Shown here one piece after another: positions 1-64,000 of a DNA stretch of 64,000 bases. The stretch is from Dehalococcoidia bacterium. Lineage in GTDB: Bacteria > Chloroflexota > Dehalococcoidia > UBA2979. The translations under genes were made by a program, and so were the position numbers. The stretch covers positions 18,611 through 82,610 of the forward strand of contig WHSU01000014.1 in assembly GCA_009379925.1 (NCBI GenBank), in the 5' to 3' direction. Under the pieces are notes generated by a model. The model was not told the origin of the DNA, searched no databases, and saw only the letters and a list, made by a program, of their open reading frames with translations. Position 1 is the stretch's first letter. The number at the start of each line of letters is the position of its first letter.

Positions 1-352
1 CGAGTGCATGCGCGTACTCGCGCGGCGCGACGTCTCCAGACGGCACAGGCTCGTAGTAGGTCCACAGGGTGACGGCAAAGCCGTCACGCACGTAGACCCG
101 CGGTTCCACTCGAGGATCAAGCTCAGCGACGGGGCTATCGGTTTCGGCGAGCCGCCGAGCGACCTCGACTTCGAACGCCGCGCCTGCCTGATGGGCTACA
201 GGGGCGACCCGCGCGAGAACATCACAAGGCAGCAAGCGCACAGCGAGGCGGTTCGAATCGTGAAGAACAACCGCGTCTTCGACCTTCAGGTCAAGCGCTG
301 AGGCCGTGGCCACACCGGCGGCCACGGCGAGCGGAACTTCTGCTGCCTTCAT
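1..352 (-). CDS. phosphotransferase (APH/homoserine-kinase-like) family protein, N-terminal part, runs off left edge
   Basis: Own translation of the minus strand from ATG (complement of 350-352) gives MKAAEVPLAVAAGVATASALDLKVEDAVVLHDSNRLAVRLLPCDVLARVAPVAHQAGAAFEVEVARRLAETDSPVAELDPRVEPRVYVRDGFAVTLWTYYEPV. This resembles the N-lobe of aminoglycoside-type phosphotransferases. A GGGAGAGGG purine run lies upstream. The listed + ORF 8..301 looks like its antisense shadow. Confidence 0.5.
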   Translation of the reverse strand, partial: MKAAEVPLAVAAGVATASALDLKVEDAVVLHDSNRLAVRLLPCDVLARVAPVAHQAGAAFEVEVARRLAETDSPVAELDPRVEPRVYVRDGFAVTLWTYYEPVPSGDVAPREYAHAL

Positions 353-564
353 CGTCGCCTCGTCCCTCTCCCGGCGGAGTTTTCACCACCGAGCTATTGC
401 TTGAGAGTGCCTGCTGGCGCGTATCTTCGTCGAGCATCCGCGCTCACTCGGCGCGCTGACGCTCCGCCGCAGACGGACCGCGACGGTCGCACTGATGGCG
501 GATCACCGCAATCTGACAGCTGGCAGCCCGGACAGGGTTGGGCGCAGCGAGGTGACAAGCACCG

Positions 565-923
565 ATGAGCACCGGGACGCCCGAGGGTTGGCACAGCGTT
601 ACGCCTCGACTGGTTGTCCAGGATCCGGCGCGGCTCGTGGACTTCCTCGCGGGAGCGTTCGGCGCGACCGGCGAGTACAGAGCCGACCGGCCCTCGGAGA
701 TGGCGATTGGTGACTCGATCGTCATGGTGAGCGGCGTCGATGTCCGGGAGCCGATGACAGCGTTCCTGTACCTCTACGTCGACGATACGGACGTGACATA
801 CCAGCGTGCCCTGGCGCTCGGGGCCGGGTCAGTTGAGGCGCCCACGGACACACCGTACGGCGACCGTCGCGCGATGATCGCGGCAACCTGTGGCAGATCG
901 CCACCCGGCAGGCCGGTGTCTGA
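565..923 (+). pseudogene. VOC/glyoxalase-bleomycin-resistance family protein with a frame break near 870-881
   Basis: The ORF from 565 reads ...FLYLYVDDTDVTYQRALALGAGSVEAPTDTPYGDRRAMI and then turns into Arg/Pro-rich text. The adjacent frame reads RDDRGNLWQIATRQAGV* (stop 921-923), the usual C-terminus (GNxWxIAT) of this family. A 1-nt indel would join the two frames. Confidence 0.6.
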
Positions 924-998
924 GGGCGTCGCACCGCCCGGCGGCCCGCCCGATCTCCCCGCGTGTGCTAGGCTCCCGCGCGCACCGAGGAGGCAGGC

Positions 999-1763
999 AT
1001 GTATCCACCCTACGAAGGCCAGATCGCCGAGACCATGACGTATCGCGGGCACCACGGCGACGAGGTCTCCGCATACCTCGCGCGGCCGCTGGGCCCGGGA
1101 CCGTTCCCCGGCGTGGTCGTGCTGCACCACATGCCCGGATGGGATGAGGGCACCAAGGAGATCACCCGCAAGCTCGCGCATCACTGCTACGTAGCCATCT
1201 GCCCCAACCTGCACCACCGCGAGGGGCCGGGTGCGCCGGACGAGGTGGCAGCGCTCACGCGGTCTCAGGGCGGCGTCCCGGACGACCGGCTGGTCGGGGA
1301 CGTGGACGGCGCCGCGAGCTACCTGCGCTCGATGCCCGTGGCCAGCGGGAAGGTCGGCATCATAGGCTTCTGCTCGGGCGGGCGGCAGGTGGTGCTGGCG
1401 GCCTCGCGGTTGACCTCGCTGGACGCGGCCGTCGACTGCTGGGGCGGGCGCGTGATCGCCGCGCCCGACCAGGTCACGGAACGGCAACCGGTCGCGCCCA
1501 TCGACCTCACGGCCGACCTCGCATGCCCGCTGCTCGGCATCTTCGGCGCGGACGACCGCAGCCCGACGCCGGAGCAGGTAGCGGAGCACGAGGAAGCGCT
1601 CAAGCGTCACGGCAAGACGTACGAGTTCCACATGTACGACGGCGCCGGCCACGGCTTCTTCGCCACCGACCGCCCCGGCTATCGTCCCGTGCAGGCGACC
1701 GAGGCGTGGGGCGAGGTCTTCAAGTGGTACGCGCGCTACCTGAGTGGCGAGGAGGTCCAGTGA
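999..1763 (+). CDS. dienelactone hydrolase family protein
   Basis: 254 aa. N-terminal YLARPLGPGPFPGVVVLHHMPGWDEGTKEITRKLAHHCYVAICPNL and GIIGFCSGGR nucleophile-elbow-like motif, with C-terminal YDGAGHGF. This is the typical DLH layout. Confidence 0.85.
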   Translation: MYPPYEGQIAETMTYRGHHGDEVSAYLARPLGPGPFPGVVVLHHMPGWDEGTKEITRKLAHHCYVAICPNLHHREGPGAPDEVAALTRSQGGVPDDRLVGDVDGAASYLRSMPVASGKVGIIGFCSGGRQVVLAASRLTSLDAAVDCWGGRVIAAPDQVTERQPVAPIDLTADLACPLLGIFGADDRSPTPEQVAEHEEALKRHGKTYEFHMYDGAGHGFFATDRPGYRPVQATEAWGEVFKWYARYLSGEEVQ

Positions 1764-2026
1764 TGTGCACGTGGATCGTAGAGAAGGCGCCGCTCTCGGG
1801 CAGCGGACGCAACTCGGATGGCTGGTTCTCGGTGCGGCAGGCGAATGTCACGTACGACCATCCGTGCCACGCGCCGCTGGACCACGCGCTGATCATCGAC
1901 TTTGTCGAGGACCCGGACCGCGTGGCGCAGCGAGTCGCCGTCGAACTGACGGCGGACTCGGCGCGGCGCCTGGTGGCGAGCATCAACGCGGCGCTCGCGT
2001 CCGGCGACGAGGCGCACGAGGGGTAG
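1763..2026 (+). CDS. small conserved hypothetical protein (87 aa), translationally coupled to DLH
   Basis: The ATG at 1763 overlaps the DLH stop (TGATG). Sequence MCTWIVEKAPLSGSGRNSDGWFSVRQANVTYDHPCHAPLDHALIIDF... From memory it resembles DUF6295-type small actinobacterial proteins; this is unverified. Confidence 0.5.
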   Translation: MCTWIVEKAPLSGSGRNSDGWFSVRQANVTYDHPCHAPLDHALIIDFVEDPDRVAQRVAVELTADSARRLVASINAALASGDEAHEG

Positions 2027-2051
2027 CCGACCGGCCAGCAGGCGCCGGTCG

Positions 2052-2507
2052 CTACTCGGTGACGAGCGCCACCGCCTCGCGCAGTTGCTGCGCTACGCGG
2101 GCACGGTGCGCATCGTCCTCGTAGGGGTTGCGAGGCCAGAAGAAGCCGCGCAGGCCGTCCTTGAAGCGCCGCGGGATCACGTGGACGTGGAGGTGTGGGA
2201 CGCTCTGACTGACCCGGTTATTGACGGAGACGAACGTGCCGTCCGCGTCCATCGCTCCCTCGACCGCCTTCGACAGGGTCCGGGCGTCCTCGAACAGTGG
2301 CGCCACGAGGTCAACCGGCAGCTCGCCAAGCACCTCGTGATGCTCGCGGGGAATCAGCAGTACATGGCCGGGGAACAGGGGCCGGTGGTCCAGGAACCCG
2401 AGCGTCGCTTCCCCTTCGAAGACGACGTCCGCGTCGATGTCGCCCGCGACGATGCGGCAGAAGGTGCACGGCTTACTGGTCACGGAAGCCTCCAGGGTGG
2501 CCGTCAT
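2052..2507 (-). CDS. HIT (histidine triad) family hydrolase
   Basis: 151 aa with CTFCRI near the N-terminus and the histidine triad signature VPHLHVHVIPR. Confidence 0.9.
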   Translation of the reverse strand: MTATLEASVTSKPCTFCRIVAGDIDADVVFEGEATLGFLDHRPLFPGHVLLIPREHHEVLGELPVDLVAPLFEDARTLSKAVEGAMDADGTFVSVNNRVSQSVPHLHVHVIPRRFKDGLRGFFWPRNPYEDDAHRARVAQQLREAVALVTE

Positions 2508-2569
2508 CGGGCTTGAGCGGACGACCGGCAGTCTTCACCATCCCGCGCTCCATGGTGCATCATCTGGTC

Positions 2570-2839
2570 ATGGCTTCCTCAAAGCGCTTCCATCTGATGC
2601 TCGACGAGGAGCTCTACGCCGCGATCGACCGCCAGACGCGACTGGAGGGTGTGTCGAAGGCGGCGTTGCTGCGCGGCTTTGCTCGCGAACACCTCGGACT
2701 GCTGCCTCCGATCCAGGAGGATCCGTTGTGGATGCTCGTGGGAGCTGCATCGGACCCACTCGACGACGGCGAACCGGTCGACATCGACGAGGTCGTCTAC
2801 GGCAAGAAGGCGCCGCGCACGCCAGACACGCTCAGGTAG
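2570..2839 (+). CDS. ribbon-helix-helix (CopG/VapB-like) protein, no adjacent toxin
   Basis: MASSKRFHLMLDEELYAAIDRQTRLEGVSKAALLRGFAREHL has the RHH beta-strand plus two-helix pattern. I chose the ATG at 2570 (alternative 2552) inside the long 2297..2839 ORF. Confidence 0.65.
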   Translation: MASSKRFHLMLDEELYAAIDRQTRLEGVSKAALLRGFAREHLGLLPPIQEDPLWMLVGAASDPLDDGEPVDIDEVVYGKKAPRTPDTLR

Positions 2840-2850
2840 TGCGGTCGGGC

Positions 2851-5217
2851 CTACGCCGTCGGGCTGACCGTGCGGGTTGCGGTCTCCTGCTCGCGTGAGC
2901 GCATCGAGCGGGCTGCCTCCACCATGTGCTCCAGGGCGGGCTCGACTTCCTCGTAGCGGCGGGTCTTGAGGCCGCAGTCCGGGTTCACCCAGACCAGGTC
3001 GCGCTTCAGCACCTGCACGGCGTCGCGCAAGCGCGCCGCCATCTCCTCGGACGGCGGGACGCGCGGGGAGTGGATGTCGTAGACGCCCGGGCCGATCTCC
3101 TTGTCGTATTCGAAGTCACGGAAGACCTGCAGCAGCTCCTCGTCCGAGCGGGAGTTCTCGATCGAGATCACGTCGGCGTCGAGGTCGGAGATCGCCTCGA
3201 TGATGTCGTTGAACTCGGCGTAGCACATGTGCGTGTGGATCTGAGTGTCGTCACGGACACCCGAGGCGGAGAGCCGGAAGCACGGCACCGCCCACGCGAG
3301 GTAGCCCGTCCAGTCCGACTGGCGCAGTGGGAGCCCCTCCCGCAGCGCCGGTTCGTCGATCTGGATGACCTCGATCCCTGCCGATTCCAGGTCCACGACT
3401 TCGTCGCGGATCGCCAGGGCGATTTGCCGGCAGGTCTCCGCTCGCGGCTGGTCGTCGCGGACGAAGGACCAGTTGAGGATGGTCACCGGTCCCGTCAGCA
3501 TGCCCTTCATCGGGCGGTCCGTCAGCGACTGCGCGTACTGTGCCCAGCGCACGGTCATCGGGCCGGGCCGCGAGACATCGCCGAAGATGATCGGCGGCTT
3601 CACGTAGCGTGAGCCGTATGACTGCACCCAGCCGTTCCGCGTAAACGCGAACCCTTCGAGTTGCTCGCCGAAGTACTCGACCATGTCATTGCGCTCGGGC
3701 TCGCCGTGCACCAACACATCGAGGCCCAGCCGCTCCTGCAGGCGGACCACGCGCTCGACTTCCTGCTCGATCACCCGCTCGTACGCGGCCTCGTCGATGT
3801 CCCCGCGGTTGAAGTCGCGGCGCGCCCGGCGCAACTCGGGCGTCTGCGGAAAGGAGCCGATGGTGGTCGTCGGGTACTGCGGGAGTCCGAGGCGAGCGCG
3901 CTGGGCGGCCCGGCGCACCTCGACGGCGCCCTGACGGCGGTAGTCCGCGTCCGTCGTCTTCGCGACGCGCTCACGGACGCCCGTGTTGTTCGTTCGGGCC
4001 GAAGCGCGCCTGGACTCGAGCGCCGCGGCATTCGCCGCGAGCACGCTGGCCACGCCCTCCGCGTCCCGATCGTCGATGGCCCGCGCGAGCAACGCCACCT
4101 CGTCCACCTTCTGGTTGGCGAAGGCAAGCCAGGAGCGAAGCTGGTCGTCCAGGTCGCGTTCGCGCGACAGCTCCATGGGGGAGTGCATCAGGGAGCATGA
4201 AGTGGAGACGATCACCCGGTCGTTGCCGGCCAGCGAGCGCAGGTCCTCCAGTACCCCGAGCGAGCGGTCGAGGTCGTTGATCCAGACGTTGCGCCCGTCC
4301 ACGAGGCCCGCGACGAGATACTTCCCGCCGAGGCCATGCGCGCGCACCAGCTCCAGGTTGCGCTTCCCGCGGACGAAGTCGAGGCCGATGGCGTTGACGG
4401 GCAACTGGGTCAGCGCGTGGAACGACTCATCCACGTCGCCGAAGTAGGTCTGCACGAGTACGGCCGTCCCGCCCTCGGCGGCCCCGGCGGCGGCAGCGAG
4501 GCGCTGGTAGGCGCCCCGCAGCGCGGCCAGTTCGGCGGCGGTGCGGTCCTCGACGAGCACCGGCTCGTCGAACTGCACCCAGCGCGCACCCGCTTCGCGC
4601 AGCGAGCGAAGGACCTGCTCGTACACGGGCAGCAGCCGGTCCAGCATCGACAGTCGGTCGAAGTCGTGATCGACCTCGCCGGGGGCGCGGTGCACCTTGC
4701 CGAGCAGCAGGTAGGACACCGGGCCGAGCAGCACGGGGACCGTCTGGATGCCGGCCTCGCGCGCCTCGCGGTACTCGTCCAGCGCCTTGGTCGAGGCGAG
4801 CCGGAACTGCTGGTCCGCCGTGAATTCGGGGACGATGTAGTGGTAGTTCGTGTCGAACCACTTCGTCATCTCCATGGCGGTGACGTCGCGAGACTCGTCT
4901 TGCCGACCGCGCGCCATCGAGAAGTAGACGTCGAGGTCGACCGTCTCCTCTAGCTCGGGCCGCCAGTCGTAGCGCTCCGGCACGGCGCCGACCATCGCGG
5001 TGGTATCGAGCACCTGGTCGTAGAAGGAGAAGGTATTGGAGGGGATGAGGTCGATGCCGGCGTCCCGCATGCGCGTCCACGCCTCCAGCCGCAGGTCACG
5101 CGCGGTCTGTAGCAGCTCCTCGCGCGTCACCTTGCCGTCCCAGTAGCCCTCGGTCGCGCGCTTCAGCTCGCGACGCTGGCCGATGCGGGGGTAGCCGACG
5201 ATCGATGAGAGAGCCAT
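2851..5217 (-). CDS. metE: cobalamin-independent methionine synthase (5-methyltetrahydropteroyltriglutamate--homocysteine S-methyltransferase)
   Basis: 788 aa with two Meth_synt domains. N-terminus MALSSIVGYPRIGQRRELKRATEGYW, and C-terminal catalytic region with IQIDEPALREGLPL, THMCYAEF and WVNPDCGLKTR. Confidence 0.95.
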   Translation of the reverse strand: MALSSIVGYPRIGQRRELKRATEGYWDGKVTREELLQTARDLRLEAWTRMRDAGIDLIPSNTFSFYDQVLDTTAMVGAVPERYDWRPELEETVDLDVYFSMARGRQDESRDVTAMEMTKWFDTNYHYIVPEFTADQQFRLASTKALDEYREAREAGIQTVPVLLGPVSYLLLGKVHRAPGEVDHDFDRLSMLDRLLPVYEQVLRSLREAGARWVQFDEPVLVEDRTAAELAALRGAYQRLAAAAGAAEGGTAVLVQTYFGDVDESFHALTQLPVNAIGLDFVRGKRNLELVRAHGLGGKYLVAGLVDGRNVWINDLDRSLGVLEDLRSLAGNDRVIVSTSCSLMHSPMELSRERDLDDQLRSWLAFANQKVDEVALLARAIDDRDAEGVASVLAANAAALESRRASARTNNTGVRERVAKTTDADYRRQGAVEVRRAAQRARLGLPQYPTTTIGSFPQTPELRRARRDFNRGDIDEAAYERVIEQEVERVVRLQERLGLDVLVHGEPERNDMVEYFGEQLEGFAFTRNGWVQSYGSRYVKPPIIFGDVSRPGPMTVRWAQYAQSLTDRPMKGMLTGPVTILNWSFVRDDQPRAETCRQIALAIRDEVVDLESAGIEVIQIDEPALREGLPLRQSDWTGYLAWAVPCFRLSASGVRDDTQIHTHMCYAEFNDIIEAISDLDADVISIENSRSDEELLQVFRDFEYDKEIGPGVYDIHSPRVPPSEEMAARLRDAVQVLKRDLVWVNPDCGLKTRRYEEVEPALEHMVEAARSMRSREQETATRTVSPTA

Positions 5218-5435
5218 GCGCTGCCGTCCTCAGAGTCAGGGATGCGGAGAGGGATGCCTATCGTATGGCCGGTCACGGGTGCGGGCTAGGCAGAGTCGAG
5301 ACGACGCGGCCGGCGCCCGTAGGCAACGCGGCGCTTCCTGAGCGATGATGACCACCCGGCACCCGCGCCCACGAGGAGTGCCCCATCGGACTCGAACTCG
5401 ACATCTCGCGCTTCACGGTCGAGCAGGAACTCACG

Positions 5436-5891
5436 ATGCTCCTGCGTCTGCTGGTGGCCGGCGTGGCAGGTGGCATCGTGGGCTACGAGCGTAAGACCAC
5501 AGGCAAGCGCGCCGGGATCCGCACGATGTCGCTGGTCGCGATGGGCGCAGCAGTCTTCACCCTCGCTTCGCAGGTAGGGTTCCTCGGTGACGGCGTCGAC
5601 GCCTCGCGCGTGGCCTCGCAAGTGGCCACCGGCGTCGGGTTCATCGGCGCGGGCACGATCATCAGCAACGGCTGGGCCGTGCGAGGGCTGACGACCGCCG
5701 CCGCGATCTGGGCGTCGGCCGCGTTCGGCCTGGCCGCCGGCGCTGGGATGTTCATCCTCGCCATCGGCGGTGCGCTCATCGTCACCGCCGCGCTGGCGTT
5801 CATCCCACACGGCGACCTTGCCTACGAGGAGGAGGAGCGCGAGGTCGAGGAAGGCCGGCGCGAGCAGCGTCGCCCCGGCAGCGACGCATAG
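5436..5891 (+). CDS. MgtC/SapB family membrane protein
   Basis: MLLRLLVAGVAGGIVGYERKTTGKRAGIRTMSLVAMGAAVFT...ATGVGFIGAGTII is the canonical MgtC N-terminal domain. No in-frame start exists upstream (stop at 5349-5351). Confidence 0.85.
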   Translation: MLLRLLVAGVAGGIVGYERKTTGKRAGIRTMSLVAMGAAVFTLASQVGFLGDGVDASRVASQVATGVGFIGAGTIISNGWAVRGLTTAAAIWASAAFGLAAGAGMFILAIGGALIVTAALAFIPHGDLAYEEEEREVEEGRREQRRPGSDA

Positions 5892-5916
5892 CCGGTCGCC
5901 CCGTTCAGAGCACCCG

Positions 5917-6258
5917 TCAGAACGGCGCGGCGCCCTGTCCGGTCACCTCTAGCCGCTCGACGGCGGGCGACTCCGCCAGGGCGATGCGCACGAATCCCCG
6001 CGGGACCACCGCGCCCTCGCCGGGCGCGGCCGCCTGGGCCTCGAGCAGGCGCAGGGTGTAGACGTACTCCCCGCTGGGGAGGTGCTGCTCTCCGCCGGGC
6101 GGGCACGTGATGTGGCCACCCCACTGCACCCCACGGCCCTCAACCGCGCGCTTCCACAGCTCGGCCGCAACCTGCGCGATCAGCACTCCGTTCGTGTCGA
6201 CGAGTTCGGCCTGGCCGTCCCACGTGGCGTCGGTCACCTGGGTATGGGTATCGGTCAT
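5917..6258 (-). CDS. hypothetical protein (113 aa)
   Basis: ORF with balanced composition. Its ATG overlaps the stop of the upstream lipoprotein reading frame (ATGA at 6255-6258), which suggests coupling. Confidence 0.5.
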   Translation of the reverse strand: MTDTHTQVTDATWDGQAELVDTNGVLIAQVAAELWKRAVEGRGVQWGGHITCPPGGEQHLPSGEYVYTLRLLEAQAAAPGEGAVVPRGFVRIALAESPAVERLEVTGQGAAPF

Positions 6259-7147
6259 CGGGACCCCCCATCTGCCGGCCGTCCGTGGCGCGGAGGCCGT
6301 CCCGGGACGGGCCGACGATTCAGATTAGCACGGGCACGATTGGACGCCGCGTGTACCACCCGCCCATGGCCACGGGCTCTCCACCGGGCGACGTCAGCAT
6401 CAGCATGCCCGAACCCTTGAGCGTGTTCGCGTTCGCCAGCGACCTCGCCTTCGGGCTGGAACTCGAGGACTCGCTCCGCTCCTGCTACGTCTCGATGCGC
6501 ATCGCTGACCACCGCTTCGGATCGATCGCCACGCGGCACGACGCCACCCGATTCTTCTGCATTGGATGGGGCGGGCGTGGAGGTTGCCGTGCCCTCACGG
6601 GGAGCGGTGGCCGATCCGGACGAGGAGCGCCACGCCGGGCGGAGCTCGACGATCTCCACGCGTTGTCCGAGCACCGTGTCCTCTCCGGCCCTGCGGATGT
6701 CCACGTCACCGCCTCGGCCGCGCCACTCGTCGATGAAGGCATCGATGCCCGGCGCGTTCGCGGGGCCGACCGGCGCGTTGAAGGTGGTGATAGGACCGCA
6801 CCGTCGGGGAAACCGAGGTCCTGCTCTCTGTACGTCCGCGAGCGGTCGTCGTAGCCCCAGCTCGAGTCGCCATCGAACACCGTGACGCGCGTCCCGGCGT
6901 CGAGGCTGGGCCCGGTGGCCTCGAACTCCCAGCGCCATCGCTGCCGCTCGTCGCTGTACCACCATCGAATCGCGGTCGTGTCCGCGCGCGATTCGATGTG
7001 CGCGAGCGGATCGTCCGGCTGTGGCTCGACCTCGACTCGGATCTCCGCATAGAAGTCGCGGCTGTCCGCTTCCCTATCGTCCGTGCATCCCAGCGCGAAG
7101 AGCGGGGAGGCACCGAGCAGCAACAGTCCGAGACGCGGAATGGTCAT
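6255..7147 (-). pseudogene. putative lipoprotein (LolA/DUF4367-like sorting-fold, tentative) with at least one frame break
   Basis: N-terminus MTIPRLGLLLLGASPLFALGC has a signal peptide plus lipobox. Frame A is protein-like to ...YREQDLGFPDGAV (about 6800) and then becomes Arg/Ser/Pro-rich. The neighbouring frame continues plausibly (ITTFNAPVGPANAPGIDAFIDEWRGRGGDVDIRRAGEDTVLGQRVEIVELRP) and runs to 6255, where it couples by ATGA to the next gene. Confidence 0.5.
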
Positions 7148-7650
7148 GCGGAGGACGCCTCCAATGAACGCTCGGCCGCCTTGCGCAGGACATCGGCGAG
7201 AGCCAGGTCGAGCGTGGGATGCGCGAACTCGAAGCCGGCCTCGATGAGTCGCGCGGGCACAGCTCGCGTGCTCGCAAGCAGCAACTCGTCCGCGGCCTGA
7301 CCGAGCATGAGCCGCAAGGCGAAGCCGGGCGTCGGGAGGATCGCTGGGCGGTGCAGCGTCCGCGCGAGCGCCTTCATGAACTCGCCGTTCCTCATCACCT
7401 CGAGGGCGACCACGTTCAGCGCGCCCTTGACGTCATGCACGAGCGCGAGTTCCAGCGCACGAACCGTGTCAGCCAGGGTGACCCACGGCATCCATTGCCG
7501 GCCGCTCCCCAGCGGGCCGCCGACCAGGCGGACTGAGAGCAGCATCCGCGGCAGCGCGCCGCCCTTGCGGGAGAGGATCACCCCGACACGTGGGGTGACC
7601 ACTCGGATCCCGAGGCGTTCCGCGCCGAGAGCAGTACGACTAATCCGCCG
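7144..7650 (-). pseudogene. 5'-truncated YfcH/TIGR01777-like epimerase family gene (C-terminal DUF1731 half only)
   Basis: Only the last ~165 codons are family-like (LGIRVVTPRVGVILSRKGGALPRMLLSVRLVGGPLGSGRQWMPWVTLADTV...PARLIEAGFEFAHPTLDLALADVL). The upstream 80 codons of ORF 7144..7878 (MRIPQGSNDAPRHRQRHERPPF...) are non-homologous read-through. The Rossmann N-terminal half is absent. Confidence 0.65.
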
Positions 7651-7819
7651 ATTCCCAGGGCCAGCTTTCGTCTCATGATTCGAGGCTAAACAAAGGATCC
7701 ACAGCTGCCCACCCCGAGAGCGGGACCTGAGGATATGGGGGTAATCGGGGGTGGATTTGATAGACGCTGGGGGGTGGATGTGGGAATGTGCGTGGTGGTC
7801 CCATCTGGGCCGGAAAGGT

Positions 7820-7934
7820 GGTCTTTCATGTCTTTGACGATGGCGTGGTGCATCGTTGCTTCCTTGTGGAATCCGCACTTCTCAAGGGCACGACCGGATA
7901 CAGAGAGGCAGGACATGATCACCTTGCCTACCCT
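7820..7934 (-). pseudogene. GNAT acetyltransferase C-terminal remnant
   Basis: Within ORF 7686..7964 the stretch VIMSCLSVSGRALEKCGFHKEATMHHAIVKD matches the usual RimJ/RimL-type tail (N.aS.r.lEK.GF..EG). No acetyl-CoA-binding core lies upstream. Confidence 0.35.
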
Positions 7935-7966
7935 TGACAGCCCGATGGGTTGACCAAGGAGCAAAC

Positions 7967-8578
7967 ATGCCGCTTCTGGCTGCGCAGATGTTCATTACCC
8001 TTGACGGAGTAGTCCAGGCTCCGGGACATCCCGACGAGGATCCAAGAGGTGGATTCGGTCATGGAGGGTGGCACATGCCCTTCCACAGCCAGGCGGCCCA
8101 GGACTGGATTGTGCGGAACAACGAGCACGCAAGCGCGTATCTGCTCGGACGAAGAACCTACGACTTCTTCAAAGACTTCTGGCCTCACGCCAGCGAGGAT
8201 CAAGTCGGCCCTCTAGCGCGCCTCATGAACGACAGAACCAAATGGGTGGTGTCCTCGTCGCTCACCGAGCCGTTGCCCTGGGCGCACTCGAGGCTCGTAG
8301 CTGGCGCAGACCCAACGCAGGCACTACGCGAGTTGAAGACAACCAGCGAAGGCGACCTCCTACTATTGGGTAGCACCCGTCTCACCAATGCTCTCCTGGC
8401 TTCCGGGCTCATCGACACCCTCCACTCGATCCTCGACCCCATCGTTATCGCCAGCGGGGAGCGCCTATTCCCAAGCGATGGGGATGCCCCTTCACGATGG
8501 ACACTGCTCGAAAACCTATCCACCCCCACCGGGGCGGCGCTGCTGACCTATGAGATAGTTGAATCCCCCGGCCGCTAG
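7967..8578 (+). CDS. dihydrofolate reductase family protein (RibD C-terminal domain type)
   Basis: MPLLAAQMFITLDGVVQAPG...YLLGRRTYDFFKDFWPHA...DLLLLGSTRLTNALLASGLIDTLHSILDPIVIASGERLFP. The AAGGAG SD lies 5 nt before the ATG at 7967. GC is visibly lower than the flanks. Confidence 0.8.
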   Translation: MPLLAAQMFITLDGVVQAPGHPDEDPRGGFGHGGWHMPFHSQAAQDWIVRNNEHASAYLLGRRTYDFFKDFWPHASEDQVGPLARLMNDRTKWVVSSSLTEPLPWAHSRLVAGADPTQALRELKTTSEGDLLLLGSTRLTNALLASGLIDTLHSILDPIVIASGERLFPSDGDAPSRWTLLENLSTPTGAALLTYEIVESPGR

Positions 8579-8694
8579 GAGGCATCCGATAGGGTGCGCA
8601 TAACGTTCATACCCCGACGGCGTCGGAGGCACAGCGAGGCAGCGCATAGCCGGCATTTCGTTGCGGTTCGATATCTCGAACTAGCTCACTCCCC

Positions 8695-8928
8695 GTGAGC
8701 AGTCGCGTCAGTCGATCTGTCGTCCGTCTCTGGCGCAGCAAGTCCGTCCGGTACGAGGAGTTGCGCGTGCTCTGGGAGTACGCCGGCGGGACTGCCCGTT
8801 CGACCGGTGGCAGCCACCACGTGTTCCGGTTCGGGTCGGCGCGTGTCACCGTCCCGTTCCGACGTCCGGTGCTCCGACGCGTGTACGTCGAGGCCGCCCT
8901 CGATGCCCTGGAGGAGGCACTGCAATGA
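8695..8928 (+). CDS. hicA: type II toxin HicA family
   Basis: 77 aa with the GGSHHVFRFGSARVTVPFRRP core (GSHxxF...tvP). The stop overlaps the hicB start (ATGA at 8925-8928). Confidence 0.7.
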   Translation: MSSRVSRSVVRLWRSKSVRYEELRVLWEYAGGTARSTGGSHHVFRFGSARVTVPFRRPVLRRVYVEAALDALEEALQ

Positions 8929-9365
8929 CGCAGGCCGAGCCGGATCTGAGGAGTCGAGCGGAGGAGCTGGCCGCCCGGCCCTACCGTCGCGTGCTGATCC
9001 CGGACGAAGACGGCGTCTACTTCGCCGAAGCGCCAGAGCTGCCCGGCGCGATGACCGAGGGCGACTCCCCGCTCGACGCCCTCGAGATGCTGGACGACGC
9101 CATCCTCGCGTGGATCCTCGATGCGCTGGAGGACGGCAAGCCGGTCCCGGAGCCCTCGAGCGACCGTGACGGCCCCAGCGGCCGCTTCGTCGCCCGCGTC
9201 CCTCGCACCCTCCACCGCCGCCTCGCGGAAGCCGCCGAAGCAGAGGGCGTGTCCCTCAACGCTCTGTGCAACGCCTACCTCGCAGAGGGCCCCGCGAGGC
9301 GCGACGTGCTGCGGATCGCCGAGAAGCGGATCGATTACGCGTTGCGGGAGCGGCCAACGGCGTAG
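8925..9365 (+). CDS. hicB: type II antitoxin HicB family (HicB fold + C-terminal RHH)
   Basis: YRRVLIPDEDGVYFAEAPELPGAMTEGDSPLDALEMLDDAILAWILDALEDGKPVPEP followed by RFVARVPRTLHRRLAEAAEAEGVSLNALCNAYLAEG. Confidence 0.8.
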   Translation: MTQAEPDLRSRAEELAARPYRRVLIPDEDGVYFAEAPELPGAMTEGDSPLDALEMLDDAILAWILDALEDGKPVPEPSSDRDGPSGRFVARVPRTLHRRLAEAAEAEGVSLNALCNAYLAEGPARRDVLRIAEKRIDYALRERPTA

Positions 9366-9430
9366 AGGGCATTGCCTGCCCGGCCGACCGGCTGATGTTT
9401 GTTGGCTTCTTGCAAGGACGGGCGGAACGT

Positions 9431-10383
9431 TCACCGGTTCGGAGCTTGTGGAGGTTCAGGTGGCTCAGCAAAGGGCATCGCCGCATAGGCCATCTTGTTC
9501 TGAAGATTCAGATCTCGCGTCACCAGGATGACTGGAGTCCGCGCGTTGACCCGTGAGATCTCGAACGCCGTGGCAACGATGCGATCATCGTTGTTCTGTG
9601 CGTCGAGCCACGGAAAGGCACGTTCCATGTCCGGCTCCAACGCCGAAACCCGAAGGACGCTGATACCCTTCCGAAGGGGCACACCAGCGAGCACGTCCCC
9701 CTGCTTCGATACCCTTTGATGCGGCGGATCAGACTCTCCGCCTTGTCCCGAACTTCCTCGTTGCGATGCTCGATCTTTAGAGTGTCGAGTTCACCGATGA
9801 CGCTGGGCACCAGCTCGAGCGTGAATCGTGGATAGGGGTCGAAGTGCCAGTCCTCAAGTGAGGGATGCCACAGAAGCGCATTCGTGTCCGGAACGAGGAC
9901 TGCCGTACCATCGGCGCGGTCGTCCAGACCCGCAAGCAACGAGGCCCATAGGTCTAATGCGCGACCCGCGGCATTGAGCGCGGCCTCTGGGGTCTTGAAC
10001 CACGTCATGTAGCGCTGCTCGATGAGCGCTGACAGCGTAGATTGTCCCTCGTCGAACCTCTGCAGCTGATGGCTGGAGAGGCTGGCGCGAACGAGTGCCG
10101 CCAAGCGACCGTACTCGTCAAGCAGGCGTGTTTGATACCGACGTCCGTCGACGTTCAACGGCCTCCAAGCGTAGTGCGCACCGAGATATTGTACGCCGCG
10201 ACCTCTGGCGTTGATGTCCCTCAAGTCGTCCGACTGGTTCAGGAGGAAATGCCCAAGCTTCGCTCGGAGCTCCTCAATCTGCGCCAGAAGACGTGAAGAC
10301 AGGCTGTCCGTTCTTGTCTCGTCTACCCCAACGCCACCCGCAGGACCTAGCGATCCTCGATCCACCCTTGCCACCCGACTCAC
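9431..10383 (-). pseudogene. PIN-domain protein with N-terminal helical domain, frame broken at a C5/G5 run
   Basis: ORF 9520..10383 carries VLVPDTNALLWHP...VIGELDTLK...LIRRIKGYRSRG. ORF 9431..9694 continues (D)VLAGVPLRKGISVLRV...DDRIVATAFEI...PVILVTRDLNLQNKM in the next frame. The two meet at the homopolymer 9698-9702 (ccccc). Confidence 0.7.
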
Positions 10384-10455
10384 CGCATAGTCCTAGCTAC
10401 ATCCACTCGTCGAGCCGCAGTTCATGCAAATGGGCCGCGGCGTCCATTACTAACT

Positions 10456-10490
10456 ACAGACGGCTCATCCAAGCTGGATGAGCCGTCTGT
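10456..10490. repeat. perfect 16-bp inverted repeat (hairpin), 3-nt loop
   Basis: ACAGACGGCTCATCCA agc TGGATGAGCCGTCTGT, sitting in an AT-richer patch (cattactaact...aagtcttataccgttcaatggaatccgaatta). Confidence 0.85.
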
Positions 10491-10723
10491 AAGTCTTATA
10501 CCGTTCAATGGAATCCGAATTAGGCTCCCGGCGGGGCTCCCTGTCGGCTCCCTGGCTGCCCGGGTGACGAGCCCCGCACGTCCGGCCGCTCGCCAGGGTG
10601 ATGCGTGCTCGTCACCTCAAAGCCCGTCACGGCCGTCGCGGATCAGGAGCGTGATGCGGGGGCCCCGTGCGGCCGAGCTGCACGAACTCCGCGATCGCCT
10701 GCGCCGCCGGCCGCGGCAGCAGC

Positions 10724-11392
10724 TCAGGCATCCACTGCCAACGTCTCCCGACGCTGGGTTGCGCCGGACGTACCAGGGCGGAGGCGACTGAGGAAGCCCC
10801 CGTAGAACGACTCGCCAGTCCACCCCGTGCATCGCACGCAGCGGCTGTAGCCCGCCGCCTCAGCCTCCGCACACGAGATATCCACGGGCGCGCCTCCGCG
10901 GCCGCGCCCCAGCAGCGAGGGCACGGCGCACGAGTCCATGTGGTGCCAGTGATTGTCGGCGCCGAGGAAGCCGCCGCGGTCATGGCGGTCTTGCGCGGCG
11001 CCCATGACGTACTCGTGTGCCGCGTGTCCGCCGAGGTCGTGCTCGCAGCCGGCGCATGCGCCGTCCTGGTGCTCTCCCGGCAGATGGCCGCAGTACACGT
11101 TGGCGGTGACGATGGCAGCGTCAATGTGGGCGACGCCGACGGTCCCAACCACGTGGGCGCACCCGCGCTGGCCGTACTCCGGTTCCCCGGCGATGTAGCT
11201 CAGCTGCTCGAGGACGTCCGCCAGGAGCGCCACCTCGCGGGCTGAGACGACCGCCCCTGTGTGCGCCGACTCGAAGATGCGCTCGGTCATGTCGTCGCCG
11301 AAGTCGCGCACCAGGTCGATCGCGTCCGGCTGCTGCTGCATGAGGGCATCGACGGCTGCCGCGTGAAGGGTTGTCTGGGTGATCCGTGTCAC
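10724..11392 (-). CDS. hypothetical Cys/His-rich protein (222 aa)
   Basis: The ORF carries several C/H clusters (CGHLPGEHQDGACAGCEHDLGGHAAHE; NHWHHMDSC; SCAEAEAAGYSRCVRC). No family recognised. Confidence 0.45.
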   Translation of the reverse strand: MTRITQTTLHAAAVDALMQQQPDAIDLVRDFGDDMTERIFESAHTGAVVSAREVALLADVLEQLSYIAGEPEYGQRGCAHVVGTVGVAHIDAAIVTANVYCGHLPGEHQDGACAGCEHDLGGHAAHEYVMGAAQDRHDRGGFLGADNHWHHMDSCAVPSLLGRGRGGAPVDISCAEAEAAGYSRCVRCTGWTGESFYGGFLSRLRPGTSGATQRRETLAVDA

Positions 11393-11450
11393 GGCGCGGG
11401 TCCTTTCGGGAAGCCACTACGGGCGGTCGGCGAGGCAAGTCTCCGGCCGC

Positions 11451-11651
11451 CTACTTCGTTGTTCGGAGCCCCCTAAGCGCGAGCGGGACCGTCCCGGGGA
11501 TCCCCACCTCGCCGGACAACCAGCGGTAGACGGTGGAGCGGCTGACGTGGAGCTCCACGGCGAGCTGGGTCACCGTGTACGGGCTCCGGCCGATCCACTG
11601 CTTCAACTCTTCCGGGCTCATCGTGTCCCAATATGCGACAACAGGCGACAT
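11451..11651 (-). CDS. small HTH DNA-binding protein (Cro/excisionase-like)
   Basis: 66 aa. YTVTQLAVELHVSRSTVYRWLSGE is a clear helix-turn-helix. Confidence 0.7.
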   Translation of the reverse strand: MSPVVAYWDTMSPEELKQWIGRSPYTVTQLAVELHVSRSTVYRWLSGEVGIPGTVPLALRGLRTTK

Positions 11652-11655
11652 CGCG

Positions 11656-11961
11656 TCAAGCTTTGTCCTGGCGGCGCCGGTCCTTGCGGAGGGTGTCGGC
11701 CGGCACGCGCACGCGGCGCCCGTCCCTGCGGATGCGGTAGAGGTTCACCGGGTCAGGGACCGCACGCGCCCGCCGCCAGGCCCAGACAACGCGCGGGCTG
11801 ACGCCGGTCAGGCGCGCGATCAGGCCGTCGCTGAAGCCCGGATACCGCTCCAGCATGCGGCGGGCAACCAGGGCACGCCCGGCCGCCGTCGCCAGCGGCC
11901 CGAGGTGGTCTTCCGGCTGCCGGCTGAGCCGGTCCACATACTCGTCATCCACGACAGGCAT
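11656..11961 (-). CDS. small HTH DNA-binding protein
   Basis: Start taken at MPVVDDEYVDRL (ATG, complement of 11959-11961) so that the palindromes at 11990-12085 stay non-coding. The HTH-like segment is FSDGLIARLTGVSPRVVWAWRRA. Confidence 0.55.
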   Translation of the reverse strand: MPVVDDEYVDRLSRQPEDHLGPLATAAGRALVARRMLERYPGFSDGLIARLTGVSPRVVWAWRRARAVPDPVNLYRIRRDGRRVRVPADTLRKDRRRQDKA

Positions 11962-11989
11962 CACCGCTCTCCTCCGCGATCTGCTGATG

Positions 11990-12085
11990 CCCGCGAATCG
12001 CGGGCCTCCGCAATCTGCGGATATGTGACTTTCTCCCACATCCGCAGATTGCGGAACGCTTCACCGAAGTGTTACTTAGTAACAC
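11990..12085. promoter_or_regulatory. operator cluster in a divergent control region (three different perfect dyads)
   Basis: CCCGCGAaTCGCGGG (11990-12004). TCCGCAATCTGCGGAT (12007-12022) inverted against ATCCGCAGATTGCGGA (12040-12055), each holding a CCGCA-N3-TGCGG dyad, with centres ~33 bp apart. GTGTTACTtAGTAACAC (12069-12085). Confidence 0.6.
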
Positions 12086-12187
12086 CCTGCGTGCCGTTCA
12101 GAAACTGACCGCAGGGGCGCGCCGCTGAGTCGGGAAGCGTTCGCCGCGACCATCGGGATCTGGCCCTCCGAGAGGTGCCGCCGCGCG

Positions 12188-12274
12188 ATGTTCGCGGTCG
12201 CCGCGACCGCCGTCATCGCCAAGCGGCTGACGTGGGAGTACCTGACGCAATCGGGAGCACAAAGCCCCGCGTAA
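12188..12274 (+). CDS. possible 28-aa hydrophobic peptide
   Basis: Own translation gives MFAVAATAVIAKRLTWEYLTQSGAQSPA*, with GAGAGG 12 nt upstream. It is too short for the ORF track and is speculative. Confidence 0.2.
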   Translation: MFAVAATAVIAKRLTWEYLTQSGAQSPA

Positions 12275-12295
12275 GCGGGAAGGGAGAGGTAAGCG

Positions 12296-12426
12296 TGGTC
12301 GACAAGAAACCACCAAGAGAGCCGACACCTTGCGAGAAGTTCCGCGCGCTCGCAAAGCGCGTCGTGAATACTCCAACGCCGCAGAAGCCTCCGAAGGATG
12401 AGAAAGAGCGGCGCGCATCAGCGTGA
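12296..12426 (+). CDS. possible small basic protein (43 aa)
   Basis: GTG start preceded by GGGAGAGGTAAGC. Sequence VVDKKPPREPTPCEKFRALAKRVVNTPTPQKPPKDEKERRASA. Confidence 0.3.
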
Positions 12427-12465
12427 CCACTCGTCAAAGACTTCACGATCGGGTGGAGATGCACC

Positions 12466-13266
12466 GTGGTCGACATTCTCGACGATGCTAGGTTCCAATT
12501 CGACTCTGCGGAAGAACAACTCGATACCGTCGATGAACTCATTAGCGAGTTCCTCAAGAACGATCCGTATTCCTACGTGGTCGAGCGCAATCGCGTAACG
12601 GGCGAATACCTGTTCCGCGCGATCATCCGCGCGCATCCGGATCGGCGTCTCGTTAAGGTGATCGGGGATACTCTTCGCGACCTCAGAGTCGGACTCGACT
12701 ACGCCGCCCACGCTCTGTCCGAGATCGGGCATCCCGCTCCTGCTGGCACCGAGTTCCCAATCTTTTGGGATGGCGGGCGGTTCAAGGAGCTGGACGGTAA
12801 AGGCGAACCCAAGCGCGGTAGCGGGCTCTACAAAATCCGAGGCATGGATGCTCCCGTACAAGCAGCGATCCAAGGGTTGCAGCCGTTCATGGAAAGTCCC
12901 GGAGATCCGAAGGCCCATCCCCTGTGGATGCTCCACGATCTCGACATCGCCGCGAAGCACAAAAAGCCACTCGTTACCGGCGCGGTTGCGCACGTAGGCA
13001 TGGGGCTCGCTAACGGCTACATCAGCAGCATGAGCATCAGCAACGCGACCGCGGCGATCAAACCGGGGGCGTTTCATGACCGCGCAATAGTCGGTCGCAT
13101 CCTTGCTGCGCCCGATACGAATGTGAGTGTGAATCTCATACCGACCTACGACGTAGCCTTCGATCAGGCAGGCCCCGGCAGGGGAGAAATGGCACGTGGC
13201 GCACTCCGACGCCTTGTGCAACATGTCAAAGTCAATGTCCTCACCGAGTTGGAAAAACTCATCTAG
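12466..13266 (+). CDS. hypothetical protein (266 aa), lower-GC cargo gene
   Basis: Balanced K/E/D-containing composition, with motifs IGDTLRDLRVGLDYAAHAL and PLWMLHDLDIAAKHKKPL. An almost co-extensive antisense ORF (12418..13326) exists, so the strand choice is not certain. Confidence 0.5.
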   Translation: MVDILDDARFQFDSAEEQLDTVDELISEFLKNDPYSYVVERNRVTGEYLFRAIIRAHPDRRLVKVIGDTLRDLRVGLDYAAHALSEIGHPAPAGTEFPIFWDGGRFKELDGKGEPKRGSGLYKIRGMDAPVQAAIQGLQPFMESPGDPKAHPLWMLHDLDIAAKHKKPLVTGAVAHVGMGLANGYISSMSISNATAAIKPGAFHDRAIVGRILAAPDTNVSVNLIPTYDVAFDQAGPGRGEMARGALRRLVQHVKVNVLTELEKLI

Positions 13267-13341
13267 CGACTCGTCGTCTGCGTTCGCATCGCATGGCCGA
13301 TCGACCCCTTCGAGTATATTAGCCAAGGTAAGCTATTCTCC

Positions 13342-13632
13342 TCACCACGGGTGCACCTCCTCGACCTCAGCCGCCCGTGCGGCCTTCGACGCCGGCACGT
13401 CGCCGGCCAGCTCCGCCAGTACGACGATCGCCTGCGCCATGAACAGCAGCCGGCGCTCGATGTGGATGTCCCGTGCGAGGTCGCGGCCCATCTGCTCGCC
13501 AGCGCCGTCGCGCTTGAACGTCGGGACCTCGACGCCAGGCGGCAGCAGCCCGGCCAGCTCCTGCAGGACGGCGTGCACCTCCGCCTGGGCTTCGGCGCGA
13601 CGCTTCATGAGACTCGGAACCGATGCCATCAA
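13342..13632 (-). CDS. hypothetical protein (96 aa)
   Basis: ORF in the minus-strand operon. Its start overlaps the stop of the upstream ORF by 4 nt. Confidence 0.45.
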   Translation of the reverse strand: MMASVPSLMKRRAEAQAEVHAVLQELAGLLPPGVEVPTFKRDGAGEQMGRDLARDIHIERRLLFMAQAIVVLAELAGDVPASKAARAAEVEEVHPW

Positions 13633-13856
13633 CTCACCTCCGGTGTGTCCGTCTTCAGCATGTGGAGCATGGCGGTGCGGATGCGCGCCACCGCCGCGAG
13701 GCGCCGGACCTCAAGCTCGGGATCAGTCATCGGTGCGAGGCACCCATCCCGCACGGCCATGCCGTAGTAAGCGACCGCGACGGCCTGTTCCGGCGATAGG
13801 CCGGGCTTCCGCGACAGCCGCTCGACGATCGAAGCCGCATCGGACCATGGCGACAT
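13629..13856 (-). CDS. hypothetical protein (~75 aa)
   Basis: Start chosen at MSPWSDAASIVERL (complement of 13854-13856). The upstream part of ORF 13629..13925 is Arg-rich. Confidence 0.4.
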   Translation of the reverse strand: MSPWSDAASIVERLSRKPGLSPEQAVAVAYYGMAVRDGCLAPMTDPELEVRRLAAVARIRTAMLHMLKTDTPEVS

Positions 13857-13890
13857 CGAGGCTTTCGTCGTCCATCTGCACCGCTCCCCG

Positions 13891-14103
13891 TTAGACCGCC
13901 GCCTCCGCTGCGACGGTCTCCGCAATCAGCCCCAGCGCGTCGAGCACGTAGGTCTCGAATGCGAAGGGCTCATCGACGTTCGGCCGCGTCCACACCGGCG
14001 GGTCCGGTGTGGACGGCGCGACGGCCGCAACGTCGGCCAGCGCGGCCGCCAGTCGGTCCACGGCCGCCTCGCGGGCGACCTTCAAGACATCTCGGTCGGT
14101 CAT
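13891..14103 (-). CDS. hypothetical protein (70 aa)
   Basis: Acidic, Ala-rich ORF in operon context. Confidence 0.4.
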   Translation of the reverse strand: MTDRDVLKVAREAAVDRLAAALADVAAVAPSTPDPPVWTRPNVDEPFAFETYVLDALGLIAETVAAEAAV

Positions 14104-14113
14104 CTCGTGCCTC

Positions 14114-14497
14114 CTACATCCGTGCGCGCATGAGGCGCGGGTGGTTGCGCGGGTTGGACTCCGCTTCGATCAGCTCCGCCTTGATCTGCGGCCACCGCTT
14201 CGCGAACTCAGATTCCAGCCCGCCGGCGTCCAACCAGCGCGTGAGGTGCACCTCGCGGGCGGCCTCCAGCCGCTGGGCCTGGCGCTCCCGGTCCGCCTCG
14301 CGGGCGGCCGCAGCCTCGCGGTAAGCGCGCTCCGTGCGCTCCAACAGGTCGTGGAGCTGCTCCAGCCGCCGCTCCGAGCGGGCCGCCGCGTTGCGCCCGG
14401 CCTGGTGGCTGCGGTCGAAGCCGTCCCGAAGGGCGACCTCCGCCTGGATGTCGGCGCGGACGTCGTCAGGCGTCCGGTCCCGGTCGTTCATGCTCAT
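14114..14497 (-). CDS. hypothetical coiled-coil protein (127 aa)
   Basis: Charged heptad-like region ERRLEQLHDLLERTERAYREAAAAREADRERQAQRLEAAREV. It starts 8 nt after the TerL stop. Confidence 0.45.
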   Translation of the reverse strand: MSMNDRDRTPDDVRADIQAEVALRDGFDRSHQAGRNAAARSERRLEQLHDLLERTERAYREAAAAREADRERQAQRLEAAREVHLTRWLDAGGLESEFAKRWPQIKAELIEAESNPRNHPRLMRARM

Positions 14498-14505
14498 TCC
14501 CCTCG

Positions 14506-16110
14506 CTATCCCGCCCTCGTGTGTTGCAGACGGTCGATTGCCCGCTTCGATGCCGACAGCGGCACCACCTCCCGCACCCGGTACGCCTCCGCCCGCGCGT
14601 GGAACCCCTGCGCCACGTAGTGCTCCAGAAAAAGCACCGCCTGGACCAGGCTGTCCACCTGGTCGTCATGCGCCGCCGAGGGGAACGCGAAGAGCTCCGC
14701 CTCAAAGTCCGCCAGCCACGGCACCGCTTCGGACGGGTGAGGCAACAGCACGCAGCCGTTCCGCACCCAGACCGCCGCCTGCGACGCGCGGTACTCCTTC
14801 GAACCACCGGGCTCGAAGGGCAGCAGCATCCGCGCCAGCCAGTCCGGCGCCGACGCCCGCAGCGTTTGGAGCGCCGAGATGCCGCTGCCCTTGTCCTCAA
14901 TCAGCACGCCGCGCAACTTCAGGTCCCGGTTATAACGACGCCCGATCGCCTCGATGGTGCCGGGCAAGTCCGGGAACTGGAGCCGCTCCCGGTAGACCTC
15001 ACGCACGAGCAGCCGGTAGTCGGGCAGCATCTCGACCACGCACACCGCCGTGTAGTCGGAGCTGATGGTGTCCTTCATCGCGCTGTCGACGGAGATCCAG
15101 CGCCCCACACAGAGGTTGGCCGGACCGCCGTCCTCCGCGTCATACCGCAGACCCGCGAGCCACTCCCGGCGGAACGTCGCGCCCTCGCGGGCCACCGGGT
15201 GCTGCTGGTACAACGCGTCGAAGTCGACGCTTGACGCCCGCACTTTTTCGAGGCGGCTCAACGGATACCGCGCCGGCCACAAGGCCTCGCCCACCTCGCG
15301 GCCCAGCGGGTCCCCCGCCTCCGCGATGGCCGGCAGCCGCAACACCGTCCACCCCGCGAGGTCCGCGTCCAACGCACGCCCCGCCAGGTCGTCGAGGTGC
15401 CAGCGCGTCATCGAAAACACGATGGCCTGCGGGTCCTCAAGGCGCGTCTGCGCGACGTCGTTGAGCCACTCCCACGTGGTCTCGCGGTAGGTGACGCTGT
15501 CCGCCTCCCGCCGGTTCTTTACCGGGTCATCCACGATGAGCACGTTCGCGCCCGAACCCGTGATCCCGCCGCCCACGCCCGCTGCCAGGTAGCCGCCGTC
15601 CCGCCCTTCGATGTTCCACTCGCTCGCCGCGCTGGCGTCGTCAGCGACCCGCACGCCCGGGAACACGGTCGCGAAGTCCGGATGCGAGAGCAGGTTGCGC
15701 GCCCGCCGCCCGAAGCCGTTCGCCAGCCGCTGCGTGTGGCTGGCGGCGATGATGCGGCGGTCCGGGTGCCGCGCCAGGTACCACGTCGGGAAATGCACGC
15801 TGACGAGCTGCGACTTCCCGTGTCGTGGCGGAATCTCGATGAGCAGGCGCTCGATCTCGCCACGCTCCACCGCCTCCAGGGCCTCCGCGATGGCCACGTG
15901 CACGGCCGTCGGCCGGTAGTCGCGGTGCGTGATACCCACGAACGGCAGTAGGGAGTCCCGCGCAGCGTCCCGCGCCCATGGCATCACCACCCGGCACGCC
16001 GGACAGCGCGCGTCCTCTGGCGTCGCCCGGCCGTGGTCACAGTCCGAGGCGCGCTTCGTCTCCGAGGCCAGCCGTCCGACGCGGCGCTTCAGGCTGCCGT
16101 CGTTGCTCAC
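14506..16110 (-). CDS. terL: phage terminase large subunit
   Basis: 534 aa. ATPase region IEIPPRHGKSQLVS (Walker A-like) ...ANVLIVDDPVKN (Walker B-like), then SMTRWHLDDLAGRAL, and a nuclease-domain tail ending FPSAAHDDQVDSLVQAV typical of TerL. The GTG start overlaps the upstream stop (GTGA). Confidence 0.85.
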   Translation of the reverse strand: MSNDGSLKRRVGRLASETKRASDCDHGRATPEDARCPACRVVMPWARDAARDSLLPFVGITHRDYRPTAVHVAIAEALEAVERGEIERLLIEIPPRHGKSQLVSVHFPTWYLARHPDRRIIAASHTQRLANGFGRRARNLLSHPDFATVFPGVRVADDASAASEWNIEGRDGGYLAAGVGGGITGSGANVLIVDDPVKNRREADSVTYRETTWEWLNDVAQTRLEDPQAIVFSMTRWHLDDLAGRALDADLAGWTVLRLPAIAEAGDPLGREVGEALWPARYPLSRLEKVRASSVDFDALYQQHPVAREGATFRREWLAGLRYDAEDGGPANLCVGRWISVDSAMKDTISSDYTAVCVVEMLPDYRLLVREVYRERLQFPDLPGTIEAIGRRYNRDLKLRGVLIEDKGSGISALQTLRASAPDWLARMLLPFEPGGSKEYRASQAAVWVRNGCVLLPHPSEAVPWLADFEAELFAFPSAAHDDQVDSLVQAVLFLEHYVAQGFHARAEAYRVREVVPLSASKRAIDRLQHTRAG

Positions 16111-16400
16111 GGCGGCGCCCCTTCAGGAATGCCCGTAGCGGTCTCACCATTGACCCGCAGCGCCGTCGCCCACGCGGAGCGGCCCTCAGTGCCAGTCCGC
16201 ACGTGTAGCGGCTCTCTGGGCTTGCCGTGCGGTGCCGCGAATCGCTTCACGGGAATGCACCGCCGGGCGTCCGCCGGCCCGGTGCGGTGGCGGTCGAATG
16301 CCGTCACGCTGTTGAACTGCTCGTGGCAACTCACGCAGTGCGCCTGGGCCGCCGCACTCCACGCGCGCTCGCAAGTGCCGCATCGGGCCAGCACGCTCAT
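16107..16400 (-). CDS. small zinc-finger phage protein (97 aa)
   Basis: CGTCERAW...HCVSCHEQFNSVTAFDRHR is the Cys/His motif with FDRH common in high-GC phage genomes. GGGAGCC lies 5 nt before the ATG. Confidence 0.55.
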   Translation of the reverse strand: MSVLARCGTCERAWSAAAQAHCVSCHEQFNSVTAFDRHRTGPADARRCIPVKRFAAPHGKPREPLHVRTGTEGRSAWATALRVNGETATGIPEGAPP

Positions 16401-16403
16401 TGC

Positions 16404-16424
16404 AGGCTCCCGGGTAGGCTCCCG
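16404..16424. repeat. tandem AGGCTCCCGG motif pair (element-specific repeat, copy 2)
   Basis: aggctcccgggtaggctcccg, nearly identical to 21097-21116 (aggctcccggtaggctcccg). They differ by one G in a G-run. Confidence 0.8.
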
Positions 16425-16506
16425 CTGCGACCGACCGCGGCGCGAACGCCAGCGCTGGCAACCGCGCCGTCGTGAGACGCCGCAGTTCCTGGGCTCGCGG
16501 CGGCCC

Positions 16507-16899
16507 TCACGACGCGCCCTCTTCCGCTTCGCGGGCGAGCTCGATGCGGCGCACCCGCTCCTCGAGCTCGCCGTGCGAGAACACCTGAACCATCGCGCGG
16601 GCCACCGATGCCATGGCCTGTGCCTGCGCCGGGCTGATGGCCTTGCTGCGCACGTCCCGCAGCGCGTCCTCCAGCTCCGCGAAGATGGGCACGAGCTGCG
16701 TCGGTGTCGCCTTCCGGAGGCGCATCAGGCGGCTGCTGTTGCGTCCGCCCCGCTGCCGCGCCTCCACTCGGAGGGCCTGGAGGCTGGGGCTGTGGGCGAA
16801 GCAGTAGTGGTCATCCGCCAGCCGCGCGGCCCGGCAGGGCTGTCCATCGGCTCGCGTGGATTCGCAGCGGTCGCCGTCGCTGGCGAAGTCGTCGGTCAT
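16507..16899 (-). CDS. terminase small-subunit-like / DNA-recognition protein (130 aa), tentative
   Basis: Its own ATG (complement of 16897-16899) has GGAGG 5 nt upstream. The N-terminal metal-knuckle is DGDRCESTRADGQPCRAARLADDHYCFAH, followed by a helical tail. It sits just upstream of TerL. It is nested in-frame in the 709-aa ORF 16507..18636. Confidence 0.5.
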   Translation of the reverse strand: MTDDFASDGDRCESTRADGQPCRAARLADDHYCFAHSPSLQALRVEARQRGGRNSSRLMRLRKATPTQLVPIFAELEDALRDVRSKAISPAQAQAMASVARAMVQVFSHGELEERVRRIELAREAEEGAS

Positions 16900-16974
16900 G
16901 GGGTCGCCTCCGGGTGGTCGAGTATTGAGTGAGCGTGGCCCTCGTCCGGCGGGGAACAGTCGGCCGCGTCCCAC

Positions 16975-17075
16975 GTGTTCCCGGTTCCCCGACCGTTCCC
17001 CGTTCCTATAGGAAGGGGAACGGGGGAACGGTCGTCGGCGGTTCCCGGGGAACGGTGGGGGAACGGTGGAACGCT
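16975..17075. repeat. iteron array (candidate ori or pac site)
   Basis: GGGGAACGG at 17015, 17023, 17047 and 17058, plus a degenerate GGAACGC at 17068. Inverted copies are CCGTTCCCC at 16993, CCGGTTCCCC at 16981 and GTTCCC at 16977 and 17041. They flank a TATAGG centre (17007-17012). Confidence 0.65.
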
Positions 17076-17076
17076 G

Positions 17077-18621
17077 GGAGTCTTCGGACTCTCGGTACGG
17101 TCGGATGGAGCTGTGCTCAAGCTTGTTGCGCGCGGCCGAGTCGCACCGGATATAGCCCTCCGCGACGAGCAGGTCGATGGCGACCTTGACCGCGTCCTTT
17201 TTCCCCCTCACGCCGGCGTAGAGGTCGCGGAGGCCGATGCCGGGCCGGTGCTCCACCGCCTCGCTCACGCGCTGCATCAGGACCGTCGGGCGGAAGGTGC
17301 GCGTCGCCTCATCGGTGCCGCTGGGCGGCTCGACGGCTACGTCGACCGTGGCACCGGCGGCGTCGGCAGTGAGCGTCAACTCGGCCGCCCAGCGGCCCGC
17401 ACTGGCGATACCGTCCACGTAGCCGGCGCGGTCCTTCGACACCTTGAGGCGTGCGACGCCCTGGCGGCCGCGTCCGAAGGCGCGGCGCGCCTCCACGATG
17501 TAGGCCACACCGGTGATGCTCGCGCGCTTGTGCTGGGCACCGAGGGCGTAGGAACCGCGCTGGTCCGGTTTTTTGGCGACGTGGTCGATGAGCAGCACGG
17601 CGGGGCCGGCTAGGGCGATGCGCTTCGGCAGCATGCGGTCGAACGTTGCGTAGTCGTGATTCGAGTTGACCTCCAGGCCGTGCAGGCCCAGCGCGTCGGT
17701 GACGCCGTCGATGACGGCGAGCGTGGGCTGCAGTTGCGCGAGCACCGCGTCCAGGTCGCGCGCCTCCACATCGCCGAGCGGATCGGACGGTCGGATGTAG
17801 CGAAATCGCTCGCGCAGCACCTCGGGCGGCACACCGAGCGCGAGCAGGCGCTCGTGCACCTGGCCGCCATTCGCCTCGAAGTCGAGGTAGAGCGCCGCGC
17901 CACCGCCGAGGAGCACCTGCGCGCATGCGGCCTGCGCCAGCCACGACTTCATGGAGCCGCTCTCGCCGTAGAGCGCGTTCACCGCGCCGGCGTACAACAG
18001 GAACTCCCCATCCTCGCGCATGAAAATGCCCGGCGGCGGGTCGCCGGTGGCGTCAAGCGCGAGGTACCGTTCGGGGTCGTGCGGCGCCCAGGAGGTAGCG
18101 ACGTCGTCGCCCTGACTGTCGGCGATGGTGTCGTCGAACAGGTCGCGGGCGGTGCGCACGACGCGCTCGATCGGGACGTCGCCGCGGAACGCAAGCTGCC
18201 GGACCTGCGTGGTGTGGGCGATGAGCTGCCGGCGAAGGGCGGCCCTCTTAACGAGATCTGCGTGGGCCAGCGCGGCCGAGGCGAAGGCGAAGTGACCGTG
18301 GTCGCTGACCAGGGCCACGAGGTACGGCTCGCCGCCGGCCGCGTCTAGTCGCCCGACCCGGTCCAATTCGTGCGCTACGGTCTGTACCGTGACCGGCTCG
18401 CCCCGGTGGCCGAGGGCGCTGCAGGCCTCGAAGATCCAGCCATTCTGTTCGCGGTAGAAGTCGAGCGGTGCCAGCACGGTGCCCCGGACGGCGGGCAGCG
18501 CCTGCTCGTCGATCATCAACGCCGCCAGCACCACCTCCTCTGCCGCGATGTCGTGCGGGACGAGGGTGATCGGCTCGGCGGGGGTCCGCCCGTTCCGGCC
18601 GACAGAGCGCGGCGCCGCCAT
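17077..18621 (-). CDS. replication protein: DnaB-helicase N-terminal domain + RecA-like AAA_25 ATPase + C-terminal wHTH
   Basis: PHDIAAEEVVLAALMIDEQALP...FYREQNGWIFEAC...VAHELDRVGRLDAAGGEPYLVAL is DnaB-N-like. LLYAGAVNALYGESGSMKSWLAQAACAQVLLGGG...VLLIDHVAK is AAA_25-like. The start at 18621 overlaps the upstream stop (TAATG). The lower bound is approximate because no stop codon occurs before 16507: the frame stays open through the iterons into the TerS-like gene. Confidence 0.65.
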
Positions 18622-18854
18622 TAGGCCGCCCACCACGGGATTTCCCGGCGACGCTCAGCGCGTCGGGCATCGGCGGCCATCGCCCGACGACGACGTTCAG
18701 CGTCGCGCTCGTCACGAGGCCGATACGGGAGCGACGCCCAGCCGCACAAACAGGTGCGCTTCGCGAGGCCTGACGGGTGCCTCCAGGAAGTCGTAGCGCA
18801 GCCGCACCGCGGGCACGCCGGCGGGGCGGCTGCGGGGCCACGGCTACCCCACAC
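18621..18854 (-). CDS. possible small Zn-ribbon protein (77 aa)
   Basis: CPRCGC...CLCGW cysteine pairs, and the stop TAA overlaps the Rep ATG (TAATG). The composition is Arg/Ala-rich, so confidence is low. Confidence 0.3.
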   Translation of the reverse strand: MWGSRGPAAAPPACPRCGCATTSWRHPSGLAKRTCLCGWASLPYRPRDERDAERRRRAMAADARRAERRREIPWWAA

Positions 18855-18918
18855 CCCCCGCCGGCCCCGCCCGGACGGGGGGGTGTGCCCACGTCCCCCG
18901 TCCGGGTTGCGGTGGCGG

Positions 18919-19164
18919 TCAAGCGACGCTCGCGGTCTCGCGCGCGGCCAGCCACCGGTCGAGGGTCTCGACCCTCACAAGGCGCCGCCGGCCGATCAGC
19001 AGCGACGGCAACTCGCCGCTGAGGACATACGGATACAAGAAGGCCCGCGAAACACCCGCCCGCTCCGCCGCCTCCTCGACCGACAGAGCGAGCCGCGCGT
19101 CGTCGTGCTCGCTCAGGAACTCCCTGATGGCGTCGGTCGCCAGCTTCCGCAGTTCATCGTCCAT
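18919..19164 (-). CDS. excisionase-family / MerR-like HTH DNA-binding protein (81 aa)
   Basis: MDDELRKLATDAIREFL...LSVEEAAERAGVSRAFLYPYVLSGELPSLLIGRRRLVRVETLDRWL is the classic Xis/AlpA-type HTH_17 pattern. It is divergent from the integrase operon. Confidence 0.75.
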   Translation of the reverse strand: MDDELRKLATDAIREFLSEHDDARLALSVEEAAERAGVSRAFLYPYVLSGELPSLLIGRRRLVRVETLDRWLAARETASVA

Positions 19165-19277
19165 CGCCACCACCTCGCGTCCGTTGTCGTCCGCCTTCGT
19201 TGTAGGTAGACTAGCGGCGTAGTTACCCGCCATACGGCGGCAAAACCCGGCCGTCCGGCGAACTTGTAGGGATATCC

Positions 19278-19931
19278 ATGCCATCGGAAACGTCGCCTTG
19301 GTGGCAAGCAAAGGTGGCCGAGCTAACCGAGAATGCGGCGGACAACGCGCCTACGACGGACATCTATCGAAAAGTGGTGCGACTTGCCGCCGATGAGGAG
19401 GCCGCGATCCCGAACGACGAGCGCATGCGATCCCCGGCGGAACGCACCGTCCGCGATCTGGTCAAGGCGCACCGAGCGCGGTCACCCGAAGAACGGGGGC
19501 CGTTCCGGCATGTCCGCTGGCCAGAAACGTTCATTAGCGGTCTGCTGCCATGGGAAGCCGCCCGGACAGTGCTGGACGTCCTGCCTATCAACCCGGAGCG
19601 TCGGATCACTGTGGGCTGGGCACGCTGGTACTACCGACTCTGTCTCGCAGCGCCTGACGCCCCCCGCGCCGACCTGCATTGGTCGGCAACGAACATTGCG
19701 CAGTGCGAGGCGCTTGAGCTCCCAGTGGACTGGCGTGCCCTGGAGTGCTGGCTCGCTCTCTCGCCGTGGGAGGGCGAGGAAGCCGCTCAGCGCTACCACG
19801 ACGCGTGTCAGGCGCAGCGAATCGAGCGCTGGTTCCGGGGGGCGACGCGCGACATGCGACTGAACGAGTTGAGGGCGTTCGCACGTGCTTGGAACATTCC
19901 GATCCGCGAGATCAAGAAGGGCGGGGAGTGA
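19278..19931 (+). CDS. hypothetical Trp-rich protein (217 aa), first gene of the integrase operon
   Basis: The stop overlaps the integrase ATG (TGATG at 19929-19933). No family recognised. Confidence 0.5.
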   Translation: MPSETSPWWQAKVAELTENAADNAPTTDIYRKVVRLAADEEAAIPNDERMRSPAERTVRDLVKAHRARSPEERGPFRHVRWPETFISGLLPWEAARTVLDVLPINPERRITVGWARWYYRLCLAAPDAPRADLHWSATNIAQCEALELPVDWRALECWLALSPWEGEEAAQRYHDACQAQRIERWFRGATRDMRLNELRAFARAWNIPIREIKKGGE

Positions 19932-21109
19932 TGGTGGAAAAGAAGCGGCGGGCTCAGGGTGAAGGCGGGCTCTATCAGCGTGCCGACGGCAGGTGGGAGG
20001 CGACGCTACACCTCGGCTGGGGGCCGGACGGTAAGCGCCTCCGCCGTAAGGTGGTGGCGAAGACGAAGGCTGAGGCGGCTTCCCGCATCGCGCAGGTCCG
20101 GCGTGAGGTCGACGCGGGCCTGAATCCGCAGGCGGGGAAGCTCACCGTCGGCGCCTGGCTAGACACGTGGCTGCGTGACGAGGCGGCGCCTACGGTCCGC
20201 CCGCGCACGCTGGTGCAGTACCAGACGATCGTGCGCCTCCACCTCCGCCCAGCGCTCGGGCACATCAAACTACGCGCGCTGACACCTTCACAGATCCGCA
20301 AGTACGAGGCGGACAAGGTCGCCGGCGGCCTGAGCCCGCGCAGCGTGCAGAACCATCACATCGTGCTCAGGCGCGCTCTCGAGGTGGCCACGCGCTACCA
20401 ATACGTCGACCGCAACGTCGCGCGGCTCGTCTCGGCGCCGCGGGCGGAGCGTCACGAGTCACGGCCGCTCACCCGTGACGAGGCCACGCGCCTGCTCACG
20501 GCCGCGGCCGGGCACCCACTCGAGGCGCTCTTCGTGCTGGCGGCCAGCACCGGCATGCGCAGGGCGGAGGTCCTGGGCCTCACGTGGCAGCATGTCGACC
20601 TGGACGCCGGCACGGTCCGCGTCGAGAAGACGCTCGTGCGCTACGACGGCGCCTACCACCTCGACCCGCCGAAGACGGCGCAGAGCCGGCGCACCGTCGT
20701 GATCCCGGGCGGCGTGGTCGACGCGCTGCGCGCCCACCGTCAGCGGCAGACGGATGCGGCAGTCGCGGCGGAGGTCTGGGGCAACGCCTGGGGCCTCGTG
20801 TTCACGGACGCCATCGGCCGGCCGGTGTCCGAACGGCGGGTGCACTCAGAGTTCTGGGCGCTCCTCGACCGCGCGCAGGTTCGGCGGGTGCGCTTCCATG
20901 ACCTCCGCCACGGCGCCGCCACCTTCCTGCTGGCCCAGGGCGTCCCGATGAAGGTCGTGCAGTCGATCCTCGGGCATGCGCAGATCGCGATCACCGCGGA
21001 CCTCTACAGCCACGTCGCCCCCGAGCTGCACCGCGACGCGGCCGACCGCATCGGCGCCCTGCTCTTCGGCGGGGCCGGCGAAGACGGCCAGAAAGTAGGC
21101 TCCCGGTAG
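19931..21109 (+). CDS. int: tyrosine recombinase / phage integrase
   Basis: MVEKKRRAQGEGGLYQRADGRWEATLHLGWGPDGKRLRRKVVAKTKAEA is an N-terminal arm/SAM-like domain. The catalytic region has TGMRRAEVLGL, VRFHDLRHGAATFLLAQG and LGHAQIAITADLYSHV (R..H-x-x-R..H..Y). Confidence 0.9.
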   Translation: MVEKKRRAQGEGGLYQRADGRWEATLHLGWGPDGKRLRRKVVAKTKAEAASRIAQVRREVDAGLNPQAGKLTVGAWLDTWLRDEAAPTVRPRTLVQYQTIVRLHLRPALGHIKLRALTPSQIRKYEADKVAGGLSPRSVQNHHIVLRRALEVATRYQYVDRNVARLVSAPRAERHESRPLTRDEATRLLTAAAGHPLEALFVLAASTGMRRAEVLGLTWQHVDLDAGTVRVEKTLVRYDGAYHLDPPKTAQSRRTVVIPGGVVDALRAHRQRQTDAAVAAEVWGNAWGLVFTDAIGRPVSERRVHSEFWALLDRAQVRRVRFHDLRHGAATFLLAQGVPMKVVQSILGHAQIAITADLYSHVAPELHRDAADRIGALLFGGAGEDGQKVGSR

Positions 21110-21116
21110 GCTCCCG
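21096..21116. repeat. tandem TAGGCTCCCG(G) motif pair (copy 3), overlaps the integrase stop codon
   Basis: taggctcccgg taggctcccg. The first 11-mer is identical to 10521-10531. Confidence 0.8.
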
Positions 21117-21150
21117 TCAGGGGTCGGGATGCCCCTGAATCCCTTGCGAA

Positions 21151-24100
21151 TTAAGAGCATCCCGACGTGCTGCCGCAGTTCATGCACTTCAGGCAGGTGC
21201 CGTTTCGCACCATCATCAGCAGGCCGCATTCGTCGCAGGGGTCGCCCTCGAAGCCCATCTGGCGTGACTCCGCGGCGTCGAGGCCAAACGAGGGTTCGAG
21301 GACAAGCGTGCTGGTTTCGGTGACGGCCGTGCGCTCGCTGATCGCGGCTGCGGGCGCGGCCGCGACGGGGGCAGGAGTTGGCGTCGGGCCCGCGGCGACC
21401 GGCGCCGGGGCGGGCGCTGCCGAGGGGGCGGCGGGCGCCGCGACTGGCTGAGAGGCGACGGCCTCCGCCGCCACCAGCGCCTCAGCGCGCTCGGTGTCCT
21501 CGTCGGCCGGGTCGGTGGCCAGGGAGATCGGGCCGACGTGCGCCAGGTCGTCGCGGCCGAGGTAGGAGACGGCCAGCTCCCGGAAGATGTAGTCGATGAT
21601 CGAGCTGGAGAACTGGATGCGGCCGTGCCCGGTCACGATCCCCATGGGCTCGAACTTCCGGAAGATAAACGTGTCCACGAACTTCTCGAGCGGCACGCCA
21701 TGCTGCAGGCCCAGCGAGATCGCGATGGCGAAGCAGTTCATGAGGCTGCTGAAGGCCGCGCCGTCCTTCGCAGTGGAGACGAAGATCTCGCCCAGGCGGG
21801 GTCGGCCGGTCTTCGAGTCCACCTCGTCGAAATCACCCGTGTGCAGGTAGATGGTGTGGCCGCCCACCTTCGCCTTCTGGGAGTAGCCGCGCCGCCGTGA
21901 CGGCATCGGCTCCTCCTGGCCGCGCCGCAGTCCGGCGACGATGCGCTGGGCCTCGGCGATGACCGCGTCCTCGACGGCCGATGTCGCCGAGCCCTGTTCC
22001 TCTTCGTCCTCGTCGTCGTACGCGTCGAAGACCTCGAAGGCGGAGGCGGCGAGGGGCTGCGACAGCTTGGAGCCATCGCGGTAGAGGGCGAGGGCCTTCA
22101 CCATGCTTTCGGCGGCCGCCATGTAGACGTCCTTCACGTCCTGGACGGTCGCCTCCTGCGGCATGTTGATCGTCTTGGAGATGGCGCCGCTGATGAACGG
22201 CTGCGCCGCCGCCAGGATGCGCACGTGGGCCATCGCGGCGATGAAGCGCGTGCCGTAGCGCCCGCACTTGTTCGCGCAGTCGAAGACGGCGTAGTGCTCC
22301 TCGCGGAGGTGTGGGGCGCCCTCGATGGTCATGCGACCCATGATGTGGTCGTTGGCAGCGTCCGCCTGCTCGGCCGTGAAGCCGAGTGCCTCCAGCATGC
22401 TGAACTGCGGGTCGGACAGCTGCTCGTCGGTGAGGCCGAGACGGTCGCGGCAGAAGTCGTCGCCCAGCTGCCAGCGGTTGAACACGAACGACAGGTGGAA
22501 GGCGCTGGGCAGCGCGCGCTCGAGGGCGTCGAGCACCGGCTGCGTGAAGCCGCGCTCCGCCAGCGTGTTGCGGTTGATGTACGGCGCGCCCTCGAAGGTC
22601 TGAGTGCCGGCGCAGTACTCGACGATGGCGCGGCTCTGCTCGCGGGTGTAACCCAGGCCCTTGAGCGCTGGCGGCACGGACTGGTTGATGATGCGGAAGT
22701 AGCCGCCGCCCGCGAGCTTCTTGAACTTCACCAGCGCAAAGTCGGGCTCGACCCCGGTGGTGTCGCAGTCCATCAGCAGCCCGATGGTGCCCGTGGGAGC
22801 GATCAGGGTCGCCTGCGCGTTGCGGTAGCCGTGCTGCTCGCCCAGCGAGAGCGCGCGGTCCCAGGCACGCTTCGCGGCTTGCAGCAACGGCGTCGGGCAG
22901 AGGTCCTGCCGGATCGCCTTCGGGATCACCGTCAGCGCCTCGTACTGTTCGCGCGGGGCGTCGTAGGCGGCGCGGCGGTGGTTCCGCATCACGCGCAGCA
23001 TGGCGTCGCGGTTCTCCTCGAAGCGCGGGAAGGCGCCGAGCTGCTCCGCCATCTCCGCGGAGGTGGCGTACGAGACGCCGGTGAGCAGGGCCGTGAGCCC
23101 GCCGGTCCAGGCGAGCGCCTCGGGCGAGTCGTAGGGGATGCCCTGGAGCATGAGTAGCGCGCCGAGGTTGGCGTAGCCGAGGCCGAGCGTGCGGTAGTCG
23201 TATGAGAGCTGTGCGATCTCGCGGCTGGGGAACTGCGCCATCAGCACGGAGATCTCGAGCACGACCGTCCACAGCCGAGTGGCGTGCTCGTAACCCTCCA
23301 GGTCGAACGCGCCGGTCTCCAGGTCGGTGAAGGCGAGCAAGTTCAGCGACGCCAGGTTGCAGGCGGTGTCGTCCAGGAACATGTACTCGCTGCAGGGGTT
23401 GGAGCCATTGATGCGCCCGCCGGCGGGGGCGGTGTGCCATTCGTTGATCGTGGTGTCGTACTGCAGGCCCGGGTCCGCGCACTGCCAGGCCGCGCGGCCC
23501 ATGCGGTCCCACAGGTCCCGGGCACGCACGGTCTTCGCGATCGCGCCGTCGGTGCGGCGCGTGAGGTGCCACTGGCGGTCGTGGTTGACCGCGTCCAGGA
23601 AGTCCGCCGTGACGCGGACGGAGTTGTTCGAGTTCTGGCCGGAGATGGTCTGGTACGCCTCGCCCTGCCAGTCGGTGTCGAACTGGCGGAAGTCGAGCAC
23701 GGGCTCGCCCTGCTGGGCGAGCTGAAGCACTCGCTGGATGTACACCTCGGAGACGCCATCGCGGCGGGCGCGGTTCACCGCCTTGCGGAGCGCGCGGTTG
23801 TCGCGCGGGTCCAGGCCGTCCTGGGCCGCCTCGAAGACCGCCGCCAGGTGACGTCGCGTGACCCGCGAGCCGGTCACCATCGTGGCGACCTTCTGTTCTT
23901 CGGCGGCCTTCCAGTCGATGAAGGTCTCGATGTCGGGATGGTCGGCGTTCAGGATCACCATCTTCGCCGCGCGGCGCGTGGTGCCGCCGGACTTGATCGC
24001 GCCTGCCGCTCGGTCGCCGATCTTGAGGAACGACATCAACCCGGATGACTTGCCGCCTCCGGACAGCGGCTCGTTCTCGCCTCGGATCTCGGAGAAGTTG

Positions 24101-24777
24101 GAGCCGGTGCCGGAGCCATACTTGAAGATGCGCGCCTCGCGCGTCCAGAGGTCCATGATGCCACCCTCGTTCACGAGGTCGTCGCTCACAGACTGGATGA
24201 AGCAGGCGTGCGGCTGGGGGCGCTCGTAGGCGCTGCCCGACCGGCGCAGTTCGCCGGTGGCGGGGTCGACATAGGAGTGGCCCTGGGCGGGGCCCTCGAT
24301 GCCGTACGCCCAGTGCAGACCGGTGTTGAACCACTGCGGCGAGTTCGGCGCGGCGCGCTGGGTCGCCAGCATGAAGCAGAGTTCGTCGTAGAACGCGCGC
24401 GCGTCGTCCTCGGTGTCGAAGTGGCCGTGCGTCCAGCCCCAGTACGTCCACGTGCCCGCGAGCCGGTGGAAGGCCTGTCGCGCGTCCGTCTCGCCGCCTC
24501 GAGGGGCGTCCGCGGAAGCAGCCTCCGAGCGCTGCAGCCACTCGGGCACGCCGTCTTCCTCGATGCGGCGGCGCGCCTCCGGGACGCCGGCCTTGCGGAA
24601 GTACTTCTGCGCCAGGATGTCCGTGGCGACCTGCGAGAAACCGGCGGGGACCTGGAGGTCGGTGGCCTCGAAGACGATCGAGCCGTCCGGATTGACGATG
24701 CGCGACGCCCGCGACTCGAAGGTGACACCCGCGTAGGGGTCCTGTCCGGCGGTGGTGAAGCGGCGTGTGATGCGCAT
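21151..24777 (-). CDS. nrdJ: adenosylcobalamin-dependent ribonucleoside-diphosphate/triphosphate reductase, class II
   Basis: 1208 aa. MRITRRFTTAGQDPYAGVTFESR..., catalytic GSNPCSEYMFLDDTACNLASLNL, TTGVEPDFALVKFKKLAGGGYF, an Ala/Pro-rich linker, and a C-terminal CDECG...CLKCMNCGSTSGC zinc ribbon. Confidence 0.95.
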   Translation of the reverse strand: MRITRRFTTAGQDPYAGVTFESRASRIVNPDGSIVFEATDLQVPAGFSQVATDILAQKYFRKAGVPEARRRIEEDGVPEWLQRSEAASADAPRGGETDARQAFHRLAGTWTYWGWTHGHFDTEDDARAFYDELCFMLATQRAAPNSPQWFNTGLHWAYGIEGPAQGHSYVDPATGELRRSGSAYERPQPHACFIQSVSDDLVNEGGIMDLWTREARIFKYGSGTGSNFSEIRGENEPLSGGGKSSGLMSFLKIGDRAAGAIKSGGTTRRAAKMVILNADHPDIETFIDWKAAEEQKVATMVTGSRVTRRHLAAVFEAAQDGLDPRDNRALRKAVNRARRDGVSEVYIQRVLQLAQQGEPVLDFRQFDTDWQGEAYQTISGQNSNNSVRVTADFLDAVNHDRQWHLTRRTDGAIAKTVRARDLWDRMGRAAWQCADPGLQYDTTINEWHTAPAGGRINGSNPCSEYMFLDDTACNLASLNLLAFTDLETGAFDLEGYEHATRLWTVVLEISVLMAQFPSREIAQLSYDYRTLGLGYANLGALLMLQGIPYDSPEALAWTGGLTALLTGVSYATSAEMAEQLGAFPRFEENRDAMLRVMRNHRRAAYDAPREQYEALTVIPKAIRQDLCPTPLLQAAKRAWDRALSLGEQHGYRNAQATLIAPTGTIGLLMDCDTTGVEPDFALVKFKKLAGGGYFRIINQSVPPALKGLGYTREQSRAIVEYCAGTQTFEGAPYINRNTLAERGFTQPVLDALERALPSAFHLSFVFNRWQLGDDFCRDRLGLTDEQLSDPQFSMLEALGFTAEQADAANDHIMGRMTIEGAPHLREEHYAVFDCANKCGRYGTRFIAAMAHVRILAAAQPFISGAISKTINMPQEATVQDVKDVYMAAAESMVKALALYRDGSKLSQPLAASAFEVFDAYDDEDEEEQGSATSAVEDAVIAEAQRIVAGLRRGQEEPMPSRRRGYSQKAKVGGHTIYLHTGDFDEVDSKTGRPRLGEIFVSTAKDGAAFSSLMNCFAIAISLGLQHGVPLEKFVDTFIFRKFEPMGIVTGHGRIQFSSSIIDYIFRELAVSYLGRDDLAHVGPISLATDPADEDTERAEALVAAEAVASQPVAAPAAPSAAPAPAPVAAGPTPTPAPVAAAPAAAISERTAVTETSTLVLEPSFGLDAAESRQMGFEGDPCDECGLLMMVRNGTCLKCMNCGSTSGCS

Positions 24778-25329
24778 GGGAGCTGCTCCTGTAGAACGCT
24801 TGGAGCCGCCGCCTACTAGCCCTAGTGCCGGACTATCAACGAGACCCCAGGTGTTGGGCTTTAGTGATTACCCGCTTTAGCGTTTAATCTTCACGGGAGC
24901 CGAATCATCCATCCGCAAGCACGGCGTGTCAAGATCACGTTTGACGGATCGAGCGAATTAGCAGATTCTGAAGAACGAATGTACGAGGGGAGTCGGATGG
25001 ATCAGCTACTGAATTGCCCGGTGGAACGAGCGGTTGCTAAAGGAGTCACGCAGCAGCACCACGAGTGGATTGTCCTGGCCGCGAGTGCCAGTGCGTCGCC
25101 GACCAGCGAGGACCTCCGGTTCGCATGCCGATTCTGCCTCTGCACTGCGACCAAAAGTGACGCTGCACGGTTCCTGGAGGCGGCAACGAACGGCTCGAAA
25201 GCGCCGACACAACGTCCGGCCATTCGGAACCTCTCAGGCAGGCCTGTGGCGAAATCGATGACCTGAACCCACCAACGCGTTCAGCGCTCAGCCCGCCACG
25301 AACGCTATCGGGCCGCTCGGTTGCGAACG

Positions 25330-25755
25330 TTAGTCGCCTGAGCCCGGTAGCAACTCGAGCGCGTCGACGTGACGCGGGCGAAGGAGCCGGAAGTGCCGGT
25401 GGTCGAGGGTCGCCAGCTTGGGCTCGTTCAGCCGCTCGACGACCGCGAGGACCGAGGCGTCCACGAAGCCGATATTGGAGTCCGCATAGCGGTCGAGGAG
25501 ACCACGGATACGGTCGTAATCCCCGATCTCAAGTGGTTCCACCTCGTACGCGCCCGTGCGGATGTCATCGAGGAACGCGATGAATGCGCCGACGTTCAAG
25601 CGTGAGTACGTCATTTGGTCGACCTCGACCAGGACGGGCGCTGGGATCACTAGCGGCTCGCGGCTGTCTTCAATCAGGCGCCGACAAGCGAGATGATCCG
25701 GATCCCGACGGTCCAGAAGTGCAAACAGCGGGCCCGTGTCTAGGACGAGCGCCAC
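25330..25755 (-). CDS. vapC: type II toxin VapC (PIN domain)
   Basis: MALVLDTGPLFALLDRRD...PVLVEVDQM...IGFVDASVLAVVERL...LATLDHRHF carries the PIN acidic residues. Confidence 0.85.
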   Translation of the reverse strand: MALVLDTGPLFALLDRRDPDHLACRRLIEDSREPLVIPAPVLVEVDQMTYSRLNVGAFIAFLDDIRTGAYEVEPLEIGDYDRIRGLLDRYADSNIGFVDASVLAVVERLNEPKLATLDHRHFRLLRPRHVDALELLPGSGD

Positions 25756-25973
25756 GTGCGCGGCTCGAAGTGGATGTCGCCGGCGTCGCGTGCGGTATAG
25801 CCAGGCCCCGAGGACTCAGCGATCCCAATGCTCCGCGGCATCGGGCGCCGCGCGGCAGCCTTCTCCTCCACGGCCTCCCGGATGAACCCGGCCATGGAGG
25901 TACCTCGCTCAGCCGCGAGGACTTTGATGCGCTTCAGCAGGTCATCAGGTAGAGAGATCGTGGTGCGTGCCAT
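25740..25973 (-). CDS. vapB: type II antitoxin VapB (RHH/CopG type)
   Basis: MARTTISLPDDLLKRIKVLAAERGTSMAGFIREAVEEK. It overlaps vapC by 16 nt. Confidence 0.8.
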   Translation of the reverse strand: MARTTISLPDDLLKRIKVLAAERGTSMAGFIREAVEEKAAARRPMPRSIGIAESSGPGYTARDAGDIHFEPRTWRSS

Positions 25974-25990
25974 GACATCATGATGTCATG
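25971..25990. promoter_or_regulatory. perfect 20-bp palindrome at the vapB start (candidate VapB/VapBC operator)
   Basis: CATGACATCATGATGTCATG, followed by a third half-site TGACATCA (25993-26000). It spans the vapB ATG. Confidence 0.65.
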
Positions 25991-26005
25991 GCTGACATCA
26001 CTTGT

Positions 26006-27295
26006 CTACTCCCTGACGAGCGCCTCCAGCTCGTCCGGCGCGGAGGGGATGCCTCCGCTGAGGTTGCGCCGCCCGTCCGGAGTCACGAGAACGTCGTCTT
26101 CGATGCGGATGCCGATGCCCCGCAGTGGCTCCGGGATGCCCGGCGTCTCAGCCGCCAGATAGAGCCCGGGCTCCACGGTCAGCACCATCCCCGGCGCCAG
26201 TGGTGTCGAGGTCTCCCCCGAGCGGTAAGGACCGACATCGTGCACATCGAGGCCGAGCCAGTGCGACGTGGAGTGCATGTAGTACGGCCGGTACGTCTGC
26301 TCCTCGATGGCGGCATCGACGTCGCCAGTGAGGATCTCGAGGTCGATCAACCCCTCGACAAGCACGCGGAGCGACGCCTGGTGGACGTCATGGAACGGCA
26401 CGCCGGGCGCGGTCGCCTCGATGCCGCGCCGTTGCGCCTCCAGGACGATATCGTAGACGGCGCGCTGCTCGGGTGTGAAACGTCCGTTGGCCGGCGCGGT
26501 GCGCGTGACATCCGCGCTGTAATAGTCCCATTCAGCGCCGGTATCGAGCAACAGCAAGTCGCCGTCCTCGATGACGCGGCGGTTCGAGGTGTAGTGCAGC
26601 GTGCAGGACATGGGGCCGGAGGCCACGATCGAAGGGAAGCCGTTGCGCGGCGAGCCGCTGCGGCGGTACTCCGCCTCCAGCACCGCCTGCACCTCGTACT
26701 CCCGCATGCCGGGACGCAGCGCTTTCCAGGCCGCCCGCAGGCCGGCGCCCGTCACGTCGATGGCTTGCTGCAGGGCGGTGATCTCCGCCTCGGTCTTGAT
26801 GAGCCGAAGCCCGTCGACCGCTGGCGTTGGGTCGAGCAGGCGCGCGATTGGCGCGGGACCTCGCTGTGAGCCGTCCCGCCGCCGCTCGACCATGCTCGAA
26901 ACGGCGCGATCCACGCGGTCATCCGCTCCGAGCGCGACGTGGACCGCGTCCGCGTCCTTCAGCAAGTCGGGCAAGAGCTCCTCGAACTGCTCGATCGGAT
27001 ATGCGGCGTCCGCGCCGAACTGCTCGACCGCGCCCTCCACGCCCGCGCGCGGGCCCACCCAGACCGCCATCTCCGGATCGTGGGGGCTCACGAAGAGCAC
27101 GAACGGCTCATCGTGGCCGGGACGGAGGACAGCGATCGCGTCCGGCTCCTCGAAGCCGGTCAGGTAGAGGAACGTCGAGTCCTGGCGAAACTCGAAGTCG
27201 ACGTCTCCATTGCGGCGCACCTCGTGGGCGGCGGCGAAGATCGCAGCGCCCTCGCCCAGCGCCTCCATGAGCCGTGTACGGCGCTCTGCGAACAT
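26006..27295 (-). CDS. pepP: Xaa-Pro aminopeptidase (M24B family)
   Basis: MFAERRTRLMEAL... is the creatinase/AMP_N-like N-domain (FRQDSTFLYLTGF). The C-terminal pita-bread domain has DTGAEWDYYSADVTRT, HSTSHWLGLDVHD, VLTVEPGLY and GIRIEDDVLVT. Confidence 0.85.
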   Translation of the reverse strand: MFAERRTRLMEALGEGAAIFAAAHEVRRNGDVDFEFRQDSTFLYLTGFEEPDAIAVLRPGHDEPFVLFVSPHDPEMAVWVGPRAGVEGAVEQFGADAAYPIEQFEELLPDLLKDADAVHVALGADDRVDRAVSSMVERRRDGSQRGPAPIARLLDPTPAVDGLRLIKTEAEITALQQAIDVTGAGLRAAWKALRPGMREYEVQAVLEAEYRRSGSPRNGFPSIVASGPMSCTLHYTSNRRVIEDGDLLLLDTGAEWDYYSADVTRTAPANGRFTPEQRAVYDIVLEAQRRGIEATAPGVPFHDVHQASLRVLVEGLIDLEILTGDVDAAIEEQTYRPYYMHSTSHWLGLDVHDVGPYRSGETSTPLAPGMVLTVEPGLYLAAETPGIPEPLRGIGIRIEDDVLVTPDGRRNLSGGIPSAPDELEALVRE

Positions 27296-27478
27296 GCTGG
27301 CTCCGTCCCTGCATTCCCGGTGGTCTTCGACGGTCGCGAGGCGCATTGCCGGTGTCAAGCAGCGGGCGCGTGCTCGCTGCCGGCGGTCGGGCGGCCTCGG
27401 CGAATGCAGGCCTCGAAGGTGGCGGCGTGGCCGGTGATTGCCGGCAGGACGACGGAGTCGAGGAGCATTGAGGCGCCC

Positions 27479-28765
27479 TCAGAACGCCAGATAGCGTAGC
27501 CATAGGTACGCCGTAGCGATCAGCATGCTGGCCAGCACGGTCGGGATGCCCCAGAGCAGGAACTCGACGAAGCGGATCGGGTGGCCGCCTCGCTCGGCGA
27601 GGCTGGCGACCAGCACGTTCGCCGAGGCGCCAATCACCGTGAGGTTGCCGCCGAGGTCGGCGCCCATGGCCAGCGCCCACCACAGGACGGATGTCCCGTC
27701 GTCCTCCGTCAGCCCGATACCCGCGTTCAACTCATCGACGATCGGTAGCATCGTCACCGTGTAAGGGATGTTGTCGATGATGCCCGAGAGGAGCCCGGAC
27801 ATCCAGAGCAGGATGAGCGCACTGGCCACCTCGGAACCGCCGGCCAGATCTGCCGCTCGCTCGCCTACAGAAGCCAGCACCCCGGTCTCCTCGAGGCCCG
27901 CGACGACGATGAAGAGGCCGATGAAGAAGAACAGGGTGGTCCATTCGATTTCGCGGAGAGCGTGGTGCGGATCGGCCCGGGTGAGCAAGAGCAGCAACGA
28001 CCCCCCCATGAGGGCAACCGCCGCGGGGTCATAGCCCAGCGGCCCTTGCAGCAGGAAGCCCGCCAACGTGAGCGCGAGCACACCGAGAGAGACCCAGAGC
28101 AGCCGGTAGTCCTTGATCAACTCGGTGTCGTCCAGGTCCATCACGCGCTGGCGGGCCTCATCGGTGATGGCGGTTGAGCGCCCGGCGATCATCCAAGCGA
28201 CGCCGAGAAATCCGGCGATCGTGATGATCGGAACCGGAGCGATGTTGAGCATAAACTCGACGAATCCGATGTCAGCATGCGCAGCGATCAGGATGTTCGG
28301 CGGGTCTCCAATCAGCGTCGCTGTCCCACCGATGTTCGAAGCGAGCGCGATCGCGATCAGCCCCGGGACCGGCCTGACGTTCAGCGTGCTCGAAACGACC
28401 AGGGCGACCGGGGCGATCAGCACCACCGTCGTGACGTTGTCCAGGAACGCGGAGAGCACGGCGGTGACGGCGCAGAGGATGACGAGGACGCCCGGTGGGG
28501 AGCCGCGCGCAACCTTTGCGGCGCGGACCGCGATCCACTGGAAGACACCCGTGCTCGCCATGGTGTTCGCGATGATCATCATGCCGGCGAGCAGAAAGAT
28601 GACGTGAAGGTCGACGGCCTCGAAGGCCTGCTCCGTGTCGAGCACCCGGAGCAGGATGAGCGCCATACCGCCGGCCAGGGCGGCCGTGGTCTTGTGGACC
28701 CGTTCCGAGATGATGGCCGCATACGTGATCAGGAACACGACCACAGCGATCGACGCGTCGCTCAA
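27479..28765 (-). CDS. ArsB/NhaD (CitMHS-like) family anion permease
   Basis: 428 aa polytopic membrane protein. Family-like segments are FLLAGMMIIANTMASTGVFQWIA and ASNIGGTATLIGDPPNILIA. Confidence 0.75.
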   Translation of the reverse strand: MSDASIAVVVFLITYAAIISERVHKTTAALAGGMALILLRVLDTEQAFEAVDLHVIFLLAGMMIIANTMASTGVFQWIAVRAAKVARGSPPGVLVILCAVTAVLSAFLDNVTTVVLIAPVALVVSSTLNVRPVPGLIAIALASNIGGTATLIGDPPNILIAAHADIGFVEFMLNIAPVPIITIAGFLGVAWMIAGRSTAITDEARQRVMDLDDTELIKDYRLLWVSLGVLALTLAGFLLQGPLGYDPAAVALMGGSLLLLLTRADPHHALREIEWTTLFFFIGLFIVVAGLEETGVLASVGERAADLAGGSEVASALILLWMSGLLSGIIDNIPYTVTMLPIVDELNAGIGLTEDDGTSVLWWALAMGADLGGNLTVIGASANVLVASLAERGGHPIRFVEFLLWGIPTVLASMLIATAYLWLRYLAF

Positions 28766-28897
28766 GGCAATCAGTCCTCGTGGCCCATCTCGCGGGGTAT
28801 GGCGGCCGTCGGCCGCCGGGACGGCTGCGGCCCGACGTGGAACCGTAGCCCAGCGTCTGCTTACGGTCGCGTCACCACCCCTGCGGCCAGACAGCGG

Positions 28898-29710
28898 TCA
28901 TAGCGCCCCCCAGGCCATCCGCACGGCGACCACGATGAGTCCCGCGGCCAGGGCGCGCATGAGCGGGCCTTCACCCAGCGTGCGCCTCAGCCGGTGCCCG
29001 GCGGGCGTAGCGAGCACGACGCCGGCGCCGAGCCACGGCACATCGCGCAGCGGGTCCCCCGCGTGACCGAGCCCGACGTGGAACAGCACGACGACGACAG
29101 ACTGGATGACGATCAGCAGGTGCATCGAGGGCACAGCTACCGCGTGAGGCACGCGCATGACTCGGGTCATGATCGGGATGCCCAGCGTGCCGCCGCCGAT
29201 GCCGCCCAGTGCGGCCATGAACGAGGCTGCGACGTTCGGGAGGATGCTGGCCCGGATGGGAATCCCGTAGGAGAAGATCGTCCCGCTGCGATCCACGAGG
29301 CGCCGGCGCCAGGCCGGCTGCACGGGCGGCTGGACCCCGGCGGTCGGCCGCCACAGCACGTACAGCGCGAGCAGCCCGAGTAGCGCCGCGAAGCCGAGTT
29401 CGAACGCCCGTCGGGGCACGAGTGACGTGCCGACCGCGCCGAACAGTCCGGCGGGGACGGCTACCAGGGCCAGTGCCAGCACCAGCCTGTGGTCCACCCG
29501 GCCCTCGCGGGCCACGGTCGCCGAGGCAGCGCCGCTGGCGAGGGCTACGACCGTCAGCGACGCGGTGGTGACCAGTGCCGGCTCCGCATCGGGGTAGCGC
29601 AACAGGAGCAGTGGCGCGACGAGGAAGCCGCCACCGGCGCCGATCGCCGTGGCATAGACGCCAATGACGTAGCCGGCGGCGAAGAGCGCGACGACCTCGG
29701 GCGCGCTCAT
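28898..29710 (-). CDS. TauE/SafE family sulfite/anion exporter
   Basis: 270 aa with ~8 TM segments. AIGAGGGFLVAPLLLL and ALGGIGGGTLGIPIM are the duplicated motifs typical of the family. Confidence 0.75.
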   Translation of the reverse strand: MSAPEVVALFAAGYVIGVYATAIGAGGGFLVAPLLLLRYPDAEPALVTTASLTVVALASGAASATVAREGRVDHRLVLALALVAVPAGLFGAVGTSLVPRRAFELGFAALLGLLALYVLWRPTAGVQPPVQPAWRRRLVDRSGTIFSYGIPIRASILPNVAASFMAALGGIGGGTLGIPIMTRVMRVPHAVAVPSMHLLIVIQSVVVVLFHVGLGHAGDPLRDVPWLGAGVVLATPAGHRLRRTLGEGPLMRALAAGLIVVAVRMAWGAL

Positions 29711-29783
29711 GGGGCGCGAGCAGGATGCCCGGGCAAGCAGCCGCGCCGGACCCCTCGGCGGGCTCGACGTGCGGGGCGTGTGG

Positions 29784-31136
29784 TCAGAACGTGCGCGGGA
29801 CGACCTCCGGAGGATAGGTGGTGCCTACGAGTCCCTGCTCGATGAGCGACTGGTACTCCTCGTGGGAATAACCGAGGAGATCGAGGTAGACCTGCTCGTT
29901 GTGTTCGCCGAGCTTGGGCGGCGGCACGTGGAGCCGGTTGGGCGTGTTCGCCATCCGGAACAGCAATCCGGGGTAGGGGTGCGTGCCGACGCCCTCCATG
30001 GTGATCGGCTGGAACCACTCCCGCGCCTCCAGGTCGGGGCACGCGAGGGCCTCGAGTTCGTCCTGCACCGGGCCGCAGGTGACGCCGGCGTCCTGCAGCG
30101 CGTGGAACAGCGGCATCTTATCGTGCGGACGCGTACGTTCGGCCAGGAGCGCGTCCAGGTCGTCCGCGTGCAGCCAGCGCTGCGGCCCCGTCGCGAAGCG
30201 CTCGTCGCGCGTCCATTCCGGCGCCTCCAGGATCCGGCACAGCGCCTCGAACTCCTCGTCGCTCGCGACATCGATGGCGATCCACTGGTCATCCCCGGCG
30301 GTCGGGTAGACGCCGTGGGGGGCGTGCGCCGCGTGCCCGTTGCCCTGTGGCGGGGCGACGCGGCCGTTCATGGTGTAGTCCAGGATGTACTCACCGAGCG
30401 CCGGCAGGAACGCCTCCGCCAGCGGCATCTCGATCTGCTGACCGCGCCCGCTGTGCTCTCGGTGTCGCAGGGCCATCGTCACCGCCAGGGCGCCCATCAC
30501 GCCGGCAATCGCGTCCGCTGTGAACGCGTCACCCGTCGCCTCGGGCGTCATGTCGCGGTACCCGCGCAGGTAGTGGTGCCCGATCATCCCCTCGACGTGA
30601 GTGCCGAAACCACGGTAGCCCCGATACGGTCCATCGAGGCCGTACGCCGGCATGCGCAGCATGATCAGCCGCGGGTTGACCTCCGAGAGCACATCCCAGG
30701 TGAGGCCTGCCCGCTCGATGGTGGTGGGGACGTTGTTCTCGACGAAGACGTCCGACTGCTCGATCAGGCGCAGGAAGGCCTCGCGGCCCGCGGGCGACAT
30801 CACGTCGCATGTCATCGATCGCTTATGTCGCGCGTGTGCGTTGAAGCTAGGCGAGCGGTTCCACGGGTCCTCGCCGGGGTCGAAGTCCGGGTAGGCGGAC
30901 TGCAGCACGCCCTGATCCGCGGCGCGCATCGCTTGCGCCTTCGACATCACGCGCTCGCCACCACGGGAGTACGGCTGGATGCGGTTCATCGGCTCCACGC
31001 GCACCACATCGGCGCCCCATTCGCCGAGGAGTTGCGTGACGTGCGGTCCCGCCCACACCACCGTGATGTCCGCGACCCTGACGCCCTCGAGAGGCAGCCG
31101 GTGCTGCTCGTCCCGTCCGTTGGCCTGATCTGCCAT
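29784..31136 (-). CDS. family III CoA-transferase (CaiB/BaiF)
   Basis: LPLEGVRVADITVVWAGPHVTQLLGEWGADVVRVEP is the N-terminal signature. 450 aa. Confidence 0.85.
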   Translation of the reverse strand: MADQANGRDEQHRLPLEGVRVADITVVWAGPHVTQLLGEWGADVVRVEPMNRIQPYSRGGERVMSKAQAMRAADQGVLQSAYPDFDPGEDPWNRSPSFNAHARHKRSMTCDVMSPAGREAFLRLIEQSDVFVENNVPTTIERAGLTWDVLSEVNPRLIMLRMPAYGLDGPYRGYRGFGTHVEGMIGHHYLRGYRDMTPEATGDAFTADAIAGVMGALAVTMALRHREHSGRGQQIEMPLAEAFLPALGEYILDYTMNGRVAPPQGNGHAAHAPHGVYPTAGDDQWIAIDVASDEEFEALCRILEAPEWTRDERFATGPQRWLHADDLDALLAERTRPHDKMPLFHALQDAGVTCGPVQDELEALACPDLEAREWFQPITMEGVGTHPYPGLLFRMANTPNRLHVPPPKLGEHNEQVYLDLLGYSHEEYQSLIEQGLVGTTYPPEVVPRTF

Positions 31137-31148
31137 CGCCGGCCCTCC

Positions 31149-32357
31149 CTAGATCACACCGGCCGCGCGCAGGCGCGGCAGGTCCTCACGCGCGTAGCCG
31201 AGCCGGTCGACCAGCACCTCAACGGTGTGCTGCCCGAGGAGCGGCGCGTGGCAGGAGGGCTGCTTGGGGGTATCCGAGAGGATCAACTGACGGCCCGTGT
31301 ATTCGATGGGCCCGGTCATCGGGTGGTCGATGGTTTCCCAGACGCCGCGGCCCCGGTAGTGCGGGTCGTTCACCAGGTCCGCCGTGGTGAAGATCGCTCC
31401 TCCCAGGACACCGAGCGCCTGCGTCTTCGCGACCGCCTCCTGCTTCGGTGTCTGCAGTAGCCACGTGAGCCAGGCCGTCTCGACCTCCTCCACGAACTCG
31501 GGTGGCATCTCAAGCAGGGGCAGGCCAAGTTCCGGTCGAGCGGCCAGGTCGCCGCGGCCGATCATCTCCAGGACGCCTCGGAAGTGGCGGCCTCCGCCGG
31601 CCAACAGGTTCACGTAGCCGTCCGCGCACGGCCGTACACCCGTAGCCATACGCATGCCGGGCCGCTGCCGCTTCGCGGAACGGCCGACGTATGCCGTGGC
31701 GGTCATGTACACCGTGCGACGGTCGCGGAAGCCCATCTGCGCCTCGTAGACCGCGACGTCGATGCAGTCGCCGGCGCCGCCCTGCTCGACGCGCCAGCGG
31801 GCAAGCATCATAGCGTAGGCGGCGGAGAGGCCGGCGTGGTAGTGGGCCACGTTGCCACCGCTCTTCACGGGCTCGCGTTCGGCTGTGCCGTTGAGGTGAA
31901 GCGGCCCGCCCATCGCCTGCAAGGTGATCTCCGAGGCGCGGTAGTCGCGGTACGGCCCGTCCTGGCCGAAGGGCGTGATCGACGCGAAGACCAGGTCGTC
32001 GCGGCCCTCGCTCAGCGCGTCCCAGCCGATGCCCCACTCGTCGAGCTGGCCGGGCCGGAAGTCCTCGATGACCAGGTCCGCCTCGGCGGCCAGGCGGCGG
32101 ACGATGCCCTGGGCTTCGCGGTCCGCAAGGTTGAGGGCGATGCCCTGCTTGTTCGTGTTCAGATGCAGGAAGAGCGCGCTGGTCTCCGCGTTCGGCTCAT
32201 CGCGCAGGAAGGGACCGGCGCGGCGCGACGGGTCACCGTCTGGCGCCTCCACTTTGAGCACCTCGGCGCCGTAGTCCGCCATGACCTTGCCGGCGAACGG
32301 CCCGGCGACGTTCCGCGCCAGCTCCAGGACGCGGATCCCCTCCAACAGCTCGGCCAT
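31149..32357 (-). CDS. family III CoA-transferase (CaiB/BaiF)
   Basis: LEGIRVLELARNVAGPFAGKVMADYGAEVLKVEAPDGDPSR. 402 aa, 12 nt upstream of its paralog. Confidence 0.85.
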   Translation of the reverse strand: MAELLEGIRVLELARNVAGPFAGKVMADYGAEVLKVEAPDGDPSRRAGPFLRDEPNAETSALFLHLNTNKQGIALNLADREAQGIVRRLAAEADLVIEDFRPGQLDEWGIGWDALSEGRDDLVFASITPFGQDGPYRDYRASEITLQAMGGPLHLNGTAEREPVKSGGNVAHYHAGLSAAYAMMLARWRVEQGGAGDCIDVAVYEAQMGFRDRRTVYMTATAYVGRSAKRQRPGMRMATGVRPCADGYVNLLAGGGRHFRGVLEMIGRGDLAARPELGLPLLEMPPEFVEEVETAWLTWLLQTPKQEAVAKTQALGVLGGAIFTTADLVNDPHYRGRGVWETIDHPMTGPIEYTGRQLILSDTPKQPSCHAPLLGQHTVEVLVDRLGYAREDLPRLRAAGVI

Positions 32358-32399
32358 CTCCCCCTCCGTCCGGCCGTGGCGTGCCCCGAGACTCCGATG

Positions 32400-33197
32400 T
32401 CAGCGCCCGTGGAACTCCGGGTCGCGTTGTTCCACGAACGACGTGAACCCCTCCCGCGCGTCCTCGGTGCGCAGCAACGTGGACTGGTACGTCCACTCGG
32501 TCTCGAGCAAGGCCCGTTGCGGCACATCGAGCGAACGCTGCACCAGGCGTCGCATGTACGTGTAGGCGAGCGGTGGCCCGGTCGCGATCTCATGCGCGAA
32601 GGCATGCGCTTCATCGATCAGCCGGTCATCCGGAACCACGCGGTTGACGAGGCCGACCTCGAGCGCGCGCTTCGCATCCACCAGGCCGCCGTCGTAGAGC
32701 AGTTCGTAGGCCCGCGCGGCGCCCACAATGCGCGGGAGCCAGTAGGCGACGCCGTAGTCGGTGGAGAGGCCGCGCTTGATGAAGATCGGGCCGATGCGGG
32801 CGGACTCGGCCATGAAGCGCACGTCGCAGTTCAGTGCGATCCCGAAGCCTGCGCCGGCTGCCGCGCCATTAATCGCGCCGATGACGGGGACATCGCAGGC
32901 GCTGAACGCCTCGACCATGCGCCCCGAGCCGCCGAAATGGTCCTGCGTCTCGTGCCGCGAGCGCGGCGCCCCTCGCTGACCGGGCGCTTCCCGGCTGATC
33001 TCGGCGCCGGCCGAAAAGGCGCGTCCGGCGCCGGTGACCACCACCGCGCGGACATCGTCGTCGCGGGAGGCCCGGTCGAGCGCCTCGGCGAGGCCCGCCG
33101 TGAGGCCGGCGTTCAGGGTGTTCATGCGCTCGGGCCGATTCAGGGTGACGAGCATCACCCCGTGTTCGTCGACCTCGACGACCACCTCGTCCGACAT
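32400..33197 (-). CDS. enoyl-CoA hydratase/isomerase (crotonase) family
   Basis: VMLVTLNRPERMNTLN...VVVTGAGRAFSAGAEI...PVIGAINGAAAGAGFGIALNCD. Confidence 0.85.
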   Translation of the reverse strand: MSDEVVVEVDEHGVMLVTLNRPERMNTLNAGLTAGLAEALDRASRDDDVRAVVVTGAGRAFSAGAEISREAPGQRGAPRSRHETQDHFGGSGRMVEAFSACDVPVIGAINGAAAGAGFGIALNCDVRFMAESARIGPIFIKRGLSTDYGVAYWLPRIVGAARAYELLYDGGLVDAKRALEVGLVNRVVPDDRLIDEAHAFAHEIATGPPLAYTYMRRLVQRSLDVPQRALLETEWTYQSTLLRTEDAREGFTSFVEQRDPEFHGR

Positions 33198-33339
33198 CGA
33201 TGCATCCCTTCACGGGAGAGCTGCTCCGGACCGCGTGCCGGGCGCGGCGACGATAGCATGCGCGGCATGCGTACAGACGGTATGTGACTGCACGGAAGGG
33301 GCGGCGGGGGGTGACCTGGGCTGCGAGGACGGGTACGGC

Positions 33340-33414
33340 TGGTCCCCCCGCCAGGACTCGAACCTGGGCACATGGTTTAGGAAACCACTGCTCTATCCAC
33401 TGAGCTACGGGGGG
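33340..33414 (-). tRNA. tRNA-Arg (anticodon CCT), CCA encoded
   Basis: Hand-folded: CCCCCCG TA GCTC AGTGGATA GAGC A GTGGT TTCCTAA ACCAT GTGC CCAGG TTCGAGT CCTGG CGGGGGG A CCA. Confidence 0.85.
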
Positions 33415-33499
33415 ACGGGGCACTGGGCGGCCGGCTCATTCCATCTTAGGCGACCGAGGCGGTTGGAGGGACTGCTATGCTCGGCGCCGGGAGGGCGCG

Positions 33500-34459
33500 A
33501 TGCACCAGTTGAACCTCGAGGCGTTCCGGCCAGCGGCGATTAGCGCGGACACGGCCGAGTACAACCAGCGGGTGGCGGACATGATGGCGCAGGCGCCGCC
33601 GACGCACTCGCTCGAGCCGCAGGTGGTGCGGGAAGCTCGGAAGCGTGGCGGTGGCGTCTCGGGCCCACCGGTCTACGTGGAGCAGGCGCAGCAGCGGACG
33701 CTGCCGTGCCGGGCGGGGGATATCCCCGTGCGCGTGTTCGTGCCGGCGCAGGTGCGCGGGGTCTACCTGCACTTCCACGGCGGCGGCTGGGTGCTGGGGT
33801 CGGCCGACGGGCAGGACCCGCGGCTCTGGGATCTGGCGACGGCCGCCGAGGTGGCCGTGATCAGCGTCGAGTACCGCCTGGCGCCGGAGCACCCCTACCC
33901 CGCCGGCCCGGACGACTGCGAGGCGGCTGCCGCGTGGCTCGTGGAGCACGTCCAGTCGGAGTTCGGGACCGACCGCATCGCGGTCGGTGGCGAGTCGGCG
34001 GGCGCGCACCTGGCCGCGAACACGTTGCTGCGCATGCGTGACCGCCACGGCTACACCGGCTTCGCCGCTGCGAACCTGGTCTTCGGGGTGTACGACCTGG
34101 GGCGGACGCCGAGCCAGGAGACCAGCGAGGACGCGGTGGTCATCCCGAGGCCCACGATGGAGTGGTTCTACGACCACTACTGCCCGGACGCCTCGATGCG
34201 GCGCGACCCCGATCTGTCGCCGATGTACGCGGACCTGACGGGGCTGCCGCCCGCGCGCTTCTCCGTCGGGACGCTGGACCCGCTGCTCGACGACTCGATC
34301 CTGATGGCGAAACGCTGGACGCATGCGGGGAACGAGGCGGAATTGCGGCTCTACCCGGGCGGCTTCCACGGCTTCATCAGCTGGCCGGGACTCAAGCTCG
34401 GCGAGCAGGCCAACCTCGATACGATCGAGTTCATCCGGTCGGTGATGGGCGCGCGCTAG
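33500..34459 (+). CDS. alpha/beta hydrolase, HSL-type esterase/lipase
   Basis: LHFHGGGWVLGS (oxyanion HGGG), GGESAGAHLA (GxSxG), C-terminal DPLLDD...GGFHGF. Confidence 0.85.
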   Translation: MHQLNLEAFRPAAISADTAEYNQRVADMMAQAPPTHSLEPQVVREARKRGGGVSGPPVYVEQAQQRTLPCRAGDIPVRVFVPAQVRGVYLHFHGGGWVLGSADGQDPRLWDLATAAEVAVISVEYRLAPEHPYPAGPDDCEAAAAWLVEHVQSEFGTDRIAVGGESAGAHLAANTLLRMRDRHGYTGFAAANLVFGVYDLGRTPSQETSEDAVVIPRPTMEWFYDHYCPDASMRRDPDLSPMYADLTGLPPARFSVGTLDPLLDDSILMAKRWTHAGNEAELRLYPGGFHGFISWPGLKLGEQANLDTIEFIRSVMGAR

Positions 34460-34484
34460 TCACGCGTCGCGACCTCGGTCATGG

Positions 34485-35090
34485 TCACGCCTCGGATGCG
34501 CCGCGCTCGGACTCCCAGCGCGCCTTCGCGGCCGGCCACTCGTCCTCGAGGATGGTCATGAAGTGGGTGTCGACGTACTCGCCGTGTTCGAAAGCGTGGT
34601 GGCGCAGCACGCCATCGAGGCGGAAGCCGGCATTCTCGTAGCAGCGGATGGCGCGCTGGTTCGCGACCTCCGGGTCGATGGTCGCCCGATGCACGCCCTT
34701 CACCTCGAAGAGGTGCTGGAGCATCGTGCGGATGGCCTCGGTGCCCGCGCCGCGGTCACGGGCGTCGGGCTCGCCGATGAGGATGTCGATGCCCGCGGTC
34801 CATGAGTAGTCGGGGCCGGGGTAGGGGTGCCCGTACTGGATCTCGCCGATGCCACGCCCGTCGAGTTCGATGACGAAGCGCCAGCACGGGTCGACGTCAG
34901 GCTCCATGTAGTCCCGGCGCGCGGCATCGATATCGGCGGGTGGGTCGCCGTAGTAGCGCACCACCTCCGGGTCGGCCAACCACCTGAGCATGTCGGGCAG
35001 GTCGCGCTCTTCGATCGGACGGAAGCGCAGGCGCGGCCCCTCGATTGGCTCGTGGTCCACCGGCGAGGGGATGGTGTGGGCGTCGCTCAT
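34485..35090 (-). CDS. GNAT family N-acetyltransferase (aminoglycoside-acetyltransferase-like subgroup)
   Basis: Last 201 codons of ORF 34485..35954. LRFRPIEERDLPDMLRWLADPEVVRYY...RDRGAGTEAIRTMLQHLF...NQRAIRCYENAGFRLDG. Confidence 0.8.
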   Translation of the reverse strand: MSDAHTIPSPVDHEPIEGPRLRFRPIEERDLPDMLRWLADPEVVRYYGDPPADIDAARRDYMEPDVDPCWRFVIELDGRGIGEIQYGHPYPGPDYSWTAGIDILIGEPDARDRGAGTEAIRTMLQHLFEVKGVHRATIDPEVANQRAIRCYENAGFRLDGVLRHHAFEHGEYVDTHFMTILEDEWPAAKARWESERGASEA

Positions 35091-35098
35091 GGCGGCGC

Positions 35099-35767
35099 TC
35101 AGCGGTCCGGCACCCAGATGAGGCGCGCCGCCTCCAGGCCCAGCACCACCTCGCGTCCGTCGATCTCGAGGGTCATGGTGCCGCGGTAGGGCGCGACCTG
35201 GATCACCTTGACCGCCGCACCGGGCCGGATGCCTTCTTCGTCGAAGAAACGCAGGAGGGCCTCGTCCTCCTCGTACACGCGTTGCACCGTGGTGACATCG
35301 CCGTCCTTGAGGTCGGAGACGCGCCGCGTGGCGAGCGGGTGCGGGTGCTGCCCGGTGCCGGGGATGGGGTAGCCGAAGGGCGACACGTTCGGCGAGTCGA
35401 GGACGCCCACGATCAGCGGCTCCGTCACGTCCGAAATCGAGTGCTCCATGAGGTGCGCTTCCTCGTAGGCCCGCCACCACTCGAGGCCCAGCGTCTCGAC
35501 CAGCAGGCACTCCGCCAGGCGGTGGCGGCGCACCATCGTCTCGGCGCGTTCGAAGCCGGACTTCGTGAGGTGGATGCGCTTCCGCCCGTCCATGGTCACG
35601 AGTTGATCGCGGCGCAGGCGGGAAAGCATGCCGGCGACCGAGGCCGGCTTGATGCCCAGCCGTTCCGCGATGCGCGCCGCGATGACCTCGCTCTTCTCGT
35701 CGTGAGAGAGGCGGTAGATCGTGGTCAGCGCATCGTCGGACGCGACGTTGGTGACCTGCTTCGGCAT
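35099..35767 (-). CDS. DtxR/IdeR/MntR family metal-dependent repressor with FeoA/SH3-like C-domain
   Basis: VIAARIAERLGIKPASVAGMLSRLRRDQLV...RRHRLAECLLVETLGLEWWRAYEEAHLMEHSIS... The stop is 8 nt before the GNAT start. Confidence 0.85.
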   Translation of the reverse strand: MPKQVTNVASDDALTTIYRLSHDEKSEVIAARIAERLGIKPASVAGMLSRLRRDQLVTMDGRKRIHLTKSGFERAETMVRRHRLAECLLVETLGLEWWRAYEEAHLMEHSISDVTEPLIVGVLDSPNVSPFGYPIPGTGQHPHPLATRRVSDLKDGDVTTVQRVYEEDEALLRFFDEEGIRPGAAVKVIQVAPYRGTMTLEIDGREVVLGLEAARLIWVPDR

Positions 35768-35917
35768 CGGTGCTCGCTCCTGTGAGCGGCATGGTCACAT
35801 GGAGCGCTGGGCACGGCAAGCGTGGGAGCGCGTACCCAGACGCGCACGTATCATGGCGCGCAGTCGCAGAGGCGCGCAGCGCTCGCGCCCGGGAGCCTGT
35901 TCCGTGAGGTACGTCTT

Positions 35918-36502
35918 GTGAGCTTCGAGCCCGGGCACGACCCGGAGGCGGCACAGGAGTCTGTGCTCGGCCCCCTGGTACGCGTCATCGAGGAGGCCGC
36001 CGACGACGCCCTGTGGGCGCTAATCGGCAGCGCCTCGGTTCGGCTGCAGGGCGTCGATGCGCCCTCGCCGAACCTGGAGTTCATGACCACGGAACGCGTC
36101 CTTGAGACGTTGGGCGAGATGCTGGACCTGCCGGCGGCCTGGGGCCGGGGGGCGCATCTGGCCTCGCGGCGGCTGCACTTCATGCGCCACGGCTGCCCCG
36201 TCTTCGTCTTCGGCGAGCCCGTGTTTCACGGGCCGTACGAGTCTCTGTCGCCGCGTGAGATTCCGTCGCTCTGGGACGCGCGCGTGCGCGTGGAGCGCGC
36301 GGGCGTTGGTGTGCTGTGCACGCCGCTGGAGTGGGAATTGGTCCTCGCCGTCGTGCTGGGCTCCGAGGCACGCGTGACGCTGCTGGGGCAGCGGATGCGC
36401 GACCAGGGCTACGACAGCCGGCTCATCGTGCGTCTGCTGCGTGAGGGGCATGTGGCGCCGGAGACAGAAGACTCGGTGTGGGCAATCCTCGAGCGTGAGT
36501 GA
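35918..36502 (+). CDS. hypothetical protein (194 aa)
   Basis: GTG start with GAGG 8 nt upstream. The preceding part of ORF 35822.. is Arg-rich. No family recognised. Confidence 0.45.
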   Translation: MSFEPGHDPEAAQESVLGPLVRVIEEAADDALWALIGSASVRLQGVDAPSPNLEFMTTERVLETLGEMLDLPAAWGRGAHLASRRLHFMRHGCPVFVFGEPVFHGPYESLSPREIPSLWDARVRVERAGVGVLCTPLEWELVLAVVLGSEARVTLLGQRMRDQGYDSRLIVRLLREGHVAPETEDSVWAILERE

Positions 36503-36911
36503 GGGCGTGGAGGACGCGGCGCGCACCCTCCACGTCGCGCGGCTGTTCTCCGCAGCGGTCGCGTCTGGAGACACCGCCGACCTCGAAGCGGCCACCTCCA
36601 GAGAGGTGGCAATTGAGGGGCCTCGAGGTACCGCCTACGGCGTCGAGGTGCTTCGAGGCTGGGTCGCTGGTTCGGGCATCCGCCTGCGACCCGACCGCGC
36701 GTTCGCCGGCCAACACGCCGTGGTGGTCGAAGCGGACGCCGAATGGGTCTCGGAGCAGGGTGCCGTCACCGGGCGGTCCCGCACCGCGATCGTCCTCGGG
36801 ATCCGGGACGGGCTGCTGGCCCGGATCGCGCGATTCGACGAGGACCTCCCCGCAGCCCTCCAGGCTGCCGGACTGACGGAGGCCGACGAGGCGCGGGCCA
36901 CCTGGGACTGA
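36495..36911 (+). CDS. NTF2/SnoaL-like fold protein
   Basis: The GTG start overlaps the upstream stop. VARLFSAAVASGDTADLEAATSREVAIEGPRG...AVVVEADAEWV...IVLGIRDGLLARIARFD is the typical pattern. Confidence 0.55.
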   Translation: MSEGVEDAARTLHVARLFSAAVASGDTADLEAATSREVAIEGPRGTAYGVEVLRGWVAGSGIRLRPDRAFAGQHAVVVEADAEWVSEQGAVTGRSRTAIVLGIRDGLLARIARFDEDLPAALQAAGLTEADEARATWD

Positions 36912-37070
36912 GACGCACAGCAGACACCGCCGGTTCGCCTCCCCGCATCGCGCGTCCTACAATCCCGACGCTCGTAGCCGGACGCTCTGCCTGACATGAG
37001 GGGGAACGGCCGACAACATGCTCCGAGCGACACGGAGAGACAGCCCCAGCCGCCTTGAGAGGGAGACGCC

Positions 37071-38111
37071 ATGCCGATGACCGTGGGGACCGGGATCGGG
37101 ACCGACCTGAGCACCGTGCCCGAGCGCGCCCGGAAACTCGAGGCAATGGGGTACGACCACGTCTCCGTGGGGGAAACGAGCCACAACCCGTTCCTGCCGC
37201 TGGTGCTCGTGGCCGAGCACACGACGCACCTCCGCTTCGGGACGTCCGTCGCCATCGCGTTTCCTCGGGTGCCGCACATCACCGCGAACCTGGCGTGGGA
37301 CCTCTCGAAGTACTCGGGCGGCCGGTTCGTGCTGGGCCTGGGGACGCAGGTGAAGGGACACAACGAGCGGCGGTTCTCCGTGCCGTGGGCGCCGCCCGGA
37401 CCTCGGCTGCGCGACTACATCAACTGCATGCGCGCGATCTGGGACTCGTGGCAGAATGGCACGAAGCCGAACTACGAGGGCGAGTACTACCAGTACAAGC
37501 TCACGAGCCCGTTCTTCAACCCGGGGCCCATCGAGCACCCCGACATCGAGGTCGTCGTCTCCGCGGTAAACCCGTTCAACGCGCGGCTGGCCGGCGAGGT
37601 GTGCGACGGCATCGCGATCCACGGCTTCTCGACGTTCAAGTACATCCGTGAGGTCCTGATCCCGGCGGTCCACGAGGGCGCCCGCCGCGCCGGAAAGGAC
37701 CCGAAGGACCTGCGCATCACCGGCGGCGGCTTCATCGTGACGGGCCGCGACGAGCAGGAAGTGGCTGCCGCCACGGAGCGGTCGCGCCGGCAACTCTCCT
37801 TCTACGCCTCGACTCGGTCGTATTCGAACGTGATGAAGACGCACGGCTGGGACGACGAGGCCGCGCACCTCCACCGCCTCTCCATCGAGGGCAAGTGGGA
37901 CGACATGGTGGACGTGATCACGGACGAGATGATGGAGGAGTTCTGCGTCATCGGGACGTGGGACGAACTGCCGGGCAAAATGCGCGAGAAGTACGCCGGG
38001 ATCAACACGCAAGTCGGCTTTGGCGCCGACCCCCGCAACCCGGACGAGGAGGCGCGCATCAAGGAGATCATCTCGGAGCTGAAGATGATCCCCGCCGTCG
38101 GCGAGGAGTAG
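37071..38111 (+). CDS. LLM-class (luciferase-like) F420-dependent oxidoreductase
   Basis: 346 aa. KLEAMGYDHVSVGETSHNPFLPL...RFVLGLGTQVKGHNERRFSVPW. Confidence 0.85.
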   Translation: MPMTVGTGIGTDLSTVPERARKLEAMGYDHVSVGETSHNPFLPLVLVAEHTTHLRFGTSVAIAFPRVPHITANLAWDLSKYSGGRFVLGLGTQVKGHNERRFSVPWAPPGPRLRDYINCMRAIWDSWQNGTKPNYEGEYYQYKLTSPFFNPGPIEHPDIEVVVSAVNPFNARLAGEVCDGIAIHGFSTFKYIREVLIPAVHEGARRAGKDPKDLRITGGGFIVTGRDEQEVAAATERSRRQLSFYASTRSYSNVMKTHGWDDEAAHLHRLSIEGKWDDMVDVITDEMMEEFCVIGTWDELPGKMREKYAGINTQVGFGADPRNPDEEARIKEIISELKMIPAVGEE

Positions 38112-38196
38112 CTCGGCGACGACCGATGCGGCGCGCGCTGTCCGAGTTCGAGGGCGCGCCGTCCGCGCGGCTCGGCGTCCGGCGGAGGGTCCCCCG

Positions 38197-39345
38197 CTAC
38201 ACGCGCGTCGCGCGAAGGCGCTGGCCCGCCTGGCGGGCGATCGCATCCCAGCGCTTGCGGGCCTCGGTGACGTAGCGCTCGTAGCGCGGGGCGGTCACGG
38301 CCATGCGCTCGAAGAGGTGCACGAGGCCCTCCAGGTCGGCGAGGTGGACCGTCTCCGCACGCACCTGGCCCTTTGGGCCGGCGTTGTGATAGTTGCCCAG
38401 CGCGATGCATGCGGCACCCGTCTCGTAGCCCATGAGGTCGTACGCCGTTGCCTCGGTGGTGCCGCCGTCCATGAGCTTGCGTTGGTAGGGGAACGCCGCG
38501 TCCTGCTCGCCCAGTTCACGGGCCAGGCGGGTCATCCAGAGCGTGACCCCGGATGAGAACACGTGCTGCAGGTCGCCGACGCGGATGATCGGCCCGCCGC
38601 CTTGCTCCGCGCGCCCGCCGGCCATCGAGGAAGTCTCGACGGCGACGACCAGCGACTCGCGCGGGAGGCCACCGTCGCGGGCGGCGGCGGCTGCGCCGAG
38701 CAGACCGACTTCCTCGGCGCGGGTGAAGAGGCCGATCACGTGGCCACCGACGCCCTTCGCGGACAGCCGATCGAGCGTCGCGAGCACGCTCGCGACGCCG
38801 ATGAGGTCGTCGCACTGGCGGGCGTGGACGATGTCGCCACGGAGGCGGTACTCCTCGACGTCCCACAGCGCCATATCGCCGACCTCGGCAGAGGCGCCGG
38901 TTTCCATGATCGCCCGGGCGCCGGCGATGCGTTCGCGGAAGCGGACGTGGCCCGGTTCTTTCACCAGCGAGGTGATGCGGGCCGTGGAGGTTCCGTCGCC
39001 GTAGATGCGGACGACCTCGTCCTTCCCGTAGTCGGCGGAGAGGCCGCCCCGGAACTCCAGGTCGATGCGGCGCCCGCGGATGCCCGTGACGACGAATCCG
39101 GGGTGGTCGGTGTGCGCGCCGAGGACCAGCGGGCGCATCGCACGTCCGCGCTGGTAGGTCACGTACGCGTTGCCGTATCGGTCTTCGCGGTAGTCAAGCT
39201 GGCGCTCTTCCGCGAACCGCTCGATGTGCGCGATCACGCGCTGTTCGACGAATGACGCCGTGGGGATAGAGACGACGTCCCGTACAGTGTCGGCCAGCGG
39301 CGCCGGCTCTCGGGTGACAGTGCGTCGAGGTGCGCGCGCGGTCAT
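38197..39345 (-). CDS. M42 (FrvX-like) family metallopeptidase
   Basis: LVLGAHTDHPGFVV, ARQCDDLIGVASVLATL, FTRAEEVGLLGA, GGTTEATAY. Confidence 0.7.
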   Translation of the reverse strand: MTARAPRRTVTREPAPLADTVRDVVSIPTASFVEQRVIAHIERFAEERQLDYREDRYGNAYVTYQRGRAMRPLVLGAHTDHPGFVVTGIRGRRIDLEFRGGLSADYGKDEVVRIYGDGTSTARITSLVKEPGHVRFRERIAGARAIMETGASAEVGDMALWDVEEYRLRGDIVHARQCDDLIGVASVLATLDRLSAKGVGGHVIGLFTRAEEVGLLGAAAAARDGGLPRESLVVAVETSSMAGGRAEQGGGPIIRVGDLQHVFSSGVTLWMTRLARELGEQDAAFPYQRKLMDGGTTEATAYDLMGYETGAACIALGNYHNAGPKGQVRAETVHLADLEGLVHLFERMAVTAPRYERYVTEARKRWDAIARQAGQRLRATRV

Positions 39346-39428
39346 CGGACTTCCTCCCGGGGGTGCCGGTGCATCCTACGCGGCGCGCCGCGGTGGCCCA
39401 ACCCATCGCGCGCCCATACGATCGGCCT

Positions 39429-40775
39429 ATGACCTCCCCTACGCAATCGCCTGACTCGACCGAAGCACCGAAGTCACCGGGGACACCTCCACCGATCCTG
39501 CCTGCCTCGGTGGTCCCGGAGCCTGTACCGCAGCCCCGCGGCGGCCGGAAGGGGCGCTTCGAGCACAACCGACCACTGGTGCCCCTCGAGATCGAGACGA
39601 CGGGCTTCGCGGCGGGCGGCAAGGCGCTGGGCCACGCGCCGGACGGTCGCGTGGTCTTCGTGGAGTACGCCTTGCCGGGCGAGCGCGTGATCGCCGAGGT
39701 TACCGCCGAGCACGCTGGCTACATTGAGGCGACGGCGGTCCAGATCCTTCGCGCATCGGACGAGCGCATCACGCCTCGATGCCCGTACTTCGGGAAGTGC
39801 GGCGGCTGCCAGCTCCAGCACGTGGCGTATCCGGAGCAGCTGCGCCTGAAGACGGGCGTCGTACGCGAGCAACTCACCCGCATCGGACGCTTCTCCGAGG
39901 CCGAGGCGGACGCGGCCGTGAGCGACATGCTGGGGATGGACGACCCGTGGGGCTACCGGAACCACATGCGCTTCACCGCCCGGCGTGACGGCGAGGTGGG
40001 CTTCATGCAGCGCGGGACGCATCGATTCCTGCGCATCGACCACTGCGACATCGCGCTGCCGCGCGTGAACGAGGTCCTCCAGCAGACGCAGGGCCGCACG
40101 ATGCAGGCACGACAGATCACGATCCGCGTCGGCGAGCAGACCGGCGAGGAGATGGTCCAGCCACGGCTGCGGTGGCGCCCGCACACGCGAGGAGCCCGCC
40201 CCGAGAGCGGCCAGCAACACTACAGCGAGCGGCTGCTGGCGCAGACCTATCGCATCTCCGGCCCGGCCTTCTTCCAGGTGAACACGCGACAGGCGGAGCG
40301 TCTCGTGTCGCTGGTGGTCGACCGCGTGCTCGAGGTGTCGCCGCGCGTCGTCGTGGACGCCTACGCCGGCGTGGGCACGTTCGCTGCGCAACTGGCATCC
40401 AGGGTGGAGCAGGTGGTCACGATCGAGGAGTCCGCGGCTGCGGGCGTCGATGCCTCGGTCAACCTCGAGGGGTTGCCGACCGTGACGCGCATCGTGGGGC
40501 GGGTGGAAGACACGCTGCCCGGCATGACGCCGTCGCCGGAGGTGGTCGTGATCGACCCGCCGCGCGCGGGCCTCGCCCGCCCGGTGGTCGACGCGATCAT
40601 CGAGTCCGCGGCTCGCCGCGTGGTGTACGTCTCGTGCGATCCGGCCACGCTGGCGCGGGACCTTCGCATCCTCGTGGACGGTGGGTTCGCGCTGACGCAG
40701 GTGCAGCCGGTCGACATGTTCCCGCAGACGGCGCACGTCGAGTGCGTCACGGTCCTCGACCGCCCCGCGGCGTGA
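39429..40775 (+). CDS. TRAM-domain class I SAM-dependent RNA (uracil-5) methyltransferase (RlmD/RumA family)
   Basis: CPYFGKCGGCQLQH is the Fe-S motif. VVDAYAGVGTFA binds SAM. VVYVSCDPATLARD and FPQTAHVECV form the C-terminal signature. Confidence 0.85.
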   Translation: MTSPTQSPDSTEAPKSPGTPPPILPASVVPEPVPQPRGGRKGRFEHNRPLVPLEIETTGFAAGGKALGHAPDGRVVFVEYALPGERVIAEVTAEHAGYIEATAVQILRASDERITPRCPYFGKCGGCQLQHVAYPEQLRLKTGVVREQLTRIGRFSEAEADAAVSDMLGMDDPWGYRNHMRFTARRDGEVGFMQRGTHRFLRIDHCDIALPRVNEVLQQTQGRTMQARQITIRVGEQTGEEMVQPRLRWRPHTRGARPESGQQHYSERLLAQTYRISGPAFFQVNTRQAERLVSLVVDRVLEVSPRVVVDAYAGVGTFAAQLASRVEQVVTIEESAAAGVDASVNLEGLPTVTRIVGRVEDTLPGMTPSPEVVVIDPPRAGLARPVVDAIIESAARRVVYVSCDPATLARDLRILVDGGFALTQVQPVDMFPQTAHVECVTVLDRPAA

Positions 40776-41413
40776 CCGGGGAGGGCGAGCGGCCTTCGCT
40801 GGTGCTCGCCTCGGCGTCTCCCCGGCGACGAGATCTGCTGGCGGCGCTGGGCGCCGCGTTCGAGGTCACCCCGGCCGATGTCGATGAAACGACCGACGAG
40901 CGGGACCCGGTCCGCGTCGCGGAGGGGCTCTCTCTGCGCAAGGCGCGGGCCGTCGCGGATGGCTCGAGTGACGCTCGCGCCGTGCTCGGCTCGGACACCG
41001 TCGTGGTCCTCGACGGCCGCATTCTCGGCAAGCCGGCGGACGCGTCGGAGGCGCGGTCGACGTTGCGAGCACTGCGCGACCGTGGGCACGAGGTGGTCAC
41101 GGGCGTCGCCGTGGTGTGCGGAGAGCGTGCCGTGGCGGACCACGCCCGGACGGCCGTGTGGATGCGCGACTACTCCGACGAGGAGATCGAGGCCTACGTC
41201 ACCTCGGGCGACCCGATGGACAAGGCGGGCGCGTACGCCATCCAGCACCCGGACTTCGCGCCGGTGGCGCGCATCGAGGGCTGTGAGTGCTCGGTGGTGG
41301 GGCTCCCGTTGTGGACCGTGCGGCGATTACTGCGCGCGGCGGGGGGCATCGAGGCAGGTGAACCGACGCTGGAACGCTGCCGGGCGTGCCCGCTCGCGCC
41401 GACCCGGGTGTGA
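40772..41413 (+). CDS. maf: Maf-like nucleoside triphosphate pyrophosphatase
   Basis: The GTG overlaps the upstream stop (GTGA). LVLASASPRRRDLLAALG...GSDTVVVLDGRILGKP...DKAGAYAIQ. Confidence 0.85.
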   Translation: MTGEGERPSLVLASASPRRRDLLAALGAAFEVTPADVDETTDERDPVRVAEGLSLRKARAVADGSSDARAVLGSDTVVVLDGRILGKPADASEARSTLRALRDRGHEVVTGVAVVCGERAVADHARTAVWMRDYSDEEIEAYVTSGDPMDKAGAYAIQHPDFAPVARIEGCECSVVGLPLWTVRRLLRAAGGIEAGEPTLERCRACPLAPTRV

Positions 41414-41462
41414 GCGCCGAGAGTCCATCGAGGCATCGTGCGCCGAGCGCGGCATACGGGCG

Positions 41463-42833
41463 CTAGTCGAGCCTTCGGTAGGTCGGGACCAGGGCGTAGA
41501 CGGCGATCGCGACGAGCACGAGGGCGACCGCGGCGCCGCCGAGGGCGTACTGGACGCCGATGGCGGCGGCCAGCAGGCCAATGGCGAAGGTGCCGAAGGA
41601 GGTGAGGCCCATCTCCATCATCATGATGCTGCTGATGCGGCCGCGGAACTCATCGGACACGTGGGTCTGGATGAGCACGTTGCTCAGGGACTGCCGGCCG
41701 GCCTGACCGACGCCGAGCGCGATCACGATACCGGCGCTCAACCAGAACTCGCTCGATGCCGAGAACGCCAGCAGCGACACGCCCAGCACGAGGCTGGAAC
41801 CAAGCAACAGCGCGCCTCGATGGCGGTTGGGCATCGAGGCGACGAGCAGCGACCCGCCGAGGGCGCCGACCCCGGTGAGCGCCAGCAGCAGCCCGAACCG
41901 CCAGGCCGCCTCGTCCGGATTGGTGCTCAGCACCTCGTCCACGAAACCCGGTAGCAGCCGCTGGTAGGGCATCGAGAAGACGACGATGGCGAGATGCACG
42001 GCCAGCAGCATCATCAGGACCGGCTGCCCGCGGAGATAGGACAGGGCCTCCGCGATGTCGCGGATGCCGCCGCGTCCCGCGGAGCGCCGGCCTCGACGGC
42101 CGGCCGCGGCGTCCCGCTCCGCGCCGCTCACGGCGGGGACGCGCGTCATCGTGAAGAACGCGATGACGTACAGGACGGTCATGAGCACGTAGACCCATGC
42201 GGCGTGAGTGACCGCCAGCATGCCGCCGGCTAGCGCGGGCGCCAGCAGCCGCATGGTGTTCATGCCCGAGGCGTTGAGGGCGACGGCGTTCGTCAGCCGC
42301 TCGATGCCGACGATCTCCGGGATCATCGCCTGGCGCGCCGGCTGGGTGAAGGAATTGGAAACGCCCTGGAGGATCGCGCTGACGACGAGATGCTCGAAGC
42401 GCAGCACCCCGGCGAAGAGCAAAGCCGCCACCACGGCCGTCAGCGCGGCGTTGAACAGCTGGCCGGCCTGGATGATGTAACGCCGGCTCATCCGGTCCGC
42501 CACCACGCCACCGTAGAGCGCCAGGAAGAGCCGTGGCGCGGCATTGGCGAGGGCCATGGCGCCGAGCGCCGCAAATGACCCGGTGAGCTGGTAGACGAGG
42601 AAACCCCGCGCCACCTGCTGCATCTGCATCGATGCCCAGTTCCCGGTCATCGAGGCGATGTACCAGCGGAACGTTGGCACCTCGATCAGAGAGTCGAAGG
42701 TGCGTGGCCGGCCACGCGGCGGGGGCCCTCCTGGCGGGGGGCCGAGCGCGACGTCAGCCGCCGACGCGCCGGGGATGCGGGGCGGTGGGATATCGGCAAT
42801 CGGCCGCGCGGCCTCGGTGCGCTCGCGGCTCAC
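41463..42833 (-). CDS. MFS transporter
   Basis: 456 aa with ~12 TM segments. GVVADRMSRR is the loop 2-3 motif. Confidence 0.8.
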   Translation of the reverse strand: MSRERTEAARPIADIPPPRIPGASAADVALGPPPGGPPPRGRPRTFDSLIEVPTFRWYIASMTGNWASMQMQQVARGFLVYQLTGSFAALGAMALANAAPRLFLALYGGVVADRMSRRYIIQAGQLFNAALTAVVAALLFAGVLRFEHLVVSAILQGVSNSFTQPARQAMIPEIVGIERLTNAVALNASGMNTMRLLAPALAGGMLAVTHAAWVYVLMTVLYVIAFFTMTRVPAVSGAERDAAAGRRGRRSAGRGGIRDIAEALSYLRGQPVLMMLLAVHLAIVVFSMPYQRLLPGFVDEVLSTNPDEAAWRFGLLLALTGVGALGGSLLVASMPNRHRGALLLGSSLVLGVSLLAFSASSEFWLSAGIVIALGVGQAGRQSLSNVLIQTHVSDEFRGRISSIMMMEMGLTSFGTFAIGLLAAAIGVQYALGGAAVALVLVAIAVYALVPTYRRLD

Positions 42834-42971
42834 GCGTAGTGGAGCCTGGCGCGGAAGGTGGTGGCCGTCGCGACGTTGCGGCGGAGGGGGGTGCCGTTTA
42901 CGGAAGGGTCAGGTTGCACGCTGGCATCGTAACACCACGATCGGCATGCTCAACCGACGCCGGCACCCGCG

Positions 42972-43640
42972 CTACGTGAGCCGGTAGCCCACGCCGCGGA
43001 CCGTCTCGATGCGGGCATTCCCCAGCTTCTTGCGCAAGTACCCCACGTACACATCGACGATGTTCGAGCCGGGGTCAAAGTCGTAGCCCCACACGTGGGA
43101 TAGCAACTGTTCCCGACTCAACACCTGATCCCGATGGCGAACGAACATCTCCGCCAGAGCGAACTCGCGCGCGGACAGCTCCACGGTACGTCCGGCCACG
43201 GTCGCGCGACGCGTGCGCAGGTCCAGCAACACGTCGCCCGCCTCCAGTTGACTCAGCTCGGTGCGCCCTGCGTCCCGCAGCCGGGCGCGGACTCGCGCCA
43301 GCAACTCCTCGAAGCGGAACGGCTTGGTGACGTAGTCGTCCGCGCCCCCCTCGAAGCCGGCGACCGTGTCGGAGACCCCGTGTCGGGCGGTGAGGATGAG
43401 CACCGGCAGGCGCTCGCCTCGCGTCCGGATGGTGCGGAGCACCTGCTGCCCGTCCATGCCGGGCAAACCGAGGTCAAGGATCAGCAGGTCAAAGTCGATG
43501 TCCCGTGCCAGGCCCGCTGCGCCGAGGCCGTCGCCGACGACCGTCGTGGTGTACCCGCTGGCGCGCAGGCCCTTCTCCAGGAACGACGTGATGCGCGGCT
43601 CGTCCTCCGCGATCAGAATGCGGTTCACGACTCCCCCCAC
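42972..43640 (-). CDS. OmpR-family response regulator
   Basis: ILIAEDEPRI...DLLILDLGLPGMDG is the receiver domain. LSAREFALAEMFVRH...VDVYVGYLRKKL is the winged helix. Confidence 0.9.
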   Translation of the reverse strand: MGGVVNRILIAEDEPRITSFLEKGLRASGYTTTVVGDGLGAAGLARDIDFDLLILDLGLPGMDGQQVLRTIRTRGERLPVLILTARHGVSDTVAGFEGGADDYVTKPFRFEELLARVRARLRDAGRTELSQLEAGDVLLDLRTRRATVAGRTVELSAREFALAEMFVRHRDQVLSREQLLSHVWGYDFDPGSNIVDVYVGYLRKKLGNARIETVRGVGYRLT

Positions 43641-45162
43641 GGGTCGTCCAGCGGATGCTCAGGCTCACCCTCCAGCGGCACGACCAGCGAGAAGGTCGAT
43701 CCGGCCCCGGGTGTCGAGGCGACTTCGACGCGTCCGTGGTGAGCCTCGGCGATCGCGGCCACGATGGCCAGCCCCAGGCCGGCGCCTTCGCTCGGGCGCC
43801 GCCCGCTCCGGCCCCGCGCGAAGCGCTGGAAGATGCGCTCGCGGTCGGCCTCGGCGATGCCCTCTCCCTGGTCGCTGACCCAGAAGCGGACCTCGCTGCC
43901 GTCGGCATGACTGCCGAGGCGGATCGGGGTAGGGCCTTCGGAGTGCTCGGCGGCGTTGCGCGCGAGGTTCATGATCGCCTGGGTGAGGCGCTGGCGGTCG
44001 GCGTCGACCACGGCCTGCGCGACCTCCTCGAGCTGCCAGTCATGCGCGGAGAGCGCGGACGCTTTCGCGGCGATGTCCTCCGTGAGTTCGGCGACATCGA
44101 CCGGGTGCACGTCGAGAAAGTCGGGTTGCTCGGCACGGGCCAGCAGCAGCAGGTCCTCCACCATGCGGCCGATGCGGTCGAGTTCGTCCATCACCAGCCG
44201 CATCGTCTCCTCGCGCTCGTTCGGATCGTCGCCCAGGAGTTCGAGGTGCCCTCGGATGATCGTGATGGGGGTGCGCAACTCGTGTCCCGCGTCGTCGATG
44301 AAGCGGCGTTGCGTGTCGAAGGCGTCCTCCAGGCGGTCCACCATCTCGTTGAAGGTGCGGGCCAGCTCGGCGATCTCGTCGTCGCCGGTGACCGGGATGC
44401 GCTCGCTCCAGTTGTCGTCGCGGATCGACCGAGCCGTGTCCGTCAGTTGCCCGATGGGGCGAAGCACGCGGCCCGAGACGAACCACGCCGCCGCGGAGGC
44501 GACCACGAGGGTCGAGCCGAAGACGATGATGCCGGTGCGGACGACCCGGTCGACCTCCGCTAGCTGCTCCTGCAAGAAGATCGCCACGACGAAAACGCCG
44601 GGCGTGCCACCCTCAGCCTGCACGGGCACGGCGAGGTAGCGCACCCGCCCGGCGTCCGTCTCGATCTCGTCCTGCTCGGTGTCCGTCAGCGCCGACCACC
44701 GTGCGACGAGATCCGGGTCCGACAGCAGCTGGGCGGGGGCGTGGTCGAGGCATGCGGGCGACCGTCGACCAGCGTGAAGAGGGCTTCGCCCTGGACGGGG
44801 ATGTTGCGGCTCAGGAACGTGTCGAAGATGGCGCGCACGTCGCTGCCGAAGGGTTCCCCTGTACTCGGGTTGCGGCCCCCCGAGAGCCGGTCCATCTCGC
44901 CAACCTCTTGCCGGAGCTGCGCGTCGACCTCGTCGTCGACCTGCGCGAGGAGGATGCTGCGCTGGAGCAGCAGCCCGATGACCAGCGCAAATGCGAGCAG
45001 GGCAACGTACCAGCCGAGGATCCGCACTCGCGTGCTAGGGCTTCGGGACAGGCGGGGCAACGCGCGCTCCTCGGTTGTCGGTCCGGTCTGCTCAGACGGT
45101 GCGACCGAGCCTCCCTGCGAGATCGAGTTTGACACGTCGGCGGCCCCGGGCGCTCTGCACAT
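43625..45162 (-). pseudogene. sensor histidine kinase (TM-sensor-HAMP-HisKA-HATPase) with a frame break at a G-run near 44731-44739
   Basis: The C-terminal 339 aa carry the H-box FIDDAGHELRTPIT, the N-box NLARNAAEH and GAGLGLAIV. The N-terminal TM/sensor part (RILGWYVALLAFALVIGLLL...FTLVDGRPHASTTPPP) is in another frame. Adding 1 nt in acgcccccgccc restores ...PPQLLSDPDLVARWSAL. The start is uncertain (45162, 45135 or the TTG at 45060). Confidence 0.7.
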
Positions 45163-45190
45163 CGGGCAGGCGACCTGGGGCCGCTGTCTG

Positions 45191-45230
45191 GCGCACGGAG
45201 GAGGAACGGCCGGCGCTCCTCCCCGTGCGC
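45191..45230 (-). terminator. hairpin immediately after the 45233 stop
   Basis: gcgcacgg(a)ggagga - loop - tcctccccgtgcgc, ~14 bp stem. No clear U-tract. Confidence 0.45.
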
Positions 45231-45232
45231 CG

Positions 45233-45730
45233 CTAGTTGGAGTTGTCAGGCGAGTCGACCGAGTCGACCGAGTCGACCGACTGGTCCGGGCTGTCGACGG
45301 ACACCGGGCTGTCGTACGAAGCATCCGCCTGCCCCGTCATCGGTCCCGCGTCGATCGCCCCGCTAGCGGGGGAGTCGTCCGCGTCGTTGAAGCTGTTGTC
45401 CGGGCTGTCCAGCGTGTCATCGACGCCGGCCGTCCCGCTGGTCGCTGGCGCGTCCGTGACCGTGCCGTCCGGCGAGGCCAACGACGCGGTCAGGCTGTCG
45501 AAGTTGCCGTGCGAGTCCGCCTGGAAGACGGGCCGAGGGACCACCTCGTAGCCCGGCTCCTCGGGCGTGAACTCCTGCGCCTCCACCGGCACGCGGTCCT
45601 GGAGCGTGATCGCCCCGGGCAAGTCCTCCTCGCCACCCCCACCGCTCGCGAGCGCGTTCCCCGCCAGGCCGACCGTCACCGCGGCGGCCGTGACTCCCGT
45701 GATCGTCCAGCCGGTCTTGTTGATCTTCAC
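45233..45730 (-). CDS. secreted acidic repeat protein (165 aa)
   Basis: GTG start with GGGAGG 10 nt upstream. The signal peptide is MKINKTGWTITGVTAAAVTVGLAGNALA. The C-terminal DSP-rich repeats are DSPDNS, DSPASG, DSPVSVDSPDQSVDSVDSVDSPDNSN. Confidence 0.55.
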   Translation of the reverse strand: MKINKTGWTITGVTAAAVTVGLAGNALASGGGGEEDLPGAITLQDRVPVEAQEFTPEEPGYEVVPRPVFQADSHGNFDSLTASLASPDGTVTDAPATSGTAGVDDTLDSPDNSFNDADDSPASGAIDAGPMTGQADASYDSPVSVDSPDQSVDSVDSVDSPDNSN

Positions 45731-45838
45731 CTTGTCCGGTCCTCCCTTGCCGCGGCCGTCGGGGCCGCTGTCGTGTATCTCTACCTTCAGGTTCGCGCCC
45801 CGGGATGAGATGCCCGTGAGGCGGCGATGAGAACCCTC

Positions 45839-47062
45839 TCATCGACCCGCGATGCCCTCGAGGTGGCGCTCAGCGAGGGCGATGCGTTGCCGTGTCTCCT
45901 CTGGCCAGTCGGGCGTCTGAACGCGGAACGGACCGGTCGCCAGGCCCACGGTCACGTCGGCGATCCGGCGCTGGAGGTCCGCAGGGTCGACCTCTGACTC
46001 TGCAACGGCACGGACGCCCCGCGTGTACGCAGCGACGCGGGCGGCGCCCTCGGCCGGTAGCGACTCTCCGACCACCGCCAGGTGGGCCAGCATGGAGGCC
46101 CAGTCGCCGGCGCGAGAGCCGAGGGCGACCGTATCCACATCGAGCAGCGCACAGATGGCGCCGTCTTGCGTCAGTAGCTGGGCGGGGTGGAAGTCCCCAT
46201 GTACCGGCACCAGCTGCTGCTCCGGCGCTGGAACGGTGATCGCGTCCCTCAACGCGTCGATGCGCGAGGCGAGTTCGGGCAACAGCAGCGCGAGCATCGG
46301 GCCGTGGTCATCGACGGCGTAGCGGGCACTCGCGTGTGCCCCGTCCTGGGGGTCGGGGATGCGGTCGAGTAGCGCGCGCAACTCGTCGGGTGCCGGCAGC
46401 GCTCCCCGGCCCGAGAGGAGAGAGGCGCGCAGGGTCTCACCGGGCATGCCCTCCAGCAGCACCAGGCCATGCGGCGCCGACCAGCCGTGGCTGCGGGGAA
46501 CCGGCAGCTGCTCCTGCATGATGCGATGCCGGCGCTGGAGGTCCGCGACGCGGTCCGGCCGCACGACCTTGGCGAACAGCCGTCCGCCACCGACGCCGAC
46601 CTCGACGACCGCGCGGCTGAGCGGGCGGTACGCGCGGAACTGGAGCCCAATGCGGCCCGGGGGCACGTCCACCGAGTCGAGCATCCGTCGTGCGGAACGC
46701 TCGTCGAGCATGCCTCGGAGCCCGGGGAGCGCCGGGTCGTCCGCGAGCCGCCAGACCGCGACGCGCGCCTCGCCGCTCTCCACGACCGTGGCGCCGCTGG
46801 GGATCGAGGTGCCAGTCCAGGCCACCAACGACTCGTTGCGCAGGCGGCGGCTGCCAGCGCGCCGGACGCGCGCCTCGTAGCGCACGCCCAGCGAGCGGCC
46901 AGGACGCCAGGTGACCTGCGCCGGGCGCGCCGCGGCGACCTGCATCGAAGCCGGCGCCAGGGCGGCCGCCAGCACCTCGACCGCGTTGTCGCCGAGCAGG
47001 ACCTCGAACGCCGTCAGGTGGGGGTCGCGGAGTTGCCGGAGGCGCTCCAGTGCTTCGTGCAT
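45839..47062 (-). CDS. phosphotransferase (APH-like kinase) family protein
   Basis: LVPVHGDFHPAQLLTQDGAICALLDVDTVALGSRAGDWASMLAHL is the Brenner/APH catalytic loop (HGDxHxxQ ... D.D). Confidence 0.75.
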   Translation of the reverse strand: MHEALERLRQLRDPHLTAFEVLLGDNAVEVLAAALAPASMQVAAARPAQVTWRPGRSLGVRYEARVRRAGSRRLRNESLVAWTGTSIPSGATVVESGEARVAVWRLADDPALPGLRGMLDERSARRMLDSVDVPPGRIGLQFRAYRPLSRAVVEVGVGGGRLFAKVVRPDRVADLQRRHRIMQEQLPVPRSHGWSAPHGLVLLEGMPGETLRASLLSGRGALPAPDELRALLDRIPDPQDGAHASARYAVDDHGPMLALLLPELASRIDALRDAITVPAPEQQLVPVHGDFHPAQLLTQDGAICALLDVDTVALGSRAGDWASMLAHLAVVGESLPAEGAARVAAYTRGVRAVAESEVDPADLQRRIADVTVGLATGPFRVQTPDWPEETRQRIALAERHLEGIAGR

Positions 47063-47144
47063 GCCTCAAGCATGGCGCGCGGCGATGAGCCGCGGGTGAG
47101 AGCAGGATGAGAAGCGTCTTAGAATCGGCCGGCCGACGGCGGAC

Positions 47145-47220
47145 TGGAGCGGGGGACGGGTCTCGAACCCGCGACCTTCTGCTTGGAAGGCAGACGCTCT
47201 ACCAACTGAGCTACCCCCGC
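47145..47220 (-). tRNA. tRNA-Gly (anticodon TCC), CCA encoded
   Basis: Hand-folded: GCGGGGG TA GCTC AGTTGGTA GAGC G TCTGC CTTCCAA GCAGA AGGTC GCGGG TTCGAGA CCCGT CCCCCGC T CCA. Confidence 0.85.
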
Positions 47221-47312
47221 CTGTGTCGCGGTTCGCCTCCGGCGCCGGGGTTCACGATAGCCGACGAGGGCAGCGCCCTCAACGGCGCTGCGTGGTGCAC
47301 CTCGGCCGCGGG

Positions 47313-47762
47313 TCAGTCATCGAGGGCGGGGACCTGGAGGATGCGGGCGCCAGGGCCCTGCTCGGCGATGCGGTCGCCGGGGTTGAGCAGGGAGCACTGG
47401 GTCAGCGACAGGCAGCCGCAGCCGATGCAACCTGTGAGGTTGTCGCGGAGCCGCTCGAGTTCGTCGATGCGTCGGTCTAGCTTCCGCCGCCACCCGCTCG
47501 ACAGCCGTTCCCAGTCGCGGGCGGTGGGCGTGCGGCCAGCGGGGAGGGCATCGAGGGCTGCGCGGATCTCGTCGAGCGAGAGCCCGACCGCCTGCGCGGC
47601 GCGGATGACGGCCACCCGTCGCAGCGTCGCGCGCTCGAAGCGGCGCTGGCCGCCCTCGGAACGCCGCGACGTGAGCAGGCCGGAGCTCTCGTAGAAGCGC
47701 AGCGCGGAAGCGGCGACCCCGCTTCGTCGGGCCAGTTCTCCCACCGTCAATTCATCCGACAT
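47313..47762 (-). CDS. soxR: MerR-family redox-sensing regulator SoxR
   Basis: N-terminal LTVGELARRSGVAASALRFYE is the HTH. The C-terminal [2Fe-2S] motif is CIGCGCLSLTQCSLLNPGD. Confidence 0.85.
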   Translation of the reverse strand: MSDELTVGELARRSGVAASALRFYESSGLLTSRRSEGGQRRFERATLRRVAVIRAAQAVGLSLDEIRAALDALPAGRTPTARDWERLSSGWRRKLDRRIDELERLRDNLTGCIGCGCLSLTQCSLLNPGDRIAEQGPGARILQVPALDD

Positions 47763-47793
47763 GGGCGCCCCCTCCTTCCGACAGGCTGCGTGG

Positions 47794-47824
47794 TTGACTT
47801 CAAGTTCCCTTGAAGTTCTATCGT
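47794..47824 (+). promoter_or_regulatory. SoxR-type promoter with a 19-bp spacer and SoxR-box dyad
   Basis: TTGACT (47794-47799). Dyad ACTTCAAG ttcc CTTGAAGT (47797-47816). TATCGT (47819-47824) lies 19 bp after the -35. It closely resembles the soxS-type CCTCAAGTTAACTTGAGG box. Confidence 0.65.
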
Positions 47825-47830
47825 CCCCTC

Positions 47831-48607
47831 ATGACGAAGCAATGGCAAGTGAGCGACCAGAGAGAGGGGGCGGCGGTGGACCTGGAAGGTCAGGTCGCGG
47901 TCATCACGGGGGGCTCGCGTGGCCTCGGACTGGAGGTCGCGCGGGCGTTCGCCGCGCGGGGGGCGAGGCTGGTGCTGGCGGCGCGCGGCCACGAGGCGCT
48001 GGACGCGGCCGCGCGTGAGTTGGCGGCCGCGACGGAGGTGGAGGCGCTGGCGGTCGACGTCGCGGAGGACGCGGAGCGTGTCGTGGAGGCCGCCATACGG
48101 CGGTTCGGGCGCGTCGATGTGCTGGTCAACAACGCCTCCGAGCTGGGGCCGAGCCCGATGCCGCCGCTGGCGGAGTACCCGTGGCGCGACCTGGAGCGGG
48201 TGCTGCGCGTGAACGTGCTGGCGCCGCTGCATTTGACGCAGCTGGTGCTGCCGGGCATGCGGGCGCGCCGGTCGGGCGTTGTCATCAACGTCAGTTCGGA
48301 TGCGGGCGTGGAGGCGTACGCCGGCTGGGGTGGGTACGGCGCGAGCAAGGCGGCGCTGGAGCACCTGTCGCGCACCCTCGGTGCGGAGCTGGAGGGGACG
48401 GGGGTCCGCGTGTACGTGGTGGACCCCGGCGACATGGACACCGAGATGCACCGGCTGGCAGAGCCCGGCGTTGACCTCTCGCATCTGCCCGGTCCCGAGG
48501 AGTCGGCGCCCGCCTTCGTCTGGTTGGTCGAGCGAGAGACCGCGCCGTTTGGGCGGGTGCAGGCGCAGGCGCTCCTGGAGAGCCGGGCGAGGGGAGCGCA
48601 GGGATGA
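47831..48607 (+). CDS. SDR family oxidoreductase
   Basis: VAVITGGSRGLGLEVA (TGxxxGxG), NNAS, YGASKAALEHL (YxxxK). Confidence 0.85.
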   Translation: MTKQWQVSDQREGAAVDLEGQVAVITGGSRGLGLEVARAFAARGARLVLAARGHEALDAAARELAAATEVEALAVDVAEDAERVVEAAIRRFGRVDVLVNNASELGPSPMPPLAEYPWRDLERVLRVNVLAPLHLTQLVLPGMRARRSGVVINVSSDAGVEAYAGWGGYGASKAALEHLSRTLGAELEGTGVRVYVVDPGDMDTEMHRLAEPGVDLSHLPGPEESAPAFVWLVERETAPFGRVQAQALLESRARGAQG

Positions 48608-49650
48608 TCGCGGAGACGGAGCGGCCTTCGGTGGTGGATGCAGACGCGGCCACGCTCGACTTCGTACTCCCTCCGGAACTGGAGGCGCACGAGCCACCGG
48701 AAGCGCGAGGGCTGGCACGCGACGAGGTGCGGCTGCTGGTGAGCTACCGCGGCAACGACCGTGTGGTGCACTCCACGTTCCTCGACCTGCCGTGGTTCCT
48801 CGACGCGGGCGACCTGCTCATCGTGAACGATTCGGCCACGCTGCCGGCGGCGCTGAGCGCGACGCTGGAGGACGGACGCGAGGTCGCGCTCCACCTGTCG
48901 ACGCAGCGGGGGCCGCACACCTGGATCGTCGAGCCGCGCCACGCGTCGCTCGCCGCCGGAGCGATGCTGCGGCTTCAAGACGGAGGCGTCGCGCGCCTCA
49001 TCCGGCCGCATCGAGGGTCGGGCCGGCTATGGGTGGCCGAGCTGACTCTGCCGTCCCCGCCACACGCCTACCTTCGCCGCTGGGGCCGCCCGATCGCCTA
49101 CTCCTACGTCGGTTCCACATGGCCGATCTCGGCGTACCAGACCGTGTACTCCTCGCGGCCAGGGTCGGCGGAGATGCCGTCCGCCGGCCGCCCGTTCAGC
49201 GGACGGGTGCTCGACGCGCTGGCGGAGCGCGGGGTGGCGGTCGAGCCGGTCAGTCTGCACACGGGCGTGGCCAGCCTCGAGGCAGACGAGCCGCCCTACG
49301 AAGAGTGGTTCGAGGTCCCACGGCGGACGGCCCGCGCCATTCGCGCGGCGAGGGCGCGCGGCGCGCGGGTCGTAGCGGTCGGGACGACGGTGGTCCGTGC
49401 GCTGGAGTCCTCCCTCGACGCCTCGGGTGAGGTGCGAGCGACCTCTGGGTGGACCGACCTGGTGATCACGCCGGAGCGCGGCATCCGGTCGGTCGATGCG
49501 CTGCTGACCGGGTTTCACGAGCCTCGGGCGAGTCACCTGCAGATGCTCGCGGCCATCGCCGGCCCCTCGCATCTGTCGGTCGCGTACGCCCAGGCGCTGG
49601 ATCGGGGGTATCTGTGGCACGAGTTCGGGGACATGCATCTCATCCTGTAG
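48604..49650 (+). CDS. QueA-family S-adenosylmethionine:tRNA ribosyltransferase-isomerase-like protein
   Basis: The ATGA overlaps the SDR stop. GDLLIVNDSATLPA, YQTVYSSRPGSAEMPSAGRPFS, VVAVGTTVVRALES, LLTGFHEPRASHLQMLAA, EFGDMHLIL. Confidence 0.8.
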   Translation: MIAETERPSVVDADAATLDFVLPPELEAHEPPEARGLARDEVRLLVSYRGNDRVVHSTFLDLPWFLDAGDLLIVNDSATLPAALSATLEDGREVALHLSTQRGPHTWIVEPRHASLAAGAMLRLQDGGVARLIRPHRGSGRLWVAELTLPSPPHAYLRRWGRPIAYSYVGSTWPISAYQTVYSSRPGSAEMPSAGRPFSGRVLDALAERGVAVEPVSLHTGVASLEADEPPYEEWFEVPRRTARAIRAARARGARVVAVGTTVVRALESSLDASGEVRATSGWTDLVITPERGIRSVDALLTGFHEPRASHLQMLAAIAGPSHLSVAYAQALDRGYLWHEFGDMHLIL

Positions 49651-49664
49651 GCGGCGGGACGCAC

Positions 49665-49692
49665 TTGACAGCCCTTGTTGCGTGTATACACA
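49665..49692 (+). promoter_or_regulatory. candidate marR promoter with palindromic operator
   Basis: TTGACA (49665-49670) followed by the perfect palindrome GTGTATACAC (49682-49691), 10 nt before the ATG. Confidence 0.45.
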
Positions 49693-49701
49693 CTGACCAG
49701 C

Positions 49702-50088
49702 ATGACCACCGCGATCGACCTCGCCGCCACCCGGAACTGCCACTGCCTGGCCGCCCGTCGGACCGCGCGGGCGATCACACGGCTGTTCGACGAGTGGCTG
49801 CGGCCGCACGGTCTGCGCTCGACGCAGTTCTCGGTGCTGGCGGCACTGTCCCTGAAGGGGCCGACGCCGATCAGCGGACTGGCGGAAGCGCTGGGCCTGG
49901 AGCGCACCACGCTGACGCGGAGCGCGGCGCTTCTGGAGCGGAACGGCTGGATCGCGGCGGCGCCCTCCGAGGATGCCCGGGAGCGCCGGCTGAGCCTGAC
50001 GGAAAGCGGCCTGCACACGCTCGAGGCCGCCTTCCCGTCCTGGGAAGCGGCGCAGAGGCTTGTCGAAGCTGGTGAGGTGAGCCCGTAG
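49702..50088 (+). CDS. MarR family transcriptional regulator
   Basis: LRSTQFSVLAALSLKGPTPISGLAEALGLERTTLTRSAALLERNGWI...DARERRLSLTESG. Confidence 0.85.
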   Translation: MTTAIDLAATRNCHCLAARRTARAITRLFDEWLRPHGLRSTQFSVLAALSLKGPTPISGLAEALGLERTTLTRSAALLERNGWIAAAPSEDARERRLSLTESGLHTLEAAFPSWEAAQRLVEAGEVSP

Positions 50089-50220
50089 CCCAATCCTCCT
50101 CCACGTATCGGACGGCTCGCTCACCGCGCCGGCGGCCCTTCCTCCACCTACCAACCCTGAGAACACATCGCATGACAGCCTGCTTCGGGCCTCCCAGGGC
50201 TCGTTGGACCGGAGGGACCC

Positions 50221-51192
50221 TTGAAGTCGAACCTCGCGATTGAAACGTCGGGATTGGTCAAAGCCTTCGGTAGCACCCGTGCGGTCGACGGCATCGACCT
50301 GGCCGTGCCCGGCGGTGGCGTGTACGGATTCCTGGGACCGAACGGCGCGGGCAAGACGACGGCGATCCGCATGCTCGCCACGCTCCTCAAGCCCGACGCG
50401 GGCTCCGCGCTGGTGCTCGGCCACGACATCGTCCGCGAGGCTGACGCCGTGCGGGCCCGGGTGAGCCTGACCGGCCAGTTCGCCTCGGTGGACGACGACC
50501 TCACCGGTGCGGAGAACCTAGTGCTGCTCGGGCGACTGCTCGGGTACTCGAGCGCCAGGGCCAGGGCGCGAGCCGGCGACCTGCTGGACGCCTTCGGTCT
50601 GTCCGATGCCGGCGGGCGGCTGGTGAAGACGTACTCTGGTGGCATGCGGCGTCGCATCGACATCGCCGCGAGCATCGTTGTCACTCCTGACCTGATCTTC
50701 CTCGACGAGCCGACCACAGGGCTCGACCCGCGGGCGCGCAACCAGGTCTGGGACATCGTGCGCGCGCTCGTCTCCGAGGGCACCACGGTGCTCCTCACCA
50801 CGCAGTACCTGGACGAGGCGGACCAACTTGCCGGCCGCATCGCCGTGATCGACCACGGGAAGGTGATCGCGGAGGGCACGCCGGGCGAGTTGAAGGCCTC
50901 GGTCGGCTCGGGCGCGCTCCACGTGCGAGTGCGCGACCCAGAGCAGCGGCTCGACGCTCAGCACCTGCTCTCGCAGGCCCTCGAGGTGCCGGTGGACCTC
51001 GAGTCCGACCCGGCGGCGCTCTCGTCGCGGGTCTCCGACCCGGAACGGGTGGCCCACGCGCTCTCGGAACTCGGGCGGTCGGGGATCGCCGTGACGAACT
51101 TCGCGCTCGGTCAACCGAGCCTGGACGAGGTGTTCCTCGCACTCACCGGCCGTCCGGCCGAGGACGTTACCGCCGAGGAGGTGACCGCATGA
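50221..51192 (+). CDS. ABC transporter ATP-binding protein (DrrA-like)
   Basis: [12 protein letters not shown] (Walker A), YSGGMRRR (signature), [12 protein letters not shown] (Walker B). TTG start with GGAGGGA upstream. Confidence 0.9.
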
Positions 51193-52055
51193 CGACGACA
51201 GAAGCGACGGCAGCAACGGCGCCGCCCCCAGTGACAGCGGCGCCCGCCGAACTCGATGCGGTGCGCGCGGCCCTCGCCTCGGGCGTGCGCCCGCCGCGGC
51301 CCAGTCCCTTCTCGACATCGATGACGTTCGGCTGGCGAGCGTTGCTGAAGATCAAGCACGTGCCGGAGCAGCTGTTCGACGTGACCATGTTCCCGGTCAT
51401 GTTCGTGCTGATGTTTACGTACCTGTTCGGCGGTGCGCTGGCCGGCTCGACGACCGAGTACCTGCAGTTCCTGCTGCCGGGCATCCTGGTGCAGACCGTG
51501 GTGATGATCACGATGTACACGGGACACACGCTGAACAAGGAGGTCCAGAAGGGCGTCTTCGACCGGATCCGCTCGCTGCCCATCTGGCAACCGACGGTGC
51601 TGATCGGAGCGCTGCTGGGGGACGCGGCGCGCTACACGATGGCGTCGGCGGTCATCGTCACGCTGGGGCTCGTGCTCGGCTTCCGTCCGGAGGGCGGCCT
51701 GTTGGGCGTGGTGCTGGGCGTGGCCCTGGTGTTGGTGTTCTCGTTCAGCCTGTCCTGGATCTGGACCACGCTGGGCCTGATCATGCGCACGCCTGAGTCC
51801 CTGATGGCCGTCAGCATGATGATCCTGTTCCCGCTGACGTTCATCAGCAACATCTTCGTCGACCCTCAGACCATGCCGTCCTGGCTGCGGACCGTCGTCG
51901 AGGTGAACCCGATCAGCCACCTCGCGGCGGCGGTACGGGGACTGATGGCGGGCGACGCCGCGGCCTCGGAGGTCACGTGGGTCCTGGTGGCGAGCGCGGT
52001 GCTGGTCATCGTGTTCGCGCCGGTGACGATGTACGTCTACCGTAACAAGAACTAG
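51189..52055 (+). CDS. ABC-2 type transporter permease (DrrB-like)
   Basis: 288 aa with six TM segments. It overlaps the ATPase stop (ATGA). Confidence 0.8.
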
Positions 52056-52139
52056 GATGGGCCAGCTTTCCCGCCTGCCGCCTCGCGACGTGGCGGGCGG
52101 GCGACTCCACCCAACCCGCGACACAGAGAGGTCCGCCTC

Positions 52140-52505
52140 ATGATCAGGAAATTCGCCGGCGTTTCCCTCTGGAGCGAGGACCTGAACAACCTGCTGCCGT
52201 TCTACCGGGACACCGTGGGCCTCAAGGTCGCCGAGGAGACGCCGGAGTTCGTCGTGCTGGGCGACGACGCGGAAGCGCCCACCCTCAGCCTGGGCACCCA
52301 CAGCGAGGTGACCGGGAGGTCAGCCGACCCGTACCGCCACATGGTGGGACTGGAGAGCGACGACCTGGACGGTGACTACCGGCGCTTACACGAGGCCGGC
52401 GTGGAGTTCATCGAAGCCCCGACGGAGTACGGCGAGGGCTTCCGCATTGCCACTCTGAAGGATCCGGAGGGCAACCTGGTCCAGCTCTTCCAGATTGGCA
52501 GCTGA
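52140..52505 (+). CDS. VOC/glyoxalase family protein
   Basis: 121 aa. GVSLWSEDLNNLLPFYRDTVGL...FRIATLKDPEGNLVQLFQ. Confidence 0.8.
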   Translation: MIRKFAGVSLWSEDLNNLLPFYRDTVGLKVAEETPEFVVLGDDAEAPTLSLGTHSEVTGRSADPYRHMVGLESDDLDGDYRRLHEAGVEFIEAPTEYGEGFRIATLKDPEGNLVQLFQIGS

Positions 52506-52577
52506 TCGACACGCCCCCCGTGCGCAGGAGCGTGTGCCATCCGGTGTCGCAACCCGTGCTAGCACCTCACGGTGTCC

Positions 52578-52633
52578 GTATAACGGTCGCGTAACAGAGT
52601 CATAACAGCACGGTGCGTAATCGTAACGATTCC
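52578..52633. promoter_or_regulatory. helically phased RTAACRG direct repeats plus a 13-bp palindrome
   Basis: TAAC cores at 52581, 52592, 52603 and 52624 (spacing 11, 11, 21 bp): TATAACGG, CGTAACAG, CATAACAG, CGTAACGA. The last lies inside the perfect palindrome AATCGTaACGATT (52619-52631). The tract is lower-GC and non-coding. Confidence 0.45.
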
Positions 52634-52793
52634 CTCCCGCGCAACCTTTCAACGCCACCATACAAACGCGCTGTGACGTTGCATCTTCCTAACAGCTAGG
52701 TTCGCCCTGTTTGAAATGAACCGATCCGCCTCATAGGATGCGCCGGTTCATGAGCCACGGCTTACGGCCCCCACCTGGTATTGGAAGCCGTCC

Positions 52794-53078
52794 ATGATGT
52801 CAGGGCACCCAGTCGCTTGGTGCGACGAACCGACTGCGCATCTTGCCCTAACTGCCCGTCAACAGGCTGTGGCCTGCCACCTGATCCAGGGGCTCCCGGT
52901 CCGTGAGATCGCGGACCGACTGACGATGGCTACGGGTACCGCTCGGATGCACATAAAACACTTGCATGCTCGGACGGGGACCCGCACGCTGCATGCCCTG
53001 GCCCTGTGGTGCTGGTCGCATCGTGAGTGTTGCATCCACTGTGAGGGCGCCACGGAGCTTCACCGGTCTGACATTTGA
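52794..53078 (+). CDS. LuxR/GerE-type HTH protein (solo DNA-binding domain, 94 aa)
   Basis: LTARQQAVACHLIQGLPVREIADRLTMATGTARMHIKHLHARTG. Confidence 0.7.
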   Translation: MMSGHPVAWCDEPTAHLALTARQQAVACHLIQGLPVREIADRLTMATGTARMHIKHLHARTGTRTLHALALWCWSHRECCIHCEGATELHRSDI

Positions 53079-53114
53079 CTGAAGTATCCCCAACTGTGGA
53101 GTAGCGCTGCCTGA

Positions 53115-54497
<1,383 letters not shown>

Positions 54498-54532
54498 GGA
54501 CCGCGCCGGTGCGCGGAGCAAGGAGTGAAATC

Positions 54533-55420
54533 ATGGGTGCACAGCTAACGAGACGCTTCGCGCTTCCCGCGGTGCTGCTAGCCATCGCCGCGCTGCTGGG
54601 CAGCCTGATGCTGCCCGGCTACGCGGCGGCACAGGAGGCCGAGGTCCTCTGTCACGGGCTGCCGGCGACCATCATCGGGACCGCCGAGGGCGAAGCCCTC
54701 GAGGGGACGGAGGGCGACGACATCATCCACGGCCTGGGTGGCGAGGACGTCATCAACGGCCTGGGTGGCAACGACATCCTCTGTGGCGGAGACGGTGACG
54801 ACACGGTCAGCGGCGGTGATGGCAACGACATCGCCAACGGCGGTGCCGGCGTGGACGAGGTCAACGGCGATGCCGGGGCCGACATGGTCATCGGCGAAGA
54901 CGGCGGCGACAGCCTGTCTGGTGGTGACGACAGCGACCGCGTGAACGGCGGCCCGGGCGACGACACTGCCAGTGGCGACGGCGGCTCCGACATCGTGAAC
55001 GGCGACATCGGGGACGACACGCTGACCGGCGACGAGGGCAACGATGTCCTCAACGGCGGCGACGGCGACGACGCGCTCGATAGCGGCGAGGGCCAGGACC
55101 GGCTGAACGGCAGCATCGGCGACGACGAGCTGAATGGCGCCGGCGGCCACGACGTGCTGAACGGTGGTGAAGGCAACGACGAGCTGCTCGGCGGTGAGGG
55201 CACGGACATGCTCAACGGCTCCACCGGCGACGATTACGTCGTCGGCGGCCTGGGCCAGGACGTTGCCAACGGTGGCGATGGTGATGACCACCTGGTCGGC
55301 GAGGACAACACGGACATCCTCAATGGCTCGGTGGGTGACGACCTCCTGAACGGCGGCGCCGGAACGGATGTCTGCAACGGCGGCGATGGCGAAAACGCCG
55401 AGATCGCCTGCGAGGTCTAA
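54533..55420 (+). CDS. secreted calcium-binding beta-roll protein (RTX-type nonapeptide repeats) with Sec signal peptide
   Basis: AAGGAG lies 6 nt before the ATG. The signal peptide is MGAQLTRRFALPAVLLAIAALLGSLMLPGYAAA. About 25 back-to-back GGxGxDxxx units follow (aa 58-282, nt 54704-55378). Confidence 0.85.
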   Translation: MGAQLTRRFALPAVLLAIAALLGSLMLPGYAAAQEAEVLCHGLPATIIGTAEGEALEGTEGDDIIHGLGGEDVINGLGGNDILCGGDGDDTVSGGDGNDIANGGAGVDEVNGDAGADMVIGEDGGDSLSGGDDSDRVNGGPGDDTASGDGGSDIVNGDIGDDTLTGDEGNDVLNGGDGDDALDSGEGQDRLNGSIGDDELNGAGGHDVLNGGEGNDELLGGEGTDMLNGSTGDDYVVGGLGQDVANGGDGDDHLVGEDNTDILNGSVGDDLLNGGAGTDVCNGGDGENAEIACEV

Positions 55421-55463
55421 CGGGCGCCGGACATTCGACCCGCCCCGCGCCCGGTCGACATGG

Positions 55464-55500
55464 ATCGGGACACGAAAGAGGCAGGGCGCCCTAGGCCCTG
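55464..55500 (+). terminator. intrinsic terminator hairpin
   Basis: CGAAAGAGGCAGGGC gccctag GCCCTGCCTCTTTCG, a 15-bp perfect stem, followed by tctgtc. Confidence 0.75.
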
Positions 55501-55557
55501 CCTCTTTCGTCTGTCGCGCATCCCGCGGTCCGCCGCGGCCAGTGAAGGCGCCGACCC

Positions 55558-57993
55558 TTGAGCCACGAGTACCGCACGGTCGACAGCCAGCATCCCGGCT
55601 ACGTGCTGCCCCGTTCCGCGTGGGTCGCGCCAGCGTTCATCGTGGTCTTCGCGCTGGCCTCCGCGGGGACCTTCCTGGTCATGCCGGAGCTGATCCGGGA
55701 GTACACGCAGGTGCTACGCCACCTGACCGGCGAGAGCGCCTCGACCCTTCCCACGCCGCCGTCCCTCAGCTTCCGCCCCTTCTTCTTCCTGGTGATGGTG
55801 CTGTTCGGCCTCTTCATTGCGGCGCCCCTGCGGCACCGCCTCCTGTTGTTCGTGATGTCAGCTGTCCTCGCCGGCGCGACGGCCATGAGTGTGGACGTGC
55901 TGCTGGTGGAGATGCAGCCTTTCGGCTGGCCGGCGCCGTTCGGACTCGGCGGGAATGTCCTCAACGGCTTCGCCATGCTGTTTTTGAGTGCGGCCGTCAT
56001 CCTCAGCGCTCACCACACACCACCGACGGTGGACGTGAGGACTCAGCGGCGGCGTTCGCTGCGCTACTCGGTCACGCTGGTGCTGGCCACGGTGGTCTCC
56101 GCCTTCCTGGTGGTCGGCGGCATCCTCTACGCAACGGCCGAGATCGACCGTGTGCGCGACTTCGCGCTGCTGGGTGGTCTGGGTCCGGGCGTCATCCTGC
56201 TGCTGCCGACGATCCAGTTGCTGCTCTTCCTGCTGGCCCTCGTGCAGCGCGGCGTGGGCAAGCTGACCGGACGCTGGCGGGGCCGCTACGACGCCCGCTG
56301 GGATCAGATGGCCGCCGAGGGCCGCGAACCGCCCTCCGTTGCCTTCCTGGTGCCGGCGCACAACGAGGCCGAGACGATCGCCGACTGCCTGTTCAGCATC
56401 GACCAGGGCTCGCGCGGCTATCCTCGCAAGCCCCGCATCTACGTCGTCAACAACGCGTCGACCGACCACACCGCCGAGGCAGCCGAGGCGGCGTTCGCGC
56501 GGTGCGATTATGTCACCGGAGAGGTCCTCGACTGCCCCACGCCCGGCAAGTCACACGCGCTGAACTTCGGGCTCGGCCAGCTCACGGAGGAGATCGTCAT
56601 CCGGGTCGACTCGGACTCGTTGCTGGCGCCGGACGTGCTGCCGCGGGTGATGCGCCACTTCGACGACCCTCGCGTGGGGGGCGTCGGTGGCCTCTCCCTC
56701 CCACTACCGCACCAGGCGCGCTCGTTGCTGGGGCGCATTCGGTCGATCGAGGTCTACTACAACGTCGGGATGGTGCGGGTCGCACAGGCCACCATCGACG
56801 CGGTGATGGTGCTACCGGGGCAGCTCTCCGCGTACCGGCGCCAGCTGATCTCCGACATGGGTGGCTTCGCGGAGGGGATCAACGGCGAAGACACAGACCT
56901 GACCGTGCGCGTCGGCCGCGCGGGGTGGCGCATCGTCATGGATCCGGACATCGTGCTGTACTCGGAGGTGCCGCCAAACCTCACACACCTTCGCGAGCAG
57001 CGGCTCCGCTGGAGCCGCAGCCTGATCCACGTCTACAAGCGAAACGTCTCCGCGCTGTGGCGCCTGCAGGGCATCCGAGGGCTATGGCTGCTCCCCATGG
57101 GCCTGGCCACGTCCGTCCGCCGCGCCTCGATCCCGCTCATCCTCGTCTACGCCGCCTGCGCGATGCTCATCGCGCCTTCGACGCTCTTCGTCCGCAGCGG
57201 GATGGCGCTGGCGGCCGTCCTCATTGGCCCGCATACGCTGCTGGCGGTGCTCGCGCTGGTGGCGTACCGGCGCTTCGACCTGATCCCGTTCCTGCCGGGA
57301 TACCTTGGCCTGCGGTTCTTCCGCACCTACGTCGGCCTGGAGGCGCTGCTGATGATGCGCCATCGGTCGTTGCCCTCCGGCGTCGCGGTCCCGGAGCCGG
57401 AACGCGTACCGAGGGCGCAGCGAGCACAGACGCGCACCAGCCGAGCCGCACTGGTGACCGCGGCGCTGATGGGGGCCACGCTGGGCTCGGCTGTCACCGC
57501 AAGCTTCTTCATCCCGGCGGTGCGCTCGAACGCCGAACCGGTGGACGTGCTGGTTTCGCGGGCCGCGGCCAACACCACGCCCGAGGCCGCCGAGACTCCC
57601 CCTTCGGCCGTCGACCTGGATGGTTCCTGGCGACGGGGGCTGGTTGCCCCGACGGTAGCGGCTCGTGCGTCGGCGACGCCGACCCCCGGCGCGCCGGCCA
57701 GCACCGCCACAGCGACCGCACCGCCTTCGCTGGTCGGTGCGTCCGATGCGGCACAACCGCTCGCCGGCCCGGGCGCCGGCTCGACTGAGAGTGGCGGCGA
57801 GGCGCCGGCGGAGGGGACGGGAGCCGAGTTCGAGCCTGTGCTGGTGCAGCCTGGTGACTCACTGGATGCGATCGCGGGCCGCTACGGCACCACAGTCGGC
57901 GAGTTGCAGATGATCAACCAGATTGAGGACCCCTCGCGCATCGGCGCCGGGACGTGGCTATTGGTCCCGACGAGCGCGCCGCGCGAGGAGTGA
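55558..57993 (+). CDS. membrane-embedded processive family-2 glycosyltransferase with C-terminal LysM domain
   Basis: 811 aa. N-terminal TM bundle. GT2 core VAFLVPAHNEAETI, RVDSDS, GEDTDLT and QRLRWSRS (QxxRW). More TM helices follow, then an Ala/Pro-rich linker and LysM (VLVQPGDSLDAIAGRYGTTVGELQMINQIEDPSRIGAGTWLLVP). The TTG start is uncertain. Confidence 0.8.
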   Translation: MSHEYRTVDSQHPGYVLPRSAWVAPAFIVVFALASAGTFLVMPELIREYTQVLRHLTGESASTLPTPPSLSFRPFFFLVMVLFGLFIAAPLRHRLLLFVMSAVLAGATAMSVDVLLVEMQPFGWPAPFGLGGNVLNGFAMLFLSAAVILSAHHTPPTVDVRTQRRRSLRYSVTLVLATVVSAFLVVGGILYATAEIDRVRDFALLGGLGPGVILLLPTIQLLLFLLALVQRGVGKLTGRWRGRYDARWDQMAAEGREPPSVAFLVPAHNEAETIADCLFSIDQGSRGYPRKPRIYVVNNASTDHTAEAAEAAFARCDYVTGEVLDCPTPGKSHALNFGLGQLTEEIVIRVDSDSLLAPDVLPRVMRHFDDPRVGGVGGLSLPLPHQARSLLGRIRSIEVYYNVGMVRVAQATIDAVMVLPGQLSAYRRQLISDMGGFAEGINGEDTDLTVRVGRAGWRIVMDPDIVLYSEVPPNLTHLREQRLRWSRSLIHVYKRNVSALWRLQGIRGLWLLPMGLATSVRRASIPLILVYAACAMLIAPSTLFVRSGMALAAVLIGPHTLLAVLALVAYRRFDLIPFLPGYLGLRFFRTYVGLEALLMMRHRSLPSGVAVPEPERVPRAQRAQTRTSRAALVTAALMGATLGSAVTASFFIPAVRSNAEPVDVLVSRAAANTTPEAAETPPSAVDLDGSWRRGLVAPTVAARASATPTPGAPASTATATAPPSLVGASDAAQPLAGPGAGSTESGGEAPAEGTGAEFEPVLVQPGDSLDAIAGRYGTTVGELQMINQIEDPSRIGAGTWLLVPTSAPREE

Positions 57994-58000
57994 CGGCCGG

Positions 58001-59086
58001 TCAGCGCCCGAGACGGCGCAGGAACTCGTCGGCCTCGCCGACGTAGGCAGGGGACCACCACAGCATCAGGCCGGGGAGCCCGCGCGCCCGGATGGCCTGC
58101 GCGCAGGCCTCGCCCTGCTGGATGCTCACGCCGTTCGGCTGGTTTGGCGCTACGGTCACCTGCGGGAGCCATTCGCCACCGGCGATGTGCTGGTCACGCA
58201 GCCGGTCGAGCGCCTGCTCGAACGCGGGGAGCCCCTTCTTGCAATAGGTCTGCGTCTGCACGAAGGCGACGCCGCCTGCCTGCGTAAGCGCGCCGTAGTC
58301 CCAGCCATGCGGCTCGAGCGACCGCTGGAGTAGCGGCCGGCCTGTCGGGAGCGCGATGGCGGTGAGGCCCCTCGACTCGACGGCCGTACGGAGCGCGCGG
58401 ACGTGGTCCATGGTGGCCCCGAAGTCCCACGTGAACGAGGGCTCGTTGGGATAGTTTGGTTCGTAGTCGTAGACGATCCCCGTGAACAGCGGCGACAACT
58501 GCGGCGCCAGCTGCTGCACGTTGCCCAGGCCGGCCGTCATGGCAACCAGCCGCACGTTCGCGAGGGCCGCCTGGATACGCTCCGCCTGCGCGTTGAGCCA
58601 TGGGATGTCCAGCGTGTGATTGTTGTTGCCGGAGACGACGATCACGATGTCGCCACTGCGGAGCCGCGGCGCGAGCCGCTCCAACAGTTGACGCACGCCC
58701 GGCTCGTTGTGGACGGGGAGTGCGACGACCATGGCGTCGGGTTGTGTCTGCGCGAGGAACCGCTGGGTGGGGCCGAGCACCTCTGAGTCAGCTTGTCGGG
58801 AGGGACCACCGACCGGAGCGGGCCCGGCGGCCGGTTGAGGCGCCGGGCTCGCGGCGCCGGCTGACGCTGTAACCACGTGGAGATAGGCGGGGACTCGCCG
58901 CTCCGGGGGATCGACGGCCTCGGTGGGGTCCGGCGCCGGTAGCAGCGGGCCGCGCGGCACGTCGATGTCGTCCGCGGGGCTGCTCACAGCGGGCGGCGCC
59001 GGTGTCGGCGGGCTGTCCCGGCGGTCACCATCGGAGCAGGCTGCCAGCGTGAGCACGACCAAACCGAGGACCAGACGGAGTCGCAT
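58001..59086 (-). CDS. lipoprotein of unknown function (361 aa)
   Basis: MRLRLVLGLVVLTLAAC is a lipobox, followed by a Pro-rich linker and a ~250-aa globular domain. No family recognised with confidence. Confidence 0.6.
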   Translation of the reverse strand: MRLRLVLGLVVLTLAACSDGDRRDSPPTPAPPAVSSPADDIDVPRGPLLPAPDPTEAVDPPERRVPAYLHVVTASAGAASPAPQPAAGPAPVGGPSRQADSEVLGPTQRFLAQTQPDAMVVALPVHNEPGVRQLLERLAPRLRSGDIVIVVSGNNNHTLDIPWLNAQAERIQAALANVRLVAMTAGLGNVQQLAPQLSPLFTGIVYDYEPNYPNEPSFTWDFGATMDHVRALRTAVESRGLTAIALPTGRPLLQRSLEPHGWDYGALTQAGGVAFVQTQTYCKKGLPAFEQALDRLRDQHIAGGEWLPQVTVAPNQPNGVSIQQGEACAQAIRARGLPGLMLWWSPAYVGEADEFLRRLGR

Positions 59087-59168
59087 GCGTGTTCGCCTTC
59101 CACCTTGATCGTCGGCGGAGAGCGGCGAGCACGCGAGTGCGGGCGACTGACGATTGATGGAGATTCAC

Positions 59169-59720
59169 CTATTCGGCGAGCGCTCCGCAGGGCCGAGCCG
59201 CCTCGAGCACTGCTCGGGCCTCGTCCGGGAGCGGCGGGGAGGGTGGGTCGAGCAGGTCCTCCGCGCCGGAGCGGACCCCGGCGACCAGGCTTTGGACGGC
59301 CTCGGCGCTCGCACTGTCGTTGACCGCCGTGAGCGCCGATCGCGTCCGTTCGAGTGCACCCCGTCCATCCGCCAGCAGCTGGTCCTGGTAAGGGGCGAGC
59401 TCCGCCGGCGCGTTCAGTCCCTCGATGACCGCGACGTAGCGCTCCCGGAGCGAGACAAGCGTGTTCAGGGTGTCCGCCGCCGTCTGCTGCCGGATGCGAA
59501 GCGCCTGCTCCTCGGTAGCGCCCGGCGGGGTAGTGGTGTCCACCTCGAAGTCCTCGCGCAACTGCACCAGGTCGGTGTGAAGGGCGTCGGATTCGGTGCA
59601 AACACGGACCGCCCACGACTGCAGCGCGACGTCCACGGATTCGGCGTCGTCACCACAAGCTGCCAACAGGCAGGTGGCCGCGAGGAGCAGGGATCCGAGG
59701 TGGGCCGTTGTGAAGCGCAT
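59169..59720 (-). CDS. lipoprotein of unknown function (~183 aa)
   Basis: Start chosen at MRFTTAHLGSLLLAATCLLAAC (lipobox). The body is helical. Confidence 0.55.
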   Translation of the reverse strand: MRFTTAHLGSLLLAATCLLAACGDDAESVDVALQSWAVRVCTESDALHTDLVQLREDFEVDTTTPPGATEEQALRIRQQTAADTLNTLVSLRERYVAVIEGLNAPAELAPYQDQLLADGRGALERTRSALTAVNDSASAEAVQSLVAGVRSGAEDLLDPPSPPLPDEARAVLEAARPCGALAE

Positions 59721-59818
59721 CGAGGCCAGTCTAGGGACGCCTGCCCGCGCTGTAGCCTCCACAAGTGGGGTAGTTCACGGCGTTGCCGGACCAGTACTCG
59801 ATGCCGCGTGGCGGGAAA

Positions 59819-59866
59819 GCACAGCAATACGGCCCCGGGCGGGCGACCGGGGCCGTATTGCTGTGC
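59819..59866 (-). terminator. 20-bp perfect-stem hairpin
   Basis: GCACAGCAATACGGCCCCGG gcgggcga CCGGGGCCGTATTGCTGTGC. On the minus strand it is followed by TTTCCC. It lies ~150 nt downstream of the CAP-domain gene. Confidence 0.6.
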
Positions 59867-60017
59867 CGAACCCTCCCAAGTTTCCTCGGGAGGCCTCCAT
59901 GGGGGGGAGGAACAGTCCAGAGACTACGCGAGGCTTCGTTGTCGAGGCGCTACGCGGGCTCCTCGGCTTATGGCGATTCCGTATCTTTGGCGCCGCCCGA
60001 TGCCGGCAGGCTGCCCG

Positions 60018-60887
60018 TCAGGCGCAGACCGCGATGAATGGCGTACCGGCCGAAATCGACGGCGGGAAGCCGGCGTTCACGAACGCGGGCGCGCCTCGCC
60101 GGTAGCCGAGCATGACGCCGTCCAGCGTGACCCAGATCGAGAGGGCAGCGCAGCCACCGCTGTTGAGCGTGGTGACGACGGACTCCGGCGTGGCCGGCTC
60201 CTGCGCGACGAGGACACCGATGCCCTCGTCGGGCACACTCCCGCCGAGATTCGTCGTGGGCTGCGGGAGTGTCGCCGGTAGCGTAGCGGCGTCGACCTCG
60301 GAGCCGAGGGTGAGCACCCAGTACCAGTATTCCCCGCTGGACGATGCGCTGACCCACGCAAGGCCGGCGGCTCGGACGTCATCGGCGAGCAGGTTGGCGT
60401 AGTGCGGCGGGGAATCCACCCACCCCTGGTAGGCGGCCTGCCCGTCCGGATACCCGACGCCGATGTTCTCGCGGATCACCGATGGCGCGGGGTACCCGAA
60501 GGCCGAGAAGCGCGCGCGGATATCGCGGCCCAGGGAGTCGGTGTGATTCAAGGCGCCCACCTGCGCCAGGTCGGCGGCCATCCATTGGGCCGCGTCCTGG
60601 AGGGTGGGCGAGACGACCAGTTCGGGGAGTCCTTGCTGCGCCCGGGCCGCATTGATCAGGTCGAGCGCCCGTTGCTCCTCAGTGTCGAGCGGGGCCGCGG
60701 CGGTGACCTGCGAGGCGCCAGCGAACGATGCGAGGACACCAGCGGCGATCAGGGCCAGCAAGAGGGCGTACAGGCGCGTCCGGAACGTCGGAGGGAGCAC
60801 TAGCACACGCGGAGGCCTTCCCACGCGATGGGCCTGCCCCCGCGCGGATACTCGCACGGGATGGTCCATGGGGAAAGTGCCGCTCAT
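60018..60887 (-). CDS. secreted CAP/SCP/PR1-like domain protein
   Basis: Signal-like LYALLLALIAAGVLASFAGA. The CAP core is EEQRALDLINAARAQQGLPELVVSPTLQDAAQWMAADL...HTDS...GYPDGQAAYQGWVDSPPHYANLL. The start is uncertain (60887 or 60869). Confidence 0.7.
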   Translation of the reverse strand: MSGTFPMDHPVRVSARGQAHRVGRPPRVLVLPPTFRTRLYALLLALIAAGVLASFAGASQVTAAAPLDTEEQRALDLINAARAQQGLPELVVSPTLQDAAQWMAADLAQVGALNHTDSLGRDIRARFSAFGYPAPSVIRENIGVGYPDGQAAYQGWVDSPPHYANLLADDVRAAGLAWVSASSSGEYWYWVLTLGSEVDAATLPATLPQPTTNLGGSVPDEGIGVLVAQEPATPESVVTTLNSGGCAALSIWVTLDGVMLGYRRGAPAFVNAGFPPSISAGTPFIAVCA

Positions 60888-60977
60888 ACCCGATCTTCGA
60901 CATCGCGGACTGAGTTCACCAGAGAGCGCGACGCCCGGGCATCGACGCACGCGGGTGACCATGAGGTGGTGGAGCGG

Positions 60978-62225
60978 CTATCCCGGCGGGCGGTCCACGA
61001 TCACGCCACGCGCACGCAGGCCATCGATCTCCTCGCTCGTGAGGCCGAGCAGGCCACCGAGGACGGCGGCGTTGTGCTCGCCGAGGTCGGGGGCAGGCTG
61101 CCAGTCGCCCGCAGCGGGCTGTCCGGTGATGTGGATGGGCGTGCCCGGGTACGGCCGCGGACCAACGTCGGGCTGGTCGAGTTCCACCCAGAAGCCCCGC
61201 GCGCGGAGATGCGGGTCCGCCAGCAGACCGGGCGCCGAGAGCACGACACCCGCCGGCACGCCCGCCGCCTGGAGTCGCTCCATCAGCGGTCGCGGCTCAC
61301 AGCGAGATGTCCATGCTTCGAGCAGCGCGTCGAGCGCGTCGTGATGCTCTCGGCGCGCCTCGGGTGTGGCGAAGCGCGCGTCGCCGGCCCACGCGGCGCC
61401 GGCGACGCGGCCGAGGGCGCGCCAGTCATCGTTGTGGCGGACAGAGAGGGCGATCCACTCGTCGTCGCCGAGGCAGCGATACACGCCCTGCGGCGCGAAG
61501 ACGGGATGGCGGCTACCGCGCCGCCCAGGGGTGGCGCCTGTCAGCTGGTACTCGATGAGGTGCTCGCCGAGGAAGGCGACCGCGCCCTCGTGCTGGGAGA
61601 GGTCGACCAGCGCGCCTTCGCCCGTCTCCTCTCGTCGCTGGAGCGCGGTGAGCACTGCTGCCGCGGCGGTCACGCCGCCCATGGCGTCGGGAATGGCCAT
61701 CGAGGTCACTCGTGGGGCGTCCGGTCCGTAACCCATGAGCGCGGTAAGCCCGGTCATGGGCTCCAGGCTCGGGCCGAGCGCGACCCAGTCACGGTAGGGG
61801 CCGTCCATCCCAAAGCCGGGCATCGATACGGCGATGATGCGCGGGTTCACCTCGCAGAGCTGGTCGTAGTCGAGGCCGAGCGATGGCATGGCGCGGGCAC
61901 TGAAGTTGTCGATGACCACGTCGCACTCGGCGACGAGCTGGAGGAAGACGCCGCGCCCTTCGTCGTCCTTGAGGTCGATCGCGAGGCTGCGCTTATTGCG
62001 ATTGAGCTTGTTGAACAGGCCCTGTCGCCGCCACGGCCGCTCACCCGGCCCGCCCTCCGGGTAGATGCCACCTCGGATGGTCACGACGGCGGGACCGCGG
62101 CCGAGGGGCGGCTCCACCTTGATCACCTCCGCGCCGAGGTCGGCGAGGATGCGCGTCGCCAGCGGGCCGGCCCAGATCTGGGTGAGATCCAGAATGCGCA
62201 CGCCCTGGAGCGGTCTGGCGCTCAT
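60978..62225 (-). CDS. family III CoA-transferase (CaiB/BaiF)
   Basis: LQGVRILDLTQIWAGPLATRILADLGAEVIKVEPP. 415 aa. Confidence 0.85.
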   Translation of the reverse strand: MSARPLQGVRILDLTQIWAGPLATRILADLGAEVIKVEPPLGRGPAVVTIRGGIYPEGGPGERPWRRQGLFNKLNRNKRSLAIDLKDDEGRGVFLQLVAECDVVIDNFSARAMPSLGLDYDQLCEVNPRIIAVSMPGFGMDGPYRDWVALGPSLEPMTGLTALMGYGPDAPRVTSMAIPDAMGGVTAAAAVLTALQRREETGEGALVDLSQHEGAVAFLGEHLIEYQLTGATPGRRGSRHPVFAPQGVYRCLGDDEWIALSVRHNDDWRALGRVAGAAWAGDARFATPEARREHHDALDALLEAWTSRCEPRPLMERLQAAGVPAGVVLSAPGLLADPHLRARGFWVELDQPDVGPRPYPGTPIHITGQPAAGDWQPAPDLGEHNAAVLGGLLGLTSEEIDGLRARGVIVDRPPG

Positions 62226-63277
62226 TCAGCCGGCTCCGAACGGCGCCCCGCGAGCCGGAACCCGGAGCCGGGCATGCGTACGCGCTTGCCATCGACGTCG
62301 GCAGCCTCCCAGAAGCCGCGAGCGGCCAGGTGGTCGTCCTCCAGCAGCTCCGGAAACGTGAGCGCCGCTCCGATGGGGACACGCCACTGCTCCTGCGCCT
62401 CCGCGAGCAGTTGGCGCCGTGTCTTGCCCTCGAACGCCTCGAAGGCGATCGCGTCGAGCTCGTCAGCGTGTTCCATGCGGTCCGCGTTCGAGGCGAAGCG
62501 TGGGTCATCGACCAGCTCGGGGTGGCCGATGAGGTAGCAGTACGCGGGCCAGAAGGCCGGCAGCGCGTTGACGCCGTACCAGCCGTCCGCGCACGGCAAC
62601 AGCGTAGTCGGGTGCAGGTTCTCCCATCGGTTGCCGTGGCGGCTTCGGATCCGGCCGGCGTAGGTCCACATGACGGTGGTGAACTGGCTCAACGACGCGA
62701 GCACCTCGAGCATCCCGATGTCAATGACGGTCGGCGCATCCGGGACGGAGCGGCCGCCGAGGTGCGCCGCCAGCGCGGCGGTGTAGGCAAGCTGGCCGGA
62801 CTGGTACTCCAGGTAGCGGATCGGCAAGGTGAGAGGGGCGCGCCCGGGGTCGCCCATGAGCGCCGTGTAGCCCCCAAGCGCCAGCAGCGTCGCCGGCGTC
62901 GCCTCCCAGTCGCGGTACGGGCCATCGAGGCCGAACGGGGTAATCGCCACACGGACCGCGGGCGGACCAGCCTCGCCGGCTTCGAGGAGCCGCAACGGCT
63001 CGATGATCCGCGCCGGCTCATCCGTCACGAGTACGTCGCATTGACCGGCGAGCCGGTCGAGCAGGTCGCGGCCCTCCTCGCGGGTGTAGTCGAGTGCCAC
63101 CCGTTGCTTGCCGTGGTGCAGGTAGTGGTCCAGCGAGCGGTCTGCGGGCGACGCCATCAGGGGCTCGGCGCGCTGCACGGCGATCACCTCGGCGCCCCAG
63201 CGGGCAAAGAGCTTGCCGCAGTATCCAGCGGCGGGTCCGCCACCGACCTCGAGCACTCGCAGCGACATCGTCACCAC
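62222..63277 (-). CDS. family III CoA-transferase-like protein (shorter paralog)
   Basis: LRVLEVGGGPAAGYCGKLFARWGAEVIAVQ. 351 aa. The stop overlaps the downstream paralog start. Confidence 0.7.
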   Translation of the reverse strand: MVTMSLRVLEVGGGPAAGYCGKLFARWGAEVIAVQRAEPLMASPADRSLDHYLHHGKQRVALDYTREEGRDLLDRLAGQCDVLVTDEPARIIEPLRLLEAGEAGPPAVRVAITPFGLDGPYRDWEATPATLLALGGYTALMGDPGRAPLTLPIRYLEYQSGQLAYTAALAAHLGGRSVPDAPTVIDIGMLEVLASLSQFTTVMWTYAGRIRSRHGNRWENLHPTTLLPCADGWYGVNALPAFWPAYCYLIGHPELVDDPRFASNADRMEHADELDAIAFEAFEGKTRRQLLAEAQEQWRVPIGAALTFPELLEDDHLAARGFWEAADVDGKRVRMPGSGFRLAGRRSEPAE

Positions 63278-63858
63278 CGTTCAACCACGCGCATAGTAGC
63301 GAGGCAGAGCCGACACCGGATAAGATCCCGGACGTGGGGAACTGCGGCTCGCGGTAGCCGCCGCACTGGTGGCGTCGTGCCGGCGGCGCATTCACAGGCG
63401 TGAGCAACCCATCCGGTATGCTCGCGAGATATGAGCAGCACGCGGAGCCGCCCATGACTAACGAACCCGAGTCGAGCATCCCGCCGGGCGAACCGGACGA
63501 GGCTCCGCCGCAGGACCCGACTCGGGCCACACCACGGGGGGAGCGACCGCCCGAGGGGCCCCGCCGCCGGGTTCGCTCCCGATAGGACTGCATGATCGGC
63601 CTGGGCGTGGCGATGCTCGTCAGTGCCCTCTCACACGTGGGGGTGAGCGTCGATAGCCGCACGCGCGCCCGAACCGGAATATCCGGTGGCCGGGCCAGCG
63701 AAGAGGTGCTTGGGCGTGCGCTACAATGCGCGTCGGGCCGGGTGGCCGGTCCGGGCGGCAGAGACGATTCCCGCGTGACGGGGCCTCCTGCGCTCCCTGG
63801 GGGTTATCAGCGGGCGTCGCTCTCGCCCCAGCACTGGCTTCAATGAGAGGACGGGCAC

Positions 63859-64000
63859 TTGCAGGCGGTGAAATACGCGCGTGCATCATCGATCGGTGAT
63901 GCCATCAAACTCCTGCAGGAGGGCGGCCCGGCCGCCCGCGTCCTGGCGGGTGGGACCGACGTGATTGTGCAGGCGCGCGAGCGGCGCCGGGATATCGACC
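63859..64000 (+). CDS. FAD-binding subunit of a molybdenum hydroxylase (CoxM/XdhB-like), N-terminal fragment, runs off right edge
   Basis: Own translation from TTG 63859 (GAGAGGA upstream) gives LQAVKYARASSIGDAIKLLQEGGPAARVLAGGTDVIVQARERRRDID, the typical FAD_binding_5 start. Confidence 0.6.
   Translation, partial: MQAVKYARASSIGDAIKLLQEGGPAARVLAGGTDVIVQARERRRDID

Follow-up and report, generated by a model that had tools for sequence, protein, structure and literature searches.

The window, as we call the whole stretch of 64,000 nucleotides analyzed here, contains an island of ~10.7 kb that carries genes for an integrase, a DnaB-like/AAA_25 protein, and TerL together with a zinc-binding ORF. 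The island is bounded by a duplicated 3' end of nrdJ, both copies of which encode CMNCGSTSGCS followed by a stop codon. Between a leftward packaging-side operon and a leftward HTH operon lies a short block on the plus strand, the sole one from attL, the left junction of the island, to the integrase end. GC content of positions 12185 to 13350 was 0.591 (59.1%), compared with 0.691 for the island on the left-hand side and 0.706 on the right-hand side; between 12300 and 13350 it dropped to 0.55 to 0.61, with ~0.70 on either side. Among all 1166-nt segments of the 64 kb (mean, 0.690; standard deviation, 0.027), this block was the minimum. An earlier note on this DNA had described a lower-GC plus-strand block with ORFs of 28, 43, and 266 aa. 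Composition and orientation were borne out, the block being the only plus-strand one in the island, and all three ORFs were recovered (Table 1), as were the motifs IGDTLRDLRVGLDYAAHAL and LWMLHDLDIAAKHKKPL that it had quoted, both of which are found in the 266-aa protein. The 43-aa and 266-aa ORFs both keep SD sequences and start codons.

Table 1. Features of the lower-GC block, with positions given within the window
Feature	Position	Strand	Remark
5'-truncated IS1595-family transporter IS remnant	12188-13345	+	GC minimum; collinearity with the G402 remnant
28-aa ORF	12188-12274	+	Assigned as tail of an IS1595-family transposase gene, not a peptide gene
SD-like GGGAGAGG preceding the 43-aa ORF	12282-12289	+	Seen in the sequence
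43-aa ORF, GTG start	12295-12426	+	GGGAGAGG 5 nt upstream
302-aa antisense ORF, judged not to be a gene	12418-13326	-	No homologue; substitution pattern
266-aa passenger gene, intact, of a large family without a name	12466-13266	+	Full-length alignment; AlphaFold2 model
Conserved 3' flank of the IS	13277-13345	+	TCTGCGTTCGCATCGC at 13277-13292 and TTAGCCAAGGTAAGCTATTCTCCTCAC at 13319-13345, both shared with G402; G402 alignment

The 266-aa ORF is overlapped on the opposite strand by an ORF of 302 aa, and the earlier note had allowed for evidence that would favor the latter. Homologues and substitutions both point to the plus strand. In a collection of 5.8 billion proteins, the plus-strand product had 17 homologues, mostly full length and ranging from 58% to 29% identity, and the antisense product had zero. 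Sense codon position 3 was the most variable in every codon-aligned pair of homologues tested; between the window gene and its homologue at locus L001, for example, variability by position was 0.33/0.24/0.49, with 58% identity in the sense reading and 44% in the antisense reading. Codon-position GC (0.67/0.41/0.67 versus 0.68/0.42/0.65 for the two overlapping ORFs) leaves the strand undecided, since the ORFs lie in exact antisense register and have position 2 in common. The sense gene contains no TTA, CTA, or TCA codons, an avoidance also seen in IS transposase genes, and this accounts for the open antisense frame. As judged by homologues and substitution pattern, the plus strand is the coding strand at 12466 to 13266. 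The antisense ORF does exceed the sense ORF in length and its frame is open in many homologues as well, but we regard the chance that it is the real gene as negligible.

The 28-aa ORF is not a gene of its own. Its product aligned with the C terminus of a transposase remnant in a related genome, G402 (19 of 29 residues identical, 66%; E = 3e-8), with the window sequence MFAVAATAVIAKRLTWEYLTQSGAQSPA lying opposite the G402 transposase end RFKVAARAVIGKRLTWADLTTSEAASTA and both terminating at a stop codon. The tail GKRLT(W/Y)..L also ends the transposases of the element at locus L055 and of an IS1595 copy that the genome of the window carries on contig C42. At the DNA level, a search of 40 relatives gave a sole real match, again in G402 (73% identity over window positions 12190 to 12362; E = 2e-20), where the last 132 residues of an IS1595 transposase are followed by a small ORF and then by a gene of the same family as the 266-aa ORF. 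Four relatives had short DNA matches to the region of the transposase tail, and these proved not to be transposases. Transposase similarity was not found upstream of 12188, and the IS1595/ISXO2-type DDE transposase (Pfam PF12762) is present in the window as a remnant only; intact relatives have it in full. By this alignment, the 28-aa ORF is what is left, without function, of an IS1595-family (DDE_Tnp_IS1595) transposase gene, namely its final 29 codons. The toxin-like layout that the earlier note had seen here, with a tiny membrane peptide beside an effector, falls because the supposed peptide is this C-terminal remnant.

The 43-aa ORF encodes a basic, proline-rich product with the motif E[KR]F..LAKR[VI]VN.P. 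A homologous small ORF occupies the same position and strand in G402 and in the C42 copy of the IS (VPKKAKTAFERFEQLAKRIVNAPKPPTNHPKD...), each time with a G-rich SD sequence (GGGAGGGG in G402, GGAGGGG in C42) and a GTG start. In the small-ORF pairs, changes by codon position numbered 13/11/20, 15/14/22, and 19/11/27, highest at position 3 in three of three, a pattern that fits translation but is not proof of it. The C42 copy is intact and carries another cargo, a 336-aa protein. Since the small ORF accompanies this different cargo as well, it belongs with the IS backbone and does not pair with the 266-aa protein. In the window the two ORFs lie in the same frame with one TGA between them; read-through or fusion was ruled out by G402, where the frames differ, and the shared frame is therefore coincidence.

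On the right side of the block, the window and G402 share two stretches 3' of the cargo stop (Table 1), and similarity between them stops at 13345; the right boundary of the element is drawn from this one relative. The inverted-repeat consensus of relatives, searched in the window, was matched at chance level only. Because the left end is deleted, a terminal inverted repeat is not demonstrable in the window, and with one end gone no 8-bp target duplication is possible. The boundaries of the block match the GC trough, and the passenger gene follows the transposase tail in the same orientation, an order also seen in G402 and in six intact or partial elements. Given the transposase tail, the collinearity with G402, and the conserved 3' flank, positions 12188 to 13345 are best read as an IS1595 transporter IS of which the 3' part is left.

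Transporter ISs (tIS) of the IS1595 family are, in the account cited in PMC3129680, insertion sequences that carry passenger genes (Siguier, Gagnevin & Chandler 2009, Res Microbiol 160:232). Relatives of the 266-aa gene reside in such elements. At three loci, inverted repeats enclose a transposase and a family gene and the element is flanked by a perfect 8-bp target duplication: L058 (2090 bp; CAAATTCC), L050 (2002 bp; CAGGATTG), and L055 (2130 bp; CAAGCCAG). The element at L052 (2083 bp) likewise has inverted repeats around a transposase and a family gene, with no target duplication shown. Elements of the L050/L055/L058 type, in which the transposase is followed by a passenger unrelated to transposition within inverted repeats and 8-bp duplications, are genuine transporter ISs of the IS1595 family, and elements of this sort are already known. 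A co-oriented IS1595 transposase lies 120 to 175 nt upstream of the family gene at L001/L002, L042, L050, L052, L055, and L058/L059, and a transposase remnant lies upstream at L038. DDE_Tnp_IS1595 was the commonest Pfam family among 116 neighbors of 20 homologue loci. The window block is collinear with the 3' part of the L050, L055, and L058 elements. It differs from them in being a fossil without its left end and nearly without its transposase, in the additional small basic ORF that its type of backbone has, and in a passenger from a family that has, as far as searched, neither a name nor a described function.

Comparison within the genome indicates where this element landed. Contig C4 holds a paralogous island (TerL 69% identical) that is collinear with the window island down to the gene matching 13342 to 13632; left of that gene it has other lower-GC ORFs. 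Because the C4 island fills this position with other low-GC genes, the IS fossil sits in a variable slot of the island. The earlier note's description of the block as cargo within a larger element thus stands, in the form of a foreign lower-GC block in a slot where the paralogous island differs. At the level of sequence comparison, these data establish the block as a 5'-truncated IS1595-family transporter IS in the variable cargo slot of the island.

The 266-aa protein had been called an orphan without a nameable family. The first half of this description did not survive a profile search, in which 18,839 representative proteins (clusters at 50% identity) matched at an E value of ≤1e-3 and 2,019 at ≤1e-30. 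Nearly all of these matches are 250 to 330 aa long, and a typical length for the family is ~260 to 290 aa. The second half held: no Pfam, NCBIfam, PHROG, or PADLOC model describes the family, and database names for its members go no further than "hypothetical protein." Pfam gave no match in the 38 family members scanned, and NCBIfam gave none for the family proteins scanned. Searches of 51 members (the window protein and 50 relatives) against PHROG and against the PADLOC models, the latter a check that the earlier note had proposed, were equally negative save for a chance-level match to CARF (PADLOC; E = 0.005). A PDB sequence search with the profile returned 0 matches at an E value of ≤10, and no description of the passenger family was found in literature searches.

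Conservation within the family is concentrated in a few motifs, with the consensus forms IGDxLHNLRSxLDHLA, TEFPIF, LQPY, and HPLWxLHxLxxxDKHR. Fifteen residues are nearly invariant: R74, L77, D78, F97, P98, I99, F100, I135, Q139, P140, L153, W154, L156, K164, and H165. The window protein retains R74, L77, D78, F97, P98, Q139, P140, L153, W154, K164, and H165 and is off consensus at S75V, H79Y, D163A, and R166K. AlphaFold2 models of the window protein (pLDDT, 87.3; pTM, 0.83) and of an IS-borne relative (pLDDT, 87.6; pTM, 0.85) have the same layout of a long helix, a beta hairpin, a second long helix, an irregular region, a helix, a beta sheet, and a C-terminal helix, an alpha/beta fold predicted with confidence. 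R74 and D78 lie on helix 2 and K164 and H165 at the end of helix 3; the beta region at ~170 to 235 is poorly conserved. The structure search suggested by the earlier note, Foldseek with the two models against PDB, gave no significant match (best E values, 0.55 for the window protein and 0.24 for the relative). Against BFVD, Foldseek matched two viral proteins without a name (E = 6e-11 and 1e-5; 17 to 19% identity).

A sample of the phylum with 401 genomes from 218 genera contained the family in 26 genomes and 25 genera, sometimes in 2 to 4 copies. Other relatives come from genomes of Chloroflexota and of Bacteroidota and from a record labeled Deltaproteobacteria. About two thirds of the family loci have no transposase nearby: some homologues are solitary amid housekeeping genes, one is in a polysaccharide locus, and one is in an integrase island. 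One metagenome homologue adjoins AbiEii and Hen1 genes and an IS4-type transposase. Enrichment of defense genes near homologues was not found; among the 116 neighbors of 20 loci, two UvrD-like helicases cross-matched GajB and DRT models, and across the 20 loci no conserved partner of the 266-aa family emerged. Cargo identity between elements was 25 to 36%, whether their transposases were 41% or 72% identical. Between the window and G402, the flanks were 73% identical and the cargo 28%; between the window and L001, the cargo was 58% identical and the backbones differ. Because divergence of cargo and of transposase is uncoupled in this way, the cargo is exchanged among backbones or evolves independently of them. 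Uncoupling of a cargo from its vehicle is common for conflict genes, though it is not proof of such a role.

Several other explanations of the block and its passenger were weighed. Following the earlier note, which had compared the block with morons of prophages and satellites, it could be a native moron of the satellite, in effect an operon of membrane peptide, basic protein, and effector that would act in a toxin-antitoxin-like manner or in superinfection exclusion. There are likenesses to the moron genes of prophages and satellites, which are often anti-phage: the cargo is counter-oriented, lower in GC, and placed in a variable slot, the island has packaging and replication genes and no virion genes, and the three co-oriented ORFs with SD-like sequences run counter to the island operons. 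However, the 28-aa ORF is the C terminus of a transposase, the 43-aa ORF accompanies the IS backbone irrespective of its cargo, and IS1595 elements at other loci are collinear with the block. The cargo was brought by an insertion sequence and is not the island's own module, and the window protein matches no known defense family. With the block read as a truncated insertion sequence, we consider a native moron operon very improbable. The note had also remarked that the 266-aa protein comes close to, but misses, the HEPN Rx4-6H motif, which raises the idea of a divergent metal-independent RNase toxin of the HEPN type. The near miss is as described: the window protein reads R74-VGLD-Y79, with the next histidine at position 82, hence Rx7H. 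In the family, the helix 2 consensus R-S-x-L-D-H (Rx4H) is present in 33 of 51 members, two thirds of the family, and its arginine in 49 of 51. Family proteins also resemble HEPN RNase toxins (7ae9 and 7bxo; DUF4145) in a mostly helical core with long helices, four of them in the models, and in being stand-alone proteins carried on mobile elements. The HEPN-MNT toxins 7ae9, 7bxo, and 7ae8 come up among the Foldseek matches of the window protein and of the relative alike, but at noise level (E = 6 to 8; TM, 0.29 to 0.37; rmsd, 10 to 16 A), and a four-helix HEPN fold was not recovered. HEPN Pfam families gave no match in 18 + 20 members even at E values of 0.1 to 1, and hhalign against a DUF4145 (HEPN) alignment from 10 genomes gave a probability of 0.2%, leaving no significant sequence, profile, or fold similarity. 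Unlike HEPN toxins, the family has large beta insertions, one third of its members, the window protein with Y79 among them, have N, Q, Y, or L in place of the motif histidine, and its best-conserved pair, K164-H165, is on another helix. Membership in HEPN fails on motif, profile, and fold alike, and we hold a HEPN toxin to be improbable.

Two further readings accept the insertion sequence and differ over the use of its passenger. The 266-aa protein could serve the IS itself as a transposition regulator or as a target-choice or retention factor. Its link to IS1595 transposases is strong and specific, the gene lying always downstream, co-oriented, and behind a 120- to 175-nt spacer in 5 of 20 genome loci and in 2 metagenome elements; a sixth genome locus has a transposase remnant. 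Against a role of this kind, the same IS backbone on C42 has an unrelated 336-aa gene in the slot, cargo and transposase divergence are uncoupled, about two thirds of the family loci have no transposase nearby, and the window gene persists without any transposase; a helper of the IS is accordingly a weak candidate, on a par with the HEPN toxin. Alternatively, the IS may have landed in the island and decayed, leaving a neutral fossil whose passenger is merely undegraded and of no use to island or host. The deleted transposase and the unameliorated GC suggest a recent arrival, the gene is present as a single copy in the genome with none in 40 relatives, and the window protein is off consensus at four strongly conserved positions. 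Yet neither a frameshift nor a stop interrupts the passenger ORF, which has its full length and retains every nearly invariant residue, and the SD sequences and start codons of both ORFs are in place. The closest homologue (58% identity) also has Y79 and A163, so these two departures are better seen as traits of a subclade than as decay. We consider a neutral fossil unlikely, while granting it appreciable weight.

Taking these comparisons together, the best overall explanation, to which we assign a probability of roughly three in four, is that an IS1595 transporter IS was inserted, its transposase was lost by deletion, and its passenger was kept, with a role in conflict as the suggested function. 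In outline, an element consisting of a transposase, a small basic ORF, and a passenger gene entered the island at its variable cargo slot. A later deletion took the left end and all of the transposase but its last 29 codons, leaving the transposase tail, the 43-aa backbone ORF, and the intact 266-aa passenger gene. With its left end and nearly its whole transposase deleted, the element is unable to move by itself; if the passenger does act in conflict, its retention after this loss would benefit the island or the host. This gives a simple account of the "cargo module" as a decayed insertion sequence, in which two of the three ORFs taken for genes of their own receive another assignment.

For the 266-aa protein itself, we tentatively propose a stand-alone conflict-type enzyme, in defense against phage or mobile DNA or in addiction, at clearly less than even odds; defense or abortive infection is a possible candidate role. 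The proposal draws on the conserved R74, D78, Q139, K164, and H165, on the patchy spread of relatives across phyla, and on the divergence of the cargo independently of the transposase; the AbiEii/Hen1 neighbor of one homologue was also counted in its favor. The protein, presumably soluble and carried by ISs, islands, and perhaps phages, would in the most plausible case have nucleic acid as its substrate, with a putative site to which helix 2 contributes R74/D78 and the end of helix 3 K164/H165; the beta region at ~170 to 235 would give specificity. Counted against the proposal were the 51 members without a PADLOC or PHROG match, the neighbors of 20 homologues with UvrD-type cross-matches only, the several homologues amid housekeeping genes, and the window departures S75V, H79Y, D163A, and R166K. 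Searches with tblastn likewise gave no match in 50,697 phage records for three family members and none in 72,556 plasmid records for the member P0001. The fuller claim, of a new and very widespread single-gene conflict system, directed against phages or plasmids or acting in addiction, with a fold unseen in solved structures and a catalytic R74/D78 plus K164/H165 site, shuffled across phyla by IS1595 transporter ISs and, once the transposase had gone, captured and fixed in a phage-satellite-like island, is slightly more doubtful. If the family does consist of defense or addiction enzymes, small insertion sequences would deliver such genes to satellites and chromosomes. The family is a large piece of protein dark matter that has repeatedly ridden the swappable cargo slot of IS1595 elements, and its conserved R, D, K, and H residues are direct targets for mutagenesis.

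A minor observation concerns the antisense small ORF found in other IS1595 elements. Its similarity to the 43-aa ORF of the window was not significant by BLAST or HMM; the motifs of the two look alike.

The ~10.7-kb island integrated into the class II ribonucleotide reductase gene (nrdJ) at its 3' terminus, and the end of the gene is restored by the insertion. We base this assignment on the last 11 nrdJ codons (CMNCGSTSGCS*), which are present twice, at 10393-10428 (the left junction) and at 21151-21186; the duplication contains an exact 15-nt core, GCCGCAGTTCATGCA. Immediately left of the island junction, a further tract of lower GC content (0.57 to 0.63) extends from 8925 to 10383, within which the PIN_4 fragment and the 287-aa ORF overlap (see the table). 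One possibility is that this tract represents the decayed remains of a toxin-antitoxin or defence islet.

A second island, paralogous to that of the window, was found on contig C4 of the same genome (L085:3314-9300). The two islands share TerL at 69% identity, collinear small genes, and a replication gene. The slot in the C4 island that is equivalent to the site of the IS fossil, the truncated IS1595-family element of the window, is occupied by other low-GC cargo. Two further contigs of this genome carry IS1595 sequences: C60 (L088) encodes a second transposase, and C42 (L087, reverse complement 281-2386) carries an apparently intact copy. The C42 copy has the transposase tail type and small ORF seen in the window but a different cargo of 336 aa, whose N-terminus (IILYQPEDG...TVWLDKARMAELF) we take to resemble RhuM-family proteins.

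Close to the deletion junction of the IS fossil, an imperfect 24-nt direct repeat (79%) pairs 12137-12160 with 12194-12217, such that the former, 57 nt upstream of the latter, copies part of the transposase tail. The region upstream of the leftward 127-aa gene also contains an inverted repeat of 22 nt (91%), at 12007-12055.

In five IS1595 elements bearing the cargo family, the unnamed family of the 266-aa passenger, the 120- to 170-nt spacer between transposase and cargo contains a conserved, basic ORF of 42 to 60 aa on the opposite strand, with the motif EIP[IV]P[KE]R.D....L.K. The fifth of these ORFs was recovered at an E value of 2e-8 by a profile of the other four, and codon position 3 varied most (8/7/20). 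The motifs of the plus-strand 43-aa ORF in the window (EK..LAK..TP.TP..PKK) look like those of the spacer ORF, a likeness that stayed below significance in every test.

Features near the island junction, in the paralogous island, and in IS1595 spacers
Feature	Location	Strand	Context
HicB-family antitoxin	8925-9365	+	window
PIN_4 fragment ORF, 87 aa	9431-9694	-	window
287-aa ORF	9520-10383	-	window
Low-GC cargo, 248-aa and 193-aa ORFs	L085:772-2099		C4 island
Spacer ORF	L001:341-487	-	IS1595 element with cargo family
Spacer ORF	L052:9796-10011	-	IS1595 element with cargo family
Spacer ORF	L058:7809-7994	-	IS1595 element with cargo family
Spacer ORF	L050:10227-10463	+	IS1595 element with cargo family
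Spacer ORF	L042:9617-9796	-	IS1595 element with cargo family

The exact antisense frame is fully open in every IS-borne copy of the family gene and in some low-GC copies, as compared across window 12466-13266 and the family genes or transposases of nine homologue loci (L001, L042, L043, L044, L050, L052, L055, L058, and L062). At L052, TTA, CTA, and TCA codons were absent against 7.3 expected from its neighbours. The same codons are avoided in the IS transposase genes. The pattern of substitutions speaks against the antisense frame being a gene.

In G402, a relative with a collinear IS1595 remnant (L062:401-1585 / L073:7200-9600), one ORF fuses the remnant to an N-terminal part that is low in GC, shows no relationship to it, and bears the motif RLRNTVVH (Rx4H). 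The low-GC islet at this locus spans 2.4 kb, and both of its flanks are strongly G-skewed and GGGG-rich.

Several genomes contain two to four copies of the cargo family. Tandem paralogues occur in one genome (L040:9002-10688), and a different genome has a split or frameshifted copy (L037:9527-10550). Some homologues, among them P0027, P0165, and P0176, are annotated with basic, Pro/Ala-rich N-terminal extensions of 40 to 180 aa, two of which share the start MAK[KR]GW..K.

Follow-up and report, generated by a model that had tools for sequence, protein, structure and literature searches.

A putative iteron-type replication origin adjoining the gene of a RecA-type, winged-helix Rep helicase in a small integrative element of a Dehalococcoidia bacterium

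The window analyzed in this study (the whole 64-kb stretch of DNA, with a GC content of approximately 69-70%) contains a compact array of direct and inverted repeats, placed between a gene encoding a replicative helicase (rep) and a small gene, designated here X. All genes around the array lie on the minus strand. Two connected questions arise from this arrangement: what is the function of the repeats, and why does the reading frame of rep continue through them, without a stop codon, into X? The preliminary description of the locus had considered an origin of the type known from the SaPI islands or, alternatively, a pac site recognized by X, which was labeled TerS-like. To our knowledge, few replication origins have been mapped in the prophages, satellites and integrative elements of actinobacteria. 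In our view the array is, with high probability, the iteron-type origin of an integrative element of approximately 10 kb, the cognate initiator being the Rep protein encoded upstream, while the 709-aa open reading frame would be a by-product of an indel within the array. The features of the region are collected in Table 1.

Table 1. Features of the rep-array-X region and the adjacent genes (positions of the window)
Feature	Position	Strand	Basis
Terminase large subunit (TerL)	14506-16110	-	Terminase_6N/6C; PHROG 38, 3e-102
FDXHR zinc-binding protein	16107-16400	-	Pfam PF24071, 9e-14
Protein X, 130 aa	16507-16899	-	homologues, alignment, AF2
Start region of X: GGAGG (16911-16907), 7-nt spacer, ATG (16899-16897), TGA (16898-16896)	16896-16911	-	sequence
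Array-encoded read-through part of the 709-aa ORF, SEDSQRSTVPPPFPGNRRRPFPRSPSYRNGERSG...GGDP	16900-17089	-	sequence; not conserved as protein
Iteron array, 11 sites with 0-2 mismatches	16951-17074	.	repeat search; element order as in relatives
Central palindrome/hairpin	16990-17034	.	inverted repeat and DNA fold
Rep core, about 515 aa	17090-18636	-	Pfam, PHROG and PDB matches, AF2
Winged helix of Rep, about residues 451-510	17107-17286	-	AF2 and Foldseek
AAA_25 RecA-type helicase domain of Rep, residues 213-356	17569-18000	-	Pfam AAA_25, 5.5e-11
DnaB N-terminal domain of Rep, residues 27-128	18253-18558	-	Pfam DnaB, 1.9e-17; PDB DnaB N-domain matches

The element extends from a point near 10.4 kb in the window to a tyrosine integrase gene (19745-21109, plus strand), which abuts nrdJ, and TerL and the FDXHR zinc-binding protein are among its genes. 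No portal or capsid gene was recognizable in it by comparison with Pfam and PHROG, and a search for att repeats gave nothing convincing. None of 40 related host genomes carried the element; their matches were limited to the DnaB N-terminal domain and came from their own dnaB genes.

Seven 9-mers of the GGGGAACGG type, in both orientations, were found between positions 16951 and 17066 when at most one mismatch was accepted, and allowing two mismatches raised the number of GGGGAACGG/CCGTTCCCC-type sites to the 11 listed in Table 1. On the plus strand, exact copies of GGGGAACGG start at 17015, 17023, 17047 and 17058; GGGGAACAG (16951) represents the distal direct copy of the array, and GTGGAACGC (17066) is a direct copy with two mismatches. 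The inverted copies comprise an exact one (CCGTTCCCC, 16993), one with a single mismatch (16982) and two with two mismatches (17000 and 17039). Thus, the direct and inverted iteron-like copies reported in the preliminary description between rep and the downstream gene (at least four direct copies, a degenerate one and at least three inverted copies) are indeed present. Their location immediately 3' of the helicase gene was also confirmed, since the array begins 15-20 nt past the end of the sequence encoding the winged helix. Read in the direction of rep, the array consists of a cluster of direct copies with 11-nt spacing (17074-17047), a single inverted copy (17047-17039), a tight direct pair (17031-17015) followed by a loop, and finally an inverted group (17008-16982) with the distal direct copy (16959-16951) behind it.

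The clustering of these repeats is far above chance and unique in the genome. Five of the seven exact copies present in the entire window are located within 74 nt, and no other 150-nt stretch of the window contains more than two sites with up to one mismatch. The paired pattern GGGGAACGG-N0-14-GGGAACGG occurs twice in the 3.54-Mb genome, in both cases within the array, and this search revealed no second iteron cluster.

The center of the array is occupied by a palindrome, whose hairpin stem is made up of a pair of iterons and a pair of inverted ones (12 of 12 nt matched in the inverted repeat, 21-nt loop). The predicted single-strand DNA fold of this part has an energy of -37.8 kcal/mol (z = -3.2), and an equivalent hairpin is present in the locus of the closest Rep homologue (L001, a Logan contig) and in phage MinS1. 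The loop, CTTCCTATAG (about 17005-17014), has the lowest GC content within the array; in the central sequence ...CCCCGTTCC TATA GGAAGGGG... (about 17000-17014) the GC content falls to 55-60%, compared with approximately 70% for the array and the background. The AT-rich center flanked by iterons, as originally described, therefore holds with respect to the opposed iterons around a low-GC spot, but this spot is approximately 10 nt long and still 55-60% GC. An obvious long DNA-unwinding element is absent, which is a point against the reading of the array as an origin.

The replication protein occupies approximately the first 525 residues of the long ORF and has three parts (Table 1). Its AAA_25 domain scored 42.9 bits (Pfam cut-off 27), and the protein matches PHROG 19 (DnaB-like helicase). 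The C-terminal domain gave a weak profile match to the winged helix RPA_C (E = 0.012). An AF2 model of residues 421-525, built from an alignment of the sequences of 51 relatives, has a pLDDT of 93-97 across the folded part and the topology H-S-H-H-S-wing-S. When this model was used as a query for Foldseek, the top matches were all winged-helix proteins (MarR, BlaI/MecI, Fur, RPC62 WH), with rmsd values of 1.1-3 A over approximately 60 residues. As modeled, the C-terminal domain of Rep is a winged helix.

An array accompanied the related Rep proteins in most of the loci compared. In L001, whose Rep shares 55% aa identity with that of the window, the same CCGTTCCCC motif occurs in the same order and place, within the 3' end of the rep ORF, while the downstream gene is unrelated to that of the window. 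The DNA of the two arrays is 68% identical and that of the rep coding sequences 67%; we therefore claim no extra conservation at the DNA level beyond the iteron cores. Approximately 140 further Rep loci were gathered from IMG/VR and GTDB genomes, mostly from Actinomycetota (Thermoleophilia, Acidimicrobiia, Streptomyces, Mycobacterium), many of them in prophages. Among relatives of the window's Rep, the N-terminal module is DnaB_N, Prim-Pol or Toprim. The 300 nt following the winged helix proved to be the most repeat-rich 300-nt segment of the locus in 79 of 88 non-identical loci (a set that includes many close relatives and contains 65 distinct C-terminal domains), with a median of 8 copies of a 9-mer compared with a control mean of 2.1.

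The architecture of the array is common to these relatives: three to four direct copies with a 10-11-bp spacing come first and, beyond a gap, two neighboring direct copies are followed by one or two inverted ones and a further direct copy. The 9-mer itself is locus-specific (e.g. CCGTTCCCC, CCTCGTCCC, CCGTGTCCC, GGGGCACAC, AGTTGTTCC or AGTTTTTCC). The preliminary description had named an outcome that would speak against the origin, namely homologues with a continuous conserved protein across this stretch and repeats not kept in the DNA; what we observed is the reverse, with the CCGTTCCCC repeats retained in place in L001 and the architecture retained, with other motifs, in approximately 80 more distant loci. 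One of these loci belongs to an isolated phage, MinS1 of Microcystis, which encodes a full-length Rep homologue (37.6% identity) followed by an array of CCACCTCGTCCC.

The similarity of the motifs was correlated with the similarity of the Rep proteins (Mantel rho 0.35; none of 1000 permutations gave a value as high), and the motif was shared by 93% of the pairs of loci with more than 70% C-terminal identity. The correlation was no different for the winged helix (rho 0.35) and the helicase core (rho 0.36), which points to co-descent of Rep and its array and does not single out the domain responsible for recognition. The co-variation could accordingly reflect plain co-descent, and by itself it is no proof of recognition. 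Nevertheless, an array which is locus-specific in its motif, shared in its architecture and tracks Rep belongs to Rep, and from these sequence comparisons it is best read as an iteron origin. A simple rule might follow for the widespread Rep proteins that combine AAA_25 with a C-terminal winged helix: the origin would be the locus-specific 9-mer array at, or just after, the end of the sequence encoding the winged helix. This rule yields candidate origins in approximately 80 elements, including MinS1, and the predicted cognate Rep-iteron pairs could be developed into orthogonal replicons. As an iteron origin the array is well supported; it is ordinary in kind, yet it would define the origin for a large, uncharacterized family of Rep proteins.

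A close parallel is provided by the SaPI/PICI islands of Staphylococcus aureus, as the preliminary description had proposed for SaPI. Their origins contain 6-12 iterons immediately downstream of rep, with at least two opposed iterons on each side of a central AT-rich/low-GC region, and their Rep proteins carry a C-terminal winged helix (PMC9371898). The locus of the window has the same arrangement, i.e. iterons directly 3' of rep and opposed sets around a low-GC hairpin; moreover, in both cases the initiator is a helicase with a winged helix, the position, number and opposed orientation of the iterons match, and the element is a small, integrase-bearing island. There are also differences. The Rep proteins of SaPIs belong to the AAA+ pre-sensor II insert clade, whereas that of the window is of the RecA type (AAA_25) and has a DnaB N-terminal domain; SaPI iterons are 5-6 nt long, compared with 9-11 nt in the window; the window's array is centered on a GC-rich hairpin whose loop measures only approximately 10 nt; and in many relatives of the window's Rep the array is translated as the tail of rep.

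With respect to its ATPase core family (AAA_25), the window's Rep resembles the SF4 helicases of the RSF1010 RepA/DnaB type, but these are loaded by separate initiators and have neither an origin-binding winged helix nor adjacent iterons of their own. In the alpha protein of P4, primase and helicase are joined to an origin-binding domain at the C-terminus, which recognizes octamer iterons in both orientations. The P4 protein is an SF3 helicase with a second site, crr, in contrast to the RecA-type Rep of the window, whose genome contains no second iteron cluster. Since the core of this Rep is of the RecA type, and not AAA+ or SF3, the protein is not a member of the SaPI and P4 families; it would thus provide a second helicase superfamily with the "self-loading initiator-helicase" layout of SaPI and P4. 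Iterons placed inside the coding sequence of their own initiator are also known from lambda, although lambda O is not a helicase.

Within the same host group, the described arrangement most similar to that of the window is RepAM of pMEA300, a DUF3631 protein (PMC3218068). Purified RepAM binds multiple identical 8-bp repeats, capable of forming a hairpin, within the 3'-terminal part of the sequence that encodes it (PMC2440964). In the window the hairpin-forming repeats are also located in the 3' end of rep, as they are in 19 of 65 loci of its relatives, and the RepAM elements pMEA300, pMEA100 and pSE211 come from actinomycetes, the Actinomycetota being also the hosts of most of the Rep relatives identified here. 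Rolling-circle replication was proposed for the RepAM elements, whereas the Rep of the window is of the ring-helicase type, and the pC194-like nick motif proposed for them (CTTGAT) is absent from positions 16900-17100 in both orientations (CTTGAT and ATCAAG). Membership of the RepAM group was rejected, because the window's Rep gave no match to PF12307 (DUF3631) at E<=10.

From these comparisons we infer that Rep binds the iterons and melts the DNA, and that the element replicates autonomously. Several Rep protomers would attach through their winged helices to the 9-mers, the copies of the first cluster having a phasing of 10-11 bp and the central palindrome being flanked by opposed copies. In the next step, the palindrome would be melted or extruded by Rep, which would load itself as an SF4 ring helicase in the manner of SaPI Rep and P4 alpha. 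Its DnaB N-terminal domain may recruit the host primase; among the relatives, a Prim-Pol or Toprim primase can occupy this N-terminal position.

Alternatively, the array might be mainly a regulatory operator, through which Rep or another protein autoregulates rep or gates the X/TerL operon. The replication genes meet the packaging genes at the array, attenuation of transcription by so strong a hairpin is conceivable, and a regulatory role has been raised for the repeats in the 3' end of the RepAM gene (PMC2440964). We regard an operator in place of an origin as highly improbable: the array stays with Rep while the downstream genes differ between loci, phased and opposed iterons beside a winged-helix helicase constitute the pattern of an origin, and Rfam, promoter and terminator scans of the array region gave nothing relevant, neither a U-tract terminator nor a promoter-like site being found. 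The two roles are in any case compatible, and the origin could also act as an operator.

The function of protein X bears on the second alternative, in which the array is a pac site, or another binding site, for X acting as a small terminase. X contains a C3H zinc ribbon (C12, C22, C33, H36) and a GGRNS motif, followed by a long helix at the C-terminus with GELEERVR as its last residues (pLDDT of the AF2 model 81); its gene is the second one ahead of the TerL gene, a position typical of TerS, and its zinc ribbon and long helix could permit oligomerization. One origin could, in principle, double as a pac site. The profile searches with X gave no match in Pfam, PHROG or NCBIfam, the fold search (Foldseek against PDB) gave none with E<1, and no relatives were found in IMG/VR. 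Its genomic context was analyzed in 80 metagenomic loci encoding homologues. The genes upstream encode replication proteins of unrelated families (Prim-Pol, PriCT_1, AAA_25, DUF3631/RepAM, DnaG-type zinc ribbon, D5_N), and those downstream integrases as well as HTH or sigma-70 region 4 proteins. The 47 ORFs downstream of the X homologues yielded 63 Pfam families, the 25 most frequent of which did not include a terminase. A single short TerL match (locus L217) was detected in 81 X-homologue loci.

The array and X are also separable. None of the approximately 140 array-carrying Rep loci encodes an X homologue, and an array of at least five copies precedes the X homologue in only 3 of 70 loci, being absent from the remaining 67. 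Hence, the TerS-like label proves to be purely positional, as the profile and fold searches with X gave no terminase and none was seen among the most frequent families downstream of its homologues, and the pac site proposed together with it is not supported, because the array accompanies Rep whatever lies downstream. A packaging site for X is, in our opinion, very unlikely, although X could conceivably act as the TerS of satellites devoid of TerL.

The remaining question concerns the long ORF (18636-16507, minus strand), which is open for 709 codons and was recorded by gene callers as a 704-aa protein. As previously noted, no stop codon separates rep from the downstream gene, X being in frame with rep. 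The GGAGG and ATG attributed to X are present, but the ATG is located at 16899 and not at 16902. The observation that another frame ends with ATGA on this ATG was correct: the +1 frame is open from above position 17198 to the TGA that overlaps the start codon.

Homologous rep genes, to which the preliminary description had looked for the natural stop, gave a divided answer. Among the 65 loci with distinct C-terminal domains the stop codon of rep precedes the array in 41 (often 0-15 nt from the first iteron), lies inside it in 5 and follows it in 19. The tail encoded by the array is therefore not conserved as protein. Of the 18 read-through relatives (i.e. excluding the window), 11 have a 4-nt NTGA stop/start overlap between rep and the next ORF, and one more has TGATG; read-through rep genes are thus usually translated across the origin, in coupling with the gene that follows.

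Comparison with L001 points to the manner in which the window could have departed from this state. In the window, the central pair lies 11 nt closer to the conserved YRE anchor than in L001, and the two loci cross the palindrome in different frames, the frame used by L001 corresponding to the +1 frame of the window (DDRSPVP in both). Eleven nucleotides equal the period of one iteron and leave a remainder of 2 when divided by 3. The first direct cluster has two good copies in the window compared with at least three in most relatives; as the units are tandem, the 11-nt difference can be placed in two ways. Judging from these alignments, an indel within the array most likely moved rep out of the ATGA-terminated frame and into the frame of X, a candidate being the 11-nt iteron unit, which would shift the frame by one. 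Such an indel may have occurred in the DNA itself or only in its assembly; MetE (788 aa) and NrdJ (1208 aa), two conserved proteins encoded on the same contig, are intact, which argues against a generally indel-prone assembly. Of the two explanations offered earlier, an undetected indel or a real Rep-TerS fusion, the comparison thus favors a frame change from the ATGA-coupled state and not a designed fusion. X would then be made from its own GGAGG-ATG, and the array would be constrained as DNA and not as coding sequence.

A functional Rep-X fusion would imply that the long protein and a short X are both made, as a nested in-frame pair, with X modulating or tethering Rep. Plasmids encoding two in-frame forms of Rep have reportedly been described, the frame is uninterrupted in an assembly whose conserved contig genes are intact, and the recurrence of X homologues just downstream of unrelated replication families suggests a link with replication. 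We consider this possibility unlikely, given that the sole protein covering 99% of the query was the window's own and the search revealed none besides it that extends over both Rep and X. Moreover, the X homologues identified were without exception standalone (117-147 aa, with the same start point, in a search limited to 72-228 aa), the linker is encoded by the iterons and shows no conservation at the protein level, and the ATGA that would signal coupling is found in the +1 frame. The fusion is probably accidental. We also regard it as unlikely that the window represents one state of a slippage-driven switch. In such a switch, gain or loss of 10-11-nt iterons in an origin deliberately embedded in the translated tail of rep would change the reading frame and thereby set the end of Rep and decide between coupling and fusion of the following gene, the state in the window yielding Rep-X and free X as a partner of the replication module.

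It should also be borne in mind by annotators that long rep ORFs, such as the 704/709-aa one, and small "hypothetical" CDSs extending over arrays of this kind would be by-products of GC-rich repeats. The array of phage MinS1 is an example of the latter, as it has been annotated as a hypothetical CDS of 64 aa.

Protein X, the 130-aa product of the gene directly downstream of rep and its iteron array, is the defining member of an uncharacterised family, whose members (in the window and in the homologue-encoding loci L150 and L152-L231) have in common a C3H zinc ribbon, a GGRNS motif and a GELEERVR helix. In these loci, which are small integrative elements of metagenomic origin, the gene for the X homologue repeatedly adjoins, directly downstream, replication proteins of several unrelated families, and a tyrosine integrase is often encoded close by. 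The closest homologue is carried by the small element L150, in which a gap separates the AAA_25 rep from a primase gene. The most repeat-rich window of this locus contains nine copies, and the gap may be its site; if so, the repeats would agree with the rule that the array follows rep.

Downstream of the Rep homologue of Microcystis phage MinS1 (MZ923504.1), the CCACCTCGTCCC iteron array makes up nearly all of the coding sequence of UIU47017.1 (64 aa, annotated as a hypothetical protein), which is probably a spurious gene call on top of the putative origin of this phage.

The integrative element as a whole has the appearance of a satellite or of a remnant. Pfam and PHROGs recognised no gene for a portal, protease or capsid protein within it, and TerL is followed by small ORFs only.

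Coordinates of the features discussed
Feature	Location	Remarks
Integrative element	window ~10400-21110	integrase, Rep-ori module, X, FDXHR zinc protein, TerL
Protein X gene	window 16507-16899 (-)	
DnaB N-domain of rep	window 18317-18559	matches chromosomal dnaB, own genome, G000:C21:164368-164614
Rep start and adjacent upstream sequence	window 18627-18686	copy at G000:C4:9082-9141
Rep-primase gap	L150, 1214-1349	
UIU47017.1	MinS1 (L151), 4557-4751	

The DnaB N-domain of rep matches chromosomal dnaB at 67-74% DNA identity, both in its own genome and in about 17 related ones. Because this domain alone does so, the remainder of rep having no match in any of these genomes, comparison of the sequences suggests that the N-terminal module was taken from a host-lineage dnaB. 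The 60 nt spanning the rep start occur a second time in this genome, on a different contig, at 90% identity.
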